64,000 bases of DNA. Source: Patescibacteria group bacterium. GTDB taxonomy: Bacteria > Patescibacteriota > Patescibacteriia > GWA2-46-9. Below, piece after piece: positions 1 to 64,000 of this stretch. How positions within the stretch are numbered: position 1 is the stretch's first letter; each line of letters begins with the position of its first letter. The notes beneath the pieces were generated by a model. That model searched no databases. It was not told the DNA's origin and saw only the letters and a list, made by a program, of their open reading frames with translations. Location of the stretch: the NCBI GenBank assembly GCA_041660005.1, contig JBAZXG010000001.1:71689-135688 (forward strand), given 5' to 3'. Made by a program: the position numbers and the translations under genes.

Positions 1-339
1 ATTTTTTACTTCCGTCGTGTGCCCAACCACACTGTTGTCGCCAACATACACATTCCCGCGTAAATAAGCATGGCTCCGTATGTGACAGTTCTTTCCAATA
101 ATTGCGGGGCCAATAATAACAGCAAACGGGTCAACAACACTCCCCTCCCCAATCGACACCTTGTCGTCAATAACTGCCTGCGGACTCACCGAGCCCTGCA
201 CTGTGCCGAGTTTCTGTTCGCTAAGCCACGGTCCGAGTTTCTGAATTGCCTGCCACGGGTACTGGCACTCTAGGAGCCAGCTCAAATGGTCGTTTCCGGT
301 AAGATCAAAAAATGTACCAACAGCAAAGTTGCGTTCCAT
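1..339 (-). CDS. Hexapeptide-repeat (left-handed beta-helix) transferase, N-terminal part; the CDS runs off the window edge
   Basis: Minus-strand ATG at 339-337. Translation MERNFAVGTFFDLTGNDHLSW...VSIGEGSVVDPFAVIIGPAIIGKNCHIRSHAYLRGNVYVGDNSVVG stays open to position 1 and shows [LIV]-G-x-x-x-x hexapeptide periodicity. Not listed in the ORF track because no stop falls inside the window. Confidence 0.55.
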   Translation of the reverse strand, partial: MERNFAVGTFFDLTGNDHLSWLLECQYPWQAIQKLGPWLSEQKLGTVQGSVSPQAVIDDKVSIGEGSVVDPFAVIIGPAIIGKNCHIRSHAYLRGNVYVGDNSVVGHTTEVKN

Positions 340-343
340 ACTA

Positions 344-1336
344 TTAACTTACAATCTCCCAAATTATTTTTGCAATTTTATTTTCATCGTGTCGAAGAAA
401 GCTGCGCGTTAGCGTATCTCCGTTCGCGCGCTTAAATGACCGGCTGGAAACAAGAGGAGCAGCAATAACGCGCGCGCCAAACTTTCGCAAATTTGCCGCG
501 TCTGTTTGCACAAGCGTAGCTCCCGTTTTTCGGTAACGCACTAAATCAGCAGCACCCGGCTTTTTGGTGTTCACAATGACCGCGTCAACGACAAAAGTTT
601 TTTTGTCTTGAGAGAGGTAACTATTAAACGTCTGCACAAAGTCAGACGCTGAAAAACCGTCGGTCTGTCCAGATTTTGTCATGATGTTGACGATGAAAAC
701 TTTTTTTGCCGACGACTTCAATATGGCCTCCTTGACCCCACGCACGAGAAGACTCGGTAAGGTGCTGCTAAAAAGATCCCCCGGCCCAAACACAATAGCG
801 TCAGCGTGGCGAATGGCATCAAGCGCTCGTGGGTTTGCCGGAGCGCTTGGCGACAGCGAAAGGCCGACAATTGGCGAGCGATGCTTGGCTGTTGGTTCGT
901 CTATTCTGTGTTCACCAACAATTGTGTTGCCATTTTTCAAACGAGCAGAAAGCTTCGTTGGGAAAAGCGTTACTGGCAGCACTTCGCCGCGCACATTCAA
1001 CAACTTTGCCGAAGCCGCAATGGCCGACTCTACGTTACCCGTAATTTTTTCCAGCGCCGCCAATAAAATGTTGCCGACGGTGTGACCCGAAAGTGAACCC
1101 TTATCAAAACGATAGTTGAATAACTTTTTCAGGGCTTCGTCAGTATAGGAAAGCCCAACTAAACACTGTCGAATATCCCCTGCCGGCATCACGCTTAGCT
1201 CAGTGCGCAATCGCCCTGTCGACCCGCCGTCGTCCGCCGACGAAATAATGACCGTGTTATTAACCGGAAACTTTCTGAGGCCAGAGAGCAACGTAAATGT
1301 TCCCGTGCCGCCGCCGATGATAACAATGTTCTTCAT
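344..1336 (-). CDS. YvcK/CofD-like gluconeogenesis factor (UPF0052)
   Basis: N-terminal IVIIGGGTG, then ADDGGSTGRLR...PAGDIRQCL, motifs typical of the YvcK/CofD family. Confidence 0.75.
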   Translation of the reverse strand: MKNIVIIGGGTGTFTLLSGLRKFPVNNTVIISSADDGGSTGRLRTELSVMPAGDIRQCLVGLSYTDEALKKLFNYRFDKGSLSGHTVGNILLAALEKITGNVESAIAASAKLLNVRGEVLPVTLFPTKLSARLKNGNTIVGEHRIDEPTAKHRSPIVGLSLSPSAPANPRALDAIRHADAIVFGPGDLFSSTLPSLLVRGVKEAILKSSAKKVFIVNIMTKSGQTDGFSASDFVQTFNSYLSQDKKTFVVDAVIVNTKKPGAADLVRYRKTGATLVQTDAANLRKFGARVIAAPLVSSRSFKRANGDTLTRSFLRHDENKIAKIIWEIVS

Positions 1337-1338
1337 AA

Positions 1339-2535
1339 TTATTGAATGACGTTCATCTCGCGACCAACGGCCGAGAATGCTGCAATAGCTTTATCAAGTT
1401 GCTCGGTTGTATGTGCCGCCGATATTTGCACCCGAATTCTCGCCTTACCCTTCGGTACTACGGGGTAAGTAAACCCTCGCACATAAATCCCATGAGCTAG
1501 TAACTTTTCAGCCATTGTAGCGGCGGTTGCTTCGTCGAAAAGCATCACCGGCGTAATGGGGTGCGTGCCGTCCCCGCCGAGCTTAAAACCAGCCGCGTCC
1601 ATGCGCGTGCGGAAGTACGTTGTGTTTTCTAAGAGCGACCCACGAATATCTTTAAGTTCATTGTCAAAGTGCTCAAACACATACTTAGCAGCGTAGGCAA
1701 CTGCAGGCATGAGGGAATTCGAAAACAAATTTGGCCGCGATCGTTGGCGCAGCACATCAATAATTTTTTTGTGGCCCGTTGTAAAACCGCCACAAGCGCC
1801 GCCCATGGCTTTACCAAAAGTTGAGGTAATGAGATCAACGCGACCAAGCACACCTTCTTTTTCCACGCTCCCTCGCCCACGCTCACCAAGAACACCGGTC
1901 GCGTGCGATTCATCCACCATGACGAGTGCCCCGTAGCGTTCTGCCAGGTCGCAAATGGCAGCTAACTTTGCCGAGACACCATCCATAGAGAAAACGCCGT
2001 CGGTGGCAATGAGTATTCTACGACGTTTACCAGCCGCCTTTAACTGCTCTTCCAAATCCTGCATGTCAGAACTTTTGAAACGAAAACGCTCGGCCTTGCA
2101 CAGCCGAATGCCGTCAATGATGCTGGCGTGATTTAATTCGTCAGAAATAACCGCGTCGTTCTCTTGCAAAATAGTTTCGAAGAGTCCGGTATTGGCGTCG
2201 AAGCATGACGAATAAAGAATCGTGTCCTCAGTGCCAAAAAATTTCGACACCGCAGCTTCGAGTTCTTTATGAACCGTGCTTGTGCCGCAAATAAAGCGAA
2301 CCGAACCCATACCAAAACCCCACTCGTCAATACCTTCTTTAGCCACCCGCTCCATGAGTTCACTACCCGCAAGGCCGAGATAATTATTACCGCAAAAATT
2401 AAGGAGCGTTTTTCCTTCAACTACAATTTCTACCCCTTGCTTACCCTCAATAGTTTTTTCGGCCTTGGTGAGCCCGGAAGACTCAATCGTAGCAAGTTCC
2501 TCAGCGAACAATTCTTGTGTTGGATACGTAGGCAT
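1339..2535 (-). CDS. kbl: 2-amino-3-ketobutyrate CoA ligase (glycine C-acetyltransferase), PLP-dependent
   Basis: NNYLGL...GFGMGSVRFICGT and SMDG motifs of the alpha-oxoamine synthase family. The gene sits immediately downstream of tdh in an operon arrangement. Confidence 0.8.
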   Translation of the reverse strand: MPTYPTQELFAEELATIESSGLTKAEKTIEGKQGVEIVVEGKTLLNFCGNNYLGLAGSELMERVAKEGIDEWGFGMGSVRFICGTSTVHKELEAAVSKFFGTEDTILYSSCFDANTGLFETILQENDAVISDELNHASIIDGIRLCKAERFRFKSSDMQDLEEQLKAAGKRRRILIATDGVFSMDGVSAKLAAICDLAERYGALVMVDESHATGVLGERGRGSVEKEGVLGRVDLITSTFGKAMGGACGGFTTGHKKIIDVLRQRSRPNLFSNSLMPAVAYAAKYVFEHFDNELKDIRGSLLENTTYFRTRMDAAGFKLGGDGTHPITPVMLFDEATAATMAEKLLAHGIYVRGFTYPVVPKGKARIRVQISAAHTTEQLDKAIAAFSAVGREMNVIQ

Positions 2536-2539
2536 AAAA

Positions 2540-3697
2540 TTAAAACTGTAAAAGTAGCTTAGGGTGTTTCTTCATTTTTTCCTCGAACATCGCCGGCGTA
2601 TACGTGTCGATGGGTACAATAGTATCAACACCTTTATTCAGAATAATATTATACATCTTTTCTTGTACGCCGTTTTGAACGTTCTCCAATAACGCCCGCG
2701 TAGTCTCCCACGTTTGCCAAACTTGCCGGCCAATGACTGCATGAAAGGTAAATCCGTGCACAATCAATCGATTATAATCTTCGAACACAAAGTCGCCGGT
2801 TTTGATACCGAAGAGAACAATTTCTCCCCCGCGCCGAGTAGCATAGAGACAATTGTTAACCGACGAATTGAACCCAGCCATTTCAAAAGAAACATCAACG
2901 CCGATACCGTTCGTTATTTTTTTTACTTCGTCGGTTACGATGTCCACGTGCGCCGGAGACGTGACGTTACCGGTGTTTGGCAAAGGAATGACGTAATCAA
3001 TACCAAGACGACCAGCCATGTCGCGTGCAATGGGATTTGGATCAATACCAATGATACTCTTAGCGCCAAGACCGCGAATAACCAGGGTGAGAAACTGACC
3101 TATTGGCCCAAGCCCAAAAATGGCAACGGTTTTTCCTTTCACATCCACTTTGCTCGCCGCGTGCACCGCATTACCAAACGGTTCTTGCATAGCGGCAACT
3201 TCCGGACGAATACGACTGGTGTCCGTTTTCCAAATAATGTGCCCTGGTACTTTAAGGTACTCTGCGTAACAGCCGTCGCGAGAAATACCAAGAATCGTTT
3301 CGTTGGTGCACACATGTTTTTCCCCGTTCTTGCATTGATAACACTCGTTACAGACCACATGCGATTCGCAAGCAACAAAATCACCAACTTTGAGATTATA
3401 GGTTTTGCCCGCGCGCGACCCCAGCGCCACCACTTCCCCAAACATTTCATGCCCAATAATGCGCTGTGTTTTTTTATCACGTTCTAAAGTATTCAATATC
3501 TGATCGCGGAACGCTTGGCGGTTCCAAATACCGCGGTCAGTACCGCAAAGGCCGGCGTAGTGCACTTTGAGAATTGCCGAGAGTGAATCAACCGCACTGC
3601 TACCCTCATCAAGCACTGGCATTGGGACGTCCACTTTTGTGAACCCGCGAGATTTCTCCCAGGTGTTTGCTTGGCGATCAAAAACAAGAGCTTTCAT
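2540..3697 (-). CDS. tdh: L-threonine 3-dehydrogenase (zinc-dependent alcohol dehydrogenase family)
   Basis: GHEMFGEVVALG zinc-ADH motif, a CxxCxxC structural zinc site, and a GLGPIG Rossmann motif. Adjacent to kbl. Confidence 0.8.
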   Translation of the reverse strand: MKALVFDRQANTWEKSRGFTKVDVPMPVLDEGSSAVDSLSAILKVHYAGLCGTDRGIWNRQAFRDQILNTLERDKKTQRIIGHEMFGEVVALGSRAGKTYNLKVGDFVACESHVVCNECYQCKNGEKHVCTNETILGISRDGCYAEYLKVPGHIIWKTDTSRIRPEVAAMQEPFGNAVHAASKVDVKGKTVAIFGLGPIGQFLTLVIRGLGAKSIIGIDPNPIARDMAGRLGIDYVIPLPNTGNVTSPAHVDIVTDEVKKITNGIGVDVSFEMAGFNSSVNNCLYATRRGGEIVLFGIKTGDFVFEDYNRLIVHGFTFHAVIGRQVWQTWETTRALLENVQNGVQEKMYNIILNKGVDTIVPIDTYTPAMFEEKMKKHPKLLLQF

Positions 3698-3702
3698 ATT
3701 GA

Positions 3703-5556
3703 TTATTCAACGGTTACGCTTTTTGCTAAGTTCCGCGGCTTATCGACATCACAGCCCCGCCCAACTGCAAACTCATAGGCAAAAAGTTGCAGTGGCACGC
3801 TCATGAGTATTGGCGTCAGCATCTCGAGCGTCTTAGGAATGGTAATAATGTCGGAGGTCAGCTTCAAAATACGATCGTCTCCCTCTGTCACAACGGCGAT
3901 GACTGGTCCGCCGCGAGCGCGCAATTCTTGCAGGTTGCTTAAACTCTTTTCGTACACGCTATCTTGCGGTGCCAGAAAGATGCTGGCAAAGTGTTCGTCG
4001 ATCATGGCGAGCGGCCCATGCTTTAATTCACCCGCAGGAAACCCTTCGGCATGCACATAGGTTATCTCTTTAAACTTCAGCGCTCCCTCAAGCGCACTTG
4101 GATAATTATACTTGCGTCCCAAGTAAAGAAAATTCGTAAAATTTTGGTACTTCTTGGCAAGCGACGCAATGTGACTACGCTCCGACAAAATATGCTCCAC
4201 CTTTTTCGGCAGTTCTTGCAATTCTTGAATAATGCGCTCGCCCATAACGAGCGAGAGTTGTCGTTGGCGGCCGAGCATGAGTGCGATGAGCGTCAGCACC
4301 GTCGTCATGCCCACATACGCTTTCGTACTGGCGACACCGATTTCCGGCCCAACATGAAGATACACGCCCGCATCAGTCATGCGCGCAATAGTTGAACCAA
4401 CAACATTGACAACACCCAGCGTCAAACATCCTTTTTGTTTCGCTTCTTGAATGCCAGCAATGGTGTCCGCCGTTTCACCAGACTGCGACATGGCAATCAC
4501 CACCGTGTGCTTGTCGAGTACTGGCTTTCTATAACGAAACTCAGAAGCTACAACGGCTTCGACCGGAATAGATGCGTACTCTTCAATCTGATATTTGCCG
4601 ACGAGCGCCGCATGGTACGACGTACCACAACCAATAATGACAATACGCCGCGCATGAGCCAATTGATCCGCCACGAGTTCAAGACCACCGAGCTTCGCAA
4701 GGCCGCGATCTAAGATGGTGCGCCCGCGCGTCGCAGACAAAATAGCTGCGGGCTGCTCAAAAATTTCTTTCAGCATAAAATGCGGATAGCCACCGCGCTC
4801 AACTTCAGCCGACGTCCATTCAATCGTTTGCCCAGGTCGCTCTACTTTGTCTCGACTCTGTATGGTCGTAATCGCAACGCCCGAGCCGTCCACGGTTGCC
4901 ATTTCACCGTCTTCTAAATACACCACGTTATTCGTGTGCTCCATGATGGGTGAAAGGTCAGAAGCGATGATGTATTCGCCGTCAGCGACACCGATAACGA
5001 CCGGGCTGCCATTACGCGCAACCACGATTGAATTCGGAGTTTCTTGGTCGAGCACTAAAAGCCCGTAGGTGCCTCGCACGCGCTGTAACGTCGCCCGAAC
5101 CGCTTCCTCAAGATTCGGATGCGTTAGTAAAGCGTCCTCAATGAGGTGCGCTAAAACTTCGGTATCTGTATCAGAAAGAAAGGTGTGGTTCTTTTCCTGA
5201 AGCTCGGCTTTCAGCTCAGCAAAATTTTCGATAATGCCATTGTGCACAACATAGAGCGCCCGCTTGCAGCCGACATGCGGATGCGCGTTTATCGTTGTTG
5301 GAGCGCCGTGCGTTGCCCAACGCGTGTGGCCAATACCAGACTGCAGTGATGTTTTGTGCTGGTCGTGCAACAGGTGCTCACCCAGTTGGTCGACCATGAC
5401 ATCAAGTTTACCCGCTGCTTTTATGGAAACAACATTCGATCCATCAAACCAAGCAATGCCGCTCGAGTCATAGCCGCGATACTCAAGGCGTCGCAACCCT
5501 CGAACTAATGTTGGTACAACTGATTTTTTCCCTACGTAACCAATAATGCCGCACAT
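3703..5556 (-). CDS. glmS: Glutamine--fructose-6-phosphate aminotransferase
   Basis: MCGIIGYVG N-terminal nucleophile cysteine, two SIS domains, about 617 aa. Confidence 0.92.
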   Translation of the reverse strand: MCGIIGYVGKKSVVPTLVRGLRRLEYRGYDSSGIAWFDGSNVVSIKAAGKLDVMVDQLGEHLLHDQHKTSLQSGIGHTRWATHGAPTTINAHPHVGCKRALYVVHNGIIENFAELKAELQEKNHTFLSDTDTEVLAHLIEDALLTHPNLEEAVRATLQRVRGTYGLLVLDQETPNSIVVARNGSPVVIGVADGEYIIASDLSPIMEHTNNVVYLEDGEMATVDGSGVAITTIQSRDKVERPGQTIEWTSAEVERGGYPHFMLKEIFEQPAAILSATRGRTILDRGLAKLGGLELVADQLAHARRIVIIGCGTSYHAALVGKYQIEEYASIPVEAVVASEFRYRKPVLDKHTVVIAMSQSGETADTIAGIQEAKQKGCLTLGVVNVVGSTIARMTDAGVYLHVGPEIGVASTKAYVGMTTVLTLIALMLGRQRQLSLVMGERIIQELQELPKKVEHILSERSHIASLAKKYQNFTNFLYLGRKYNYPSALEGALKFKEITYVHAEGFPAGELKHGPLAMIDEHFASIFLAPQDSVYEKSLSNLQELRARGGPVIAVVTEGDDRILKLTSDIITIPKTLEMLTPILMSVPLQLFAYEFAVGRGCDVDKPRNLAKSVTVE

Positions 5557-5568
5557 ATATCTATAAAA

Positions 5569-6306
5569 TTATAATCGTTCAAACAGTTTAGCAAAAATGA
5601 GCTGCTCGGTCTCCGCGAGGTTACGGTCGTTAATGACAACCGCGCGCGGCGTGCCGTCAATGGCAACCGTAACCATAGCAATCTTCCCTGGGTATATGAG
5701 TGTATAGGTCGGCGCAGACTCTTTGGTCGTCAACCACTTGCGTTCATCAAGACCTTTCACTTCACCCCCGGCGCCAAGCGCAATAACACGAACGCTGACG
5801 CCAGCATTGATGCGGTCGGCGGTATAATTTGGGTAGACGCGAAGAATCACCGGACGAATCGTCGCCGATGAGTAAACCGCGTACCGCTTTTCACTGCTCC
5901 GTGCAGTCGTTTCAATGACATCTTTAAGAACACTTCTAATGCCTGCCACTCCTTCAAAATATGTCGTCACCGGTTTCTCGGTGGCGTTGTCGTGGAGTGA
6001 TTTAAGCTCCGGAACAATTTGTTTCAGTTCTGACTCCGTCGCTGCAAGCAACTCACGTCGGCGTGCCAAAAGATCGCCCAGCTTTTCAGGATTCTCAGCA
6101 ATGAAGTACTGGCGTTTTTCTTTATGGTAATAGGAAACAAGGCCCTCTTTGATCAGTTCTTTTAAAACGTCGTAGGTGGTTCCGCGGTTTGTTCCTGCTT
6201 CTGCGGCAATTGAACGCACTGGCGACGGACCGAGCTTTAAAGAAGCCAAATATACCTGAACACCCTTTTGGCTGAGTCCCAGTGATTCTAGTGCTTTTTC
6301 AATCAT
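5569..6306 (-). CDS. TrmB-family HTH transcriptional regulator
   Basis: N-terminal LGLSQKGVQVYLASLKLGPSPVRSIAAEAG...TTYDVLKELIKEGLV winged-HTH of TrmB type. Confidence 0.6.
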   Translation of the reverse strand: MIEKALESLGLSQKGVQVYLASLKLGPSPVRSIAAEAGTNRGTTYDVLKELIKEGLVSYYHKEKRQYFIAENPEKLGDLLARRRELLAATESELKQIVPELKSLHDNATEKPVTTYFEGVAGIRSVLKDVIETTARSSEKRYAVYSSATIRPVILRVYPNYTADRINAGVSVRVIALGAGGEVKGLDERKWLTTKESAPTYTLIYPGKIAMVTVAIDGTPRAVVINDRNLAETEQLIFAKLFERL

Positions 6307-6602
6307 AGAAGGTGTGGATTACTGTGATATTAGGGTATACCTTCAGTGAAATTTGTCAATAATTTATCTACAAGATTATAGAAATAAACAAAAAAGCCCA
6401 TTATTCATGGACTTTTTTGTCATTATTTTTTCTACACTAAGAGCCCAGCTCAAGAAATAGCTTTAACAACAGGGCGAATGACGTTCGCGCCGAAACGGCT
6501 GAAGAATGACGAAGCAAGTGGCTATTTCAACCGCAGGGTTAGGGTTTGAGGTTTAAAAGGTGTTTGTATAACGTGTCAATTCAGTTTTTTACTAAATGAA
6601 AA

Positions 6603-6671
6603 GCCCCGCGCGAATTGTGTTGTCGGTTGAGATGCGCAAGGGCTTCTCATTCGCACAATTGTGCGCGGGGC
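6603..6671 (-). terminator. Long perfect inverted repeat (17-bp arms) downstream of the high-GC ORF, terminator-like
   Basis: GCCCCGCGCGAATTGTG ... CACAATTGTGCGCGGGGC, followed on the minus strand by a T-rich run. Confidence 0.55.
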
Positions 6672-6677
6672 CGGGGG

Positions 6678-7132
6678 CTAGGCAGCGACTTCTGTCCTGG
6701 CCTGGCCGCGTCTCCCAGGCCGACGAGTAGTCGGCTGCATCTGATCTTGCCACCGCTCAATGACCGGACCCAAGCGCTTCCAGCTCATCACGCGGAAACC
6801 AGTCAAGCCGTAAGACGCTTTGATGGCCCTCATCTTGTCGGCATCCCAGGTAGCGACCTCGTCGTAGGTGAAGTGCTTGCCACGTCGTCGCTTGATGACG
6901 CAGTAGGACAACACCAGCCGTGGACGCTCGTACGGCGGTTCGTAGAGTTCTGCTGTGTCCTGCAGACCTACGAACACCATGAGACCGTTGTCGAAAAATA
7001 CCCGACGGTCGCTAGAACCAGATTCTTCGTCTGGGACATCGACACCCTGTTCTTGGCAGAACTGCCGTACAACCGCAGTTGCGATCGTGGTGGTCAGTTC
7101 TTGTATCCTTTCTCTTAATCTCCGGGTCATGC
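6678..7132 (-). CDS. Hypothetical protein in a high-GC cassette
   Basis: About 60% GC against a roughly 45% GC background. AGGAGGG RBS 8 nt upstream of ATG at 7132. The tracked ORF 6678..7289 probably over-extends at its N-terminus. Confidence 0.5.
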
Positions 7133-7357
7133 TAATCCCTCCTTGCTGATCGAAACTCGTTGTCTCGCAGCTGAATAAACTACATTTTTTTTTAAAAAAA
7201 GTCAATACTACCGTACGGGTAAAACTGCCTAATGGCAGCATATAGCCTTTCATGTCGAAGCATGACGAAAAGTTCGAAAATCGTTGCAAGCCGAATCGGC
7301 GTCGTTACTGCCCAAAGACTATTGCCGAGGATAGTGAGTGAAGTGCAAATGGCAATT

Positions 7358-7388
7358 TGCATTTCCGAGCGACGTTAGAATCAAAGGG
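7358..7388 (+). repeat. 30-bp conserved motif TGCATTTCCGAGCGACGTTAGAATCAA(A)GGG, copy 1 of 2
   Basis: Near-identical copy at 57928-57957. Contains a TAGAAT -10-like hexamer. Confidence 0.5.
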
Positions 7389-7410
7389 TGTAGTATCATT
7401 TTTATGATTT

Positions 7411-7446
7411 TTACATATTTTTGCGCGTACGCGCAAAAATATGTAA
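7411..7446. promoter_or_regulatory. 36-bp perfect palindrome TTACATATTTTTGCGCGTACGCGCAAAAATATGTAA
   Basis: Read directly from the sequence. Lies in the 400-bp intergenic region upstream of the DHH phosphoesterase gene. Confidence 0.6.
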
Positions 7447-7556
7447 TTTGATACTTGCGTAGCTCTGCCGCGCTCCCTTTCTCAATCCGCCCACTGGCGG
7501 ATTGAGGGTTCATAGCTTTGCCCTGGGGTTAATGCCATTTGTTTTTAAGATGGCAT

Positions 7557-8693
7557 CTAACTGTATCGTATTGATTTAACAACTTCTATCAAATCCTTTT
7601 CCGCCTCGTGAATGTCGGACTTCGGGATAACAAACCGAGCGACCGTCTTTGAACCAATCCCCTGCCACCGCTTAGTTAAATCGAGCGCATTATAGTTTGG
7701 GTCAGTTTTAAGCCAGCCGCCGACCGTTCCGTCCTCCTTTTCAAAGAGAAGGGCAATCGTTCGTGCCTGCGGTGTTGTGGCGATAAGTTCGTCAATAATG
7801 CCGACTAAATCTTTTTCAGTTGTTTCGGACTTTACAAAATCTTCTTTGGTCACGAGCGACCACACGAAACGTTGCCCGTCGCTATGTTGCAAACGCGCCA
7901 AAACGCGTCCCCACAAGCGAAGCGTTGTTACATCATGCTGCCGATACAGGTTGTGAATAATTTCATCACGCCGCGCCCCACGCTGCACGAGCTCTGCGGC
8001 AATCATAAGCGAACGCGGCGTCACATTGGGCGCCTTAAAGCTCTCGGTCTTTGCAATCATGCCGGCTAAGAGTGTCGTCGCAACGTCCTCGTCCAAGTGC
8101 TCATCACCCAACGTCTGCAGCAAACGGTAGAGCATTTCTGTCGTTGAAACGGCGGTAATATCAACAAAATTTATCTGTCCGTACTGCTCATTACCTGGGT
8201 TGTGGTCGATATTAATAATGGGCGTTTCATAAAAAAAATCAGGGTGTTCTGTATAGAGCATCCCTAACGAATCGAGATCTGGCGTATCAACAACCATAAT
8301 GAGGTCGTGGCTAGGCTTGCCAATTTCTGCTTTGACATCTGCCGGGTCGAGTTTACCAGAAGCCGGCGCCACATAAATTTTCAGCATATCTCCGTCGACC
8401 TCGTAGCGAAAATCTCGAAGTTTCCCGTCTTTAGGTGAAATCTTAATAACCAAATTTTTCAAACTTTTTCCGTCGCAAACGACTTCTTTTGAATGCGGCA
8501 AAAAACGGCACCGATCCAGAAGGTCTGGTCGTCCGCTTACAATAATCTCAGCGGGAACGCCGAGCTTTTTGAACATAAGATAAAGCGAAAGGCACGACGC
8601 CAAGGTGTCGACATGCATATCATGACGGCACGTGATGAGCACGCGCTTTGCCTCCTTCATGCGCTGGATAATTTGTTGGTCAGTAGAAAGCAT
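7557..8693 (-). CDS. DHH-family phosphoesterase (NrnA-like oligoribonuclease/pAp phosphatase)
   Basis: NIDHNPGN DHH motif and a DHHA1-like C-terminal region. Confidence 0.65.
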   Translation of the reverse strand: MLSTDQQIIQRMKEAKRVLITCRHDMHVDTLASCLSLYLMFKKLGVPAEIIVSGRPDLLDRCRFLPHSKEVVCDGKSLKNLVIKISPKDGKLRDFRYEVDGDMLKIYVAPASGKLDPADVKAEIGKPSHDLIMVVDTPDLDSLGMLYTEHPDFFYETPIINIDHNPGNEQYGQINFVDITAVSTTEMLYRLLQTLGDEHLDEDVATTLLAGMIAKTESFKAPNVTPRSLMIAAELVQRGARRDEIIHNLYRQHDVTTLRLWGRVLARLQHSDGQRFVWSLVTKEDFVKSETTEKDLVGIIDELIATTPQARTIALLFEKEDGTVGGWLKTDPNYNALDLTKRWQGIGSKTVARFVIPKSDIHEAEKDLIEVVKSIRYS

Positions 8694-8792
8694 AGAAAAA
8701 TCGAATACCCCCGAAAAGGGAGCTGAGTACCCTACAATTTTTATGGGCGTGTGTCAAGCGATTTCTGTAACTTATGCCTTTGAACCGTTTTT

Positions 8793-8930
8793 TAACAGTA
8801 AATCGGTAATCCCACTTCGCTAATCTTTTTCGCCTAAACTATGACGGGTCAAGAAGCTACCCGGGATATTTTTGCCTCAGTAATGGTAACCTCGCGGCAA
8901 GCCGACGAGGTATTGGCAAAAATAACCTTG
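8793..8930 (+). repeat. Sequence upstream of valS that recurs in expanded form at 48205-48430
   Basis: CCCACTTCGCTAA...GACGGGTCAAGAAGCTAC...GGTAACCTCGCGGCAAGCCGACGAGGTATTGG. The 32-nt core is identical in both copies and can form a 6-bp stem with an 11-nt loop. Confidence 0.6.
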
Positions 8931-8972
8931 TACTCATGCAGTAATAATGCGATAATTTCGGCCATAAACGCT

Positions 8973-11642
8973 ATGACTGAGAAAGAAGCATTACCCAAGA
9001 GCTACGAGGCAAAAGCAATCGAAACCACCATCTATGAAGGATGGGAGGACGCTGGTGCATTTCTCCCTAAAAAACGAAAGGGCGGCAAAAAAGATCCCTT
9101 TGTTATATCGCTCCCTCCCCCAAACGCCACCGGTACGCTCCATTTGGGTCACGCCACCATGCTTGCCATTCAAGACATCATGGTTCGCTACCACCGCCTC
9201 TGCGGAGATGAGACGCTGTGGGTTCCCGGGACTGATCACGCGGCAATAGCCACACAGAACGTCGTTGAAAAAAAAATATGGAAAGAAGAGGGTAAAACGC
9301 GGCATGACGTCGGACGAGATAATTTGCTCCACCGCATCGACGAGTTCGTTGCCTCGTCGCGTGAAACCATTCGTTTGCAATTTCGACGCATGGGCGCTTC
9401 CTTGGACTGGTCGCGAGAACGATTTACGCTCGACGAAACGCTGAATCGCTGCGTGCGTCTCGTTTTCAAAATGATGCACGACGACGGGCTCATTTACCGC
9501 GGTAACCGCATTGTTAACTGGTGCACGCGCTGCCAAACAACGCTGGCTGACGACGAGGTTGAATACAAAGAAGAAAAAGCGCCGTTCTATCACTTCAAGT
9601 TTGGTCCCTTCTCTATCGGCACCGTGCGTCCAGAAACCAAACTGGGAGACAAGTATGTGGTGGTGCATCCAGACGATGAGCGCTTTACCAAGTACCACGG
9701 ACTCAAGCAAATGATTCCCTGGATTTCTGGCGACGTTGAGATGCAAGTGCTCCCTGATGAATCCGCCGACCCTGAAATGGGCTCGGGCGCCATGACCATC
9801 ACTCCGCAACATTCTTTTGCCGACTTTGAAACCGCAGAGAAACACGGTCTCGAAATAAAAGAAAATATTATTGGTCTAGATGGTAAACTCACCGCAGCTG
9901 CTGGTGAGTTTGCTGGCCTACCCGTAAAAGAGGCGCGGAAAAAGTTTGTCAAAATTTTAGAAGCAAAGGGACTCATCGAAAAAATTGACGAAGACTACGT
10001 ACACAACTTGTCAGTGTGCTACCGCTGCGGAACACCCATTGAGCCGCTCATCTCAAAGCAATGGTTCGTGGCGGTCAATAAACCCGTAGCACGCCTCAAT
10101 GGCAAAACATTGCGTGAACGTGCTGAGGAAGTGGTAAAAAACGGCGACATCACCATACTTCCAGAAAATTTCTCTAAAATATATCGACACTGGATGGCGA
10201 ACCTGCACGATTGGTGTATTTCGCGACAAATTTGGTACGGACACAGAATTCCCGTGTGGTATAGAGGGCAAGTCAAAATTCAAAAGTTAAAAGTTAAAAC
10301 TGCAACTTCAAAAATAATAACTAAAAATGATTTAGAAATGTATGTTGGTGTAACAGCGCCAGAGGGCGAGGGTTGGGAACAAGACCCTGATACTCTCGAC
10401 ACCTGGTTTTCGTCAAGCATGTGGACGTTCTCGACACTACTCAACGCTTCCGAAGAAGCCCCAACACTCAACGACTGGCTCGCTAAAAGCGACGACTTCA
10501 AACGCTACCACCCCACTTCGGTTCTTGAAACGGGTTACGACATTCTAAACTTCTGGGTAGCACGCATGATTCTTATGACCACCTACGCTGTGGGGCAAAT
10601 CCCCTTCCATACGGTGTACCTCCACGGCCTCGTGCGCGATAAAGAAGGAAGAAAAATGAGTAAGTCACTAGGTAACGGCATCGACCCCGTTGCCATGATT
10701 GAAAAATATGGCGCTGACGCAGTGCGGTTGTCCTTGGTCATTGGCACCACCCCAGGAAATGATATACGCCTCTTTGAAGAAAAAATTGCCACCTACCGAA
10801 ACTTCGTCAACAAGCTTTGGAATATCTCCCGCTACATTCTCATGACAACAGAGGTAACAAAAGAAACGCCCAAAGCCACAACTGCCGCTGATCTTTGGCT
10901 TTTGCGAACATTCGACGAACTTAAAATAAGTGTTGATGAGCACATTGCAAACTACCGCTTTTCAAGCGCTGGCGAAGAACTCTATGAGTTTACCTGGCAC
11001 GAACTGGCAGATTGGTATGTTGAAATCGCTAAAATTGAGGGCGGTAAAGACGCCATACTCCGCTCCATCCTCAAAGAATTACTGGCGCTCTGGCACCCCT
11101 TCACGCCTTTTGTGACTGAGCACATTTGGCGCCATCTTGGCGAGCGCGAACTTCTTATCACGAATGCCTGGCCAAACATTCCAACAAAAAAACATCTAGA
11201 GACACCGCACACCGAAACTCAAGAAGCTGTTGAAACAATGAGCTCTCTGCAATGGATTATAAAAACGATCCGTGACCACAAACAAAAATTTGGCAATGAT
11301 ACCGTATACACTATTGCCACAAACGAATTCTCTCGTTTCCAGGAACAAAACGAAATCATTCAAAGACTTACCAGAACAAACGTGAACTATGCCGACAGCG
11401 CACCTTCTGACAGTGTTGTTGTGAACAGTCTTGGAAGCATTACCATTTTTTGCCTTGGTAATGTTACACTAGACAAAGAGAAGATAGAGAAAGAACGCGA
11501 GGAAACAGAAACACAAATCCGGCAAATCGAAACCCGTCTAAACGACAAAGAATTTCGAGCAAAAGCACCGCAGGCAATTATTTTGAAAGAAGAGACGCGT
11601 CTAGCAAAAGCCAAAGAACGCCTCGACAAACTTACCCAATAA
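8973..11642 (+). CDS. valS: Valine--tRNA ligase
   Basis: PPPNATGTLHLGHA (HIGH) and KMSKSLGN motifs with a C-terminal coiled coil. Start set at MTEKEALPKSYEAK; the tracked start at 8841 overlaps the conserved noncoding repeat and is probably spurious. Confidence 0.9.
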   Translation: MTEKEALPKSYEAKAIETTIYEGWEDAGAFLPKKRKGGKKDPFVISLPPPNATGTLHLGHATMLAIQDIMVRYHRLCGDETLWVPGTDHAAIATQNVVEKKIWKEEGKTRHDVGRDNLLHRIDEFVASSRETIRLQFRRMGASLDWSRERFTLDETLNRCVRLVFKMMHDDGLIYRGNRIVNWCTRCQTTLADDEVEYKEEKAPFYHFKFGPFSIGTVRPETKLGDKYVVVHPDDERFTKYHGLKQMIPWISGDVEMQVLPDESADPEMGSGAMTITPQHSFADFETAEKHGLEIKENIIGLDGKLTAAAGEFAGLPVKEARKKFVKILEAKGLIEKIDEDYVHNLSVCYRCGTPIEPLISKQWFVAVNKPVARLNGKTLRERAEEVVKNGDITILPENFSKIYRHWMANLHDWCISRQIWYGHRIPVWYRGQVKIQKLKVKTATSKIITKNDLEMYVGVTAPEGEGWEQDPDTLDTWFSSSMWTFSTLLNASEEAPTLNDWLAKSDDFKRYHPTSVLETGYDILNFWVARMILMTTYAVGQIPFHTVYLHGLVRDKEGRKMSKSLGNGIDPVAMIEKYGADAVRLSLVIGTTPGNDIRLFEEKIATYRNFVNKLWNISRYILMTTEVTKETPKATTAADLWLLRTFDELKISVDEHIANYRFSSAGEELYEFTWHELADWYVEIAKIEGGKDAILRSILKELLALWHPFTPFVTEHIWRHLGERELLITNAWPNIPTKKHLETPHTETQEAVETMSSLQWIIKTIRDHKQKFGNDTVYTIATNEFSRFQEQNEIIQRLTRTNVNYADSAPSDSVVVNSLGSITIFCLGNVTLDKEKIEKEREETETQIRQIETRLNDKEFRAKAPQAIILKEETRLAKAKERLDKLTQ

Positions 11643-11646
11643 CCCT

Positions 11647-12870
11647 ATGCCGAAACGCATTGCCACTGACAACAGGACCATTGCTCACATTCTTGACCGC
11701 TCCACGGTTACTATTATTGACCGCAAAAACTTAGAGAAGCGCCTCAAGTCAGGAAAACCTTTGCGCGTTAAACTCGGCATTGACCCGACCGGACCAAACC
11801 TTCACCTTGGTCACGCGGTACAACTGCGCAAATTAAAACAGTTCCAGGATGCCGGTCACAAGGTGGTCATCGTTATTGGTGATTGGACCGCCCGCATCGG
11901 CGACCCGACTGAGCGAAACGAAATGCGCCCGCAGCTCACCGCGGTGGAAGTGAAAAAAAACACCAGGGAGTACCTGAAACAGCTTTTCCTTATTTTGAAC
12001 AAAAAAGAAACAGAAGTCGTCTGGCAGAGCTCTTGGTTCAATAAGTTCGGCCTCGACGACGTGTTCGATCTCTTGTCGAAATGGACAGTAAGTCAGCTCC
12101 TCGACCGCGATGATTTCAAAAAACGCCTGAGTGACGGCACTGAAGTTGGCTATCACGAGCCCATCTACTCTTTACTGCAAGCGTATGACTCAATCATGGT
12201 GAAAGCTGATGTCGAAATCGGAGCAACCGAACAACTTTTCAATCTGTTGCGCGGCCGTGATCTTCAGAACATGCAGCAACAAACACCACAAGAAATTATG
12301 ACCCTCGATATTTTGATCGGCCTTGATGGTAAACGAAAAATGGGAAAGTCTCACAATAACTACATTGCCTTACTCGATAGCGGTGAAGAAATGTATGGAA
12401 AAGTCATGTCCATTCCGGACGAACTCATCCCCCACTACTTTGAGCTCACAACAGAACTTCCCGACGCAGAGGTAACGAATATTAAAAAACGTCTACAAGA
12501 GTTAACGGTGAACCCCCGCGATCTTAAAATGCGTCTGGCCAGAGAAATCGTTACGCTTTACTACGATGCTAAAACCGCGAAGGCGGCTGAACAACAATTC
12601 ATTAACGTCTTCCAGAAAAAAATCATGCCCGAGCACATTGAAGTCGTGTTACTCTCTTCGTGGCCAAATACACTTGCACATGCTGTCGTCGCGACGACGC
12701 TCGCGCACAGCATGAGCGAAGCGAGACGCACCATTGAACAGGGCGGTATAAAAATCAATGGTGAAGTTGAAAAAAATCCCAATAAAACGCTTCCTAAAAA
12801 CGCTGATTTGGTGCTCTCTCGTGGTAAGCGGCTCTTCAAAAAAATAGCGCTTAAAAATGCCGCAACATAG
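11647..12870 (+). CDS. tyrS: Tyrosine--tRNA ligase
   Basis: HLGH class-I motif, KMGKS, and a C-terminal S4-like domain. Confidence 0.8.
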   Translation: MPKRIATDNRTIAHILDRSTVTIIDRKNLEKRLKSGKPLRVKLGIDPTGPNLHLGHAVQLRKLKQFQDAGHKVVIVIGDWTARIGDPTERNEMRPQLTAVEVKKNTREYLKQLFLILNKKETEVVWQSSWFNKFGLDDVFDLLSKWTVSQLLDRDDFKKRLSDGTEVGYHEPIYSLLQAYDSIMVKADVEIGATEQLFNLLRGRDLQNMQQQTPQEIMTLDILIGLDGKRKMGKSHNNYIALLDSGEEMYGKVMSIPDELIPHYFELTTELPDAEVTNIKKRLQELTVNPRDLKMRLAREIVTLYYDAKTAKAAEQQFINVFQKKIMPEHIEVVLLSSWPNTLAHAVVATTLAHSMSEARRTIEQGGIKINGEVEKNPNKTLPKNADLVLSRGKRLFKKIALKNAAT

Positions 12871-14608
12871 TAGTTCTATCACAACTGCAAAAGATGCTTT
12901 TGCCAAGCTCATTAATGCCGCGGTCACAAAAACGGAGGCAACCGCCCATGTTAACGGTGACGAAATAACAGAAGCTGACGTTCGCCATGGCGACTTGTCT
13001 TTTGCACTACATCGGCTGGCACAGCAGCTACAAAAAAATCCCGTCGAACTGGCAGCAACACTTACCGCGATCTCAGAAAAACTGCTTACCGAAGCACCAA
13101 CCGACTACGCGTCCATCGCCTCGGTGACGGCGACTGGGCCGTACTTGAACGCGCGTCTCGACCAAACTGCGTTTGCTGACTCAACCGTAAAAGCGGCGCT
13201 ACACAAAAAATTTACTGCGAGCCCGAGCGCCAAAAAAAAATACCTTCTTGAATACGTTTCGCCGAACACCAACAAACCGCTCCATCTGGGGCACCTCAGA
13301 AACGCGGCACTTGGCTGGAGTATTGGAGAACTTTTGAAAGCGACCGGCAGCAAAGTTGTGCGTGCTCAAGTTGTCAACGATCGCGGCATCCACATCATGA
13401 AGTCGCTTCTCGCTTACGAGCGCTGGGGCAACAATGAAACGCCAGAATCGAGCGGGCTAAAGGGTGATCACCTTGTTGGCAAATACTATGTCCGTTTTTC
13501 GAACGAGGAAAAAGAAAACCCAAAGTTGATTGAAGAAGCTCAAGTATATCTCAAACGCTGGGAAGAAGGCGACCAAAAAATTCGTGCACTCGGAGCGCAA
13601 CTGAACGCCTGGGCCGAACAGGGCTACGAGGAAACCAGCAAACGCTTTGGTATTGCCTTTGATCGCACGGATCACGAAAGTGAACTCTACGAAGCCGGGC
13701 GAAAAATTGTTATGTCAGCGCTGAAACAAGGTCTCGTCAAAAAACGCGAAGACGGTGCCATTGTTGCTGACCTCTCCGCCGAAGGGCTGGAAGAAAAAGT
13801 GCTCTTGAGATCCGACGGAACAACCGTGTATGTAACGCAAGACCTGGCGCTCGCCAAAAAGCGACTCGCCAAAGAGAAACCAGACGCAATGCTCTACGTC
13901 GTCGGCCAGGAGCAGGATCACCAGTTTAAAATACTCTTTGTTCTTCTCGAACGTTTTGGTATCGCCAAGGCGTCAGAGCTCATGCACCTCAGCTACCACT
14001 GGGTACTCCTGCTTGAAGGTAGAATGAAATCGCGGGAAGGCACGGTGGTCGACGCAGATGATTTACTGAACGAACTACACAGACTGGCATTGAAAGAACT
14101 AACCGCGCGCAAGCAAGATTTACCAGAACAAGAACTAAAGCGCCGAGCTGAAGTTATTTCAAACGCTGCCATAAAATTTTATTTACTAAACGTCCGACCG
14201 AAAGTAAGCATTCACTTTGACCCCAAGGCGTCTATCTCCTTCACGGGCCGTACAGGACCGTATCTCCTGTACACACTCGCCCGAATCAAAAGCATTCTCA
14301 GAAAAGCGGATGTTCGCACGCGCGACACCAAACCGCGGAGCGTCACAGAAAAAGAGTGGATTGTTGTGCGTGACCTCGCGCGTTATGGTGAGATTATAGA
14401 ATCTGCGGCAAAGAATAACGACCCGTCTGACGTCGCCGACTATGCCTACACTTTAGCCCGTTCCATTACGGCATTCTACGAAGCTGATCCGGTGCTCACC
14501 GCTGAACCGCAGGTGCGCGCTTGGCGTCTCAATTTACTGTCAGCGTCGGTAGCCACGCTCACGCACGCGCTCTCTCTTCTCGGCATCACAGCACTTGAAG
14601 AAATGTAA
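12857..14608 (+). CDS. argS: Arginine--tRNA ligase
   Basis: SPNTNKPLHLGHLRNA motif and a C-terminal DALR anticodon-binding region. Confidence 0.88.
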   Translation: MPQHSSSITTAKDAFAKLINAAVTKTEATAHVNGDEITEADVRHGDLSFALHRLAQQLQKNPVELAATLTAISEKLLTEAPTDYASIASVTATGPYLNARLDQTAFADSTVKAALHKKFTASPSAKKKYLLEYVSPNTNKPLHLGHLRNAALGWSIGELLKATGSKVVRAQVVNDRGIHIMKSLLAYERWGNNETPESSGLKGDHLVGKYYVRFSNEEKENPKLIEEAQVYLKRWEEGDQKIRALGAQLNAWAEQGYEETSKRFGIAFDRTDHESELYEAGRKIVMSALKQGLVKKREDGAIVADLSAEGLEEKVLLRSDGTTVYVTQDLALAKKRLAKEKPDAMLYVVGQEQDHQFKILFVLLERFGIAKASELMHLSYHWVLLLEGRMKSREGTVVDADDLLNELHRLALKELTARKQDLPEQELKRRAEVISNAAIKFYLLNVRPKVSIHFDPKASISFTGRTGPYLLYTLARIKSILRKADVRTRDTKPRSVTEKEWIVVRDLARYGEIIESAAKNNDPSDVADYAYTLARSITAFYEADPVLTAEPQVRAWRLNLLSASVATLTHALSLLGITALEEM

Positions 14609-14610
14609 TC

Positions 14611-15450
14611 ATGTTTCATTTTTTACATACGTTCACACCAACACCGATCATTGCTGTTGTTGGACCGTTTACGTTGTACTGGTATGGACTTGGGTACCTC
14701 GTCGCCATTGCTGCGGCATACCTCCTGGTTAATCATGCGCTCCGCCGCATCTCGAGCAAAGAAGCACTGTACCTCACGGAGCACTTACCAACGTTCACCG
14801 TCGGTCTTGTTGTCTCAGGCATTATTGGCGCGCGGCTTTACCACGTCATAACACAATGGTCGATTTATTACAGCGCACACATCGATAAAATTTTTGCCGT
14901 AAACGAAGGCGGCCTTGCTATACACGGCGGGCTCATTGGCGGCCTTGCGTTTCTTTGGTGGTATAGCAAGAGAATCAAGAGAGACGACGGGAATAATTCA
15001 CTCCTCTGGTTGCTTGATCTTATTGCACCGGCAGTTCTCCTCGGTCAAGCGATTGGGCGGATTGGCAACTACTTCAACCAAGAACTTTTTGGACTGCCAA
15101 CCAATTTACCCTGGGGCATTCCAATTGCTCTTGAACATCGACCGGAGCTTTTTTTAAATGTTACCTACTTTCACCCGACGTTCTTATATGAATCTTTATG
15201 GGATCTTGTTGGGTTTCTTGTCATTTACTGTTGGCAAAAACGGCTATTACAGAAAAATAAGTTAGGCACTGGACTTGTAGTATTCCCCTACCTCGTCTGG
15301 ATGGGACTTGGGCGTATACTTGTAGAGCTTATACGCACAGAACCAGCTCCCCTACTTTGGGGAGTGAGACTGCATCAGATAATATCGATTTTAATCGTGC
15401 TCATCGGTATCACAGGACTAGCTACCCTTTTCAATAAACGTAGAGTATAA
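14611..15450 (+). CDS. lgt: Prolipoprotein diacylglyceryl transferase
   Basis: YGLGYLVA...GARLYHV...HGGLIGG...GRIGNYFNQELFG signature. Confidence 0.88.
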   Translation: MFHFLHTFTPTPIIAVVGPFTLYWYGLGYLVAIAAAYLLVNHALRRISSKEALYLTEHLPTFTVGLVVSGIIGARLYHVITQWSIYYSAHIDKIFAVNEGGLAIHGGLIGGLAFLWWYSKRIKRDDGNNSLLWLLDLIAPAVLLGQAIGRIGNYFNQELFGLPTNLPWGIPIALEHRPELFLNVTYFHPTFLYESLWDLVGFLVIYCWQKRLLQKNKLGTGLVVFPYLVWMGLGRILVELIRTEPAPLLWGVRLHQIISILIVLIGITGLATLFNKRRV

Positions 15451-15488
15451 TTTATTCGTCAGATTATTTTGAAAAGCAACATAGACTT

Positions 15489-16034
15489 ATGAAAAAAATA
15501 ATAGGTACAGTAGCGTTGGTCGCTCTATTTTTGGGTGTACTCAGTTTTTCTCCTTCTAAGGCGTTGGCGGTGAGTGGAACATGCGACTGCTTCAATGATA
15601 CGACGGGAGCTGCTGTCGGGACATGGCAAAAAACTGAGGAAGAGTGCACTGCGATGGACCAGTCTCAATCGGCGAGCATAAATTGCTTTTTTACTGCGGA
15701 TAACACCGGAGTGGGCGGCAACACCGGTGTGGGTGGTAATCAACAAGCTGGAGCCGGGAAAACAGTCACGCTCAAAAACCCCCTCGGCGAAACTGATGTG
15801 CGCGTCATTATCGGCCGCATCATTCGTGTTGCTCTTGGCATTGTCGGCTCCCTTGCGCTCCTCATTATCATCTACGGCGGGCTTACCTGGCTAACGTCAT
15901 TTGGAAACGATGAGCGCGTTAAGCAAGGTCGTGACACGCTCGTCTGGGCGGCAATAGGTCTTGTGGTCATTCTCACGAGTTACGTTGTGGTAAATTTCTT
16001 ATTTACCGGGATTGCTGGGTTGTCAGGATCATAA
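15489..16034 (+). CDS. Secreted membrane protein resembling type IV secretion pilin (TrbC/VirB2-like, CPR-type T4SS_pilin architecture)
   Basis: Signal peptide, a Cys-containing region, then two C-terminal TM helices separated by a short loop (LLIIIYGGLTWLTSFGNDERVKQGRDTLVWAAIGLVVILTSYVVVNF). Confidence 0.5.
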   Translation: MKKIIGTVALVALFLGVLSFSPSKALAVSGTCDCFNDTTGAAVGTWQKTEEECTAMDQSQSASINCFFTADNTGVGGNTGVGGNQQAGAGKTVTLKNPLGETDVRVIIGRIIRVALGIVGSLALLIIIYGGLTWLTSFGNDERVKQGRDTLVWAAIGLVVILTSYVVVNFLFTGIAGLSGS

Positions 16035-16056
16035 ATTTAATTTGTTGCTTAAATAT

Positions 16057-16085
16057 AAACCCGCCACACGGCGGGTTTATTATTT
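16057..16085 (+). terminator. Rho-independent terminator
   Basis: AAACCCGCCACACGGCGGGTTTATTATTTT. Confidence 0.75.
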
Positions 16086-16140
16086 TCCAAAAAGTTTTTT
16101 CAAAAAAAATTTTAACCTGGCCATTGCATGGCCGGAGGTT

Positions 16141-16525
16141 GTCTATTTCTTTGTGCGGGCAAAGAAATAGACGAAAGAAAGCCCGCCCCGCATCGACGCT
16201 CCTGGTCAGCAGCCATTTCGAAACGAACACGGCGGCAATGAACTCGCTTTCAGCTCAAACAGCATTGCCGCTCTCTCGTGTTCGTTTCGTCCGTCTGCTC
16301 TCCCCGGTCGATGAGGGGGTTTGTGAAACAAGAGTGCAAAGCCCATAGGATCGGCGTCGGTAATGATTAGCGGAGAGAACCGAAAGAATGGTCGTGCTGT
16401 TTGACCCTGAGCGAAGTCGAAGGGGAGTTCACGACCATCGGTTTTCGGAGTGCAGTCATGCCCCAGCCGAGTCCTCAGGGTGTCTTTCTTTCCGTCCACT
16501 TTCTTGGACAAGCAAGAAAGTGGAC
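16141..16525 (+). repeat. Structured noncoding element family, copy 1 (~390 nt), bounded by palindromic hairpins
   Basis: 5' hairpin GTCTATTTCTTTG-N7-CAAAGAAATAGAC and 3' hairpin GTCCACTTTCTTG-GACAAG-CAAGAAAGTGGAC. The ~170-nt core is near-identical to copies at 29004-29382 (inverted) and 47057-47272. A variable long hairpin sits at the same position with different sequence in each copy. A conserved tail extends to about 16790. Confidence 0.75.
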
Positions 16526-16745
16526 AACTAGTCTCGAGGCCGGAGGCCGAGGACGTTATGTTCGTAGAGTGAAAAAATTCCCATAAGATCAATGTTGGTA
16601 GTGACACGTACAAAGAGAGCCACTAACCCTTAGTGTCTGGTCGTGACAGTGAGATCAGAGTCTACGGTGTTGGTTCACAGTTATTTACTTTTAACTTGCA
16701 GTTTTGCCTTTTGCCTTTTAATTTTTGAATTATCCCCTTTTATAT

Positions 16746-16774
16746 TTGACATTTCCCCCGATTTGTGCTAGGAT
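16746..16774 (+). promoter_or_regulatory. Sigma70-like promoter TTGACA-N17-TAGGAT at the 3' end of the conserved element tail
   Basis: Read from sequence. Sits about 250 nt upstream of the first high-GC island gene. The equivalent position in the 47-kb copy has TTGACA followed by a weaker -10. Confidence 0.45.
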
Positions 16775-17024
16775 GCCAGGTTCTTTTAGAAATGTGCCAC
16801 CAGCATATTTCTAGAAGGATGGTCAGTCCCGCTCATTGAAAAGTGAATAGGATTGAACACCGCGCAAACCTGGCGTGGTGTACTTTCGTGTTCGAAAGTT
16901 CACGAAAGTCCATCAAAGGTAAAAATAAATAATCCAAACCGGACCGCTACACCAAGCGGCAACCGCCACCTTATCAACTCACTAGCAAGTCGCGCACGAT
17001 CGGCGACAAGGAGCGAGAACTCAA

Positions 17025-18098
17025 ATGGCAGGAAGAGCGGGTCGAGGAGACCCAGGTGGTGGTGCGGGAGACCCGAACGGGGTACCCGAGTCGCTTCGGA
17101 TAGACGGAATACGTCTCTGGACTGAAGCGCGTGCAGGCGGAACCTACGCCGCACACGCAGTGGTACGGACGACGCAAAACCGAAAGACCGTAACGAGACA
17201 GGCCGCACTCACGGTAAATGGCATTGCGAGAAACGATGCCGGCGCCGTGAGCGAAACGAACGCCAGGGATGGGCAGACCATCCTGACGACAATCGTGGAT
17301 CCTGTCGTCGACGGACTTTCGGTCGAGGTCAACGCCTTCATTGTCGGAACAACGGTCACAGCAACTCCGCGGCGACTGCTGTTCACTGGTACCACGGCTG
17401 TGGAAATCAAACCAGTGAAAACAGTCACGGCACGGACGACGGGTGCGAAGAGTGACATGCACCACGTTCCAGTCGGACTGTTCGATGAGAACGGATCCCC
17501 GACAATCGGAACGGCACGGGCACTCTACGGCGACTGCGCTGTGGACCACTGCATCGGTCTCGGCGGTCTCGTGCTCCCGTTCACCGTTCCCGACGGCGAG
17601 ACGCTGGCAGTCACGATCGAGTCCCCTGGAGCAGCACCAATAACGGTAGCGCTTCAAGGGCGCGACAAGCCGAGTCCCCCGCCGCGACCAGCGAAAGTTC
17701 AGCTGGCGGCGCTGCCGACGACGTGGGACGCAACGACCGGTGCAAGCAGCACGATTTCAACACCCCGCGCCTACGACAGCAACGGTGACGGAGTCGAGTG
17801 CCATCTCTTCTTCGCTACCAAGAGACCCGTCAGGATGATCGTTCGCGAGGACGGAAAAAGGACGATCACACACAACAACGTACGGGCTTTCGACTTCCAT
17901 GTGAAAGCAAAGCCCACAACGAGCTGTGAGTTCGTCAACGTTCACGAAGAACACATTGAAGTGAACTGCGATGTCCTCGGACTCGACGGCGCAATCGATA
18001 ACATGGTACTGCCTGCCGCCGAACCCCGACCCGGGGAATGGCGCGCCGACATGACCAAAACGGAAAAGCGGCGATACTATCGCCTGGGAGGCAAGTGA
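17025..18098 (+). CDS. Hypothetical protein (high-GC island 1)
   Basis: About 63% GC. AAGGAG RBS 11 nt upstream of the ATG. No recognisable family. Confidence 0.5.
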   Translation: MAGRAGRGDPGGGAGDPNGVPESLRIDGIRLWTEARAGGTYAAHAVVRTTQNRKTVTRQAALTVNGIARNDAGAVSETNARDGQTILTTIVDPVVDGLSVEVNAFIVGTTVTATPRRLLFTGTTAVEIKPVKTVTARTTGAKSDMHHVPVGLFDENGSPTIGTARALYGDCAVDHCIGLGGLVLPFTVPDGETLAVTIESPGAAPITVALQGRDKPSPPPRPAKVQLAALPTTWDATTGASSTISTPRAYDSNGDGVECHLFFATKRPVRMIVREDGKRTITHNNVRAFDFHVKAKPTTSCEFVNVHEEHIEVNCDVLGLDGAIDNMVLPAAEPRPGEWRADMTKTEKRRYYRLGGK

Positions 18099-18973
18099 TG
18101 ATGACCATACCACAGGTGGCGCTTTACATCGCCATCATGGTTCTCGGAATGGTTGCCTTCGGGTGGCCGTTCTGTGAGTTCGTACTCGTGATGACGCTCA
18201 TAGTCATTGGCATCTTTGCTGTCCTCTTCTGGCAACGCCGGACAGAGTGGCAGGAGTTGCCGGAAGACGTGCGTTCAGCGCGAGAAAACAGAACCGAATA
18301 TTGGCTCGCGATGACGGGTCGTTTCCCGTCCAATAACATCGTCTGGTGCGGTTGGATTGCAGCGGCAATGCTCTCGAGCATCATCGCCGTAACTCATCCA
18401 GGTCCAAGCGCGATTGACTACCTCACGGCGCCGCAATCGTCGCGGGCGAGAGAAATCACGCAACAGACCGACCGAGAAATCGCTGCCTTGTGGCATCTCG
18501 CCAAAACGGGAAGTTTCAGCGGCGGCGAGTCGGTCACAACCGAAGACGAAGCGAAGGAAGCTGGTGACTGGCGACGGTGGCCGATGAGTCTGTACATGTG
18601 GTTCATGGCCCTCGTCCTCCTCGTCCCGACCATCTGGGACGAACTGAGGGAAGCGGGAAGAAGCGCTGTCGATCATACGTACCGCCACTTTGGTGGTAAC
18701 GTCACGATCACAGGACCTGGAGCCGGCTTCGCAACAAGCCTGCTCAACGCGGCGGCACGTCGCGCTGGAACCACGCTAACGTTGCCGACCACACCCCCAA
18801 CCCCTGCTCCCGCACCCGTACTGGGCGCACCGCCATCAACCGGCTCGTCCATTGACCGTGCGGTTGCATCAATCACGTCGAGCACGTTCCTACAACACGT
18901 GCTCGCCAGCCTGATCCCGGAATTACTCGACCGAGTATCCTGGGGTCGTATCCTGCATAGGAGAACAGCATGA
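18098..18973 (+). CDS. Hypothetical membrane protein (high-GC island 1)
   Basis: GGAGG RBS. Start overlaps the preceding stop (TGATGA). Several TM segments and a Pro/Thr/Ala-rich linker. Confidence 0.55.
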   Translation: MMTIPQVALYIAIMVLGMVAFGWPFCEFVLVMTLIVIGIFAVLFWQRRTEWQELPEDVRSARENRTEYWLAMTGRFPSNNIVWCGWIAAAMLSSIIAVTHPGPSAIDYLTAPQSSRAREITQQTDREIAALWHLAKTGSFSGGESVTTEDEAKEAGDWRRWPMSLYMWFMALVLLVPTIWDELREAGRSAVDHTYRHFGGNVTITGPGAGFATSLLNAAARRAGTTLTLPTTPPTPAPAPVLGAPPSTGSSIDRAVASITSSTFLQHVLASLIPELLDRVSWGRILHRRTA

Positions 18974-20394
18974 ACTTCTGGACCGAAAACTGGAAACGGA
19001 TGGCCGGCGGCCTGCTCTTGCTCGCCGTTCTCACTCACTACGTGATGGGCGTCGGCTACTTTGCCTCGCTCATCACCGCAACCTGCATGGCGGGTGCAGT
19101 CTATGCCCGCTCGTGGCTCATCGCTTCCACCTGGAAGCGAACGGGTAACGCCGTCCTCGCTGCGCTCGTCGTGTTCGTCGCTTGGAGGGTAGCCACCAAC
19201 TACCTGCCAGAAACGATGAACACGCTACGCAAAAACGTCTCGGTGACGGACTCCGTCAGCAAGCAGCTGACGAAGGGCGATACTACCGGCGTGTCGATCT
19301 CGGCTGGACGCCGAGAGTTCTGGCAGGAGAGGGCTGAACTAAAGCTCAGGGCAGACATGGACCTCGCGTTCTGGCGCTGGAATCGGTACAACACCGATGA
19401 CGCGGGGAGGCAAAAAGAAGAGGCAGAGGCAATTGCGAGCTACCGCACCCGGATCGACGAGCTAGAGAGGCAGTTCTCAATGACTCCTCCGACGATGTCG
19501 AAGGTCGTCGAAGGAGTTCGCACAGGAGCTTCTGTCGCCGTCGGCTTCGACTGGCGAGGATGGTTGATGAGCTTCACTACCGGTGAAGTCATGTCATACT
19601 GCATCTTCGTCATTCTGGTCCTCGCTGCTCTGCGGCTCGCGTTCGGCCTCTGGACCAGCCCGGGTTCCATCCTGGGCCGGCTCGGCTACTGGCAGCAAGT
19701 GGCTGTTGCGATCCTGATCGTCGCCGTCGCCAGTGGAACGGCGGTCTGGGGCTACAGTGGCCGGTTCTTGAGCGACGCGGTACAGGCCGGAGCTCACAAG
19801 GTCCTAGACGGCGTTGTCGAACTCAAAGGGAAGGCCATACTGGTCAACCCCGAGGGAACGAACGTCGTGCTGGACGGGTCGGAGGAGATGCCAATCCAGG
19901 TTGCCATCTACCACGGACTCCTTCAGCCGGTCAGACTCGAACACCCTGAGACGAGAGTCTACGCCTGCCGACTCGACGACTACGGCGAGGAAGACGGGTG
20001 CGGCTGGGGTCTGCGACGCCTTTTGGAAGGCTCAACCACGACCACAACGATGCCGCCCACAGCGGCACCGCAACCAACTGCTACTGCGGGTGCAACGCCC
20101 GCTACGGCCCCCGTCTATGTAGACGGGAAGGCAACCTACACAGAGTGGGATGGCGTCCTCAGTGCCGGGGAAGAGGTGTGCACGTACGGGCCAACGAACA
20201 CACCGCAAAACAAGCCCCTGCGCATCTTGGACGCGTGGGGAAAGAGCCTGCTCGGTCTGGACGAGCAGGGCGAGGAGAAACTGCAAGTTCCAGGTAGCGG
20301 TCACACCCTTGGCGACTACAGCGGCGTAATCTGCCGCCAAGCCGTCGAAGACGGCACAGCGCTGCGTATCCGGCCCGGATACGCAGGAACATGA
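18970..20394 (+). CDS. Hypothetical membrane protein (high-GC island 1)
   Basis: ATGA start/stop overlap with the upstream gene. TM segments, a TTTTMPPTAAPQPTATAGATPATAP linker, and a Cys-containing C-terminal domain. Confidence 0.55.
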   Translation: MNFWTENWKRMAGGLLLLAVLTHYVMGVGYFASLITATCMAGAVYARSWLIASTWKRTGNAVLAALVVFVAWRVATNYLPETMNTLRKNVSVTDSVSKQLTKGDTTGVSISAGRREFWQERAELKLRADMDLAFWRWNRYNTDDAGRQKEEAEAIASYRTRIDELERQFSMTPPTMSKVVEGVRTGASVAVGFDWRGWLMSFTTGEVMSYCIFVILVLAALRLAFGLWTSPGSILGRLGYWQQVAVAILIVAVASGTAVWGYSGRFLSDAVQAGAHKVLDGVVELKGKAILVNPEGTNVVLDGSEEMPIQVAIYHGLLQPVRLEHPETRVYACRLDDYGEEDGCGWGLRRLLEGSTTTTTMPPTAAPQPTATAGATPATAPVYVDGKATYTEWDGVLSAGEEVCTYGPTNTPQNKPLRILDAWGKSLLGLDEQGEEKLQVPGSGHTLGDYSGVICRQAVEDGTALRIRPGYAGT

Positions 20395-20531
20395 AACCCA
20401 AGACGGGACTCGCCCAACAAAGGAGGCGGGCGGGTCCCAAGAACCGAAGAGCGAGAGCAGGACCATGCCCACCACGCATGTCTCCCTGCCTCGCTCTTTT
20501 TCGTTACCTAAAAAACAGCTATGCTTCCCAC

Positions 20532-21284
20532 ATGGAAACAGAAACACTACGTGTCGGCATTCTCTTTAACGGTTTTGTGACTGCTATTGTGAGCGCAACT
20601 GCTTTTGCGCTTCTTCTTTTTTTGGTGCAACGATGGAAGACCCTAACCCCTGGCATGCGCTCCTACGCCTGGTTTTGGGGCTTTACCAGTCTCGTCTGGC
20701 TCGCAGTTACCATTCGCTACATCATGGTTGTTGCCGGCATTAACACGCCGAGCATCCATCGAGTGAATGAATTCATTGTAGAAACTGCCGTGTTTGGTTC
20801 TGGCATTGCTCTCTATATTTACCTTGGACGACAACTTTTCAAAAAACGTCTCGTCACTATTATTCTTGGAGTTACATCAACGACGTTAGCTTGTTTGGCA
20901 CTTTGGCAACTCTTGCAGCCGAATGCTTTTCACCCCGCTGAAATAACTTTTTTCACGGCAGATCCAAAACCGAACTTTTTTTTTCTCGTAATCTTTGGCA
21001 TTTTGGCAACGCTCGGGCTACTCATGCTTTTCTACCACTCGATCAAACGTTTTCGCATATGGCGACGAGGCAATCGAGAGACTGTACCCTACGAAGCACT
21101 TTACTCCGCCAGTCTCATTGTTTACGTTATGCTCGGCATGATTGACCAGGCAAAACTTATTATTGACTGGCCGCTCATTGTCTTTCGCATCTTGTACACA
21201 GCCGTGTTTCTGGCAGCGTACCTCATTATGGCCGCAGAAGAAGCTCGTCGCAAAGACGCCTTTATCATCAGTTCAGAAAATTAA
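20532..21284 (+). CDS. Hypothetical polytopic (about 7-TM) membrane protein
   Basis: Host-like GC. The tracked ORF 20391..21284 crosses the island boundary; the start at METETLRVG is more plausible. Confidence 0.5.
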   Translation: METETLRVGILFNGFVTAIVSATAFALLLFLVQRWKTLTPGMRSYAWFWGFTSLVWLAVTIRYIMVVAGINTPSIHRVNEFIVETAVFGSGIALYIYLGRQLFKKRLVTIILGVTSTTLACLALWQLLQPNAFHPAEITFFTADPKPNFFFLVIFGILATLGLLMLFYHSIKRFRIWRRGNRETVPYEALYSASLIVYVMLGMIDQAKLIIDWPLIVFRILYTAVFLAAYLIMAAEEARRKDAFIISSEN

Positions 21285-21297
21285 AATTTTATGCAAA

Positions 21298-21330
21298 CAC
21301 AAAATGCCCGCCAGTGGCGGGCATTTTGCA
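21298..21330 (+). terminator. Rho-independent terminator
   Basis: AAAATGCCCGCCAGTGGCGGGCATTTTGCAG. Confidence 0.75.
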
Positions 21331-21380
21331 GTCAAGCGTTTCAAATATGCGTGTCTACCTTTTTAGGAAAATTTTCATTG

Positions 21381-21662
21381 CTAAACTAAATGTTTAGTAA
21401 TGAATGCCCTACCTGACCCCGACTTGAAATACTTCTCAAGAATGAACGCTGTCTTTTTGTCTCTAACACCGATATAAAAAGAAAGCTCCACCGGTAAACG
21501 ACCTTTAGTTGCAGGGACGAAACCTTTTCGATGTCTAGCTATCCTTTCTTTAAGATCTGCGGTGCAACCAACATAATACCCATCCTTACATTTGAGTGAA
21601 TAGATATAGTACATACATGCCCGCTTACTCTCCAAACAATAAATGATAACTGGCTTTGCCAA
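21381..21662 (-). CDS. GIY-YIG nuclease-domain protein
   Basis: IYCLESKRACMYYIYSLKCKDGYYVGCTADLKERIARH matches the GIY-YIG motif layout. Confidence 0.65.
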   Translation of the reverse strand: MAKPVIIYCLESKRACMYYIYSLKCKDGYYVGCTADLKERIARHRKGFVPATKGRLPVELSFYIGVRDKKTAFILEKYFKSGSGRAFITKHLV

Positions 21663-21930
21663 GCCGAAGCTTGAAGAACGAGGATGGCTTTGCCAAGCCG
21701 AAGCTTGAAGAACGAGGATGGCTTTGCCAAGCCGTAGCTATGGCGAAGGATTGTGGGCTGCATCAAACAAACATCTCAGTCCGACTACGCTAAGGCTTCG
21801 TCGTGACAGCCTTCGCTAAACCTAAGTAACTGGCTTTGCCAAGCCGAAGCTTGAAGAACGAGGATGGCTTTGCCAAGCCGTAGCTTGAAGAACGAGGATG
21901 GCTTTGCCAAGCCGTAGCTATGGCGAAGGC
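21641..21930. repeat. Tandem 33-34-bp repeats (TGGCTTTGCCAAGCCGAAGCTTGAAGAACGAGGA) in two blocks of three, abutting the tRNA-Asp 3' end
   Basis: Six copies read directly: 21641, 21675 and 21709 (variant), an 80-bp spacer, then 21821, 21855 and 21889 (variant). The variant unit ...GCCGTAGCTATGGCGAAGG precedes both the spacer and the tRNA. Confidence 0.8.
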
Positions 21931-21931
21931 T

Positions 21932-22009
21932 GGCGGACCCGACCGGATTCGAACCGGCGATCTTCTCCGTGACAGGGAGACGTGTTAACCGGGCTACACC
22001 ACGGGTCCG
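21932..22009 (-). tRNA. tRNA-Asp (anticodon GTC)
   Basis: Minus strand reads CGGACCCGUGGUGUAGCCCGGUUAACACGUCUCCCUGUCACGGAGAAGAUCGCCGGUUCGAAUCCGGUCGGGUCCGCCA. It has a 7-bp acceptor stem, an anticodon loop CUGUCAC, and a T-loop UUCGAAU. Confidence 0.9.
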
Positions 22010-22030
22010 TAAAACGCAGCAACACTATCC

Positions 22031-22387
22031 TTATTTCTTCTTCGGAAGAACTTCCTTCATCACTGCAGCAAACACTTTTGGATGTTCGGCTGCTAAGGTT
22101 GAAAGCACTTTGCGATCGAGCTCAATATTCGCTTTTTTCAAAGCGGCGATGAAGCGCGAGTAGGAAATGCCGTACGGGCGAACTGCCGCGTTCAACCTGG
22201 TCTGCCACAGGGCGCGGAATACCCCTTTCTTCTTTTTGCGATCTCGGAAAGCATGCTGCCCCGCCTTGTTAATGGCGGTCTTAGCCAGCTTAATGCGACG
22301 TTTACGGCTCCACTTGTAGCCCTTAACAGCTTTAAGAATGTTCTTGCGATGCTTGACGTGGCTTACTCCTCGTTTAACTCTTGGCAT
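22031..22387 (-). CDS. rplT: 50S ribosomal protein L20
   Basis: [31 protein letters not shown] matches the L20 N-terminus. Confidence 0.9.
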
Positions 22388-22402
22388 AGTAGTAACTAAA
22401 TA

Positions 22403-22624
22403 TTAGGAATACGGCAGCAGCTGCCGAACATTCTTTTGGATAGTCTTGGAAACGGTGTTGGTGCGACGCTTCTTCTGCGTCATGCTGCTTTCGTCTCGAG
22501 AATTAAAATGAGACTGACCGGCATGCTTGCGTAAAAGCTTGTCGGTTTTTCCCCAGCGACCTTCGGTCTTAGTGCTGCTGAAGCGAACGCGTTTGGCTAA
22601 ACTTTTTCTGGTTTTGAGTTTCAT
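22403..22624 (-). CDS. rpmI: 50S ribosomal protein L35
   Basis: MKLKTRKSLAKRVRFSSTKTEGRWGKTDKLLRKHAG is L35-like. Sits between infC and rplT. Confidence 0.8.
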   Translation of the reverse strand: MKLKTRKSLAKRVRFSSTKTEGRWGKTDKLLRKHAGQSHFNSRDESSMTQKKRRTNTVSKTIQKNVRQLLPYS

Positions 22625-22632
22625 AGTATACG

Positions 22633-23181
22633 TTATGCTTTATCTTCCTCAGCCTTCTTTGGTTTCGCTACCTTGCCGGTAGTATAACAAATAAGCGAGA
22701 GACGACCGCCTTGCTTTTGTAATGGTTGCTCAATGGCTATAGTGTAGTGCTTCCGAAGCTCGCGAAGGAATTGCTCAATCACTTCGGCGGCTAAATCTTT
22801 ATGCTGGTGCTCTCGCCCCCGAAGCTGCAACTCAACTTTGAGCTTGTGCCCATCATCAAGAAACTTACTGGCTTGAGAAATCCGGAGATCGCGGTCGTGC
22901 GTACCGATGCGCGTTGAAAGTCGCACCCCCTTGGTTTCCTGTTTCTTCTGCCGCGCCTTTGCCTTTTGCAATTCTTTATCACGCTGATACTTAAATTGAC
23001 TGAAGTCAATGATTTTTGCAACCGGTGGCTTCGCCAGCGGTGAAACTTCTACGAGATCAAGCCCTGCTTGCTCTGCACGTTCAAAAGCTTCTGCTGTTGT
23101 AACTACGCCGATGTTCTCGTCATTTTCTCCAATCAACCGAACTTCAGGTACATTAATCTGCCGATTGACTCGGTAGACCAG
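22633..23181 (-). CDS. infC: Translation initiation factor IF-3
   Basis: EVRLIGENDENIGVV...LDLVEVSP matches the IF3 N and C domains. The true start is probably a non-ATG codon around 23157-23181 (ATT or CTG). The tracked N-terminal extension to 23310 runs into the tandem repeats. Confidence 0.8.
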   Translation of the reverse strand: MVYRVNRQINVPEVRLIGENDENIGVVTTAEAFERAEQAGLDLVEVSPLAKPPVAKIIDFSQFKYQRDKELQKAKARQKKQETKGVRLSTRIGTHDRDLRISQASKFLDDGHKLKVELQLRGREHQHKDLAAEVIEQFLRELRKHYTIAIEQPLQKQGGRLSLICYTTGKVAKPKKAEEDKA

Positions 23182-23261
23182 AGCAGCTGATTTTACTTCA
23201 CGCGGTCGATAGGTTCTACGCAAGGGAAAGAAATAAAATAAATAAATTCGTCTGTGCCAAC

Positions 23262-23345
23262 CGTCGCTTATAGAACGAAAGTGGCTTGCCAGCCGTAGCT
23301 CACAGAACAAGGATGGCTTGCCAGCCGTAGCTCGAAGAGCGAAGG
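23262..23345. repeat. Two further tandem ~33-bp repeats of the same family (TGGCTTGCCAGCCGTAGCTC...), abutting the tmRNA 3' end
   Basis: Same family as the 21641-21930 repeats, with the GCGAAGGCTGG junction variant again next to the RNA gene. Confidence 0.7.
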
Positions 23346-23390
23346 CTGGTGCTGTGCACCGCGTAGCCCCGAGTATAACGAGGGGCGAAG

Positions 23391-23776
23391 TGGTGGAGAT
23401 GAGGGGAATCGAACCCCTGTGTGAAAAGTGGAACCCGAGAAAGACTACAGGTATAGTCGCCGTTCAATTCTATGCTCGTCGAAGTCCGACGACGACGCGA
23501 CGAGTTGATTTCCGGTAATACTCAGTGGCAGTGTCGGAAAGCCACCACCTTGAGCGCCGAATAATATGGCACCCCGGACGCTCTCATTCGGCGAGAGAGC
23601 AGGGATGGTTCTCGGTTTTATTAGGCGAGAACGGGTACAAAGCTCAGCGACGCAAAAGCGTTCTGAACCTTGCGAGCCAATGAAGTGGCATGTATCTGTT
23701 TGAGAGAGATTTAGGAGCTATCTCACGCTCCACCTGCTTTTTCGGAAGGAACTTTCCGTCGAATCCAAAGCATCCC
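23391..23776 (-). ncRNA. ssrA: tmRNA (SsrA)
   Basis: 5' GGGGAUGCUUUGGAUUCGACGG and 3' GGGGUUCGAUUCCCCUCAUCUCCACCA tRNA-like ends. Internal candidate tag reading frame ...GCG UCG CUG AGC UUU GUA CCC GUU CUC GCC UAA UAA. smpB is immediately adjacent. Confidence 0.85.
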
Positions 23777-23783
23777 CAGATGC

Positions 23784-24215
23784 TTAACGCACGCGGCGCA
23801 TCATGCGCTCACGTACACTTCGGTCGAGATCGCGTTTCTTTATTACTTCGCGTTTATCAACCGCAGATTTACCCCGAGCAAGCCCAAGAGTGAGTTTGAC
23901 GAGGTGGTTGCGAGTATACACGGATAAAGGCACCAGTGTCAAGCCTTTTGTTTCTAAAAGACCCAAAAGTTTGCCTATTTCACCACGATGCAAAAGCAGT
24001 CGCCGTGTGCGCCGCGGATTGTAGTCCGGCAACGGCCCAGCCTTCATGTACGGCGGAATATAAGCATTGATAAGCTCGGCCAGAACCTGACGATGACCAC
24101 CCGACGATGCGCCAGAACGTACCCGAACATAAGCACCTTTCAAGTCCCCTTGTCCGGCCTTCAATGATTTTACCTCAGGACCGGTAAGTTCAATACCGGC
24201 CTCCCATGTTTCCAA
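23784..24215 (-). CDS. smpB: SsrA-binding protein
   Basis: GIELTGPEVKSLK...LLLHRGEIGKLLG... is typical of SmpB. Adjacent to ssrA. Confidence 0.88.
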   Translation of the reverse strand: METWEAGIELTGPEVKSLKAGQGDLKGAYVRVRSGASSGGHRQVLAELINAYIPPYMKAGPLPDYNPRRTRRLLLHRGEIGKLLGLLETKGLTLVPLSVYTRNHLVKLTLGLARGKSAVDKREVIKKRDLDRSVRERMMRRVR

Positions 24216-24339
24216 AATGGTAAAACGATAACGCGCCTGACGGTTATCTATTCTTTTTTGCTGTGCAACAGGCAGATAATCTTTTTGAGGTTTATAATCA
24301 TTTCCAGTATACTAAGCCCACGTATAAACTGCTAACACT

Positions 24340-25386
24340 ATGGCTAGTCCAAACACCACCAGCCAAACTATAACCATTTCAACCGCCACCATCTTTAAGG
24401 TCGGGGCAGCCATACTTATCGTATGGCTTGTCTACGTAACGGCGGACATTCTTCTTCTCGTTTTGGCTTCTGTTTTTTTAGCGGCAGCCGTGCGACCGTG
24501 GGTTGATGCGTTGCAAAAATATCACCTCCCGCGATCAGTAAGCATGCTTGGTATTTATGCTATCCTCTTTGCGGTTCTGAGCTCCGCGATTGTACTCATT
24601 GTGCCACCAGTGATAGAAGAAGCAAAAACACTCACCGAAGCTTTTCCTGATCTCTACGGACGGTTTATTGTCTGGCTCGGCAATGTTGCGCCAGGAGTAA
24701 ACACCTTTGCGCCCGAACAGGCGTTTCCGCAAATTTCTAGCGCACTCACGTCTGCAACGCAAGGCGTACTCACCACGCTCGTTACTATTTTTGGCGGCAT
24801 TTTTTCTTTTTTCATGGTGCTCGTCATGACGCTTTATCTGGTTGTCGACGAAAAAGCAATCGATCGCACGGTAGCGATTTTTCCAAGCGCCTACCAGCAG
24901 TACCTTGCCAGTTTATACTTACGCTTGCAGGATAAAATTGGCCGATGGCTCCGCGCACAGCTCATCATTATGGCGCTCGTTGGTTTATTGGTCTATGCGG
25001 TCTTGACCATCTTCCAAATGCACTATGCACTACTGCTGGCACTCTTTGCCGGCATCGCAGAATTTATTCCCTACCTGGGCCCGATTATCGGAGCAGTACC
25101 GGCCGTTCTTTTGGCCTCAGCGATTTCACCAACCCTTGCTATTGTCATTGCTATCGCCTACTACGGCATTCAACTCTTTGAAAACAACGTGCTCACGCCA
25201 AAAATAATGGAACGAGCGGTCGGTCTCTCCCCTATCCTCTCCATCACTGTTTTCTTTGTCGGCGCAAAAATCGGCGGCATCACCGGAGCGTTCCTAGCAA
25301 TCCCTGTCGCAACAGCCGTAAGCGTTGTCATGAAAGAAGTGCTCAACAAAGAAACACGCAAATCTATGCGCTCCACGACTGTCTAA
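24340..25386 (+). CDS. AI-2E family transporter (PerM/UPF0118)
   Basis: Eight TM segments and a conserved FIPYLGPIIGAVPAVLLA motif. Confidence 0.7.
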   Translation: MASPNTTSQTITISTATIFKVGAAILIVWLVYVTADILLLVLASVFLAAAVRPWVDALQKYHLPRSVSMLGIYAILFAVLSSAIVLIVPPVIEEAKTLTEAFPDLYGRFIVWLGNVAPGVNTFAPEQAFPQISSALTSATQGVLTTLVTIFGGIFSFFMVLVMTLYLVVDEKAIDRTVAIFPSAYQQYLASLYLRLQDKIGRWLRAQLIIMALVGLLVYAVLTIFQMHYALLLALFAGIAEFIPYLGPIIGAVPAVLLASAISPTLAIVIAIAYYGIQLFENNVLTPKIMERAVGLSPILSITVFFVGAKIGGITGAFLAIPVATAVSVVMKEVLNKETRKSMRSTTV

Positions 25387-25396
25387 TATTCACTTT

Positions 25397-26776
25397 ATGA
25401 CTAACAGCATTGAAGAACTTATTAGTTTAACAAAACAGCGCGGTTTTATATTTCCGGGTTCAGAACTCTACGGCGGACTAGCAAACGCCTGGGACTACGG
25501 CCCGCTCGGTGTTGAACTTAAAAATAACATCAAACAGGAATGGTGGCGGCGATTTGTGCAAAGTCGCCAAGATATCGTTGGCATTGATGCGGCGATTCTC
25601 ATGAACCCAAAGGTATGGGAAGCGAGCGGGCACCTGGCACACTTCACCGATCCGCTTGTTGAAGACAAGCTCACGCACGAACGCTACCGCCTTGACCACT
25701 TACTCGAAGAAAACGGCATTGACGTAACCGGCATGAGTTTTCAAGAAATGCGTGCTGCTGCCGAAAGCCGTAAACTTAAAAGTCCCAAAGGAAACGAACT
25801 AGCCGAAGCAAAGATATTTAACCTCATGCTAAAAACGTTTTTGGGACCAGCAGAAGAACAGGCAAACACCGTGTATCTCCGCCCAGAGACGGCGCAAGCA
25901 ATGTTCGTCAACTTCAAGCAAGTGCTCACCACCACGCGCCGCCGCATTCCGTTTGGTATCGCGCAAATCGGCAAAGCATTCCGCAATGAAATTACGCCGG
26001 GCAACTTCATTTTCCGCACCCGCGAATTCGAGCAAATGGAAATTGAATACTTCGTTCGCGAAGAAGAATGGAATGCACACTTTGAAACGTGGCTCGCCGA
26101 CATGCAGCAATGGCTTACCGACCTCGGCATTGCAGTCAAGCACGTTCACGTTCGCGAACACGCGGCCGAAGAACGGGCGCACTATTCAAAACGCACCGCT
26201 GACCTCGAATACGATTTTCCATTCGGCAGAAAAGAACTCTATGGTCTTTCCTATCGCGGCGACTATGACCTAAAAGCGCACATGCAGGCGAGCGGCGAAG
26301 ACTTAAGCTACACCAACCCCGAAGACACGAGCGACAAATTTGTGCCGCACGTTATTGAACCAACCTGGGGCGTTGACCGCACAGTACTGGCAGTTCTTTC
26401 GTCTGCCTACACCGAAGAAGAGGCGCCAACAGCAGACGGAAAAACAGAAAAACGCGTCGTCATGAAATTTCCTTTTTGGCTTTCCCCTGTTAAAGTCGCC
26501 ATTCTTCCGCTTTCAAAGAAAGAAGCGCTGCAAACAATTGCCAAAGACGTGCTGCAAAAGCTTGGCTCCCGTTTTGTTTGCGACTATGATGAAACGCAAT
26601 CAATTGGCCGCCGCTATCGCCGGCAAGATGAAATCGGCACACCTTTTTGTGTTACGGTCGACTTTGAAAGTATCGAAGACAAATGCGTTACCGTTCGTCA
26701 CCGCGACAGTATGCAACAGGAACGCATCGCCATTAGCGAACTTACCGCTTACCTTACCAAACAACTAGCGAACTAA
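25397..26776 (+). CDS. glyQS: Glycine--tRNA ligase (alpha2 dimeric, archaeal/eukaryotic type)
   Basis: RGFIFPGSELYGGLANAWDYGPLG N-terminus and class II motifs (FRNEITP..., GxDR). Confidence 0.85.
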   Translation: MTNSIEELISLTKQRGFIFPGSELYGGLANAWDYGPLGVELKNNIKQEWWRRFVQSRQDIVGIDAAILMNPKVWEASGHLAHFTDPLVEDKLTHERYRLDHLLEENGIDVTGMSFQEMRAAAESRKLKSPKGNELAEAKIFNLMLKTFLGPAEEQANTVYLRPETAQAMFVNFKQVLTTTRRRIPFGIAQIGKAFRNEITPGNFIFRTREFEQMEIEYFVREEEWNAHFETWLADMQQWLTDLGIAVKHVHVREHAAEERAHYSKRTADLEYDFPFGRKELYGLSYRGDYDLKAHMQASGEDLSYTNPEDTSDKFVPHVIEPTWGVDRTVLAVLSSAYTEEEAPTADGKTEKRVVMKFPFWLSPVKVAILPLSKKEALQTIAKDVLQKLGSRFVCDYDETQSIGRRYRRQDEIGTPFCVTVDFESIEDKCVTVRHRDSMQQERIAISELTAYLTKQLAN

Positions 26777-26778
26777 TT

Positions 26779-28047
26779 ATGTACCAAGCGCAAAAACTGA
26801 AAAATGGCGTCAACATGTATGTCGTTCCTTTGCCCAGTACCGAAACCGTGACCGTACTTGTGCTCGTTCGCGCTGGATCAAAGTATGAAACAAAACGAAC
26901 TAATGGGCTCTCACACTTTTTGGAGCACATGTTTTTTAAAGGAACAAAAAAACGACCCACACCTCGGGCAGTTGCTGAAGTGCTTGATAATGTCGGCGGC
27001 GAATACAACGCCTTTACCGACAAGGAACGCACGGGCTACTACGCCAAGGTAGACGCTCGGCATCTTGCCACTGCTGTCGATTGGGTGGCGGATATGCTCC
27101 TCCACTCAACATTTGATGCAGCGGAAATTGAAAGAGAAAAAGGTGTCATTCATCAAGAACTGGCCATGTACTATGACACACCAACCTCCTACATTGACGA
27201 CGTATTCGAAGCACTCCTCTATGGCGACCAGCCCGCTGGTTGGGACATTGGCGGCACCCGGGCAACCGTCGCTGGTGTGACGCGCCGCGATCTTATGAAC
27301 TACCTAAACCGGCGCTACGTTGGCAGCGCGACCACAATTGTGGTCGCTGGTAACGTAGCAAGTGCCAAAGCAAAAAGAATCATTGAACGTGCATTCAACG
27401 AACTTAAGCGCGGCCAAGCGCCAGATAAGCCGCGAGTACGCGAGCGTCAAACAAGACCCGGGATCAAACTACACGTTAAAGCAACCGATCAATCACACCT
27501 CATGCTCGGTGTGCGTGCAGTTACGACCTATGACAAACGGCGTTACGCGGCTGCGCTCCTCGCCACCATTCTTGGTGGAAACATGAGCTCTCGCCTCTTT
27601 ACGTCTCTGCGCGAAGAGCAGGGTCTTGCCTATTACGTTTCTACAAGTCCGCAGCACTATACCGATACCGGATACCTGGTAACAAACGCCGGCGTACCAA
27701 ATAATAAACTAGCTGAGGCGGTAACGACCATTATGAAAGAGTACGAACTGACGAAGCGCGAACCCGTCGGCGCGCAGGAACTGCTTAAGGCAAAGGAGTA
27801 CATCAAAGGAAAATCATTGATTGGTCTTGAGTCGTCTAGTGCGGTCGCCTCTTTCGTTGGAAACCAGGCACTCCTCTACAAAAAAGCTGAATCCATTGAT
27901 GTCTTCCTGAAAAAGATTGACCGCGTAACAGCTCGCGAGGTGCAGGCACTGGCGCAAGAAATTTTTAGAAACGATCGGCTGAACCTTGCTCTCATCGCTC
28001 CCAAAGGGCAAGACGCAATTGCTCGACCTCAGCTTCGTTTTCGCTAA
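26779..28047 (+). CDS. M16-family zinc metallopeptidase (pitrilysin-like)
   Basis: HFLEHMFFKGT inverted zinc-binding motif HxxEH. Confidence 0.8.
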   Translation: MYQAQKLKNGVNMYVVPLPSTETVTVLVLVRAGSKYETKRTNGLSHFLEHMFFKGTKKRPTPRAVAEVLDNVGGEYNAFTDKERTGYYAKVDARHLATAVDWVADMLLHSTFDAAEIEREKGVIHQELAMYYDTPTSYIDDVFEALLYGDQPAGWDIGGTRATVAGVTRRDLMNYLNRRYVGSATTIVVAGNVASAKAKRIIERAFNELKRGQAPDKPRVRERQTRPGIKLHVKATDQSHLMLGVRAVTTYDKRRYAAALLATILGGNMSSRLFTSLREEQGLAYYVSTSPQHYTDTGYLVTNAGVPNNKLAEAVTTIMKEYELTKREPVGAQELLKAKEYIKGKSLIGLESSSAVASFVGNQALLYKKAESIDVFLKKIDRVTAREVQALAQEIFRNDRLNLALIAPKGQDAIARPQLRFR

Positions 28048-28502
28048 AGCCGCGCAGCCAGCCACACGCTGGCAAATACCGCAATCTGAATAACGTAGCC
28101 CGAAGAAATTGAAAATTCCTGACCAAACAAACGGTGCACACTATTGTGCAAATTGGTGAAGCTCGGCCACAGTTTATTACGTGATACTACCGTTACGCCG
28201 CTCAGTATATCGGGCAGTACTGCACCGAGGGCACCAGCATAGGCAGCTACGGGATTACGAATGAAGCCATTCATCCAAAACAACGTAAGGACAGCAAACG
28301 CAGTTGTTAGATCGATCAACAAAAGTACTGCCAGCCATCCATTATGTTTTCCGTCAGAAAAAAATTTCCCGATGGCTTCATCACCATGCGGTACGGCGTC
28401 AAGAAAAAAATGCGACAAGAAGCCACTCGTAAACCCAAGTGATTCGTCGCCAACGGTATCAGCAAGAACAGCACCTACTGAGGCATGAACAGTAAAAAAC
28501 AT
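28044..28502 (-). CDS. Membrane protein, possible metal-dependent membrane hydrolase (YdjM/DUF457-like)
   Basis: HFFLDAVPHGDE motif and three to four TM segments. Weak assignment. Confidence 0.35.
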   Translation of the reverse strand: MFFTVHASVGAVLADTVGDESLGFTSGFLSHFFLDAVPHGDEAIGKFFSDGKHNGWLAVLLLIDLTTAFAVLTLFWMNGFIRNPVAAYAGALGAVLPDILSGVTVVSRNKLWPSFTNLHNSVHRLFGQEFSISSGYVIQIAVFASVWLAARL

Positions 28503-28540
28503 AGTACGATTACTATACCATTACTAATTTTAATAACAAA

Positions 28541-28568
28541 AAACCCCGGCGATATGCCGGGGTTTTTT
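28541..28568. terminator. Bidirectional rho-independent terminator
   Basis: AAAAACCCCGGCGATATGCCGGGGTTTTTTGG, with an A-run on the 5' side and a T-run on the 3' side. Confidence 0.8.
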
Positions 28569-28584
28569 GGTCAGTAGAAAAAAT

Positions 28585-28848
28585 CTACCTGGAGCGGTCG
28601 CCCATCGGGCGCGCTTCATTGACAGTAATCGTACGACCACCGAGCTCCTTGCCGTTCATTGCTGAAACAGCGGCGTCAGCCTCGTCGTCATTAGACATTT
28701 CGACGAAACCAAAACCCTTGGAGCGGCCGGTCATGCGATCATTAATTATTGTGGCGGAAACAACCGTACCAGAACCAGAAAACGCCTCTTTAAGTTCGTC
28801 TTCTGTAGTGCTGTACGGAAGGCCTCCGACAAACAGTCGCTTAGCCAT
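28585..28848 (-). CDS. RRM-domain RNA-binding protein
   Basis: RNP-2 LFVGGL and RNP-1 KGFGFVEM, 87 aa. Confidence 0.85.
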   Translation of the reverse strand: MAKRLFVGGLPYSTTEDELKEAFSGSGTVVSATIINDRMTGRSKGFGFVEMSNDDEADAAVSAMNGKELGGRTITVNEARPMGDRSR

Positions 28849-29003
28849 TCTCGTTCAAAGTTTAGTATCTTAATTATGCGTAGTAAGACGACCTACTTTC
28901 TCGCCCGGCTGTTTAGATAAGATATCAAACTCCGCTCGAGAACCCTTACGACGATCGAACACAGAGTAGCACAATCAATCCTGTTTGTAAAGTCAGGGCA
29001 AAT

Positions 29004-29382
29004 GTCTACTTTCTTGCTTGTCCAAGAAAGTAGACGGAAAGAACGACACCCTGAGGACTCGGCTGAGGTATGACTGCACTCCGAGAACCGATGGTCGTGA
29101 ACTCGTCGTTAGCACTCCTCAAACAGCACGACCATTACTTCGGTTCTCTCCACTGGTCATCACCGACGCCGATCCTATGGGATTCTGCGCCAATTTTGCT
29201 CAAACCCCATTGCCGACCGAGGAAGGCGAACGGACGAAATGCAGGTGATTAAGCGACGATGCTGTTCGAAGCATTAGCAAGTTCATCGTCGCCACCTGCA
29301 CTGAGGAACGTTCGCCGACAACAGTGTCGGCACAGGGCGGGTTTTCTTTCGTCTATTTCTTTGCCCGAACAAAGAAATAGAC
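29004..29382 (-). repeat. Structured noncoding element family, copy 2 (inverted orientation)
   Basis: The reverse complement matches copy 1 from the hairpin GTCTATTTCTTTG...CAAAGAAATAGAC through the ~170-nt core to the hairpin GTCTACTTTCTTG-GACAAG-CAAGAAAGTAGAC. Its 3' end faces the RRM gene start. Confidence 0.75.
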
Positions 29383-29568
29383 AACCTACAGCCCCGTCTG
29401 ACGGGGCGAGGTTAATGAGTATTTTTTCTAAAAATTCTTTTGGTTCATTTTCTTGAGCGCTTAAGAAAATAAAAAACTTATGGGTACTTGACGACTACCT
29501 ACAGCAGGTTCACACTTTCCGACATTAATGTCATCACGTCGGCCAAAAGCCGAAAGGAGTGGAAACGC

Positions 29569-29893
29569 GATGAGGGCGAAGGTAGCGGTAGCGGCTTGTG
29601 TTTTGGCTCTTTCGGTGGTCGGTTGCGGAACTCCGCCATCGAGCGAGCCCAACGGAGGGGTTGCAATTGCGTCCGCGGCGCAGGTCGCGCCGTGGAGGAA
29701 AGTCAAGAGAAACTTCCTTTTTGCGATTGGCGACGCGTTCGACGCGTGCCGAGACAAGAGCAGAAAGGGGTGCAAGAGGAGCAAATCAGCCATCGGGCTC
29801 AAACTCCTCGAGGTCGAAGGGTCACGGTGGGCGCCCTACGAAGAGCGCCTGAAGAAACTAGCAGACTCCGGACTCATTGACGAGTTCGATTAG
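29569..29893 (+). CDS. Putative lipoprotein (high-GC cassette)
   Basis: AAGGAG RBS. MRAKVAVAACVLALSVVGCGT is a signal peptide with a lipobox-like VVGC. About 62% GC. Confidence 0.5.
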
Positions 29894-29920
29894 AACTCGT
29901 CAACCACCAGACCTACGTCG

Positions 29921-29956
29921 AAGTAGCCCGCCGGCGCACACGCACCGGCGGGCTAC
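29921..29956 (+). terminator. Rho-independent terminator
   Basis: GTAGCCCGCCGGCGCACACGCACCGGCGGGCTAC hairpin followed by a T-rich stretch. Confidence 0.7.
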
Positions 29957-30009
29957 TAACGTTTTGAGCAGCACTCGATAGAACGTCGTCGCTCTGCTAT
30001 ACTCCAGCA

Positions 30010-30459
30010 ATGCCAACAAATAATTTAAACAACTTTTTAGCCGACCGTAATGACATCATTACGCTTTTTCAAAAAAAGGGCTGCACCACCTGTCGGGCTG
30101 CGCAGGTACTGCTTTTACAAAATGGCGCAAACTACGTTACGGTGAACTACCACGAAAAACGCATGACGCGTAACGAAATTTGGCAGCTACTTGATAAACT
30201 AAAAATGCACCCCCGTGATATTCTTCGAAAACGCGAACCGCTTTATCGGGAACTACGGCTCGATCAAAAACACCTCTCCGACGCTGATCTCGTCACGCTG
30301 ATGCAAGAGCACCCCGAGCTCATCGAGCGACCAATCGCCGTTCGTGGAGAAATGGCCATTCTAGCCCGACCCGTAGACAAACTGCTGACACTTATCCATA
30401 AACGCGCAGAGTCACGCGCTGGCAAACATAAACCAACGACCTACGCACTTAGTCTTTAA
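30010..30459 (+). CDS. ArsC/Spx-family thioredoxin-fold protein (arsenate-reductase-like)
   Basis: N-terminal KGCTTCRAAQ CxxC-like motif, typical of the ArsC/Spx/YffB family, about 150 aa. Confidence 0.55.
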   Translation: MPTNNLNNFLADRNDIITLFQKKGCTTCRAAQVLLLQNGANYVTVNYHEKRMTRNEIWQLLDKLKMHPRDILRKREPLYRELRLDQKHLSDADLVTLMQEHPELIERPIAVRGEMAILARPVDKLLTLIHKRAESRAGKHKPTTYALSL

Positions 30460-30868
30460 GAAAACGTTCAAATGATTTTTTGTCCCCGTAGGGTAAAAAC
30501 TCCTCCTGGTATTTTGGCGTTAAAAAACCCTTGTACTTTTTGTGCATAATTCCGCACCAATATTTTTCGGTCTCTGCCGCAATGGCGGAGGCAAAACGGA
30601 AAACGCCGTTGACGTAACCGCAGTAGGTACAATTAAATTTTTCAAGAGGACGCAAGTAGCTCAACTTTTGCCGATCGAGGCGAATATAGTTGACGCGACT
30701 TAAAACCGGAAGACCATACAAAGGAAAACAGACCCGCTGATAAATCTCAACGGCAATATCGAGAAATACCACCGGCACAATCATGGCATAAATAAAAGGC
30801 ATCGAGATAATATATTGTATCCTGACGCCAGGTCTTTTTTGCAGAACCTTTCTGAATTGCATAGTCAA
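30449..30868 (-). CDS. Hypothetical membrane-anchored protein
   Basis: One TM segment and a CTYCGY Cys cluster. No family recognised. Confidence 0.4.
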   Translation of the reverse strand: MTMQFRKVLQKRPGVRIQYIISMPFIYAMIVPVVFLDIAVEIYQRVCFPLYGLPVLSRVNYIRLDRQKLSYLRPLEKFNCTYCGYVNGVFRFASAIAAETEKYWCGIMHKKYKGFLTPKYQEEFLPYGDKKSFERFLKD

Positions 30869-30981
30869 GTTAGTTTACGAAAGTGTAGCACTGATTTCCT
30901 TAAATTGCCAGCGTATTATAGTTGACAAAAAACGCCAATACTAACACTATGCTGGCATCCGAGCCGAAGGAGGTGAAGAGG

Positions 30982-31167
30982 ATGAGAAGTGGAACGCTCG
31001 TAGCGACCTACAAGCGTACGCATGGACACTGGTGGATAGAGGTTTCCGGCAACATGCCGTATGACCTGTTCGAATGGCCACTGTTCATGACCATTTTTTC
31101 GTTGCTCCCTGGAGCGAAAAAGCTTGCCATGTGGAGCGAGCATCGGAGGGTTCGTACCCTCCACTGA
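30982..31167 (+). CDS. Small hypothetical protein (high-GC mini-cassette)
   Basis: AAGGAGG RBS before ATG at 30982. GC-rich hairpin terminators downstream at about 31190-31228 and 31264-31290. Confidence 0.35.
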   Translation: MRSGTLVATYKRTHGHWWIEVSGNMPYDLFEWPLFMTIFSLLPGAKKLAMWSEHRRVRTLH

Positions 31168-31303
31168 ACCCGCTCACGCGGGATCTTGCGCGGCGGGCCA
31201 CAGCGATGATCTCGTTGTTGGCCCGCCACCCCCCCTTTACTATTTAACTTCTTACAGAACCAAAAGACCCCGCCAACTGGCGGGGTCTTTTGGTTAAACT
31301 CTA

Positions 31304-32083
31304 TTATTTAATCTCGTACTGCAAATTAACCGTAACGTTCACGTCTTGTGTTCCTGGTTCAATGGTTGGTGCTGCTGCAACTTTATCAGCGCCTCCGCCC
31401 CCAACTCCACCACCCATGCCATACGCGTATGGTTGCGGCGTATTACCACCGTTTGACTCGTCTATAGAGAGAAGCCGCCCAATCCGGAAGCCGCCAGCCT
31501 TGGCAATCGACTCGGCCTTCACTTTTGCTTTCTGAATGGCTTCAGCGCGCGCCTCGTCTTGTACGGCCGTTGGGTCGTCAGTAGTGAAATTCAAATCTGA
31601 AACGCTGTTCGCACCCTTGCTCACCACGCCTGAGAGCACTGTTCCCGCTTTGCTGAAGTCACGAACCTTAACTTCTACTGATTGGCTAACCGAATAACCG
31701 GTGATGTCCGGTGCTTTACACGGGCCGACGCCGTTACAGGGATAATATTGGTAGCGCGGATAAATATTATAACCTGAAGTTCGAATATCTTTAGCATCGA
31801 GTCCTTGCTCTTTAAGATAACTAATAGTCGCGTTGGTCTTTTCGGTATTTTTTTTCTGAAGATCCGCAACATCTTTTCCTCCTTCAGTAATCACACTAAA
31901 AGTAAACTTCGCAACATCTGGCACCGCCACCGCCTTACCGGTTGCGTTTACTGAGAAGCTCCTAAAGGACGTCGGCTCAGAAACCCGGCTATACGTCTTG
32001 ACGTAGCCGATAACGCCCACTGACACAGCCAAAAGTGAAAGAATAAGGACAACCCCTAACGCATCGCGTATTTTACTATTCAT
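31304..32083 (-). CDS. SIMPL-domain (DUF541, BP26/OMP28-like) secreted protein
   Basis: N-terminal TM/signal segment, then a pattern typical of the SIMPL fold (…KAKVKAESIAKAGGFRIGRLLSIDES…). Confidence 0.6.
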   Translation of the reverse strand: MNSKIRDALGVVLILSLLAVSVGVIGYVKTYSRVSEPTSFRSFSVNATGKAVAVPDVAKFTFSVITEGGKDVADLQKKNTEKTNATISYLKEQGLDAKDIRTSGYNIYPRYQYYPCNGVGPCKAPDITGYSVSQSVEVKVRDFSKAGTVLSGVVSKGANSVSDLNFTTDDPTAVQDEARAEAIQKAKVKAESIAKAGGFRIGRLLSIDESNGGNTPQPYAYGMGGGVGGGGADKVAAAPTIEPGTQDVNVTVNLQYEIK

Positions 32084-32156
32084 AAAATTTTATTAACTAC
32101 CTAATGAATTAAGTATAGCAGAGTCTGAATAAAGTGCGGTAGATAAACGAATGATG

Positions 32157-32693
32157 TTATTTTTGACTAAAAGGTGTGAACCGAACGGGAATATAGAGAG
32201 CGTCATCATGCCCTGGAATCCCCGACGGGTTATCTTTTTGTAAAACGAGTACACCCGTTCCTGTTTGGGGAGGAATGAATGTTAAGATTGCGGTAAAAGG
32301 AACAAAATTTTCGGTCATCCAATCACCCTCTGCTTGCGCGACACCAGAACCAAGCACGCTGCCATCGCTTCCGAGCAACCGCACGGGAAAGCTGGCCTCA
32401 AAATACCATGGACCGCGCGCAGAACCCGTAATAACGAGCGGACTAGCTACAACTGCATCCTTCACCGGACTCGTAACAACAATCAAGTTGTTCGCCGTTT
32501 TGCTTGTGGCTTCCAGAGCAGTATTTTTTGAAACTGCTTTTTGCTGTTGCTGTTCATATAAAACACCGAGCAAAAAGACCAGTAATAACCCAACGACCAA
32601 CATCACAGGGGCGATGAGCCACCATAACCACGTCGTTTTTCTTGGGCTGAGAATCATAGAATTTAAGTGTACGCCTGCGTAGTAAAATTGCAA
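32157..32693 (-). CDS. Gmad2 immunoglobulin-like domain secreted protein
   Basis: Signal/TM segment, then SPVKDAVVASPLVITGSARGPWYFEASFPVRLLGSDGSVLG, typical of GerM/Gmad2 Ig-like domains. Confidence 0.55.
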   Translation of the reverse strand: MQFYYAGVHLNSMILSPRKTTWLWWLIAPVMLVVGLLLVFLLGVLYEQQQQKAVSKNTALEATSKTANNLIVVTSPVKDAVVASPLVITGSARGPWYFEASFPVRLLGSDGSVLGSGVAQAEGDWMTENFVPFTAILTFIPPQTGTGVLVLQKDNPSGIPGHDDALYIPVRFTPFSQK

Positions 32694-32905
32694 TCAAGTT
32701 CGCTGTTCCGCGTAAACATCCATAATGCATCCTCAAACTTACCTTGTGCGGCAGCTCTAACTTTTTACCAACAACGACGAAGCAATACTCCCTAAGGGGC
32801 CGGTTCCCTACTCCTTCATTTCTTGAGGAGTAAATACCCTGCTCTCCCCTTCCCTAAACGCCGCCTCTTGACTGTTGTACGAATGTACAATAAAATGAAA
32901 AAGTT

Positions 32906-33499
32906 ATGGGAAGGAAAAAAGGCAAACAAAAAAAACAAAACGCCAGCATCGAACTTCGTCGTTTTTACACTGAACACCAACGCATGCCGAGCTACCGCGA
33001 AGCCGCGACACTCTTCAGGTATCGATCGCCGAACGCTATCACCTACTGGGTCAACCACTGGGCCTCCAAGGGTGTTATACGCCGCGACCGCACCGGTCGG
33101 CTGTTGCCCGGGCCGGCACTGTTGCCTATTCGTCTTCTTGGTGAAGTACGAGCCGGCTTCCCTTCTCCAGCTGAGGAAGAAAATATCGATACCCTATCGC
33201 TCGACGACTGGCTGGTCGGCAACAAAGAGGCAAGTTTTATGCTGAAAGTTTCTGGTAACTCCATGCTCGAGGCGGGCATCCGCCCTGGCGACTATGTGCT
33301 CATCGACCGCGGCCGAACACCCAGAGTTGGAGACATTGTTATTGCTGAAGTCGACAATGAATGGACAATGAAATTTTTTGAAAAACGAGGAACCCGCGTG
33401 GTGCTGCGTGCGGGCAACAAACTCTACCCAACAATCGTCCCGCAGCAAGACCTAACCATTGCCGGCGTTGTTACTTCGGTCATTCGTAAATACAAATAA
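32906..33499 (+). CDS. lexA: LexA-family repressor (S24 peptidase)
   Basis: N-terminal winged HTH, then a GNSM serine motif with a downstream Lys (MKFFEKRG) catalytic dyad. Confidence 0.8.
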   Translation: MGRKKGKQKKQNASIELRRFYTEHQRMPSYREAATLFRYRSPNAITYWVNHWASKGVIRRDRTGRLLPGPALLPIRLLGEVRAGFPSPAEEENIDTLSLDDWLVGNKEASFMLKVSGNSMLEAGIRPGDYVLIDRGRTPRVGDIVIAEVDNEWTMKFFEKRGTRVVLRAGNKLYPTIVPQQDLTIAGVVTSVIRKYK

Positions 33500-33501
33500 C
33501 T

Positions 33502-34806
33502 ATGTACACGATGCAAGAATGGCCGAGAGCAATTATCCATATCGATGGTGACGCCTTCTTTGCCAGCTGCGAACAAGCGGTTCATCCCGAATATCGTGGC
33601 AAGCCCGTCATCACCGGCAAAGAACGCGGCATTGTTTCCGCCGCGAGTTACGAAGCGAAAGCCCGAGGAATTACCCGCGGCGTTCCACTTTGGGAAATAA
33701 AGAAACGCTGCCCCGAAGCCATTATTGTTCCGTCAGACTACGAAACTTATTCGCTCTTTTCAAAACGCATGTTTGCTATCATGCGACGCTTTACCTCAGC
33801 CGTTGAAGAATATGGCATCGACGAAGGGTTCGCCGACCTCACCGGTCTTGCCCGACCGCTCGGCATGGGCTATGTGGAAATCGCACGCATGATGCAAAAA
33901 ACTATCGTACAGGAGCTCGGCATTAGTGTTTCAGTCGGCCTCAGTGTCACAAAGGTTCTTGCTAAATTAGGATCAAAGCACAAAAAACCAGGCGGACTTA
34001 CTGCCATTCCAGCAAACGACACCAAACAATACCTGCGTGAAACTCCCATAGAACAGGTATGGGGCATCGGCCCAAAAACAACCGCCTACTGCACACAACT
34101 CGGCATACGAACGGCGCTGCAGTTTGCAAATCAAACAAGTGAAACTGTGGCCCAACGTTTCACAAAACCGCATGTTGAACTGTGGCAGGAACTTAATGGT
34201 GTGAGTGTCCTAGCGTTAACACCAGAAGAAAAAACGGTATACCAAAGTATTAGTAAAACAAAAACATTTACTCCTACCTCGAGCGATCCCTTTTTTCTTC
34301 ACGCGCAACTCTTAAAAAATATAGAGAACGCTTGCATTAAAGCACGTCGTCATCGACTGGTAGCAAGCCGTCTTGTGGTTTATTTAAAACATCGAGACTT
34401 CGCTACCAGGGCCGTTGAGGGTGTACTCTCCCGGGCATCCGCCTATCCGCAAGATCTACTCAGGGTAGCTGATGAACTTTTTCGAGAAATTTATGAGCCG
34501 CATACCATGTATCGGGCAACCGGCGTGGTGTTGACGCACCTCACAGCAGACAACCGCGTACAGACGTCATTATTTGAACCTCCGCTGCGATTAGAAAAAT
34601 TAGAACGTGTTTACGCTGCCGTTGATCTCTTGGCTGAAAGATTTGGAAAACATACGGTGCGTCTTCTTGGCAGTAACCCTGCCCACCAAGTCCCGCAGCA
34701 TGTACTGGATCGTGGTGACTTACCACTCAGAAAACGCACTCGCCTCAAAGGAGAATCCGTGCGGAAGCACTTGGCAATCCCCGTTCTTGCTCACACGCTC
34801 CGCTAG
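33502..34806 (+). CDS. dinB: Y-family DNA polymerase IV
   Basis: IIHIDGDAFFASCEQ opening and palm/fingers motifs. Directly downstream of lexA. Confidence 0.85.
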   Translation: MYTMQEWPRAIIHIDGDAFFASCEQAVHPEYRGKPVITGKERGIVSAASYEAKARGITRGVPLWEIKKRCPEAIIVPSDYETYSLFSKRMFAIMRRFTSAVEEYGIDEGFADLTGLARPLGMGYVEIARMMQKTIVQELGISVSVGLSVTKVLAKLGSKHKKPGGLTAIPANDTKQYLRETPIEQVWGIGPKTTAYCTQLGIRTALQFANQTSETVAQRFTKPHVELWQELNGVSVLALTPEEKTVYQSISKTKTFTPTSSDPFFLHAQLLKNIENACIKARRHRLVASRLVVYLKHRDFATRAVEGVLSRASAYPQDLLRVADELFREIYEPHTMYRATGVVLTHLTADNRVQTSLFEPPLRLEKLERVYAAVDLLAERFGKHTVRLLGSNPAHQVPQHVLDRGDLPLRKRTRLKGESVRKHLAIPVLAHTLR

Positions 34807-34813
34807 AGAAACG

Positions 34814-36079
34814 CTAAGCCAAAAATAATAAGATGGCCGCAGCAGACATCAGAAGCGTTATAACAACACCAAAAATATTTGAAACGCGCGAATTCGTATA
34901 CTCACCCATGATGCTTTTGCTATTTGCGATCGCCAAAATAACAACCATGAGTGGTGGCGCCAGTACGCCGTTTACCACGGCAGCATAGTAAAGCATTTCA
35001 AACGGGGTAACTGGTAAAAAATTAACGAGAAGACCGACTACTGTAGCAAGCGCAATGACGCCATAAAAACCATGCGCCTGGCGAAATCGGCGGTAAAGGC
35101 CGGTACGCCAACCAAAAGTTTCCGCAACCGCATAGGACGCCGAACCGGCAAGTACAGGCACGGCCAATAAACCGGTGCCGACAATCCCGAGAGCAAAAAG
35201 TAAGTACGTAAACTGGCCGGCCAACGGGCGCAATGCTTCAGCAGCCGCAGCAGCGCTATCAACATGCATTACGCCGTGAAGGCCGAGCGTTGAAGCAGTA
35301 GTTAAAATAATAAAAAACATGATGATATTTGAAAACAACATACCGAAGACTGTGTCAAACCCGACGGAGCGAACATCCTCAAAAGTAATTTTTGGCTGGC
35401 TGTGTACGCGAAATGTGCCATGCAAAATTTCTTCTTCAACCTCTTCGTTCGCCTGCCAAAAAAAGAGGTAGGGTGAAATGGTCGTTCCTAAAAGCGCCAC
35501 AATATTTAAAAGATAGTCTCGGTTCAAAGAAAAATGAGGAATGAAGGTGGCATTCAAAACACTACCCCATGAACGCGTTACTAAAATGCCAGTGATAACG
35601 TATGCGAGTAATGAGAGTGTAAGATATTTTAAATAACGCGCATAACTACGATAAGGCACAAAAATTTCGAGTCCAACCGTCACTGCAACTGAAACGAGCA
35701 ACCAAAAAAGGAAAGGGAAACCAACTAACAATTTTATAGAGGCAGCCATGGCGCCGAGGTCTGCGCCGATGTTGATAACGTTGGCAATAAGGAGCAGCAC
35801 TACAGACCCGTACAAAAGTGGCCGAGAAAAATGTTCCCGCAATACGCCAGCGAGACCCTTTCCGGTCACGAGGCCAATCCGTCCGCTCATTTCTTGCATA
35901 GCAACCATGAACGGCGTAGAGAAAAAAGCAGTCCACAGTTGCCCGTAGCCAAACTGCGCTCCCGTCTGCGCATAGGTCGCAATACCAGAAGGATCATCGT
36001 CTGACGCACCGGTAATAAAGCCGGGTCCGAGTCGTTTAAAAAATTGATGCACTCTACGATGATGTTTTTTTACCGACAT
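34814..36079 (-). CDS. mntH: NRAMP-family divalent metal (Mn2+/Fe2+) transporter
   Basis: GPGFITGASDDDPSGIATYAQTGAQFGYGQLW NRAMP signature. Confidence 0.8.
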   Translation of the reverse strand: MSVKKHHRRVHQFFKRLGPGFITGASDDDPSGIATYAQTGAQFGYGQLWTAFFSTPFMVAMQEMSGRIGLVTGKGLAGVLREHFSRPLLYGSVVLLLIANVINIGADLGAMAASIKLLVGFPFLFWLLVSVAVTVGLEIFVPYRSYARYLKYLTLSLLAYVITGILVTRSWGSVLNATFIPHFSLNRDYLLNIVALLGTTISPYLFFWQANEEVEEEILHGTFRVHSQPKITFEDVRSVGFDTVFGMLFSNIIMFFIILTTASTLGLHGVMHVDSAAAAAEALRPLAGQFTYLLFALGIVGTGLLAVPVLAGSASYAVAETFGWRTGLYRRFRQAHGFYGVIALATVVGLLVNFLPVTPFEMLYYAAVVNGVLAPPLMVVILAIANSKSIMGEYTNSRVSNIFGVVITLLMSAAAILLFLA

Positions 36080-36133
36080 ACGGACATCATTTCACGCCCC
36101 ATGAACTTTTCATGAGGATGGACAGTAATGTAG

Positions 36134-37411
36134 TTAGCGCTTGCCGCTCGATTTCCCAAAACGCGATGATTGGTACGGGGGTCGTCGACGAGGTTTATTG
36201 CCGAATCCACCTGAGCTGGGTCTTGAAAAACGTGACGGTCGATCGCTACTTTCAAATTCACTACTTGATTTTCGTGCCGGCGGTAACTCAGGTAATTTTG
36301 ATATCGGCAGCACCAGGCGAATAAGTCGCTCAATGTCTCTCACGTTCGACCCTTGGTCTGGCGTAGCAAACGATATGGCGTGACCGCGAAGTCCGGCACG
36401 ACCGGTTCGGCCAATGCGGTGCACGTAATCTTCAGGGTTTTCAGGAAGATCAAAATTAACCACGAGTTCAATATTCGTTACATCAATGCCGCGTGCGGCA
36501 ATATCGGTGGCGATGAGTACCCGATACTTCCCTCGCTTGAACCCCTCGAGCGCTTCACGCCGCTGAGCCAGACTGCGATTGGAGTGTATTTCAGCAACGC
36601 GTACACCCATGCCGCGAATGTCACGCGTTATTCTGCTCACCGCATGTTTAGTGCGCGAGAAAACGAGCACCGTCCCGTGGTACTCGGAAAAAAGTTTTTC
36701 CAGAAGTCGCAACTTATCGTCGCGCCTCACCACAAACAGCTCGTGCGTTACGTGGTCTGCAGTTGAACCAGGACGAGCAATTTCCACACGCACCGGAAGT
36801 TGCATATAGGACTTTACCAATCGAACAATCTGGTCTGGCATCGTCGCGGAAAAAAGCATTGTTTGCCGATCTTTTGGCAGGACTTTAAGAATGCGCTGAA
36901 TCTGCGGCATAAAGCCCATATCGAGCATGCGATCGGCTTCGTCGAGCACCAGCACCCGAATATCATTTAATTTCACTGAACCGTGTTCAAGGTGATCAAT
37001 GAGTCGTCCCGGGGTCGCGACAATGACGTGGGGCTTCTTTGCCAAGCTCCGCTGCTGACCACCAATCGGCATACCGCCAATGAGCACGGCAGTTCTGAGC
37101 CCAATAGGCCGCCCGATTTTTTGCAATGTTTCTTCTACCTGCAGCGCCAGTTCACGCGTTGGCAACATGATCAACCCTCGCCCTTTCACTTCTGCCAAAC
37201 GCTGGAGTAGCGGTATCCCAAAAGCCAACGTTTTACCGGTGCCCGTTTGAGCAATACCGATCATGTCTTTCCCCTGTATAGCCAGCGGAATGGATTGGCG
37301 TTGAATCGGTGTTGGTACGGTATACGATGCTTTTTCGAGCACCTCTAAAAGCTTCGGAGCTATGCCGAGGCCAAAAAAACTATCCTTTTCTGTACTATTC
37401 TTTTCTGTCAT
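36134..37411 (-). CDS. DEAD-box ATP-dependent RNA helicase
   Basis: Q-motif, TGTGKT, DEAD, SAT, HRIGRTGRAG, and a C-terminal Arg/Gly/Ser-rich tail. Confidence 0.9.
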   Translation of the reverse strand: MTEKNSTEKDSFFGLGIAPKLLEVLEKASYTVPTPIQRQSIPLAIQGKDMIGIAQTGTGKTLAFGIPLLQRLAEVKGRGLIMLPTRELALQVEETLQKIGRPIGLRTAVLIGGMPIGGQQRSLAKKPHVIVATPGRLIDHLEHGSVKLNDIRVLVLDEADRMLDMGFMPQIQRILKVLPKDRQTMLFSATMPDQIVRLVKSYMQLPVRVEIARPGSTADHVTHELFVVRRDDKLRLLEKLFSEYHGTVLVFSRTKHAVSRITRDIRGMGVRVAEIHSNRSLAQRREALEGFKRGKYRVLIATDIAARGIDVTNIELVVNFDLPENPEDYVHRIGRTGRAGLRGHAISFATPDQGSNVRDIERLIRLVLPISKLPELPPARKSSSEFESSDRPSRFSRPSSGGFGNKPRRRPPYQSSRFGKSSGKR

Positions 37412-37495
37412 AAATTTTCTAGCGACGTGTTATATCAAACAGCTGGAGGAGTATAGCACAAAACACTCAATTAAACGAACTCCTCGCACCATGAA

Positions 37496-39292
37496 TTACC
37501 TTTTTTCTCTAAGCACGTTTCGGAGAATGCGTTTTCTGAGGCGAATACTGTGCGGCGTTACTTCAACGAGTTCGTCGTCGCCAATATATTCAAGTGCAAG
37601 TTCAATCGTCATCTCTCGTGGCGGAGCAAGGTCAGAGGTCGTAATGTCTTTGTTGGCACGGAAGTTCGTGAGGGCTTTTGCTTTGCAAACGTTCACCACC
37701 ATATCTTCAGCTTTCGCGTTTTGCCCCACCACTTGACCTTCATATACCTGAACCGCTGGACCAACGAAGAGTTCACCGCGTTCTTGCACTTTGAGTAACG
37801 CATACGAAGTGGTCTCTCCTGGTTCGTGGGCAATGAGCGACCCGTGCGGATTGGCGTCAATGTCTGCTGCTTTCGGAAAGTACCCGGCGAAGAGCGAGTT
37901 TAAAATGCCGAGGCCTTTGGTCTCGATAATAAATTCATTACGAAAACCGATGAGACCGCGCGTCGGAATGAAGAAATGCAAGTGCGCCTCGTTGTTGTCA
38001 ACGTGCATGTTTTTCATTTCTGCTTTACGCATTGCCATTTTTTTAATAACCATGCCGGAGTATGCGTCTGGTACGTCAATCCAGACGTCCTCGGTGGGCT
38101 CTAACACTTTGCCGTTTTCTTCTTTATAAATAACCTCAGGGCGCGATACCTGCAATTCATAATCTTCACGACGCATTTTTTCAATGAGAATTGCCAGGTG
38201 GAGCTCGCCGCGTCCGCTCACCACAAACTCATCTGCCGACTGCCCGGGGTCAACCTTAAGCGCAACATCGTTATCGAGTTCTTTCGTCAATCGTTCTCGC
38301 AAATTGCGTGAGGTGCAATACTGTCCATCCTCACCCGCAAAAGGAGAGGTGTTCACGCTAAACGTCATGCGCACTGTCGGTTTTTCAATGGCAATGGGTG
38401 GCAATGCTTCGGGAGCTTCGGCGCTCGCGATGGTGTCGCCAATGTTCACATCCGGTATACCAGCAACAAGCGCAATGTCGCCCGCATAAACATTCTCAAT
38501 AACCACACGGTTTAACCCGACGTGCGTCATGAGTGCTGCAACCTTACTTTTGACTTCAGTACCATCGCGTCGTAAATGCGAAATGACACTGCCGTTTGTG
38601 ATGGTGCCTCGCGTCACGCGGCCAAGGGCAGTTCTGCCGAGGTAACTGTCGTAAATAGTGGATACCACCATCATCTGAAGTGGTGCCGACGCGTCAACTT
38701 TCGGTTCTGGAATATGTTTTATGATTGTGTGGAAAAGCGGCGAAACATCTTTCATTTCATTTATATCCGCCTCTAACCCTGCAAGCCCAAGTTTTCCAGA
38801 AGCATAAATGATCGGAAAATTAAGCTGTTCGTCAGACGCTCCAAATTCCATAAACAGTTCGATCACCTGATCGAGCGCGTAATTAACGCGAGCGTTAGGT
38901 TTATCAATTTTATTAATAACCACGATAATTTTGTGCTTGGCTTGAAGTGCTTTTTTCAAAACAAACCGCGTCTGTGGCATTGGTCCTTCCTGCGCGTCGA
39001 CTAGCAAAAGAGAACCGTCTGCCATATTGAGCACGCGCTCTACTTCCCCGCCGAAGTCCGCGTGACCCGGAGTGTCGATAATGTTAATTTTTGTGCCTTC
39101 AAAAACAACAGCGGCATTCTTCGCAAAAATGGTAATGCCACGCTCTTTTTCAATTTCGTTACTGTCCATGATGAGCTCCTGGCTGGCAAATTTGCCAAGC
39201 TCAGTACCAGATTGTTTCAGCAAAGCATCGACCAGCGTGGATTTCCCGTGGTCGACGTGAGCGATAATTGCGATGTTGCGAATTCCTGCCAT
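37496..39292 (-). CDS. typA: Translational GTPase TypA/BipA
   Basis: [17 protein letters not shown]1 motif and an EF-G-like domain order, about 600 aa. Confidence 0.88.
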
Positions 39293-39478
39293 AAAAATAG
39301 TATTACTCCTTTGTTGCCTGCGTCACTCGGAAATAAAAAGACCGCGCTAGTTACTGCACGGCGCCTGAAGACTTTACTAGAAAACCCGAATAAATGCAAG
39401 CCCTGACGGTTAAAGTCTTTTCACTGCATCAAACATTCAAGGCCAATACTCACCCACAAAAGACCCCGCCACAGCCGT

Positions 39479-39500
39479 TTCCATGTACTAGTACATGGAA
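39479..39500. promoter_or_regulatory. 22-bp perfect palindrome TTCCATGTACTAGTACATGGAA (site 1 of 5)
   Basis: Read directly. Lies just downstream of the last paralog gene. Confidence 0.7.
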
Positions 39501-39539
39501 ATTTATCAAGCAGTTAGTTAACAAAACAATAAAACAACG

Positions 39540-39869
39540 CTAGTACGCATCAACCCCGAACGGTCTCCAATTGTCAAATATTTGTCCTTGAGAGAGAAAA
39601 GTAAGGATAAGAAAAAATACAACGAAACCACAAAAAATTATTACATACGTTCTTTTGGTTGACCGAAAGCAGAATGCTGAAATCAAAAAACCAAACAAAA
39701 GGTAAAAAGGATATAACCAAAGTGCCCATGAAGGCCCGCCAAATAACGACAAATTAAATCGAGTTAATCTAGATTCTTCGCTTAATGTTATCAAGAGATA
39801 ACTAATGACTAAACCTATAACAATAAGAACGAATTTTCGCATTGCTGATCTAAAGCTAATTGATCGCAT
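39540..39869 (-). CDS. Small 3-TM membrane protein, paralog 1 (B-type) of a five-gene tandem array
   Basis: 109 aa. Conserved WLYPFYLL core and C-terminal QGQIFDNWRPFGVDAY. About 90% identical to 40788..41108. Confidence 0.8.
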   Translation of the reverse strand: MRSISFRSAMRKFVLIVIGLVISYLLITLSEESRLTRFNLSLFGGPSWALWLYPFYLLFGFLISAFCFRSTKRTYVIIFCGFVVFFLILTFLSQGQIFDNWRPFGVDAY

Positions 39870-40033
39870 AACTAATTTCTCCTTTGCTAATTAATAATTG
39901 TATATATTGTGAGCCATTGTACTCAATTTTCTTTTGCGGCTCTTCATATTCTTTGCTAACCACGAGTGTAGTGTCTGTTTTACCATTGAAGCGACCAACG
40001 GTAAAGCACTGGCTCATACCTTTTATGCTTACG

Positions 40034-40055
40034 TTTCCACGTACTAGTACATGGA
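40034..40055. promoter_or_regulatory. Palindrome site 2 (TTCCACGTACTAGTACATGGAA, one mismatch)
   Basis: Lies inside a roughly 105-bp intergenic block that is almost identical to the one at 41230-41335. Confidence 0.7.
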
Positions 40056-40096
40056 AATATATAAATAATCTGTGAATAAGAGAAAATCAGGTAGTA

Positions 40097-40429
40097 CTAA
40101 TAGGCGTCGACCCCGAACGGTTTCCAGTTGAAAAATATTTGACCCTGCGTCAAATAAAAAAACAGTAAAAAAACAACGATGAATCCCAAAACAACTCCTA
40201 AATAGGTACGTCTTCCAAAACGAAAAATCACAGCCGAGAGCAAGAACCCCAAAAGTAAATAAAAGGGATATAGCCAGTTTGCCCAGAAAAAAGTTCCAGC
40301 GCCAATTGATGTAATTTTTTTGAATTCACTTATGCCTAAAAACAGATAGCTTAACAAAAAACCGACCAGCCAAAAAAGTAGTGCTCTTATAACTTTTAAT
40401 ATACTAATCTTTTTCATAAGTAAACTCAC
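40097..40429 (-). CDS. Small 3-TM membrane protein, paralog 2 (A-type)
   Basis: 110 aa, MSLLMKKIS... ...NWKPFGVDAY. About 85% nucleotide identity to 41336..41668. Confidence 0.8.
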   Translation of the reverse strand: MSLLMKKISILKVIRALLFWLVGFLLSYLFLGISEFKKITSIGAGTFFWANWLYPFYLLLGFLLSAVIFRFGRRTYLGVVLGFIVVFLLFFYLTQGQIFFNWKPFGVDAY

Positions 40430-40458
40430 CTTTGCTGACGACTAACGATCACGTAATA

Positions 40459-40767
40459 CTAATAGGCATCAACACCAAACGGTCTCCAATTATCGAATAG
40501 GTGACCCTGTAGTGCATAAAACCAAAAAATAAAAAGGATAACAAACCCGATAAAAATCACTACATAGACCCACCTATTGGCGCGGAATACTGAAGCTGAA
40601 ATAAAAAAGGAAACGAAAAAGTATAATGGGTAAAGCCATAATGCCCAGGAAGCGCCGCCAAGGGGAACAAAATTCATGTGAGTAACTCCCGTATTCTCAC
40701 TTAGGCTTAATAACAAATATAAAATAAGTAGACCAAGAACGAAAAATTCAAAAGTCTTCATTGCCAA
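40459..40767 (-). CDS. Small 3-TM membrane protein, paralog 3 (divergent C-type)
   Basis: 102 aa, ...ALWLYPLYFF... ...DNWRPFGVDAY. Confidence 0.8.
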   Translation of the reverse strand: MAMKTFEFFVLGLLILYLLLSLSENTGVTHMNFVPLGGASWALWLYPLYFFVSFFISASVFRANRWVYVVIFIGFVILFIFWFYALQGHLFDNWRPFGVDAY

Positions 40768-40787
40768 CTAATAACGATCAAACAACA

Positions 40788-41108
40788 TTAGTAAGCGTCA
40801 ACCCCAAACGGTTTCCAGTTATCAAATATTTGACCTTGGGAGAGAAAGATAAAAATAAGAAAAAATACAACGAAACCACAAAAAATTACTACATACGTTC
40901 TTTTGGTTGACCGAAAGCATAATGCTGAAAGCAAAAAACCTAACAATAAATAAAAAGGGTAGAGCCAATTTGCCCAGTAACGAGTGCCCAACCCAATCGA
41001 TGTGACTTTATAAAACTCACTAACACCAAGAATGATGTAAGAGATCAGTAAACCCAAAAATAGAATCCCCAAAGAGCGCAGTAGTGATTTAATACTAATT
41101 AAATGCAT
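40788..41108 (-). CDS. Small 3-TM membrane protein, paralog 4 (B-type)
   Basis: 106 aa, ...CFRSTKRTYVVIFCGFVVFFLI... ...DNWKPFGVDAY. Confidence 0.8.
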   Translation of the reverse strand: MHLISIKSLLRSLGILFLGLLISYIILGVSEFYKVTSIGLGTRYWANWLYPFYLLLGFLLSALCFRSTKRTYVVIFCGFVVFFLIFIFLSQGQIFDNWKPFGVDAY

Positions 41109-41273
41109 AACTAATTTCTTTTTTACTAATTAACAATCGTATGTACTGTGAACCGTCATACTCAATTTTCTTTTGCGGCTCTTTGTATTCTTTGCTAACC
41201 GCAAGCGTGGTATCTGTTTTTCATTTGAAGCGACCAACGGTAAAGCACTGGCTCATACCTTTTATGCTTACGT

Positions 41274-41295
41274 TTCCACGTACTAGTACATGGAA
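41274..41295. promoter_or_regulatory. Palindrome site 3 (TTCCACGTACTAGTACATGGAA)
   Basis: Duplicate of site 2 within the tandemly duplicated unit. Confidence 0.7.
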
Positions 41296-41335
41296 ATATA
41301 TAAATAATCAGTGAATAAGAGAAAATCAAGTAGTA

Positions 41336-41668
41336 CTAATAGGCGTCGACCCCGTATGGTCGCCAATTATGAAATATTTGACCTTGTGTCAAGTAGGTGA
41401 ACAATAAAAAAACGACGATGAATCCCAGAAAAACTCCTAAATAGGTACGTCGTCCAAAACGAAAAATTGTAGCAGATAACAAGAACCCCAACAGAAGATA
41501 AAAAGGATAGAGCCAGTTTGCGTAAAAAAGTGTCCCCCAACCAACTGATGTAATTTTCTTAGCTTCACTTATGCTTAAGAACAGATAGCTTAACAAGAAA
41601 CCGACCAGCAAAAAAAGTAGTGCTCTTAGAACTTTTAACATACTAATCTTTTTCATAAATAAACTCAC
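41336..41668 (-). CDS. Small 3-TM membrane protein, paralog 5 (A-type)
   Basis: 110 aa, MSLFMKKIS... ...HNWRPYGVDAY. Start overlaps the 3' end of the upstream giant gene by 26 nt. Confidence 0.8.
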   Translation of the reverse strand: MSLFMKKISMLKVLRALLFLLVGFLLSYLFLSISEAKKITSVGWGTLFYANWLYPFYLLLGFLLSATIFRFGRRTYLGVFLGFIVVFLLFTYLTQGQIFHNWRPYGVDAY

Positions 41669-44600
41669 CCTTACTAATTAATAAATGAATAGTATTTAAT
41701 CCGCCGTAAACTATTTTCTCTGTCTTTTCCTTATAGGGCTTAACCATGAAGATACTTTCGTTTGTTTTCCCAGTGTATGTACTCTTAACCGCTAGTTCCT
41801 CAGGGATAACGATTTTCTGCATAAACTTTTTAAGCGTACTGCTCTTATCATACGCTACGCTATAGGTGAAGACAATCGACCTTTTTAAAATCGAAGTGTC
41901 ACCATAACGGACACCGGTGAGTTCAGCCTTGCCAGCGCTTTTTTTGTTTTTAACTTCAAAAACCAATGTAACCGTATTACCTGCGTCGTCGCTTACCGTA
42001 TAGGCGTTATTCGTTTGTGTAACCTGAGCGGTTGATATCTGGTCACTCCCCACAACGACCGGGTTTTCATCGGTCCCGTCGAACCACACGCGAACATCTG
42101 GGAATGTTTGGTCAATAGAAAAATCAAGGTCCTGCTCTGGCTCCTGATTACCCACTAAGTCGATCGACCGATATGCAATATGATGTGGCCCTTCGGTCAT
42201 AACCACTAAGGGCTGCTCGTAGCGCTGCCATGTTGTCTCAGTATCAAGACGATACTCGGTTACTGCGACACCGGAATCAGCATCAGTCGCGTGAAGCACA
42301 AGAGTAGCCGGACTGCGAAACCAGTCAGGAACAACCGAATCTCCGGTTAGTGTTGCTGAAGTTAGCGGTGCAACGAAGTCATATGCTGGCGAACTTCCGG
42401 CAACTGCTGACGCGGCATAGATTTCAAACTCTCCGTTTCCGCTGAAATCATACGACATTGCAGTGTCAGCGCTCAAAGGCGTCACCACAAGTTCCGCGCG
42501 GCTACCAACTTGGACGGGTACCCGCTGGTACGAAACGTCTTTTGTTATGGTGCCGTCGTAGGTACTGACCGAAAGATCGAATGTGCCGGTGTCGGTACCG
42601 GTAAGCGACACAGTGAACGGTTCTTCTGGTAGAAAGGCAAATTTATTATGTCCAATGGTTTCATAATAAACGCCAGGGATCATATTCTCCACAAGCCCGT
42701 TAGTAGTTAAACCTGCATGATTACCGGCGCTGTCGTAGATATCCAGCGTAACCGGACTATGGACGGATATAAACTTACCGTTAAGTCTGCATCCGGCGCT
42801 CGTCAGGGTAATACCCGGCGGTATATCGGCAACACCCGGCTCGCCCGAAGTCAGTAGACTCGCAACGAGACTGCGGACCGAGGTCGTACTCGCCATTTTC
42901 CCGTGATCTGCATTGCGCACATAATAGCTTTGTTTGACAAGCGGAGCGACAAAATCACTACTCACCAAAGGAACGGTTTTATCTCCCGCGCCGATACGCA
43001 GGTAATATTCATCACTTGCTCGCTCAACGATTCCAGTGATGGTCGGTGAGTCACAGCCGGCAATGTTGTAAGCGTCGATATGAGAATCCTTAAACGAACC
43101 AACGGGTGCAAAAGGATAAGCATTTGCCGTTTGCGCTGCTTCTTGATTTAGCCCTTTGTCGCCCAGTTCGTTGTACATATCAATAAAGTTCAGAATCTTT
43201 GGCTGGCTATTTACAGTGAGGTCATAATAGTAACCTCCGTTCGTTTTAAAATACCTCTGACCGGGAAGTAAATTATAAAGGGAGTACATGTTTTCACCTA
43301 ACTGCTTTATTTTACTGGGATTGATAATCGCGGACATGTTAAAGTCATCACCCCACAGTAAATCTTTGAGTGCTTTTGGCGCCCCGAGGTGAGGAGTACC
43401 GATAAAAATGAGCTTGGCAATACTGTTATCATGCGGATGAGTATTCGTGTAATAATCTGCAACTACTCCGCCCATGCTATGAGCAACCACATCGACGACA
43501 TCACTGTGTGTTTGCTCTTTAATGGCAGAAATTTTTTTAACCAACTGAGCACTAGGAGTACCGATATTTTGCCGCCAATCATAGGGCATAATAAAAAGAT
43601 TTATATTTTCCGTATAGCCATTCGCTTTGAGTTCGTTAATGAGGCCACTAAAATAATCATAAGCAATGAACGGAACACCATTATTGATGGTACGAATAAC
43701 ATCACCCGGCTGAATTTCGGGATCAGTTGGCGTCCCGTCAGGGTGCATAGCCAGAACATCAAGAAAACTGTCCGTTAGATCAACGAGCAAAGAGGCAACG
43801 TCCAGCCAAATTTTATTGTTTCCCTTTTTAAGCTCACTCCCTGCAATGCCGGGCAGAAGAAGCACGGGGCGTTTATTGAATGACGGCGCTTCAGGTGGTC
43901 GAGAGAACCAGGTCATGGAGGTCGTAGTGCACGTGCTAACATCTTGTCCTTTACCTTCAGGATTACTTTGAGCGTATGGACCAGACACATCTCCCCACCA
44001 ATTGCCGTCCAGATTATATAAATCTACAGCATCACAAATTACTCCCGCTCTTTTGTTATTAAAATAGGCATAGTACAGACCATTGTCAAAAAAACTATTG
44101 CCACGGAGCTCAACAGAAACAGCTCCAAATTCTGTATTTGATAAGAGGGCGATTGCAGCAGCACCGTTTTGATGAAATGTATTATCAATAATATGCCCTT
44201 CTCCTCCTTCGATGATGACTCCCCAACCAGCCAATACATTACCTTGCTCGTCCTGATTCTGTGCAATTTCATTCCGCTCAAGCGTCGCAACAGATCCATA
44301 CAGAATAATTCCAGCCCCTGAGTAAATACCATCTACAATGTGCGAATCTTTGATCGATATGTTTGCCTGTACTGCGTAAATCTGTCCAGGCCTATCCTCT
44401 TCATAGCGTGATCCGCCACTATAACGCACTATAGTATGACTTATCTCCCCCGTACTGCCTGGTGCAAAAAACAAATCTGACCAATCGTAACCATGGGGTG
44501 TCGTTGCGTTACCATCATTATTGGTATCTCCGCCAACCGTATCGTCTTTGTATGATGTGAAAATAACTGGACTGTCGGTTGTTCCTGCTGCAATGAGCTT

Positions 44601-44876
44601 CCCTTCTACTTTAATCTGACCCCACGCCGACGCTTTAATAATTGTTCCTGGCTCAACCGTCAAAGTAACACCCGGGTTAATAACGAATTGATTAAAAATA
44701 GTATGCACACCATCTTGAGGGCTCCAAGTTGTATCGTGGTCAAGGTAAGTCGGATTCGGCCCCACTGCTAAAGTTGGTTGAGCTAACGAAAGTATCCCAA
44801 ACAAAAAAGCCGCAGCAACAAATGCTGCGCCATAACCGCTTCTCGCTGCTATTTTTATTTTACTTTTACCCTCCAT
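41643..44876 (-). CDS. Large secreted multidomain protein: signal peptide, right-handed beta-helix, LCAT-like alpha/beta-hydrolase (lipase/phospholipase-acyltransferase), C-terminal beta-sandwich domains
   Basis: Signal peptide MEGKSKIKIAARSGYGAAFVAAAFLFGILSLAQPTLAVG. Beta-helix repeats at about residues 60-330. Lipase motifs PVLLLPGIAGSEL, PYDWRQN, VVDVVAHSMGGVV (GxSxG) and FIGTPHLGAPKA. Possible GTG start at 44915; the ATG at 44876 begins the signal peptide. Confidence 0.8.
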   Translation of the reverse strand: MEGKSKIKIAARSGYGAAFVAAAFLFGILSLAQPTLAVGPNPTYLDHDTTWSPQDGVHTIFNQFVINPGVTLTVEPGTIIKASAWGQIKVEGKLIAAGTTDSPVIFTSYKDDTVGGDTNNDGNATTPHGYDWSDLFFAPGSTGEISHTIVRYSGGSRYEEDRPGQIYAVQANISIKDSHIVDGIYSGAGIILYGSVATLERNEIAQNQDEQGNVLAGWGVIIEGGEGHIIDNTFHQNGAAAIALLSNTEFGAVSVELRGNSFFDNGLYYAYFNNKRAGVICDAVDLYNLDGNWWGDVSGPYAQSNPEGKGQDVSTCTTTSMTWFSRPPEAPSFNKRPVLLLPGIAGSELKKGNNKIWLDVASLLVDLTDSFLDVLAMHPDGTPTDPEIQPGDVIRTINNGVPFIAYDYFSGLINELKANGYTENINLFIMPYDWRQNIGTPSAQLVKKISAIKEQTHSDVVDVVAHSMGGVVADYYTNTHPHDNSIAKLIFIGTPHLGAPKALKDLLWGDDFNMSAIINPSKIKQLGENMYSLYNLLPGQRYFKTNGGYYYDLTVNSQPKILNFIDMYNELGDKGLNQEAAQTANAYPFAPVGSFKDSHIDAYNIAGCDSPTITGIVERASDEYYLRIGAGDKTVPLVSSDFVAPLVKQSYYVRNADHGKMASTTSVRSLVASLLTSGEPGVADIPPGITLTSAGCRLNGKFISVHSPVTLDIYDSAGNHAGLTTNGLVENMIPGVYYETIGHNKFAFLPEEPFTVSLTGTDTGTFDLSVSTYDGTITKDVSYQRVPVQVGSRAELVVTPLSADTAMSYDFSGNGEFEIYAASAVAGSSPAYDFVAPLTSATLTGDSVVPDWFRSPATLVLHATDADSGVAVTEYRLDTETTWQRYEQPLVVMTEGPHHIAYRSIDLVGNQEPEQDLDFSIDQTFPDVRVWFDGTDENPVVVGSDQISTAQVTQTNNAYTVSDDAGNTVTLVFEVKNKKSAGKAELTGVRYGDTSILKRSIVFTYSVAYDKSSTLKKFMQKIVIPEELAVKSTYTGKTNESIFMVKPYKEKTEKIVYGGLNTIHLLISKGEFIYEKD

Positions 44877-44979
44877 TATTATTAAATTAGTCCAATCTAA
44901 AAAATTCTGCAACACGACTTATGCACAAGCCCAGAAGTGTCAGCAGCTTCCGTGTATTCATCCCGAGGCATGTCGAGGG

Positions 44980-44993
44980 ACTAGTACATGGAA
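44980..44993. promoter_or_regulatory. Palindrome site 4 (half-site ACTAGTACATGGAA) in the promoter region of the giant gene
   Basis: The right half is intact; the left half is replaced by GTCGAGGG. Confidence 0.5.
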
Positions 44994-45277
44994 ATATATG
45001 ACTCTAAAATTCATCAATCGTTGGTTACCTTAACTTTGTTAACTAAAAAACAACAAAAAAACACCTTTGTGCCAAAATCATGACCTCAAACGTGACAACG
45101 ACCATGATTGCTTTTTTGGACTTTTTGAGGCAAGATAGCCCCGTTGTTCTTTAATAATAAATTCGGACGGACACTTAAATTGCCAATTTAATCGGCACTT
45201 TGGGCGTCCGTCTTGAATAAAGATAGCGACGAAGGAGCGGGACAAGAATCATGGCTACGAACACAGGAGGCAATTCC

Positions 45278-46213
45278 ATGACAGAGCAGAGTCAGAAGAC
45301 AGAAATCGACACCCAGATGGGTGAAAGATTCCCGGTACTCGGAGGCGACGTCCTGGCCTTCTTGGTACTGATGGCCACTCGAGGGCGGGTGCTGGTTGGG
45401 TCGTTCGGTGACCACCAGTACATCCGCGTCGAATGTACCGAAGGGCACGAAAAAGACGCGAAATGCGTTCTCGACGGCCTCAAAAAGCCGTGGGCGCCAG
45501 TCAATGGCCAACCACCATTTTCTTTCGAGGCCCTAGTGGCGAAGTATGAGGCACAGCGAACGGTTCGCGGCGCCTACGCTGCTCTCAGGGTCGATCGGGA
45601 TCGGGACGCCCACTGGAACATCCATGCACCGGCCTGGACGCTGCCAGAAAAAACTGAAGAGGTAGCAATACCCGTCATCAGCTTCGTGCTGCCGGTTCCG
45701 GCGGTAACCGACCCGGACTTCAGTAGACTTTCGCGCCGAGCCAACAAAGTTCAGGAAGACCTCAACAAGAAAGAACGAGAGCTTATGCAGTTGGCGCTCG
45801 AGGTCGCTCGCGGACGGCTGCTGAGCCAAGCGATGGAGGCACGGATCACCGCAATGACTAAGGCGAGCGCTCAAGTTCGCGAGGGTGCTCACACTCTGCG
45901 GCAGCTGCATGCCAACGTTCCCATCGATGGTGGTGGGCGGGTAACCGTGATTGCCAGCTTGTCAGACGACAAACTGGCAGATATTGAGCAGCGGCTCGGG
46001 ATCGTCAACCCGTCGGCTTCGTCCTGGCGCTGGTGGAGCAACAAGGACCGAGCACAGGCTATCTGCGCTCGTGAAGATGGGGAGCTTACCGAAGCGCTTC
46101 GCTACTGTCTGTCGGGCGAGCAGGCTCGTCAGCTGGCGCGCATGCTGGGGTACCAGATCTCCGCCGAGATACCAACGGAGAGGTGGTGCCAACTGGTTGC
46201 CGAGTTCCGGTAA
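45278..46213 (+). CDS. Hypothetical protein (high-GC island 3)
   Basis: AGGAGG RBS before ATG at 45278. About 62% GC. Terminator hairpin at 46264-46295. Confidence 0.5.
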   Translation: MTEQSQKTEIDTQMGERFPVLGGDVLAFLVLMATRGRVLVGSFGDHQYIRVECTEGHEKDAKCVLDGLKKPWAPVNGQPPFSFEALVAKYEAQRTVRGAYAALRVDRDRDAHWNIHAPAWTLPEKTEEVAIPVISFVLPVPAVTDPDFSRLSRRANKVQEDLNKKERELMQLALEVARGRLLSQAMEARITAMTKASAQVREGAHTLRQLHANVPIDGGGRVTVIASLSDDKLADIEQRLGIVNPSASSWRWWSNKDRAQAICAREDGELTEALRYCLSGEQARQLARMLGYQISAEIPTERWCQLVAEFR

Positions 46214-46263
46214 CCACCGAGAAGAAGCGAACAATCCGCAACCGGACCTGGCCAGTAAGCCAG

Positions 46264-46295
46264 GTGATGGGGCGCCACAAAAAAGGCGCCCCATC
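46264..46295 (+). terminator. Rho-independent terminator
   Basis: GATGGGGCGCCACAAAAAAGGCGCCCCATC followed by a T-rich run. Confidence 0.7.
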
Positions 46296-46493
46296 TCTAT
46301 TTCTAATAAGAATGAATGGATTTTAAAATATAAAGAAGAGTGTTTGTTTCTTGAATAGTAGAAAGTCGTTCTACGTTGCTAACTCATAATAACTTTTTAA
46401 AATAAAAAGTTTCATAAAATCTATAAAGCATCAACCCAGACATCCGAAGATGCCTGGGTTGCTCGTGTCGGCCGGACACGCACGGTTGCGGAC

Positions 46494-46901
46494 TCAGATG
46501 CCGGTCTTGTGATACGGCTCCAAACGATCGGAGCCGTCGAGTCGCAGCTTATAACCGCAACTCGTCATCACAGACCACCGCTTGCGAAGCAGCCTCTCCA
46601 AGAGCTGTCGGTACACCGGTTTGGTGTGCCACAGCATCATAGAGAAATACTGTTTCACGAGCTGAGCGATCTGAGTGGGCGTGATCCAGAGTTGGACGTC
46701 GATGTCCTGAGCGAACCCATCCTCTCCTGGAACAAACGCTTTTGCAGCGATGTTCAGGCAGAAACGGGTGCTCGGGGTCTCACGATCCACTCCTCCCTCG
46801 CCGCCACCAAGCAGAAGCTCGGCGCCCTGGACGGTCTCCAACTGGACGTATGGCTTGCCGGTCGCCCCGCAAACCCGCGCCTCCAGAGTGGTCCATTCCA
46901 T
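46494..46901 (-). CDS. Hypothetical protein (high-GC island 3)
   Basis: AAGGAGG RBS on the minus strand. Hairpin terminator downstream at about 46441-46468. Confidence 0.5.
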   Translation of the reverse strand: MEWTTLEARVCGATGKPYVQLETVQGAELLLGGGEGGVDRETPSTRFCLNIAAKAFVPGEDGFAQDIDVQLWITPTQIAQLVKQYFSMMLWHTKPVYRQLLERLLRKRWSVMTSCGYKLRLDGSDRLEPYHKTGI

Positions 46902-47056
46902 ATGGTCCTCCTTTTATTTCCCTATTCTGTAGTCCTCTCCCGAAGGAGTCGGTGTCATCAGAGAAACGTGCAAATATACACCAAGAGAACAGTTTTGTCA
47001 ACGGTAATGTATTAATAACTGCCCCTCGGTAGATTGATTTTATACCCGACCAACAA

Positions 47057-47272
47057 CCCATAGGATCGACGTAGGTAGTGACGAGCGGAGAGAACTGAAA
47101 TAATGGTCGTGCTGTTTGAGGAGTGCTAACGACGAGTTTACGACCATCGGTTCTCGGAGTGCAGTCATGCCACAGCCGAATCCTTAGGGTGTCATTTCCG
47201 CCGAAGGCGGATCGTTCTCCGAAGGACTTTCCGTCTACTTTCTTGGACAAGTCCCGACGTAAAGTCGGGACC
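47057..47272 (+). repeat. Structured noncoding element family, copy 3 (5'-truncated)
   Basis: Core CCCATAGGATCG...GGAGAGAAC...AATGGTCGTGCTGTTTGAGGAGTGCTAACGACGAGTTTACGACCATCGGTTCTCGGAGTGCAGTCATGCC... matches copies 1 and 2. The terminal hairpin is replaced by GTCCCGACGTAAAGTCGGGAC. The conserved tail (ACTTGCAGTTTTGCCTTTTG...TTTTGAATTAT...TTGACA) extends to about 47530. Confidence 0.7.
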
Positions 47273-47557
47273 CCGATTCAATAGATTTTATTAAGAATGG
47301 CGTCGGGACAAAAAGGTAACAATCAGTCTCGAGGTCCCGTCTGACAGGATCGAGGACGTTAAATTTGTTGAGCGAAAAAGAGAAACGTATCTGCTATAGT
47401 TTTTCCACCGTAAGTGGATCCGCAATTGGCGGAAGTTTTTGACTTGCAGTTTTGCCTTTTGATTTTTGAATTATTAGCTGTCCCTTTTGACATCCCCCAT
47501 TGAATCCTTTAACCTGCGGTCAAGGACAAAGACAAATGGGGATAAGGAGAGTGCAAC

Positions 47558-48064
47558 TTGACAACAGCCGCACAAATAGAAAAAGGAAGGGAGCAGATTC
47601 GTTTTGACAACTTCAGTGCCCTAAGGGACAAGGTCGGTGGATCGTTTACACCATGGGGCGACGGAATCAGAGTCACTGAGACAATGATCCAAGCATTCGT
47701 GGCGGTAAGCGGTGAGGACCACTGGATTCACACCAATAGGGAACGTTCACGGAGCGAGGGACCGTTCGGCGACATCATTGCGCCAACCTCACTCATCGTC
47801 TCCGCGGCATACCGGTCAGGGTTCGATCCCGGCTTCGATATCACCAATGCGACCGTTCAGCGAACCATTCACGGCACGTTCAGTGTGCTCGGCGTAGTAC
47901 CGGTAGACACCACCATCCACTCCCGAAGCCGATTTCTTGCCGTAGCCAATCTCGACGCTTTCGGAACCAGATTGACGTTTGAGTTCCAGGTGAGAAGGGA
48001 GGGGCACTCCCATCTCGTACTTTCGGGAGAGATTTCCGTCCTGTACAATGCGCCGGCCAAATGA
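47558..48064 (+). CDS. MaoC-like (hotdog-fold) dehydratase
   Basis: AFVAVSGEDHWIHTNRERSRSEGPFGDIIAPTSL matches the MaoC dehydratase motif. AAGGAG RBS with TTG start. Confidence 0.55.
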   Translation: MTTAAQIEKGREQIRFDNFSALRDKVGGSFTPWGDGIRVTETMIQAFVAVSGEDHWIHTNRERSRSEGPFGDIIAPTSLIVSAAYRSGFDPGFDITNATVQRTIHGTFSVLGVVPVDTTIHSRSRFLAVANLDAFGTRLTFEFQVRREGHSHLVLSGEISVLYNAPAK

Positions 48065-48140
48065 CCGACGCCGCCTACCAACCGCAACCAACTGTCCGAG
48101 AAGGAGTAGTTTATCCCCACTGCTCCTTCAACCCCCTTGT

Positions 48141-48162
48141 TTCCATGTACTAGTACATGTGC
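48141..48162. promoter_or_regulatory. Palindrome site 5 (TTCCATGTACTAGTACATGtgc, right end degenerate)
   Basis: Read directly. Followed by a CCCCGCCCCAGAGGGGACGGGG hairpin. Confidence 0.6.
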
Positions 48163-48204
48163 TTGCCTCAGAATACATTACCCCGCCCCAGAGGGGACGG
48201 GGTA

Positions 48205-48430
48205 TGTAATGGTGATCCCACTTCGCTAACCTCCTTCGCCTAGGCTACGGACGGTCAAGAACCTCCTTCGCTCCCACTTCGTATCAAACTACGGCGTGAC
48301 ACAGCAATGCTACGGCCGGTCAAGGACCTCCTTCACCTAGGGCTACGGCGGGTCAAGGAGCTACGAGGGATATTTTTGTCTTCTGCAACGGTAACCTCGC
48401 GGCAAGCCGACGAGGTATTGGGGACAAAAA
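48205..48430 (+). repeat. Expanded copy of the valS-upstream element, with three internal tandem copies of a ~30-bp motif (CTACGGNCGGTCAAGRANCTMC)
   Basis: GGTGATCCCACTTCGCTAACC... then three CTACGG-CGGTCAAG units, then the identical 32-nt core GGTAACCTCGCGGCAAGCCGACGAGGTATTGG. Confidence 0.65.
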
Positions 48431-48575
48431 TAAAAAACCAAAACTACTAACAAGCAAGCCCACCTTAGTAATTATTTGCAAACGAGGAACGAGGGCGCGA
48501 TGTAGTGTCGCGCCCTCGTTGTTGTTTGTCATACGGCGGTCTTGTTTGAAAAAGACCGAAACCGCAAACAAGAAA

Positions 48576-49415
48576 TTAAAAGCCGACGTAGGAAAGCCCT
48601 CCCGAGGTTCCCCCACTAGCTGTGGCCGCATCGACTGTGTCGATGACAAGGCCACGCGACTCTTCACGTACCAGCAGCGGGTCAGCACCCTCCAGCTGGT
48701 ACCCCGGCAATGTGTAGCCGGGTGTCTTGAAGTCCCGGAAGAGTGTCGCCGCATGCGTCAACATGGCGAAGATCGCATCCGGTCCCGAGAGCACGAAGCC
48801 CTCCGACAGCGTTGCCATCTGCTCACGTTGCGCGAGCACTGAATACCCTCTCAGGGCTTCCGGGAAGTACAGGCCGAAGACTGGCCCACACGTAAGCCGC
48901 TCGAACAACAGCTCGAGTCGACTTTCAGGCGCGAGAGAGACTTGGGACCCCAGCATGGGAAAGTACCGATACACTGACCGGCTTGGAAACCGCAAGGAGT
49001 ACGCATGGGCGACCCCCTGGAACATCGTTTCCATCCACTCACCGTGATCTCGAAGCTGCACCTGTGGGATGGCCCATGGAAGACAGACTCCGTTCAGAAT
49101 CCCCGCGGTCGCCCGCTGTTTTCCTAGCTCGAGTCGTAGAGCCGTGCAGTGATCACCCGTTTCGGCCGGGAGGGGCATCTCAACGTATCCCCTGAAAGCC
49201 TCGGTCGCTGTCCGCCATCCCCCGAAAGCGTCGCTCGCTGTCCGGTACAAAGCCGGATAAAAAATGCTCGACGGGGTCAGCTGAAGTCGACGGTCAGCGG
49301 GTTCCGCTTTACCCTGCATCCCAGGAGGCGGGATACGCACACCGGACTCGTCGAAGTCCCCACCCAGATAAACGCTCTTGAGCGGCATCTCTGTCGCGAA
49401 ATAATGTCGTCGCAT
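48576..49415 (-). CDS. Hypothetical protein (high-GC island 4)
   Basis: About 60% GC, 279 aa. GC-rich hairpins downstream at 48489-48521. Confidence 0.45.
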   Translation of the reverse strand: MRRHYFATEMPLKSVYLGGDFDESGVRIPPPGMQGKAEPADRRLQLTPSSIFYPALYRTASDAFGGWRTATEAFRGYVEMPLPAETGDHCTALRLELGKQRATAGILNGVCLPWAIPQVQLRDHGEWMETMFQGVAHAYSLRFPSRSVYRYFPMLGSQVSLAPESRLELLFERLTCGPVFGLYFPEALRGYSVLAQREQMATLSEGFVLSGPDAIFAMLTHAATLFRDFKTPGYTLPGYQLEGADPLLVREESRGLVIDTVDAATASGGTSGGLSYVGF

Positions 49416-49529
49416 GACTTTTCACTCCCCTGCTACCTATGCAATTGTTAGAGACCAAAAGATACTTATAGCTAACACTTATAATTCCCGGAAGTCAAAC
49501 AAGAAACGAGACCCCTCTCGTGAAGGTTA

Positions 49530-50318
49530 TTATGCCAATTTTGCCAAAAGCCCACGCGCTCGAGTGATTTCAAAAATGATCTTAAAAAACACTATAGACA
49601 ACGTTAAATAGCCAACCGACAACAATAATCCCCACCAAAAATGTTCCATTGAAAATCCTCCACCCGCCAAGAGTTGGCGCATAGCTTCAAAGACGTGCGT
49701 CGTCGGGAAAAACCAGGCAACACGCTGTAACCACATTGGCAAGGTGCTGAGTGGATACATGACGCAGGAAAGTGGCTGGAGTACGCCTGCGAAACTCCAA
49801 GCCACGGTCTGCACACGCGTGGTGTAGCGAAAAATAAACCCAGTAATCAAAAACCCAATAGACAAACTGAATACAAAAAGAATCAACACGAACGGCAAAA
49901 AGTACACTGACAACGAAAAAACATTGAAGTGATAGAGTAGTCCGGCTATTGTTGCAGCAACAAAAAAGCCAAACGCGGTTTTAAGAAGGTTCACCAAGAG
50001 AAGCCCGCTAATGTACTCCCAAATGGTGAGCGGCGTCGAAAAAAGATTGATTAAATTTCTGGACCAAAGCTCTTCCAAAAAACCCATAGCGAGATCGCGC
50101 TGGAACGAATAGAAAACGCCCCAGAGAATAATGGCACCCAGCAAAAAATTAACAAAGGTAAACCCTTGCTCCAGGCGATCGCTCAAATAAACAGTAAAGA
50201 GCCCCCAGATGAGCACATCAAGAATCGGCCAAAAGAAACTATCATTAACGCGATCAAGGTTGCGGCGCATGTCGTAAAGGTGGCGGCGAACAACGGCTAA
50301 TATACGGTGAAGTTTCAT
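49530..50318 (-). CDS. ABC-2 type transporter permease
   Basis: Six TM segments with ABC-2 architecture. Overlaps the ATPase gene. Confidence 0.75.
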   Translation of the reverse strand: MKLHRILAVVRRHLYDMRRNLDRVNDSFFWPILDVLIWGLFTVYLSDRLEQGFTFVNFLLGAIILWGVFYSFQRDLAMGFLEELWSRNLINLFSTPLTIWEYISGLLLVNLLKTAFGFFVAATIAGLLYHFNVFSLSVYFLPFVLILFVFSLSIGFLITGFIFRYTTRVQTVAWSFAGVLQPLSCVMYPLSTLPMWLQRVAWFFPTTHVFEAMRQLLAGGGFSMEHFWWGLLLSVGYLTLSIVFFKIIFEITRARGLLAKLA

Positions 50319-51088
50319 ACGTTTGGTTGGCGCATCATGTGGAAAAAAACCTCTTCCAATGCCGGCTCTTCTCGCTCTTCTTTAAGGATTGCTCGCGTAA
50401 TATCAACCGGAGAACCTTCAGCCACAATGCGGCCATGGTTTAAGAAGATGACGCGTGGACACATCTTCTCAACCTCTGCCATATTGTGCGATGTGTAGAG
50501 AATACTCACTCCCTCTTCTCGCTGCGCTGTCAGCAACACCTCGCGCACTTCGTGGGCAATTTGCGGATCGAGTGACGCCGTGGCTTCGTCTAAGAGCAGC
50601 AGCTTTGGACTATTCAAAAATGCCTTACATAAACCAACCCGAGTAACTTGCCCGGAAGACAATTGCGCTACTGCTTGCTTTTTTAAGTCTTCTATTTGAA
50701 ATAGTTTGAGCAGATAATCAATGCGCTCGGTTGGTCGCTCCACGCCAAAGAGGTGGGCAAAAACTTTGAGATTTTCAAGCACCGTCAACCGATACGGAAG
50801 AGAAACATACGGCGAAGAAAAGCCAACATCTTGAAGCGCGGCTGAGCGCTCCGTCTTGAGGGGTCGTCCGAGAATGATAATAGCACCACTCGTCGGAGTA
50901 ACAAGATCGAGAATAAGATGGAGCGTAGTTGTTTTTCCGGCGCCGTTCGGCCCAAGAAAACCAAGAATTTCTCCTTCGGCAACTGAGAAAGAAATATCGT
51001 CAACAGCGCGAAACGCGCCGAATGTTTTTACAAGATGTTCAACTTCTAAAACCATACAAACGCTAAACCTCAAGCGCCACAACCACAA
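50315..51088 (-). CDS. ABC transporter ATP-binding protein
   Basis: Walker A GPNGAGKTT, LSSGQ signature, Walker B LLLDEAT. Confidence 0.88.
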   Translation of the reverse strand: MWLWRLRFSVCMVLEVEHLVKTFGAFRAVDDISFSVAEGEILGFLGPNGAGKTTTLHLILDLVTPTSGAIIILGRPLKTERSAALQDVGFSSPYVSLPYRLTVLENLKVFAHLFGVERPTERIDYLLKLFQIEDLKKQAVAQLSSGQVTRVGLCKAFLNSPKLLLLDEATASLDPQIAHEVREVLLTAQREEGVSILYTSHNMAEVEKMCPRVIFLNHGRIVAEGSPVDITRAILKEEREEPALEEVFFHMMRQPNV

Positions 51089-51431
51089 CCGAACCTTTCC
51101 TTCGATTATCTATAGGGGAACGATAATCCTTAACAATCCCCTCTCTTTTCGCTTCGGCAAGAAATTGAAGCACAACCTTTTCTAATACACCGGTACCTTT
51201 ACCATGCACAATGCGTACCGCTGAGGTTCCTATGGCGCATTCATGTTGAAGAAAAGTTTGAAGCTCACGGCGAGCATCCTCTGCTCTGACACCATGTAAA
51301 TCTAAGAAGGGTACATCACTACTAACCTCGGCGGCGAGCAAGGCAATTTCAACCGGATCAACGGCTTTCTCTTGCTCTAGGGGTGCAGCTTCTTCTCTGC
51401 TCGGCTGTCTTGTTTTCCAAGGTTTAGGCAT
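51063..51431 (-). CDS. Smr-domain protein
   Basis: LDLHGVRAEDARRELQTFL...IVHGKGTGVLEKVVLQFL is typical of Smr. Confidence 0.65.
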   Translation of the reverse strand: MPKPWKTRQPSREEAAPLEQEKAVDPVEIALLAAEVSSDVPFLDLHGVRAEDARRELQTFLQHECAIGTSAVRIVHGKGTGVLEKVVLQFLAEAKREGIVKDYRSPIDNRRKGSVVVVALEV

Positions 51432-51522
51432 GTAATCGTTTTAATGATAGTTAGAGTAAACTGCTTCTTAGAAAAAAGACAGCCCCGCTATGGGGCTGTC
51501 TTTTTTTAACCGACAATGTAAC

Positions 51523-52074
51523 CTAAAGTCCAAACAAGTTATAAACGAAAGCAATGACTGGATCTGCGGTTGGACCATATACCATGCTGCCACCCAAAGC
51601 TCCGGTAATCGTTACCGCGATGAGACCAGCTAATGACAGCGGCACCATCCACAGACCTCGACTTACTCTAGTAGCAAAAGCGGCAACTTTGCGAAGTATC
51701 TCGGAAGCAGTTTGGTAGCGACCACGTAAGCGTTCAAGGAAAGCAGCGAGATACCCATGCTCTTGCAGGAGCGTCAACAAATAAAGTACCGCAATAATTC
51801 CGTAAATCCACGCCGTAACGTTCGCCCAGGTGGAATGAAGAACAATAACACGACGCAACGCGGCGCCACCGCTGAATGCTTCCGCTGCTTCTTCACCTGA
51901 CTCTAGGGCAACAAACGTAGCAAGACTTCCCAGAATGACCAGCACCGCTTTCGTCCCGTGCCAAAATGGAAGCGCTGTTAAGTGACGCCAGCGCACGAGC
52001 TCCATAACGCTGTATACCGTAAGGAGTGCGATGGGAAAATGGACAACAAGCGGGTGGAAGAAAATGCTGCTCAT
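51523..52074 (-). CDS. Hypothetical polytopic membrane protein (DUF2231-like?)
   Basis: Four to five TM helices. Weak family guess. Confidence 0.4.
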   Translation of the reverse strand: MSSIFFHPLVVHFPIALLTVYSVMELVRWRHLTALPFWHGTKAVLVILGSLATFVALESGEEAAEAFSGGAALRRVIVLHSTWANVTAWIYGIIAVLYLLTLLQEHGYLAAFLERLRGRYQTASEILRKVAAFATRVSRGLWMVPLSLAGLIAVTITGALGGSMVYGPTADPVIAFVYNLFGL

Positions 52075-52091
52075 GAAGTTGCGAATAATAA

Positions 52092-52667
52092 TTATTCAAC
52101 AATTAACTTGCCAACCATCCCCATGGCTCGGTGGTTGCCAACCGAACAGTAGAAGTCAAACGTACCGGTCTTATCAGCGACAAACTGTACTTCTGCTGTC
52201 TGTCCGTCTGAGACGCGATCAGTTTTAGCATTAAATGCGTCAACAACAAAATCATGGAACCCGTTCACTGAGTTCATGACTACTTTTACGGTGTCCCCTT
52301 TCTTGACTCTTATCTCAGACGGCGAGAAAGAGAAGTTCTTTGCCGTTAAATTAAACGTCTTAACACTTGCCGCGTCCCCTCTCGCTGTTGCAGTGTCGCC
52401 AGCTTGTGTATTTGTGTTTTGTGCGTTGGTATCCTCTACGTTTCCAAGTGAACCACCGGTCGAGTTATCTGCACCTGGCGTATAGTCTTTGTTGGTGTCG
52501 CCATTAACAACGGCCATACCGCGCGGTTCGCCACCATTGATGCTGTCCGTCCCCGCTTCACTCGTTGTAGCCGAAGGGTGCTGCACTCCTTGATAGTACG
52601 CGTACCCTACACCAGTCAACACAACGACCCCAAGAATAATTAAGATACTTTTCATCGAACTACTCAT
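52092..52667 (-). CDS. Cupredoxin-domain (type-1 copper, plastocyanin-like) membrane-anchored protein
   Basis: N-terminal TM segment, a low-complexity linker, then a C-terminal FDFYCSVGNHRAMGMVGKLIV Cys-His-Met copper site. Confidence 0.65.
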   Translation of the reverse strand: MSSSMKSILIILGVVVLTGVGYAYYQGVQHPSATTSEAGTDSINGGEPRGMAVVNGDTNKDYTPGADNSTGGSLGNVEDTNAQNTNTQAGDTATARGDAASVKTFNLTAKNFSFSPSEIRVKKGDTVKVVMNSVNGFHDFVVDAFNAKTDRVSDGQTAEVQFVADKTGTFDFYCSVGNHRAMGMVGKLIVE

Positions 52668-52690
52668 AAATAATATAGAGAAGTAATAAA

Positions 52691-53137
52691 TTAGCGAGCT
52701 TGAGGTGAACTACTATTCATTGATCGTATCTGAATATTCTGCGCTGTCAAGGAGCCATCACTGTTGGTTGTGCCATTTATACCCAGCTGACCACCAACCA
52801 CAATATCGTCCGGTGTTCCTGCCGCAGCCTTATTGATGGAAGTACTTGAAGAGTAGAGAACGATTTTTGAACTGCCGTCCTGAAGTTTCAGTGTTATGCT
52901 TTTGTCATCTTTACTCAACACTTGACCGCTGGTGAGCCCACTATTGGGAGCGCCCGCACCGGCAAACTGACCTTGTCCTCTCATGCCGATTCCTCCTCCT
53001 GGTAGTTCTCCAAAAGCCCCAACACCGCGTACCAATACCTTGCTCTTTTGGTATCGCATACCTCCATAAAACGATACTCCACCGACCAAAACTACGATAA
53101 AACTAACAACGAGTATATTTTTCTGATTCATAACCAT
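52691..53137 (-). CDS. Hypothetical secreted/membrane-anchored protein
   Basis: N-terminal TM segment, then a beta-rich domain. No family recognised. Confidence 0.4.
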   Translation of the reverse strand: MVMNQKNILVVSFIVVLVGGVSFYGGMRYQKSKVLVRGVGAFGELPGGGIGMRGQGQFAGAGAPNSGLTSGQVLSKDDKSITLKLQDGSSKIVLYSSSTSINKAAAGTPDDIVVGGQLGINGTTNSDGSLTAQNIQIRSMNSSSPQAR

Positions 53138-53149
53138 CTCATAAATAAA

Positions 53150-54376
53150 TTATTCGTAACGTAATGCTTCGATTGGACTAAGTTTTGACGCACGACGGGC
53201 AGGATAATAACCGAAGACAATGCCAATCCCTGCAGACACCCCAACAGCCAAGACAACCGAGCTCAGTGAAATTGATGTGGCGATGCCCATAAATTTTGTG
53301 ACGCCACTCGCAAGGAGCCATCCAAGACCAATGCCGAGTACCCCGCCGATGAGGGTCAACATGATTGCCTCGACAAGAAACTGCGTATTAATGTCAGTAC
53401 GATATGCGCCTATAGCTTTTCTGAGACCAATCTCTCTTGTACGCTCGGTCACGGTAGTCAGCATCATATTCATAATGCCAATACCACCGACCAACAAAGA
53501 AATACCAGCGATAGAAGACAAGAGAATAGTAAAAATAGAAGTTACGCTTGACGCCGTCGCCACGATATCTGATTGGTTAAGCGCCTGGAAATCAGCCAAT
53601 GTTGGGTCAGTGATATGATGACGAGCAAGTAGCAACTGGGTAACCTCCTGCTGCAAAGCAGTCATTGACTCCGGATCTGTCGCTTCTACGCTAATCGTTG
53701 TCACATATAAGTTGTTTGCTAAGTAACGCTGCGCTGTCGTTAGCGGCACATAAATAGCATCATCTGGATTATTGAACCCGGTTCCACCTTTCGCTTGGGT
53801 CACACCAGAAATAATAAAATCGATTTTATTAATACGTATATGTTCCCCAAGCGGGCTACTTCCCTCACCAAAAAGATCGCTCGCTGCTGTCGGTCCAAGT
53901 ACTGCAACTTTTGAGGCGCTACGCACTTGCTGCTCGCTAATAAACGATCCGCTAGCGGTTGCAACGTTGCGGACACTTTGGTAGGCGGGCACGGTGCCAA
54001 TTACCGACGTGTTGGTATTTGTTCCTTTGGCGGTTACCTGAAAGCGCTTTGTGTTTTCAGGCGCTACAGCTTTCGCCAGCGTTATTTCGCTCGCGATAGC
54101 ATCGGCATCGGCTTGTGTTAGCGTCTCGGCGTTTCCTCTACCGCTACTGACCTGCGTACCAACACCTCGAGAGGCGCCTGGTGTCACTAAAATTAAATTT
54201 GAACCAATAGACTGAATACTCGACTGAATGGAGCCCTGTGCCCCCTGACCAATGGCGACCATGGCAATAACTGAACCGATTCCTATGACAATACCGAGAA
54301 TAGTTAAACTAGACCGAACTTTGTTTACGGTAATGGCCGCGTACGTTTCTTCAAGTGTGTCGCTGAAGCGCATCAT
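53150..54376 (-). CDS. MacB-like ABC transporter permease (FtsX family)
   Basis: N-terminal TM segment, a large periplasmic domain, and a C-terminal FtsX 3-TM bundle. Confidence 0.85.
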   Translation of the reverse strand: MMRFSDTLEETYAAITVNKVRSSLTILGIVIGIGSVIAMVAIGQGAQGSIQSSIQSIGSNLILVTPGASRGVGTQVSSGRGNAETLTQADADAIASEITLAKAVAPENTKRFQVTAKGTNTNTSVIGTVPAYQSVRNVATASGSFISEQQVRSASKVAVLGPTAASDLFGEGSSPLGEHIRINKIDFIISGVTQAKGGTGFNNPDDAIYVPLTTAQRYLANNLYVTTISVEATDPESMTALQQEVTQLLLARHHITDPTLADFQALNQSDIVATASSVTSIFTILLSSIAGISLLVGGIGIMNMMLTTVTERTREIGLRKAIGAYRTDINTQFLVEAIMLTLIGGVLGIGLGWLLASGVTKFMGIATSISLSSVVLAVGVSAGIGIVFGYYPARRASKLSPIEALRYE

Positions 54377-54382
54377 ATAATT

Positions 54383-55060
54383 TTATCGTCGATCCTCTTT
54401 AACAATAAGCCCATCGCGAATATGAATAACCCGATTAGCATGCTCTGCAACATCAGGTTCGTGAGTAATTAAAATAATTGTCTTTCCTTGTTGATTCAAC
54501 GTCTGAAACGTAGCGAGTACAATATTGCCGGTCTGCGTATCAAGATTGCCAGTCGGCTCATCCGCCAAAATAATAGACGGATTATTCACGAGGGCTCTCG
54601 CAATGGCAACGCGCTGCATCTGTCCACCAGAGAGCTGGTTGGATAAATGATTGAAGCGTTCTTCCTCCATACCAACGGCAAGAAGTGAACGGCGCGCTAC
54701 TGCCTCTCGTTCATCGCGCCGGACGCCAGCATATGTTAAAGGGAGAGCAACATTTCTGAGTACGGTCGCGCGCGGCAATAAATTAAACGCTTGAAAAACA
54801 AAACCGATTTTCTTATTACGAATATCGGCAAGTTCATTATCGTTCAATGTTGCTACGTCTTGACCGTCGAGTGTATAACTGCCGCTCGTCGGTGTATCGA
54901 GCGCACCTAAAATATGCATGAGGGTCGATTTACCAGAACCAGAGGGACCCATGATGGCAACAAATTCCCCCGCTTCAATATTAAAAGAAACGCTTTTCAA
55001 GACTGATGTTTCCTCGTCACCATTTCGGTAAACCTTTGTCAGATCACGACAAACGATCAT
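54383..55060 (-). CDS. ABC transporter ATP-binding protein (MacB/LolD-type)
   Basis: GPSGSGKST and [15 protein letters not shown] motifs. Confidence 0.9.
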
Positions 55061-55069
55061 ACGTAAACG

Positions 55070-56974
55070 CTAGCGACCAACTGCCCCACCGCGAGTACCC
55101 CCACCAGTAACGCCAGGGAGACTTAATCCACCCAAAGCGCTCGACGAAGAAGTTGGCGCCGCAGCCGAAGTAATTGTTTGCGTGACTATCTCGTCTCCTT
55201 CGTTAACACCACTTGCAACTTCCGTCATGGTGTCATTAGAAAGTCCGGTTGTTACTTGAATACGTACTGGCACACCATTTGTCAGTTCCTCAACGTAAAA
55301 CTGGTCTCCTTGCGATTTAATTGCAGAGGAAGGAACGAGGATAACATCCTGCCTGACGTCAGTGATGACTCCTGCGGAAACGCTCATGCCTGATTTCACG
55401 CGATCGTCGTCCGTGTCAAAAGCAATTTTTACATTGTACGAAACCACACCTTGGCTGACCGTACCAATGGTGTCGATTTCAACCACGATACCAGCAATAG
55501 TTAGGCCATCAACAGCATCGAATGTGAGCGTCGCTTTTTGCCCGATTGCAATTTTTGCCGCATCAACTTCGTTCAAAGAAATTTCAGCAATCTGCTGTTT
55601 ACCAACAATGGTAGCGATGACCGCCGAGGGAGATGCTTGACCATGAAGTTGGACATCAACATTAGCCACCGTGCCGTCGAGCGGTGAGCGAATTGTGTAA
55701 TCTGCTAACTTTTCGCGCGCGTCATTCAAGGCATTCCTGCGTTGTGTTACCGAAAGTTCCGAGGCCGCTATGTCTAAGTCGGTAGCGCCAGCTTTGAGGT
55801 TGGTGAGTGACCCTTCTTTTTCCTTTACTGCCTGCTCTGCCGCCACTAGATCTCGCGGGTTGTTGGTATCCATGGTCGACAAATCGCGCGCTGCGCTTTC
55901 GAGTGCTTCTTTGTTATTTTGCAATGATCGCTGGTTCGTCAGCAACGTTGAAAGATGGCTATTGACCTGACTGTTGTACGTCAAAAGACTGCTCCGATAC
56001 GTTGCTACTTTAGTCACCGTTTTGGCGTAATCAGTGGCATTGCGAAGCGTACGCAAATCAACCCAACTGTCGAGTACGGTGGTCTCTCTTTTGGTCGCCT
56101 CGGCAATCAGTTTTGTTGTCTCAACCGTTTCAGTGAGCAGCTTTTCAATATCTGCCCGCGAAGAAAAACGACTGGTGTTTTTATACGTGATTAAATTTGC
56201 GTCGTAGGCAAGGCGAGCGGTACCGTACGCCGCATCAGCGGTATCAAGAAGCGGCTGAAGTTGCAAACGATCATTGTACGTGAGGGTATTGATGAGACTG
56301 CTGCCATTTTGAGTGCCGGCTGATAACGTCGTGTCGGCCGTAGAGATACCTTCGCCACGCATCACATCTTCTAGTCCGCTCATAATGGAAGGAAGATCAA
56401 GAAAGGTGTCCGACACAGCGGTAAATGTGTCTTCGTAACCTTTCATGAGATCATCGCTGGCTTTTTGTTTATCCTGTTGTGTCGTCGTATAGTCGGTTGC
56501 CTGGTTCAGCTTCAATTTGGCTAATGCATCCTCTGCGCTCGTGAGTGAACCCTGGGCTTGCAAAAGAGAGAGCGAATCAGCCGGTTGCTTCAATTTCTGT
56601 AGTGAGAGCATTGCACTTTGCAGATTCACCTCCGCGTCGCGAACCGCTTTTACCGCATCCCCGGCATCGATAGATGCCAACAATGCATTTTGCATCACAA
56701 TGTCCCCGTTTTTAATTTTTAATTGTGTCACTGCGCCAGAAACCAGGGGCTTCACGTCAACCTGGTTAGAGCTTGAGACCTGTCCCGTCCCCGTCACGGA
56801 GACAACCAGGGTTCCCTTACTCGCCGGACTCGTCACATAGCTCGTTGTGGTGGTAGTTGGTTTTAATTTCCCGTAGGCGACGTAAGCACCGCCGAGAATT
56901 ACAAGACCCACGAATGCAGTCCGAAGTTTATGAGCCCTTACGTGCGAAATGAGGGCAGCGACCTTGTGGGGCAT
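55070..56974 (-). CDS. HlyD/MacA-like periplasmic adaptor (membrane fusion protein)
   Basis: N-terminal TM segment, an extended coiled-coil, beta-barrel-like domains, and a Gly-rich tail. Operonic with the ABC pair. Confidence 0.75.
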   Translation of the reverse strand: MPHKVAALISHVRAHKLRTAFVGLVILGGAYVAYGKLKPTTTTTSYVTSPASKGTLVVSVTGTGQVSSSNQVDVKPLVSGAVTQLKIKNGDIVMQNALLASIDAGDAVKAVRDAEVNLQSAMLSLQKLKQPADSLSLLQAQGSLTSAEDALAKLKLNQATDYTTTQQDKQKASDDLMKGYEDTFTAVSDTFLDLPSIMSGLEDVMRGEGISTADTTLSAGTQNGSSLINTLTYNDRLQLQPLLDTADAAYGTARLAYDANLITYKNTSRFSSRADIEKLLTETVETTKLIAEATKRETTVLDSWVDLRTLRNATDYAKTVTKVATYRSSLLTYNSQVNSHLSTLLTNQRSLQNNKEALESAARDLSTMDTNNPRDLVAAEQAVKEKEGSLTNLKAGATDLDIAASELSVTQRRNALNDAREKLADYTIRSPLDGTVANVDVQLHGQASPSAVIATIVGKQQIAEISLNEVDAAKIAIGQKATLTFDAVDGLTIAGIVVEIDTIGTVSQGVVSYNVKIAFDTDDDRVKSGMSVSAGVITDVRQDVILVPSSAIKSQGDQFYVEELTNGVPVRIQVTTGLSNDTMTEVASGVNEGDEIVTQTITSAAAPTSSSSALGGLSLPGVTGGGTRGGAVGR

Positions 56975-57073
56975 AAGCGTGCATTAAGTGAAAACCTAGG
57001 GCCTCCGCTCTGTGCGAACCAGAGCGGAGCGCCTTAAGCTTCCTGCGTGTCGACCGGCACGCGGATGAATAAA

Positions 57074-57538
57074 CTAGAAATGGAAACCGCCGCGGTGAGA
57101 ACCGTGCATGAATCTACCCTTACCGTTTTGCGGCGCCTTTGACGCTTGGTCCTGCATAAACTTTAAGCGCTGATCTGCCTGAGCCTGCGTTATAACTCCC
57201 TTGTCAACAAGCGCTTGTAAACTTGCCTTAGCCCGATCCTGTGCTGCTGTTGCCACACGCTGACGCAGTTGATCAGAAGTAATACCCGCAGCTGTAGCAA
57301 TGTCTTGAAGTGTTTTACCTTCAGCCCAACCCTGCTTGATAACGTCAACGCTCACACCGAGGAGACTTGCTTCTGCTTCAAAACGAGCTGTTTGATTGGT
57401 AGCAAAATCTTGCGGGGATTGAGCGAATGAACCAAAACCAAGGCCACCGAATGAACCATGGGCTGATGCAAGGGTCGCTCCCAAAAAACCAAATCCGAAA
57501 AGTGGTACGAGCGCGTACGCAATATATTTTTTCTTCAT
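57074..57538 (-). CDS. Hypothetical secreted protein
   Basis: Signal peptide MKKKYIAYALVPLFGFGFLGATLASAHG followed by a helical repeat region. Confidence 0.45.
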   Translation of the reverse strand: MKKKYIAYALVPLFGFGFLGATLASAHGSFGGLGFGSFAQSPQDFATNQTARFEAEASLLGVSVDVIKQGWAEGKTLQDIATAAGITSDQLRQRVATAAQDRAKASLQALVDKGVITQAQADQRLKFMQDQASKAPQNGKGRFMHGSHRGGFHF

Positions 57539-57640
57539 AGTTGGTATTTTATTATGATAGTAAATCGAACCTATGCCTGCTTATGCACTAACTACTACCG
57601 CAGTGCGTTGAATTTTCTTTCAAAACTTTAACTAACTGGT

Positions 57641-57888
57641 ACGGGTTGAGGAGTATCCTGTCGTGCTCTCAATTTGCCCGTAGAGCCTGTTCAAGATCTC
57701 GCGGTACCCGTCCTGAAAATGCAGGTTTTTGAGCGAAAAACGAGACGGAGTGCGAAGCGTAATGTTGTTACGGTAAGTGCGAGACGAAGTTTTGCAGCCA
57801 AAAACATAGCATCTTAAGGTTGGGGGAAGATCTTGAACAGGTTCTTGGCTCCCTCAACCCGCATACACTACTACTGCAAAACAAATTG
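57641..57888 (+). ncRNA. Candidate structured RNA (~245 nt) with long-range terminal pairing; strand uncertain
   Basis: 5' GGGTTGAGGAG...AGCCTGTTCAAGATCT pairs with 3' AGATCTTGAACAGGTT...CTCCCTCAACCC, giving 12-bp and 15-bp helices separated by an internal loop. Lies in a 440-bp intergenic gap. Confidence 0.35.
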
Positions 57889-57927
57889 TTTATTACCGGG
57901 TCTTCGAGCGAAGCGCACATAGCAAAG

Positions 57928-57957
57928 TGCATTTCCGAGCGACGTTAGAATCAAGGG
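57928..57957 (+). repeat. 30-bp conserved motif TGCATTTCCGAGCGACGTTAGAATCAAGGG, copy 2 of 2
   Basis: Matches 7358-7388. Confidence 0.5.
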
Positions 57958-57975
57958 ATTAATACCATTTATTTC

Positions 57976-58749
57976 TTATTGACTCGGAACACCAGGAAAA
58001 AACAGAGGCGGACCAATATGCCGCGGTCTTGGCATTGCTGGCAAGTCATCACTATCAACACGACCAATGCCAAGGGCTTGAATGGTGTTTTCAAAAAGCT
58101 CACCGAATACAACAACGTTGTCTCCTGGCTGTACTGCTAAACCAAAAGGGAAACGAGTATCCGAAGTGACGGTGACGTGAATGACTGATCCTCGACGTGT
58201 TTGTATATCAAAATTTTCGTCAGCGACCTCAGTAACGATACCTTTATGTACATCGGAAAAACGCTGTCCGCCAAAGCCACGGTAAAGTGGCCCAGCGAAC
58301 GGAAGCTCATTTCGTTCGGCGCTGAGTAGCAGTCGATGATGGAGCGGTGTCAGTGCTACAAGAAAACCACCAAGAAAAACTAATACCATAACACTAATGG
58401 CTGAGTAGAGCAGTGGACGACGGTAGGCAAGTGGATAGCGTCGAACAAGTGCCTCAAGAAGTCCAATAAAAAGAAGCGCAGTGCCGATGAGTAGCCAAGG
58501 CAAAGATCGAAGGAAGACGCCTAACCCGCCCCAACCAAACGCTGGTACGAACCATACGCCACTCAAGTGCAGGACGAAGAAACCAAGACTGATGACAAAA
58601 AGAATGGTCAGCACCAAAAGCACGACGCCAGTCATCAAAAGCGCACTCTTTAATACAAAATGCCAGCGCGGCCGCATGGCGACTTCGCCCAAGCGAATTT
58701 TTTGTAGCACGAGGTCGCGCAAATTTTTATGTTCAGAATTGTGAGCCAT
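57976..58749 (-). CDS. Putative anti-sigma factor / membrane protein co-transcribed with the ECF sigma factor
   Basis: Overlaps the sigma gene stop. Cytoplasmic N-terminus, then TM segments. Confidence 0.45.
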   Translation of the reverse strand: MAHNSEHKNLRDLVLQKIRLGEVAMRPRWHFVLKSALLMTGVVLLVLTILFVISLGFFVLHLSGVWFVPAFGWGGLGVFLRSLPWLLIGTALLFIGLLEALVRRYPLAYRRPLLYSAISVMVLVFLGGFLVALTPLHHRLLLSAERNELPFAGPLYRGFGGQRFSDVHKGIVTEVADENFDIQTRRGSVIHVTVTSDTRFPFGLAVQPGDNVVVFGELFENTIQALGIGRVDSDDLPAMPRPRHIGPPLFFPGVPSQ

Positions 58750-59305
58750 ATGTGTGTTGTAAATCAGGTGAACGCTGTAATAGTTGCTGCTTACCGCGGC
58801 TAATACGAACGCCTACAGTCGAAATCGGAATCTGCATAACTTCAGCAATCTCTTGGTAACTCAAGTCTTCAAAAAAGTACAGCACCAAAGGTTCACGATA
58901 CTTTTCATCTAATTTACCCAGTGAGTCATCAAGGGCCGCTCGTAATTCTTTTTCATGGATGGCTCGATCGGCTGATTCGTTTGATAAGGGATGCGGGAAA
59001 AGCGTGTCTGGATCAAAAAAAGGAACAGGAAGACGCGCATGCTTATGGAGAGTATTTATAAATTCATTATGGGCGATGCGATAGAGCCAGGGAGAAAAAC
59101 GACGATTGGTATTAAATCCTTGAATGTTTGCATACGCCTTTAAAAAAACGTCTTGAACGACGTCTTCGCTGTCCTCGCGCCCAAAGAGAAACTTGCTGGC
59201 ATAACGTAACATCTTCTGTTCGTAACGTTCTACCAGTATGCCAAACGCTTCCGTATCTCCTTGCTGGACCTTGAACGCTATTTCCTCATCAGTAGGACTC
59301 GACAT
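58733..59305 (-). CDS. ECF-family RNA polymerase sigma-70 factor
   Basis: Region 2 (DVVQDVFLKAY...) and region 4 (LSYQEIAEVMQIPISTVGVRISRG). Start probably at MSSPTDEE; the tracked ORF extends to 59347. Confidence 0.8.
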   Translation of the reverse strand: MSSPTDEEIAFKVQQGDTEAFGILVERYEQKMLRYASKFLFGREDSEDVVQDVFLKAYANIQGFNTNRRFSPWLYRIAHNEFINTLHKHARLPVPFFDPDTLFPHPLSNESADRAIHEKELRAALDDSLGKLDEKYREPLVLYFFEDLSYQEIAEVMQIPISTVGVRISRGKQQLLQRSPDLQHTYGSQF

Positions 59306-59353
59306 AGGGCCATCTATTATTACACTAAAACAGTGAAATTCTTTCAACCTCCC

Positions 59354-60370
59354 TTAGGCAATCGACAGTGACTGTTTGTAGCGCTTAAGCATTTGCTCGG
59401 AAACTTTTGAAATATCAAGCGATGCGGCTAATTGCTCTGCACGTTCCCCAAGCTCCCGACGAAGATGAGGGTCATTCTTCAGACGCTCGAGCTCTCGCGC
59501 AAAATCTTCATCACTCTTCGCTTTCAAGCAGTTACTGCCATGCTCGAGCCACCCTTCGTAGACGGGAATATCCCGAACGAGTATCGGTAAACCTGCAGCT
59601 GCCGCTTCGAGGATTGCCATGCCTTCGTTTTCCTCACGAGAAGGAAAAACAAAAATATCTAAAATTGAAAACGCTTCTTGCACATCAGGAACGTAACCAG
59701 TAAAACAAACGTTCTGTGGTAAATTTTTTGGTAGTGCCGGCGTGAGCAGTGTTGAATACTGTTTACCAAACCAAACAAAAGAAAGCGATGGAAAATGATT
59801 TGCTAAGAAAAGAAAGGTATCAATGCCTTTACGCGGAACAACCAAACCAACCGTACCCACTGCAATCTCATGCGTAATCGCGTAACGCCTCCGACCACGG
59901 GCACGTTTCATTTCGTCACGTTTGTAGTGTAGAGCGACAACGGCGTTTGATTGCACCTGCAATTTTTCTGGTGCTAGTCCATAGCCAATAAGTAGCTCTC
60001 GCGTATAAACGGTCGGGCAAAGCACCACATCTGCCAAACCATAAGCGTAGGTAAGGTAGCGCTTGAGTAATCCAACACCGTAGCCAGAAAAACGAAATAC
60101 TTCGCGCGCATCTTCGGCGGTCACATGCGCCCAAACAATTACCGGTATCCCCAGCCGTCGCGCACGTTTCATTAAAAAAAGCGACCGTACCCACGGCGTA
60201 TTAATTTGCAATATATCACCATCAAGGTGCGAGGACTCACTAAAAGGAATACCAAGCTGCAACAGCATTTCTTTTTGGTTGCGATAAGAACTTAAAAGTC
60301 CAGTGCCAATATTTTTAAAAAGCCGACCCTTGAATAGGGTGCGATACTCAAGATAGAGACAAATCTTCAT
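59354..60370 (-). CDS. Glycosyltransferase family 4
   Basis: C-terminal E-x7-E-like region (EGMAILEAAAAGLPILV). Confidence 0.7.
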   Translation of the reverse strand: MKICLYLEYRTLFKGRLFKNIGTGLLSSYRNQKEMLLQLGIPFSESSHLDGDILQINTPWVRSLFLMKRARRLGIPVIVWAHVTAEDAREVFRFSGYGVGLLKRYLTYAYGLADVVLCPTVYTRELLIGYGLAPEKLQVQSNAVVALHYKRDEMKRARGRRRYAITHEIAVGTVGLVVPRKGIDTFLFLANHFPSLSFVWFGKQYSTLLTPALPKNLPQNVCFTGYVPDVQEAFSILDIFVFPSREENEGMAILEAAAAGLPILVRDIPVYEGWLEHGSNCLKAKSDEDFARELERLKNDPHLRRELGERAEQLAASLDISKVSEQMLKRYKQSLSIA

Positions 60371-60372
60371 AG

Positions 60373-61536
60373 CTAGTCGTTCAGTGCTTGCTTGTAGATA
60401 GTTTCAAGCTGCAACAGCAATTTTTCCGGATCGTACTGAAGCGCCAACTGACGAGAAGATTTACCGTAGCGCTCTTGCAACTCGCTCTCTTCTGCCAAGG
60501 TCACGAGCGCCGCAGCAAGTGCTTTGGTGTCGCCAGGTTCAGCCAAAAATCCGTTTTCTTTTTCCTTAACAAGCTCTGGCACGCCGAGCGCCCGCACGCC
60601 GACAATGGGTAGTCCAACCGCCATGGCCTCAAGAATGGTCATGGGCATATTTTCACTGCAGCTGGCGGTAATAAAACCATCAGACACCTGTAAAATTTCA
60701 ACTATTTCCTTACTGCTCTTCATGCCAAGGAAACGAACCGAATCAGCTATGCCCCGTGCTTTTGTCAGCGCCTCCAAAGATTCACGTTCTGGGCCGTCAC
60801 CAACCACAAGTAAAGTAATGCGCTGAAGTTTCTTTTGAGCAAGCGCAACCGCTTCCAAAACAGCGGCAACATTTTTTTCATAACTTAACCGGCCCACGTA
60901 CACAAAAACCGGCCCAGACAACTGTAACGAGGATCGCAAGGCAACGCGTCGAGGTACGTCTGCCGGAGAAAAAAATGAAGCATCGACGGCGTTCGGTAAT
61001 ATAGTAATTGGCTTCATAAGGCCATGCTCCTCTAAGGCTTCAGCCAGCGCCTTACTTTGACTGAGCACATAGTGACAACGATTATAGAAACCCACGATAT
61101 ACTTCCAAGAAAGCCACTTTGCCCAATCAAAATCAAGACGCAAATGGCGCAAATAATGATCGTGAAAGGTATGATGCGTCCCAATGAGTGGCACGCGAAA
61201 AACACGAGAGAGGTAGAGCGCCTCCAGCCCAACAGAAAATGGGGTATGCGCATGGATAATTTGCGGGCGAAATTTTTTCATTTGGTAGACCGTCATACCA
61301 AGAGGAATAGCAAGACGCTCTCCGGGATAGAGAGGAAAACGTACTGAGGGCACCGTAATCAGCTGATAGCCGTCTTTCGTTTTGGTCGACCGCACCATCA
61401 TGCTGTTTGGTGACGAATTCGTTACAACGCAGACCTCATGACCACGCTTTATAAGATCGCGCGCTGAAGTGGCGACAACCGTAGCCACACCATTTACCTG
61501 CGGGAAAAAAGTATCGCTAAAAAGCGCTATGCGCAT
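60373..61536 (-). CDS. Glycosyltransferase family 4
   Basis: MRIALFSDTFFPQVNGVATVV opening and ENMPMTILEAMAVGLPIVG. Confidence 0.8.
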   Translation of the reverse strand: MRIALFSDTFFPQVNGVATVVATSARDLIKRGHEVCVVTNSSPNSMMVRSTKTKDGYQLITVPSVRFPLYPGERLAIPLGMTVYQMKKFRPQIIHAHTPFSVGLEALYLSRVFRVPLIGTHHTFHDHYLRHLRLDFDWAKWLSWKYIVGFYNRCHYVLSQSKALAEALEEHGLMKPITILPNAVDASFFSPADVPRRVALRSSLQLSGPVFVYVGRLSYEKNVAAVLEAVALAQKKLQRITLLVVGDGPERESLEALTKARGIADSVRFLGMKSSKEIVEILQVSDGFITASCSENMPMTILEAMAVGLPIVGVRALGVPELVKEKENGFLAEPGDTKALAAALVTLAEESELQERYGKSSRQLALQYDPEKLLLQLETIYKQALND

Positions 61537-62363
61537 ACGTCCGTTAAAAATTCAAGAATAATGCCAGAAACTTTGTCTTGCGCATGGGATGCCAAAAAAT
61601 GATTTGGATGCACAATGGTAACCACCTCAGCGCCAAGGCGCGTCGCCATTGTTTTTGCTTCGCTCACGCTAAAAAAGGGGTCATGCTCTGCACGAACAAC
61701 AGTTGTTGGAAAATAAAGTTGTTTTAGTTCTCCGCTGAAGTCCAGCGTACTCATGAGCGCCATCAACCACAAATTTACAGAAATCGGCATGCTCTTTAAC
61801 CCTTCATACACAGAGTACCAATAACCTCGCAGTGCTGTTTTCTGATATTGGTAATAAAAATAACGCCGTCGCTTTTGCCAGAGCATAAGGTAAGCGACTC
61901 CGTTCAAGAAAGTCGTTAGCAGACGAGCCACCACCGAGAAACCGCGCTCAACGATTGGATTAATGTAATTTGCACTAATGAGCATGAGTCCGCTTAAAGA
62001 CGACGGGTAATGCAAGGCGTAATCAAGGGCTACGCAGCCGCCAAATGAGTAGCCAACGAGGATAAAGTGCTTAATGCGTTCATGCTCAACAATTTGCCTG
62101 AGATCACTCGTAAAACGGGGAAAGGTATAGAGGGAACGACGTCGAGTTTTATCGGAGTACCCATGACCGCGCATGTCAACCATGAGGCAGTTGTATTGCT
62201 GAGCTCTGAGCAATGCGACAACACCAGACCACGTCGTATGATTCGCTGATAAACCATGCAAGAACACCACCCAAGGACGGTTCGGGAACGTATCATCAAT
62301 AAAGTAATAAATTTTGCCCGCGTCGGTTGCGATAAACTTTTTTTGCAAAAAGTCTGGATCCAT
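61527..62363 (-). CDS. Alpha/beta-hydrolase fold protein
   Basis: VVFLHGLSANH and GYSFGG nucleophile elbow. Confidence 0.7.
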   Translation of the reverse strand: MDPDFLQKKFIATDAGKIYYFIDDTFPNRPWVVFLHGLSANHTTWSGVVALLRAQQYNCLMVDMRGHGYSDKTRRRSLYTFPRFTSDLRQIVEHERIKHFILVGYSFGGCVALDYALHYPSSLSGLMLISANYINPIVERGFSVVARLLTTFLNGVAYLMLWQKRRRYFYYQYQKTALRGYWYSVYEGLKSMPISVNLWLMALMSTLDFSGELKQLYFPTTVVRAEHDPFFSVSEAKTMATRLGAEVVTIVHPNHFLASHAQDKVSGIILEFLTDVCA

Positions 62364-62401
62364 AATAATGAGTTTGGTGGAAACAGTCGCCGGACAGTCC
62401 C

Positions 62402-62989
62402 CTAGACACTACGGCGACGGAACAACCGATGCAATAAAAAATAAAACAGCAGGACAAAAACAACAAGAATCATAATAGCTACGCCTACATAGTTTAAGTA
62501 ACTATCAATAGAAGCGTACGCTTTACCAAAATAATAGCCAACCACAATTAAAAGTAAGGACTTCGGCAGCGTCCCCAAAAGGTTATACCAAATGAATTGC
62601 AAAAACGGCACTCGGGCAACTCCTGCGGCAACCAGTATGGCGCCGCCCACCGCATGCATGACTTTCCCTGCAAGTAACGTTTTTCCCGTATGTGCATCAA
62701 AGTGCTGGTCGAGCGTTGCTATGCGATCCTTGGTGATGCCAATAAACCGACCCCAACGATCGATAAACCGACCGCGACCCCAACGACCAATAACATAATA
62801 AACGCAGTCGCCAACAAGATCGCCAACCGTCACGACTGCGTACGCTAACCAAAAATTGATATACCCAAGTGAAGCAATGAAACCAGCGAGCACGGTAACA
62901 ATCGGCCCTTCAACCATCACCAAAGGAAATAGCACAAGATAGCGATAGACCAGCAGCCAGGACATGACTGTCTCAAGAGAAAACTGCAT
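62402..62989 (-). CDS. DedA-family (VTT/SNARE-associated) membrane protein
   Basis: DedA-like TM layout with a conserved GDLVGDCVYYVIGRWG region. Confidence 0.6.
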   Translation of the reverse strand: MQFSLETVMSWLLVYRYLVLFPLVMVEGPIVTVLAGFIASLGYINFWLAYAVVTVGDLVGDCVYYVIGRWGRGRFIDRWGRFIGITKDRIATLDQHFDAHTGKTLLAGKVMHAVGGAILVAAGVARVPFLQFIWYNLLGTLPKSLLLIVVGYYFGKAYASIDSYLNYVGVAIMILVVFVLLFYFLLHRLFRRRSV

Positions 62990-63056
62990 ACTTTATAAAA
63001 ACAAAGCTACGCTAACAAAACGCTTGAGTAGGATAAAGTACTCCACAAACATTTTG

Positions 63057-63452
63057 CTATTCAGTTGTGCGTCCATCAAAATGCTCTTCTTCTGCTGCAG
63101 CGCTTGCCTTGCTCACGCGCACAACGCCATCTCGATGTTCGGGCGGCGCATAAAGCGTATAAAGCTTCATCGGTGCATCGTTAGAAGTATTTATAATATT
63201 GTGGCGTGTACCCGCCGGAACAATAATTGCTGAGCCGTTACTAATCGAATGATGAACGCCGTCAAGAATCGCCTCGCCTATTCCGGACTCAACGCGCAAA
63301 AACTGATCCAAGGTGTGCACTTCTTCGCCAATATCTTCCAGGGGTGCCAGTGACATAAGAACCAACTGACAATGCTTGGCTGTATAGAGCACCCGACGAA
63401 AATCAGCATTCTCCATAGCCGCAGATTCGATGTTTGCTACATAACCGCGCAT
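63057..63452 (-). CDS. Cupin-domain protein
   Basis: HTLDQFLRVESGIGEAILDGVHHSISNGSAIIVPAGTRHNIIN matches cupin motifs G(X)5HXH...G...H. Confidence 0.6.
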   Translation of the reverse strand: MRGYVANIESAAMENADFRRVLYTAKHCQLVLMSLAPLEDIGEEVHTLDQFLRVESGIGEAILDGVHHSISNGSAIIVPAGTRHNIINTSNDAPMKLYTLYAPPEHRDGVVRVSKASAAAEEEHFDGRTTE

Positions 63453-63632
63453 AGTAGTTACTATTAATTATTAAAAGACTTGATTCACTGCTCTTATCGT
63501 AATGCCAATGACGTGCTCGAGCAAGCTCTCGTCGATGTCGCGCTCACGCTAATAAAAGCAGTCCTTACGAGCATGAAATAAGCACTTCTGCGAAACAGCA
63601 ACCCTGCTCCGAACCATTCATTGAGAGTCCCT

Positions 63633-63992
63633 CTATTGCTTCACTCTCCAATTTTTTGCAGCGAAATCTTGTACCACCAAAGCAGCGGCAACGGCTACCA
63701 AACTAAGACCCCAGGCAAGGAGTGCAAGCATGCTGAGCTCGCCAGCTCTCCGTTCCACTTCTCTTAAGGAACGGCCCGCAACAACATACCCGCTCTTGCC
63801 ACCACCTTCATACGGGCGAACAACGACGGCGCTTCTAACACCAACCTTCGGCTGCCACGTTACCCGATTCTCCCCTTTCTGCGTAGCAGCAGCGAGCACG
63901 CCAACAGGAACAGAAAGTGTCTTGCCGTCAAGCGAAGCAGTGGAAGCAAGCGACGTACCTTGCTTGTCAACGATCATGACAAAAACAGCCAA
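63633..63992 (-). CDS. Hypothetical protein with a C-terminal TM segment; may extend beyond the window
   Basis: ORF track only. No family recognised. Confidence 0.25.
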   Translation of the reverse strand: MAVFVMIVDKQGTSLASTASLDGKTLSVPVGVLAAATQKGENRVTWQPKVGVRSAVVVRPYEGGGKSGYVVAGRSLREVERRAGELSMLALLAWGLSLVAVAAALVVQDFAAKNWRVKQ

Positions 63993-64000
63993 ACGATTTG

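Follow-up and report, generated by a model that had tools for sequence, protein, structure and literature searches.

An LPLA2/LCAT-type hydrolase gene and an array of three-helix membrane proteins in Patescibacteria: a possible exported lipase with immunity-like partners

Introduction

In a 64,000-nucleotide stretch of DNA (the window) from a Patescibacteria (CPR) MAG, the gene of a large hydrolase, predicted to be exported, is followed by five small membrane-protein paralogs, which raises the question of what such an enzyme would act on and what its small neighbours would do for the cell that produces it. The original prediction saw here either a lipase effector with immunity proteins or, if the organism proved CPR-like, as it did, a system for acquiring lipids from a host.

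Results

The cluster lies on the minus strand, where the giant secreted-protein gene and the five small paralogs described earlier were all found as six ORFs at the coordinates given for them, namely a gene for 1077 aa and then five intact ~100–109-aa three-helix membrane paralogs. Through a GTG codon the ORF of the large gene extends to 44915; the start is most likely the ATG at 44876, because the homolog alignment starts at that Met. The parts of the large protein are as follows.

41643..44876, minus: large exported multidomain protein, 1077 aa, ORF from ATG 44876
44763..44876, minus: N-terminal signal peptide region, MEGKSKIKIAARSGYGAAFVAAAFLFGILSLAQPTLAVG, from sequence features
43902..44744, minus: right-handed beta-helix, about residues 45-325 (Pfam Beta_helix, E=1.7e-6)
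42807..43874, minus: LPLA2/LCAT-fold alpha/beta hydrolase, about residues 335-690 (Pfam LCAT, Foldseek)
43476-43478, minus: catalytic Ser467, codon verified
42981-42983, minus: catalytic Asp632, codon verified
42903-42905, minus: catalytic His658, codon verified
43053-43055, minus: Cys608 of the invariant Cys608/Cys696 pair, codon verified
42789-42791, minus: Cys696, just beyond the end of the hydrolase domain, codon verified
41646..42788, minus: C-terminal beta-sandwich domains, residues 697-1077 (all-beta model)
42114-42314, minus: OmpL47-type barrel (NCBIfam barrel_OmpL47, E=6.8e-20)
41646-41894, minus: last beta-sandwich domain, the end of which is the part copied in the relics described below

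The AlphaFold model of the large protein (mean pLDDT 86.3) contains, in this order, the signal peptide, the beta-helix, the LPLA2/LCAT-fold hydrolase and the beta-sandwich domains. The signal region has a basic n-region, a hydrophobic core and small residues ahead of the mature part, and is modelled with low pLDDT and one helix at residues 18-25; the protein is presumably exported with cleavage of this peptide, beyond which it has no membrane anchor of its own. The beta-helix and the C-terminal beta-sandwiches that had been proposed agree with the Pfam Beta_helix match and with the all-beta model, in which residues 49-320 are all beta-strand, and the final ~58 aa align with the extreme C-termini of many homologs.

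The earlier call of an LCAT/LPLA2-type hydrolase held at the levels of sequence and structure. Pfam LCAT (PF02450) matched with E=4.6e-21 and 75.9 bits (cutoff 21), PGAP1 also matched, and the motifs PGIAGSEL, YDWR, AHSMGG and GTPHLGAPKA were all found. Foldseek aligned the hydrolase model with LPLA2 (E=3e-14, TM 0.73) and with LCAT (E=9e-12, TM about 0.7); Ser467 aligns with LPLA2 Ser165. The Ser467/Asp632/His658 triad is complete and, together with Cys608/Cys696, invariant in the alignment of 41 sequences. The enzyme thus shares with LPLA2 (PLA2G15) and LCAT the fold of the hydrolase nearly throughout (TM 0.68-0.74), the AHSMG nucleophile motif, the YDWR motif and the triad, whereas sequence identity is about 20%, and the hydrolase is here set between a beta-helix and beta-sandwiches in a 1077-aa bacterial exported protein and coupled to a small membrane protein.

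The five small genes form an array of the type A-B-C-A'-B', as had been described.

41336..41656, minus: paralog A, 106 aa from ATG, 14-nt overlap with the large gene, AAGGGTGAG upstream
40788..41108, minus: paralog B, 106 aa (ORF, alignment)
40459..40761, minus: paralog C, 100 aa from ATG (ORF, alignment)
40097..40417, minus: paralog A', 106 aa from ATG, 85% identical to A
39540..39869, minus: paralog B', 109 aa, mosaic

Pairwise identities among the paralogs range from 41 to 85%, and 32 alignment columns, those of the C-terminal GVDAY among them, are invariant; paralog C, whose TTG-extended ORF reaches 40767, is the most divergent copy, and A is identical to the database protein P0002. Purifying selection acts on each of the five (dN/dS 0.12-0.41). 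The AlphaFold model has helices at 3-36, 50-68 and 73-94 (pLDDT 83), consistent with the three TM helices assigned to each paralog. No family match was obtained in Pfam, NCBIfam, PADLOC or PHROG, so that the paralogs stand outside the families recognised there, known housekeeping membrane families included. The overlap of A with the large gene, formerly given as 26 nt, is 14 nt from A's ATG start (41656), the same as in the homologous loci of other genomes, and the proposed translational coupling stands with a shorter overlap. Ahead of A', ~25 nt remain from the final codons of the large gene, with a ribosome-binding site (AAAGGTGAGTTTACTT).

The C-terminal half of B' is B-like (pN 0.066 vs B), the N-terminal half differs from B (pN 0.41) and comes closest to C and to the one Uhrbacteria partner, and the loop too is most like the Uhrbacteria protein; judged by these distances, B' is a mosaic. 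Across the small proteins the outward C-tail is most conserved (73-93%) and loop 1 and the N-terminus/TM1 are most variable, with signs of loop swapping and mosaicism. In the model, the conserved residues lie at the outer membrane interface and only about 20 + 17 residues are exposed outside the membrane.

The proposed ancient duplication of an A-gap-B unit was supported, and the two 227-nt A-B gaps proved not to be simply intergenic, as each contains a palindrome of 24 nt together with 53 codons copied from the 3′ end of the large gene.

41273..41296, plus: palindrome copy 1, 24 nt, TTTCCACGTACTAGTACATGGAAA, 39 nt past the stop of A
40034..40057, plus: palindrome copy 2, 24 nt, 39 nt past the stop of A'
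39478..39501, plus: palindrome copy 3, 24 nt, perfect, 38 nt past the stop of B'
44980..44999, minus: half-palindrome, 20-mer ATATATTTCCATGTACTAGT, upstream of the large gene
41095..41256, minus: relic mini-ORF 1, 53 codons, homologous to the large protein's last ~45 aa
39856..40017, minus: relic mini-ORF 2, intact, 53 codons, MSQCFTVGRFNGKTDTTLVVSKEYEEPQKKIEYNGSQYIQLLISKGEISYAIN, homologous to the large-protein C-terminus

The chance expectation for the 24-nt palindrome is 0. Its third copy closes the cluster and lies 185 nt ahead of the BipA start, and the 20-mer upstream of the large gene repeats copies 1 and 2 exactly over their left flank, left arm and centre. Codon 12 of relic 1 is an in-frame TGA. 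Relic 1 shares 14 nt with B and relic 2 as many with B', so that the large gene/A, relic 1/B and relic 2/B' junctions have an identical overlap. Between the two relics pN/pS is 0.19 (p=1.9e-4), indicating coding constraint, and at synonymous sites they have diverged as much as the flanking genes. They share homology with large-protein homologs at the very C-terminus, lack a signal peptide and have a poorly spaced ribosome-binding site; the same relic cassette layout was found on an independent contig (L021). Cassettes consisting of the last enzyme codons and a partner gene have been copied or displaced several times here.

The recurrence of this arrangement was followed among 1.84 billion representatives, in which the small family is rare (16 clusters). 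A large-protein homolog lies upstream of the small gene in all seven lineages with enough readable DNA (L001-4, L005-9, L013-14, L015-18, L020, L022 and L028; three contigs too short to tell are excluded), in two different chromosomal neighbourhoods and, in most of the seven, at a spacing of -14 to +10 nt. The linkage is strict, as no family member in a readable context lacked an LCAT-like neighbour; widespread paralogs without a lipase neighbour had been named as evidence against the association. In L020 and L022 the family member is still downstream of an enzyme with a different C-terminal domain. The large protein is, by its homologs (more than 700, those with an organism name being from Patescibacteria or unclassified MAGs), a member of a big CPR-wide family, and its gene is chromosomal and syntenic between two genomes. 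Of the close homologs, 18/25 are followed by a small 2-3-TM ORF at a distance of at most 80 nt, vs 2/74 control genes, which were other long ORFs of the same loci (Fisher p=3e-12); about 7/25 have no small partner. These downstream partners belong to several families, none detectably similar to that of the window or to each other and none of them a named family, and tandem partner arrays occur elsewhere too, with four partners in L039.

Discussion

The reading that we favour, with a probability of roughly 0.45, is an exported, membrane-active lipase with a cognate membrane partner that confers immunity-like self-protection and has been amplified in cassettes. The enzyme would leave the cell through Sec and, with a serine hydrolase core of the phospholipase A/acyltransferase fold, would act outside the cell on lipids in the membranes of a host or a neighbour. 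The partner, its translation coupled to the end of the enzyme gene, would sit in the membrane of the producing cell, exposing the variable first loop and the conserved C-terminal tail on the outside, and would bind the cognate enzyme at the producer surface, blocking hydrolysis of the exposed membrane. The five functional, diverged partners and two C-terminal coding relics would be akin to polymorphic-toxin orphan modules, the extra partners perhaps covering variant enzymes from related cells.

Several observations weigh against self-protection. The copied piece is the non-catalytic C-terminal end and not the hydrolase, so classic polymorphic toxin logic does not apply directly; the enzyme family resembles a conserved syntenic chromosomal gene rather than a sporadic weapon; the partner's exposed residues offer little surface against a 350-residue enzyme; some close homologs lack a small partner; and the relic mini-ORF, although under coding constraint, has neither a signal peptide nor a well-spaced ribosome-binding site.

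Known systems share parts of this arrangement. Antibacterial phospholipases are co-produced with immunity proteins, as is Staphylococcus aureus TslA, a phospholipase A toxin with TilA immunity lipoproteins, whose locus carries multiple non-identical, recombining immunity paralogs (PMC10730906). The present locus would likewise join an extracellular membrane-active lipase of a single-membrane bacterium to an adjoining protective gene, with non-identical tandem paralogs shuffled by recombination. TslA, however, is secreted by a type VII system and has a helical targeting domain, and TilA, a DUF576 lipoprotein, binds to the lipase domain (PMC10730906), whereas here export by signal peptide is predicted and the putative binding partner is a three-helix integral membrane protein. 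CDI loci contain displaced orphan C-terminal/immunity modules (PMC9086364). As in CDI/Rhs loci, where such a layout is interpreted as older pairs displaced by newer ones, truncated 3′-end copies lie downstream of the main gene, each with its own small gene; the displaced CDI C-terminus, however, is the toxin and usually lacks a start codon, whereas here it is a 53-codon non-catalytic beta-sandwich end with an ATG and the catalytic domain is not exchanged. The textbook polymorphic toxin layout, as originally suggested, was rejected, the catalytic domain being central and conserved and the part that was duplicated or displaced being the C-terminal end. The suggested Tle/Tli-like (type VI) module was likewise rejected. 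Tle4-Tli4 (PDB 4r1d) resembles the present locus in pairing a lipase effector of the alpha/beta-hydrolase type with a protective gene next to it, but is only a distant structural match (E=8e-7, TM 0.45); Tli4 is a separate soluble protein in the solved complex whereas the partners here are polytopic, and no secretion-system genes, type VI included, were found among the annotated neighbouring genes.

A possible but less probable explanation is that the partner anchors the enzyme, through the enzyme's C-terminal domain, to the surface of the epibiont for lipid acquisition; it may also receive the lysolipid or acyl product and pass it into the epibiont membrane. Under this reading the module would be a housekeeping device that scavenges lipids. 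In two lineages a single cassette carries the partner together with the C-terminal end of the enzyme, which suggests that these two parts touch, and the lack of an anchor in the enzyme and the partner's conserved residues at the outer membrane interface fit docking. LPLA2 and LCAT are transacylases in addition to phospholipases, an ability that would suit such a role, and the family is broad, chromosomally syntenic and found in organisms reported to lack lipid synthesis (PMC11665869; PMC7242380). It is hard, however, to explain one enzyme with five diverged anchors on these terms; partners without detectable similarity between lineages are not what one would usually expect of a conserved mechanistic component, a stand-alone transporter would need more than three helices, and L020 and L022 keep the family member despite a different enzyme C-terminal domain.

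A dedicated export, folding or activation helper, like the lipase-specific foldases, is improbable. The partner does lie directly downstream and is translationally coupled, as in LipA-LipB/Lif operons, where a secreted lipase gene is followed by a membrane-anchored helper gene, and the LipA:LipB lipase:foldase complex (9g8u) is among the distant structural matches of the hydrolase. Lipase-specific foldases, however, have a single anchor helix and a large extracytoplasmic helical domain, unlike small three-helix proteins with almost no soluble part; foldase operons lack arrays and relic cassettes, it would be unusual for a helper to be amplified into a diverged array or to give way to unrelated families, and the signal peptide of the enzyme is ordinary. 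Least probable is coincidence, with small genes that are unrelated membrane proteins or annotation noise and relics that are decaying pseudogene fragments. Small hydrophobic ORFs are easily over-called and the enzyme-partner link is known from sequence data only, yet this reading is contradicted by the downstream enrichment, by the dN/dS of the paralogs and the pN/pS of the relics, all well under 1; the identical 14-nt overlap is kept across genomes, and in readable contexts the small family occurs only beside these enzymes.

Between self-protection and lipid acquisition, the data are compatible with a combination of both. The pairing of a putative lipase with three-helix proteins recurs across the phylum, with five partner copies in this genome, and offers a testable lead on how lipid-dependent ultrasmall bacteria may attack or harvest membranes without harming themselves.

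A predicted exported LCAT/LPLA2-type enzyme encoded upstream of five small membrane paralogs

ORF calling in the window returned one long and five short ORFs on the minus strand at 39,540-44,915, exactly as the original prediction had described them. The coordinates used below are as follows.

41643-44876, minus strand: large gene, encoding an exported multidomain protein with a central hydrolase domain
41273-41296: 24-nt palindrome
40034-40057: 24-nt palindrome
39478-39501: 24-nt palindrome
41221-41223: in-frame TGA, codon 12 of relic mini-ORF 1
39982-39984: GGT (Gly) at the same place in relic mini-ORF 2
45000-47550: ~2.6-kb GC-rich segment
45251-46213: 320-aa ORF in that segment
46494-46901: 135-aa ORF in that segment
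23391-23777, minus strand: tmRNA gene, 115 bits, ordinary
21934-22008, minus strand: tRNA gene, ordinary

The best reading of the large gene starts at ATG 44876 and predicts a product of 1077 aa, this start being preferred because the closest homolog aligns from that Met; sequence inspection revealed a typical signal-peptide-like segment at the N-terminus. The longer 1090-aa ORF matched Pfam LCAT (PF02450) at residues 369-570 with E=4.6e-21 and 75.9 bits against a cutoff of 21, matched PGAP1 and generic alpha/beta-hydrolase profiles more weakly, and additionally contained Beta_helix and OmpL47-type beta-barrel domains in family searches. When the large protein was aligned with 40 homologs, Ser467 (AHSMGG), Asp632 (GDxTVP) and His658 were invariant in all 41 sequences, as was a pair of cysteines. 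By sequence, the closest solved structure was lysosomal phospholipase A2 (LPLA2, E=1.8e-8), followed by LCAT, and the LPLA2 catalytic Ser165 aligned with Ser467 (the matched structure, 4x92, is the S165A mutant). The AlphaFold model (mean pLDDT 86.3) comprised a beta-helix (residues ~45-325), the hydrolase (residues ~335-690) and, C-terminal to the latter, ~380 residues of all-beta beta-sandwich domains. Foldseek superimposed the hydrolase on LPLA2 with E=3e-14 and TM 0.73 and on LCAT with TM ~0.7, and the alignments spanned 392-402 columns against LPLA2/LCAT chains of 375-378 residues (TM 0.68-0.74), covering essentially their whole length, beyond the core alpha/beta hydrolase. Profile score, catalytic triad and overall fold thus all place the hydrolase in the LCAT/LPLA2 family, and, the Ser-Asp-His triad being complete, they uphold the LCAT-type hydrolase recognized in the original prediction; a phospholipase A or transacylase activity is predicted. 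The catalytic domain is both central and the best-conserved part of the protein, with identity up to 0.78 to an ortholog. GC content drops over the last ~350 nt of the gene, and a foreign origin of the C-terminal domain by compositional breakpoint was considered and dropped, since GC3 shows no sharp step.

The annotated neighbours include BipA, a DEAD helicase, Nramp, a MaoC-like protein, an ABC transporter and a cupredoxin together with ORFs lacking a family match, and no recombinase or type VI association was found among them. Between the large gene and the MaoC-like gene lies a segment with a GC content of 0.52-0.59 vs ~0.45 nearby, in which ORFs overlap on both strands, the 320-aa and 135-aa ORFs among them having no family match. 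This segment looks like an insertion, because in a syntenic Uhrbacteria locus just ~300 nt separate the large gene and the MaoC-like gene.

The small partners are maintained membrane proteins with a conserved tail

The five small proteins, named A, B, C, A' and B' in order downstream of the large gene, show 41-85% identity; 32 positions are invariant among them, those of the C-terminal GVDAY included. As had been supposed, they belong to no recognized family, none of the five giving a match in Pfam, NCBIfam, PADLOC or PHROG. The AlphaFold model of the small protein (pLDDT 83) has three helices, at residues 3-36, 50-68 and 73-94; the first loop forms a short hairpin, and the 16-residue tail is flexible. 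Because basic residues are located at the N-terminus and in the helix 2-3 loop (RFGRRTY or RSTKRTY), loop 1 and the conserved tail would point outwards by the positive-inside rule. The tail (peptide QGQIFDNWRPFGVDAY, motif FxNWxPFGVDAY) is the most conserved region, with 73-93% identity, and variation is greatest in loop 1 and in the N-terminus/helix 1. Loop 1 occurs as a long 'NFxPxGGxSWALW' and a short 'SxGxGTxxWANW' type, the near-identical metagenome proteins P0006 and P0007 differ mostly in this loop, and B' is mosaic, its C-half resembling that of B and its N-half being of another kind. With dN/dS values of 0.12-0.41, each of the five genes is under purifying selection, and the array thus contains no decaying duplicates.

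A weak Acyl_transf_3 signal in a consistent profile register was detected in 4 of 21 small-family members (11-17 bits against a cutoff of 31); the similarity of P0010, P0012 and P0014 to profile positions 89-175 may reflect hydrophobic composition only. That the partner is a complete Acyl_transf_3 acyltransferase was ruled out, since three helices cannot suffice, and the signal, far below the cutoff, is taken as a hint only.

Database copies of the small proteins are labelled 'Patescibacteria group bacterium' and carry WC817_ locus tags. The family is very rare: a collection of 5.8 billion proteins contains 10 clusters, of which this locus accounts for five, and an exhaustive profile search recovered 16 representatives among 1.84 billion proteins.

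Enzyme and small membrane protein are coupled across the phylum

Linkage was assessed by exact-protein context look-ups and by a survey seeded with the large protein. Wherever enough upstream DNA was readable, the small gene lay downstream of a large-protein homolog: in the syntenic Uhrbacteria MAG (one partner only, overlapping by 14 nt and followed by BipA and the DEAD helicase as in the window), in a second genome (an enzyme-partner pair after SecDF), in a third genome and several short metagenome contigs, and at locus L028 from a later genome survey, where the downstream gene is a true small-family member. Contigs L019, L021 and L023 end before the upstream gene; within the readable contexts, the paralogs were not seen to be widespread without a lipase neighbour.

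The large-protein family yielded >700 matches at E<1e-10, the named organisms among them being Patescibacteria lineages or unclassified MAGs, and a survey of species-representative genomes gave at least 368 relatives, with homologs also in Saccharibacteria MAGs (e.g. L035 and L044). Among the 25 close homologs with readable downstream DNA, 18 were followed by an ORF of 85-146 aa for a 2-3-helix membrane protein starting at most 80 nt past the stop, compared with 2 of the 74 further long ORFs at these loci (Fisher p=3e-12). Apart from that at L028, these partners gave no significant match to the small family of the window (hmmsearch E>0.01; hhalign 26% probability over 10 columns), and none of ten scanned against Pfam found a match there; they form several families of their own, many with an aromatic/glycine tail (...NxxxGF), and one Paceibacterota locus (L039) carries four tandem small paralogs. 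Because most partners show no detectable similarity to the window family, sequence comparison indicates that what is conserved is the pairing of an exported LCAT-like enzyme with a small polytopic membrane protein, and not the partner sequence. Collectively, these results demonstrated that the coupling of the enzyme to a small membrane protein is strict and phylum-wide.

Several loci have other arrangements. At L026 the partner is absent, and a 712-aa membrane protein of ~12 helices begins 5 nt past the stop (~8330 onward); at L036 and L041 there is no small partner, and a 560-570-aa protein with a GEPGAGKT nucleotide-binding loop directly follows the enzyme. At L020:7347-7990, the space between the lipase gene and the small-family gene P0016 holds a pair of paralogous membrane ORFs of ~103 aa from a different family, the second of which is uncalled in the source annotation. 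At L019:465-1352, another LCAT-like gene, with a different N-terminal domain, starts 17 nt past a small-family member, so some genomes carry two LCAT-like enzymes side by side. Distant LCAT-like genes in L083, L093 and L094 are followed at -3 to +13 nt by four-helix ORFs of 122-144 aa; the MAGs are labelled Chloracidobacterium, Pyrinomonadaceae and Gammaproteobacteria, some bins being possibly mislabelled, and the pairing may extend outside Patescibacteria. The module sits among defence- or mobile-type genes in L020 (RadC, a Phd/YefM antitoxin and a type I restriction-modification system) and L022 (a TaqI-type restriction enzyme and methylase), whereas it is among housekeeping genes in the window and the Uhrbacteria genome.

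The enzyme-gene end and the partner gene are copied together

The A-B and A'-B' gaps are 227 nt each and 89.9% identical. Each opens with a 111-nt block that contains the palindrome and had no match in Rfam; this block is 98% identical between the gaps, whereas synonymous sites of the flanking genes differ by 26-47%. The remainder of each gap is a 53-codon ORF (relic mini-ORFs 1 and 2, respectively) whose product is 42% identical to the last ~45 residues of the large protein and aligns likewise with other members of the family at their extreme C-termini. Between the two relics, 16 of 24 differences fall at third codon positions, and pS is 0.41, equal to that of the neighbouring genes, with pN 0.079 (pN/pS 0.19, p=1.9e-4), so the relic has been maintained as coding sequence from the duplication onwards. 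The overlap of either relic with the small gene that follows is 14 nt, the same as that between the large gene and A, and only ~25 nt of the large-gene end is kept at the A' junction. No second large paralog that could serve as a gene-conversion donor for the relics exists within the 64 kb. The same layout was found on an unrelated metagenome contig, L021, where a family member is followed by a 121-aa orphan ORF and, 4 nt later, by a small membrane ORF; the orphan is related to large-protein homologs in their C-terminal domain (E=2e-11), and the alignment reaches their very ends. On the relic/small-gene junctions in the window and this independent layout, the copied or displaced unit is, as read from the sequences, the enzyme-gene end plus the partner gene.

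The TGA in relic 1, at the codon read as Gly in relic 2, reflects either a recent inactivation or coincidence. Some Patescibacteria lineages read TGA as Gly, and a rescue of relic 1 by such a code was rejected, since TGA ends 6 of the 43 long ORFs and the long genes are intact under the standard code.

The palindrome, TTTCCAyGTACTAGTACrTGGAAA, lies 38-39 nt past the stops of A, A' and B', with none expected by chance, and half of it recurs upstream of the large gene. As a perfect or near-perfect palindrome it is invariant across six sites, three of which are in unrelated contexts on other metagenome contigs (L104:456-479, L105:1728-1751 and L106:6269-6292). In operon-sense RNA it would form a 10-bp hairpin, the pairing being kept in copies 1 and 2 via G-U on that strand only; in L105 and L106 it is located between convergent gene ends, in L105 with a compensatory change on both arms. 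A module-specific operator was rejected on its absence from the 103 related loci examined and its presence in unrelated contigs, and an integron-like site on the lack of a recombinase among the annotated neighbours and its position between convergent genes elsewhere. The palindrome looks like a dispersed, generic hairpin of gene ends, or a REP-like element, in these organisms, and transcripts of the present locus probably end or are processed at the copies after A, A' and B'. Scanning for promoter and terminator consensus sequences found sites no more numerous than in shuffled sequence.

Comparison with known systems and the role of the partner

The original prediction likened the locus to Tle/Tli modules and polymorphic toxin loci. 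Tle/Tli systems have a type VI link and soluble or lipoprotein immunity, whereas here the annotated neighbours include no type VI genes, the partner has three membrane helices and Tle4 is a distant Foldseek match (TM 0.45), and this likeness was abandoned. In CDI/Rhs loci a variable C-terminal toxin is swapped together with its immunity gene; the present locus resembles them in that two truncated copies of the main gene's 3' end lie downstream of the main pair, both overlapping a small gene, and L021 is an independent example. Toxin exchange, in contrast, is not seen, as the catalytic domain is central and the piece copied, the last ~45 residues, is non-catalytic. TslA/TilA has a DUF576 lipoprotein and an LXG-like helical targeting domain, whereas the partners match neither DUF576 nor any other Pfam family and the C-terminus of the large protein is all-beta. 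The lipase-specific foldase (Lif) has a single anchor helix and a large extracytoplasmic helical domain, in contrast to the three membrane helices, short hairpin loop and short tail of the partner model. Integron cassettes come with an integrase and attC-type sites, and here there is no annotated recombinase nearby and the palindrome is not cassette-specific. Because at least one defining feature of each is missing, the module is not Tle/Tli, TslA/TilA, CDI/Rhs or lipase-foldase; by analogy, it would work most like a lipase-immunity pair with orphan modules. The original observation was thus confirmed and extended, and its interpretation held in part. The enzyme is a new member of a known family, and what is new is its conserved linkage with unnamed partners that evolve fast, together with the relic cassettes that still look coding. 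Literature searches found no paper joining LCAT with 'candidate phyla radiation' or LCAT-like enzymes with these bacteria, and no description of the small partner families.

The catalytic machinery of LPLA2/LCAT type is intact, the partner has been amplified with all copies maintained, and the C-terminal end and the partner have been copied in a cassette-like manner. We infer that the enzyme would act on membranes outside the cell and that the partner would bind it at the surface of the producer. For a cell with a single, exposed membrane, an exported phospholipase is directly dangerous, and self-protection by the partner is the reading we favour, at a probability of about 0.45, because antibacterial phospholipases are co-produced with immunity proteins, because diverged tandem arrays that recombine are characteristic of immunity genes, with the TslA/TilA locus as an example (PMC10730906), and because downstream orphan modules of a C-terminus plus a small gene are a hallmark of conflict loci (PMC9086364). 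Its main rival, which we consider possible though rather doubtful, is that the partner docks the enzyme and/or takes up its lipid product; the copied piece is the non-catalytic C-terminus, suggesting a contact site, and the gene looks like a conserved chromosomal gene in lipid-auxotrophic organisms. Self-protection and docking are compatible, as a lipid-harvesting enzyme would still need a guard. More far-reaching, and in our judgement unlikely, is the proposal that the module is the missing lipid-acquisition machine of Patescibacteria, in which the host membrane would lose acyl chains or lysolipids to a surface transacylase of LCAT type, the partner would be the acceptor of these lipids or their entry into the epibiont bilayer, and the fast-evolving outward loop and the cassette turnover would reflect adaptation to host envelopes rather than immunity.

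Patescibacteria make up a large share of bacterial diversity. They are reported to lack lipid synthesis (PMC11665869, PMC7242380), lipidomics points to lysolipids taken from neighbours (PMC7242380), and the lysolipid-rich sample of that study shares its name with the Uhrbacteria MAG carrying the module; secreted phospholipases have already been voiced as a possible source of host lipids (PMC8080830, PMC11665869). The conserved exported LPLA2/LCAT-type enzyme with its linked partner is a candidate producer of those lysolipids, and the module is a candidate explanation for how self-digestion of the exposed membrane is avoided. With relics that still code for part of a non-catalytic C-terminus, the locus shows an unusual form of cassette turnover, and these relics could reveal the parts by which enzyme and partner recognize each other. 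Since homologs occur in Saccharibacteria, some of which are now genetically manipulable, the module offers a specific and testable candidate for how Patescibacteria handle membrane lipids.

Follow-up and report, generated by a model that had tools for sequence, protein, structure and literature searches.

The described repeats closest in kind to the element reported here are the REP/BIME sequences of enterobacteria and pseudomonads, which are short imperfect palindromes confined to intergenic DNA, built as mosaics of modules in variable copy number and placed in either orientation, often near terminators or between convergent genes, with differences in presence or absence among relatives. MITE elements and the palindrome-associated elements derived from IS200/IS605 (PATE) are small, non-autonomous, structured and multi-copy, and reside only between genes. 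Elements of the IS200/IS605 type feature strand-specific imperfect hairpins with extrahelical bases and have neither terminal inverted repeats nor target duplications. The tyrT-rtT sequence of E. coli has tandem units starting from the 3′ CCA of a stable RNA gene. Among RNAs, the twister, twister-sister, pistol and hatchet ribozymes are small and scattered in multiple intergenic copies across phyla, with a conserved core and covarying stems. To our knowledge, few accounts exist of small dispersed repeats in Patescibacteria, whose genomes are reduced. The element that we describe shares the above features with each of these systems: it is an intergenic mosaic found in 6-10 copies within single metagenomes and in at least two copies in its source genome, its subterminal hairpins are imperfect (an A is bulged) and their G·U variants are strand-specific, and related tandem units start from the CCA of tRNA-Asp, of tmRNA and, at one locus of a relative (L074), of tRNA-Val.

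Two sites in the window (the whole 64,000-nt stretch of Patescibacteria DNA that was analysed) carry the same 32-nt sequence, GGTAACCTCGCGGCAAGCCGACGAGGTATTGG; one lies upstream of valS and the other at 48 kb. This identity, which the initial annotation had pointed out, proved to be exact: the window has two plus-strand occurrences and no more, at 8885-8916 and at 48390-48421, the chance expectation is 0, and in 100 shuffles there was no match, three mismatches being permitted. The surrounding 57 nt (8869-8925 versus 48374-48430) are 82% identical, and a separate 54-nt block (8805-8858 versus 48211-48264) is 80% identical. A Logan k=31 contig from the same organism (SRR18595301; L080 5055-5080, spanning window positions ~48409-48434) stops within the 32-nt core, at ~48409, as expected for an exact repeat longer than k. 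The source genome has at least two cores and four unit clusters, as counted in 64 kb of a 245-kb contig. We consider it probable, at roughly 60%, that each of the two sites carries a copy of a composite, non-coding repeat, a mosaic of hairpins that is REP/BIME-like in kind. A small repeat family had been among the alternatives offered initially, and dispersed, multi-copy, intergenic copies were indeed found, as described below.

The two copies have a common architecture (Table 1). In both, a 5-bp helix closes the 5′ domain, ATCCC (8809-8813 in copy 1, 48215-48219 in copy 2) pairing with GGGAT (8863-8867 and 48367-48371, respectively), so that the fold has two domains, a variable 5′ domain and a conserved 3′ stem-loop. 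The stem-loop, ~60 nt as a whole, has an outer stem of 10-13 bp around an apex that is alike in both copies, ACCTCG-CGG-CAAG-CCG-A-CGAGGT. The hairpin annotated as ACCTCG-(11 nt)-CGAGGT is therefore real, and its 11-nt 'loop' itself folds into CGG-CAAG-CCG with a bulged A. The 71-nt folds of both copies had z = -3.8, with 0 shuffles folding equally well, and the outer stem shows a compensatory C:G to U:A change between copy 1 (GCC/GGC) and copy 2 (GUC/GAC). In the 5′ domain of copy 2, the three iterations of a submotif that had been noticed were found at 48244, 48309 and 48342, with a unit of ~26 nt; this expansion would probably have arisen by local tandem duplication of units. We picture the element as having two parts: the first would be a variable number of lineage-specific modules, in which CUUCGC ... 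GCUACG surrounds small GG-CAA(G/A)-CC hairpins, and the second a stem-loop of ~60 nt, which has its apex, CCUCG-CGG-CAAG-CCG-(bulged A)-CGAGG-UAU, in common with many otherwise unrelated intergenic elements.

Table 1. Coordinates of the repeat copies and of neighbouring and related features in the window
Feature	Position	Strand	Description
Promoter of divergent DHH-family gene (7557-8693)	8729..8757	-	TTGACA 8757-8752, 17-nt spacer, TAGGGT 8734-8729
Copy 1, 5′ domain	8805..8867	+	cap GGTAATCCCACTTCGC 8805-8820; one unit CTATGACGGGTCAAGAAGCTAC 8839-8860
Copy 1, long stem-loop	8867..8924	+	outer stem TATTTTTGCC/GGCAAAAATA; 5′ internal loop of 12 nt
valS promoter	8928..8956	+	TTGTAC 8928-8933, 17-nt spacer, GATAAT 8951-8956; immediately 3′ of the element
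tRNA-Asp tandem array	21651..21919	-	consensus GCTACGGCTTGGCAAAGCCATCCTCGTTCTTCAA, 34-nt period, 7.6 copies, two 110-nt blocks
tmRNA trailer units	23255..23390	-	CCACCA-CTTCGCC-hairpin-GCTACG, then 2.5 copies of GCTACGGCTGGCAAGCCATCCTTGTTCT
Palindrome sites	39476-39509, 40032-40065, 41271-41304, 44969-45002, 48138-48171		5 matches versus 0.09 expected
GC-rich hairpin	48179..48204		TACCCCGCCCCAGAGGGGACGGGGTA, then TATGTAATGGT
Copy 2, expanded 5′ domain	48205..48371	+	cap GGTGATCCCACTTCGC 48211-48226
Copy 2, units	48244-48269, 48309-48334, 48342-48367	+	second unit 92% and third 69% identical to the first
Copy 2, second cap-like sequence	48273-48281	+	CCCACTTCG; degenerate unit 48289-48301
Copy 2, long stem-loop	48371..48432	+	outer stem TATTTTTGTC(TTC)/(GGG)GACAAAAATA; two U·G pairs
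Canonical intrinsic terminator	48488..48520	+	15-bp stem, then T-rich tail; 55 nt 3′ of copy 2

The 48-kb copy is an expanded paralogue lying in a convergent spacer, 5′ of a terminator. The site is flanked by high-GC ORFs without a family match, 47558-48064 (+) and 48576-49415 (-), and adjoins a palindrome (48144-48159), in agreement with its initial placement between high-GC islands beside a palindrome. The long stem-loop was not called as an intrinsic terminator by the scan; on the plus strand it is followed by AAUAAAAAAC. Terminators were also found 3′ of the element at six other loci (L006, L017, L038, L009, L002 and L072). Within the ORF 48576-49415, a 30-nt tandem duplication (1.9 copies, 89% identical) was seen at 49187-49244.

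Units related to those of the 5′ domain also follow two stable RNA genes of the window. The unit pattern GCTACGG, 3-9 nt, CAAR, 3-14 nt, TCCTY has six matches in the window, versus 0 expected; two are at 48.2 kb, three are directly 3′ of tRNA-Asp and one is directly 3′ of tmRNA. Tandem Repeats Finder reported the 34-nt unit (7.6 copies, 21651-21919) and a 32-nt unit (2.5 copies, 23255-23333) at the latter two places. Both arrays open right after the CCA with (G)CCTTCGCC ... GCTACGG, the tRNA-Asp array beginning at the CCA end with GCCTTCGCC, and their pairing of the motifs CTTCGC ... GCTACG is that of the element cap (ATCCCA-CTTCGC). The small hairpins of the units have GG-CAA(G/A)-CC tips, which resemble the apex of the core. 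The arrangement CCA-CTTCGC...GCTACG was also found after the tRNA-Val of the Uhrbacteria relative (L074), and it was absent after the other tRNAs there and in more distant loci. A tRNA gene lies within 1.5 kb of the core at only five loci. In those copies that are transcribed (tRNA and tmRNA trailers, gene 3′ ends), the hairpins would probably act as 3′-end, processing or stability structures, a role suggested by where they stand, which is shortly 5′ of terminators and behind tRNAs, tmRNA and the ends of genes.

A small gene for a GIY-YIG nuclease (21380-21617, minus strand) lies beside the tRNA-Asp array of the window, directly after this trailer, and further GIY-YIG genes were seen near valS in L076 and L077. 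Linkage of such genes to the element was unconvincing, as one lies within ~1 kb of the core in only two of ~40 element loci (L059 and L019, where it adjoins the element).

The core hairpin is widely dispersed. An exact scan of GTDB, represented by one genome per GTDB species, with a 23-mer query gave 10 loci in nine genomes, labelled Saccharibacteria, Falkowbacteria, Taylorbacteria, unclassified Patescibacteria, Flavobacteriales, Bacteroidetes, Lentimicrobiaceae, Bdellovibrionales and unclassified bacterium; at least four Patescibacteria lineages are among these labels, which come from MAG bins and may in some cases be wrong. A scan of metagenome contigs with a 19-mer gave 63 loci, ~45 of which we regard as genuine by the presence of GUAU after the core and an AT-rich intergenic setting; ~17 are chance or coding matches in high-GC DNA. 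Both window copies and all genuine loci, which have the core motif CCUCG-CGG-CAAG-CCG-A-CGAGG-UAU, are intergenic. The 21-25-nt tip recurs at dozens of unrelated places in MAGs labelled Patescibacteria and Bacteroidota, and exact conservation spans 23-36 nt of the apex. The core was not found in IMG/VR, among PLSDB plasmids or in E. coli genomes, and a literature search with the 12-mer GGCAAGCCGACG returned only an unrelated plasmid sequence. Searches of Rfam (Rfam 15) gave no match at the gathering threshold in the window and nine loci, and only noise at E-values up to 5-10 for both sites and eight loci. A tRNA-like or universal-RNA origin of the core was rejected, ARAGORN making no call at the sites and E. 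coli offering no match. With so many dispersed copies (nine GTDB genomes, ~45 metagenome loci) unrelated to either valS or islands, the tie to both that had been proposed initially does not hold.

Outside the window, the copies differ in what surrounds the apex. Those most like the window copies, group (a), include L017, which has the cap, hairpin and stem-loop, and L006, from Saccharibacteria, with flanks unrelated to the window, as well as L014, which has the stem-loop only, joined directly to the GC hairpin module of window 48179-48204. The stem-loop of copy 2 is 92-94% identical to those of L014 and L017, which have unrelated flanks. Since L014 is devoid of the entire 5′ domain, the parts of the element are modular; modules are gained or lost among the two window copies, L017 and L014. 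Group (b) comprises multi-copy families of 90-215 nt starting at AATGAAC, of Lentimicrobiaceae and Falkowbacteria types; single metagenomes contain 6-10 copies, and similarity does not extend into their flanks beyond the first base. In group (c) the stem-loops stand alone or in tandem, and their outer stems are non-homologous (L016, L021, L029, L046, L038 and L051); in L016, for instance, two of them are placed between rplS and a gene for an ABC permease. L051 has a pair of inverted copies separated by 3.5 kb, but the genes that they enclose are ordinary and include no transposase. L001 (Flavobacteriales label) and L003 (Bacteroidetes label) share a ~196-nt multi-hairpin element, 90% identical, that starts 8 nt before the core and stands in different contexts, after nth in one and between folP and cdaA in the other; it had no Rfam match at the gathering threshold.

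The orientation of the element relative to flanking genes is mixed (~7 sense, 4 antisense), which fits poorly with a simple role as a co-transcribed RNA; gene contexts are unrelated, and no neighbouring protein family was recurrent or enriched across 40 loci. We also considered the copies as independent sRNA genes, in which an own promoter would drive a ~130-300-nt structured RNA extending to the nearby terminator, with the apex binding a protein or target. Such an arrangement would suit copy 2, placed between a hairpin that closes the upstream gene and the canonical terminator, and the layout of element, A-rich tract and terminator shared by L006, L017 and L038; L014 even has a perfect TATAAT 7 nt 5′ of the stem-loop, and the structure is strand-specific. 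However, no -35/-10 pair is common to the copies, the promoter scan was negative at both sites, and copy 1 has no terminator before valS. In the multi-copy families, moreover, the flanks diverge at the first base of the element, so any promoter would have to be internal. We therefore regard sRNA genes as a rather unlikely explanation, and retain that of a hairpin-mosaic repeat.

The substitutions among copies bear on the strand that folds. CCCCG...CGGGG replaces CCUCG...CGAGG in at least two families, and the apical CGG/CCG is changed to CCG/CGG (CCG-CAAG-CGG) in L016 and L019. The genuine copies have three G·U variants versus 0 A·C variants; two U·G pairs are present in the outer stems of copy 2, L014 and L017, and the second hairpin of the AATGAAC families has two covarying pairs plus three consecutive U·G pairs. 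The outer stems had no common register in a MAFFT alignment. Flanks of the same core were more complementary to each other than were flanks taken from different loci (mean duplex energy -11.4 versus -8.1 kcal/mol; permutation p = 0.0005 for 26 cores, one or two per locus, with ±30 nt, from 20 loci chosen for family representation). A first test, which took in every copy with flanks of ±40 nt, fell short of significance (p = 0.067); significance was reached only with the selected cores and the shorter flanks. No substitution pattern of the DGR type (A to N) was seen between copies. The compensatory and G·U changes, together with the complementarity of non-homologous flanks, indicate a strand-specific folded hairpin, of either RNA or single-stranded DNA. 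These comparisons show an apex kept as a strand-specific fold within surrounding stems that are freely replaced.

An invariant apex within covarying stems, matching no Rfam family, could also belong to an undescribed class of functional RNA, for instance small ribozymes that cleave themselves, or handles by which a mobile or defence system recruits a protein. As with small ribozyme classes, multiple copies are scattered over phyla, always between genes, whatever the context and in both orientations. Yet beyond the apex and GUAU there are no unpaired nucleotides conserved across all families, the architecture around the apex differs among families, and there is no associated gene; we judge a new RNA class of this sort to be quite unlikely. 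On the reading as a dispersed repeat, the conserved apex would be the handle for a factor that copies or uses the element, which we infer to be either a single-stranded-DNA nuclease or recombinase acting in trans or an RNA-binding or processing factor.

Copy 1 lies in the spacer between valS and a divergently oriented gene (7557-8693) assigned to the DHH family by a Pfam match. The closest relatives of its ValRS are in a Candidatus Uhrbacteria genome (71% identity) and on two metagenome contigs (64%), and the gene order DHH-family gene (-), valS (+), tyrS, argS is conserved in all of them. The Uhrbacteria DHH-valS spacer has only 125 nt and aligns with the window at both ends; its left end has the DHH promoter block TTGACA-17-TAGKGT (~85% identical; L075) and its right end the valS promoter CTTGWA-17-SATAAT, 15-17 nt from the ATG. 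It is without a mid-part of ~150 nt that includes the whole element, and keeps both promoters. The -35/-10 arrangement of valS and its distance to the ATG recur in L075 and L076. Because relatives keep both promoters without the element, copy 1 (8805-8924) lies between two divergent promoters and outside both predicted transcripts, the promoters being consensus readings conserved across three genomes rather than mapped start sites. The comparison of spacers shows the valS copy to be a lineage-specific insertion between these predicted divergent promoters; outside both inferred promoter-driven transcripts, it would most likely be a neutral passenger there. In the 64% relative, the same DHH-valS spacer has a different, hairpin-rich insert of ~230 nt (L076 1850-2080 and L077 1783-2013), which includes CCCCGAGCGCGCCAAGCTCGAGG and ends in AATAAATAAAAAAG. 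Modules of this kind seem to have landed in the DHH-valS spacer more than once.

These findings also bear on a valS leader, that is, a cis-regulatory element (an attenuator, say, or a site bound by ValRS or by tRNA) with a duplicate elsewhere. The element is near valS, on the valS strand and strongly structured, as such a leader would be. However, the orthologous spacers of the two nearest relatives (L075 and L076) do not contain it, contrary to the idea of a conserved valS-linked element, and it lies 5′ of the conserved -35 box (8928-8933), outside the predicted transcript. Neither a T-box nor any other Rfam family matched, the second copy has no downstream gene, and other copies stand beside unrelated genes. 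A leader is thus extremely improbable, and the cis-regulatory RNA for valS and island genes proposed in the initial annotation is not supported. The element did affect the annotation of valS. The ValRS of public databases has 933 aa, starting from an ATG at 8841 inside the repeat (P0001, 100% match); homologues, on the other hand, cover an 889-aa protein from the ATG at 8973, and the conserved promoter (8928-8956) agrees with this position. The true valS start is the ATG at 8973, and the 44 extra residues of the public annotation (8841-8972) are translated repeat, as had been suspected from the over-long ORF.

The location of copy 2 raised the question of an att-like recombination site, at which islands would integrate into the repeat or into CCA-CTTCGC trailer-like sequences and leave unit arrays at their borders. 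A unit array stands at the right end of both high-GC blocks (the tRNA-Asp array for 17.0-21.3 kb, copy 2 for 47.5-48.1 kb), the left sides of both blocks have in common a ~170-nt block and a promoter-like block, and the element cap resembles the first bases after the CCA of tRNA and tmRNA. Against integration, none of the eight large ORFs of the two high-GC blocks matched an integrase or recombinase in Pfam or PHROGs; all that the scan gave was a MaoC-like Pfam match for 47558-48064, weak and below threshold, and a weak match to one PHROG without a known function. No island adjoins the valS copy, where the GC content is 45-50%, and L014, L017 and L006 carry the element among ordinary genes. 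Nor are the two window copies direct repeats around one island: 39.5 kb separate them, an interval that contains valS as well as genes for tRNA, tmRNA and ribosomal proteins, and hence they bracket no island. The core, furthermore, sits in unrelated repeat families in genomes of other phyla. For these reasons, the att-like role suggested initially is very unlikely. In the empty-site comparison for the 45-49.4 kb blocks, the flanking ABC permease had its best relative at 62%, with non-Patescibacteria labels.

Other repeats were seen in the same DNA. The ~170-nt block (16342-16512 versus 47057-47251) is ~89% identical between its two copies, and the promoter-like block (TTGCAG..TTTAAT) is at 16689-16745 and 47437-47493; they lie just 5′ of the high-GC ORF blocks 17025-21284 and 47558-48064, which are without a family match. 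The ~170-nt block has no Rfam match and overlaps short minus-strand ORFs; it could represent a leader common to both, or else an end of inserted elements that are related. The palindrome TTTCCATGTACTAGTACATGGAAA, perfect over 24 nt, occurs three times in a 36%-GC block, and degenerate copies of it stand on either side of the 45.0-48.1 kb high-GC block. In positions 39525-41539 (GC 36-40%), a 219-nt repeat is present five times and a 300-nt repeat twice (61-84% identity); this is probably a tandem series of paralogous genes or cassettes with the palindrome between them. Another repeat pair, of 52 nt and 87% identity, is located at 7336-7387 and 57906-57957 (GAGYGAAGYGCAMATRGCAA..GCATTTCCGAGCGACGTTAGAATCAA).

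The match upstream of valS is a generic dispersed repeat, neither a regulator nor an island border, and it explains both the wrong public start codon of valS and the break in the k=31 assembly. In kind, a dispersed hairpin repeat is ordinary; what is unusual is that its tip is base-for-base identical in genomes labelled as different phyla. Such exactness, far above that of classical REP families, may reflect a specific function rather than mere selfish spread. As a tentative and on balance improbable proposal, the invariant apex could be the recognition handle of an undescribed system, either a new structured RNA class (a protein-recruiting element or a small ribozyme) or a new hairpin-directed mobilisation by which short modules would move between phyla in freshwater and groundwater communities. 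Among the copies compared, no mobilising enzyme, terminal inverted repeats, target-site duplications or conserved target sequence were found, and the hairpin module had no counterpart in Rfam or in the literature search. Should a common factor or horizontal spread account for its distribution, the module would be of use for tracing genetic exchange in these communities, and would qualify as a candidate for a new RNA motif.

Set against the described systems, the element departs from each of them in some respect. Integron attC sites have the boxes R″ (RYYYAAC) and R′ (GTTRRRY) at the base of the folded site, and the stem-flanking TGGTAAC ... GTATTGG of our element fits neither. Integrase attL/attR sites were rejected on the lack of direct repeats bracketing an island and of an integrase match in the eight scanned ORFs. 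CRISPR and TIGR arrays have repeats with variable spacers between them and adjoining cas or tas genes (TIGR: PMC12045711); the units here are head-to-tail and near-identical, without variable spacers, and we rejected this reading accordingly. The self-cleaving ribozymes differ in that our element had no Rfam match at E-values up to 10 and no conserved junction or internal-loop nucleotides were identified in it. Unlike tyrT-rtT, the 32-34-nt hairpin modules are also found away from tRNA genes, and they have no Rfam rtT match. As compared with PATE, the left flanks share only a terminal A or AA, with no conserved 4-5-nt target, and neither tnpA/tnpB nor a transposase-like neighbour was seen. As compared with MITE, the multi-copy families, which run from AATGAAC to ..GAGAATAAA or ..AGATTAAA, have ends that are not inverted repeats and flanks that are not duplicated. 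REP sequences, finally, differ in several ways. The GTAG/CTAC tetranucleotide is absent from the REP position, the sequence before the core being GGTAA, YAU or GAAYUA and that after it UAUY, and the units have CTAC 5′ of the hairpin, in a mirror arrangement. No RAYT gene (REP-associated tyrosine transposase) was seen within the 64 kb of the window, and no neighbour family recurs in the 40 loci. REP families are species-specific, whereas the apex here is identical across phyla, and what is conserved is the tip of the hairpin rather than the whole palindrome. Because it departs from REP in the GTAG tetranucleotide, and from MITE and IS200/IS605 as well, we class the element as a small dispersed structured repeat that stands outside the named families.
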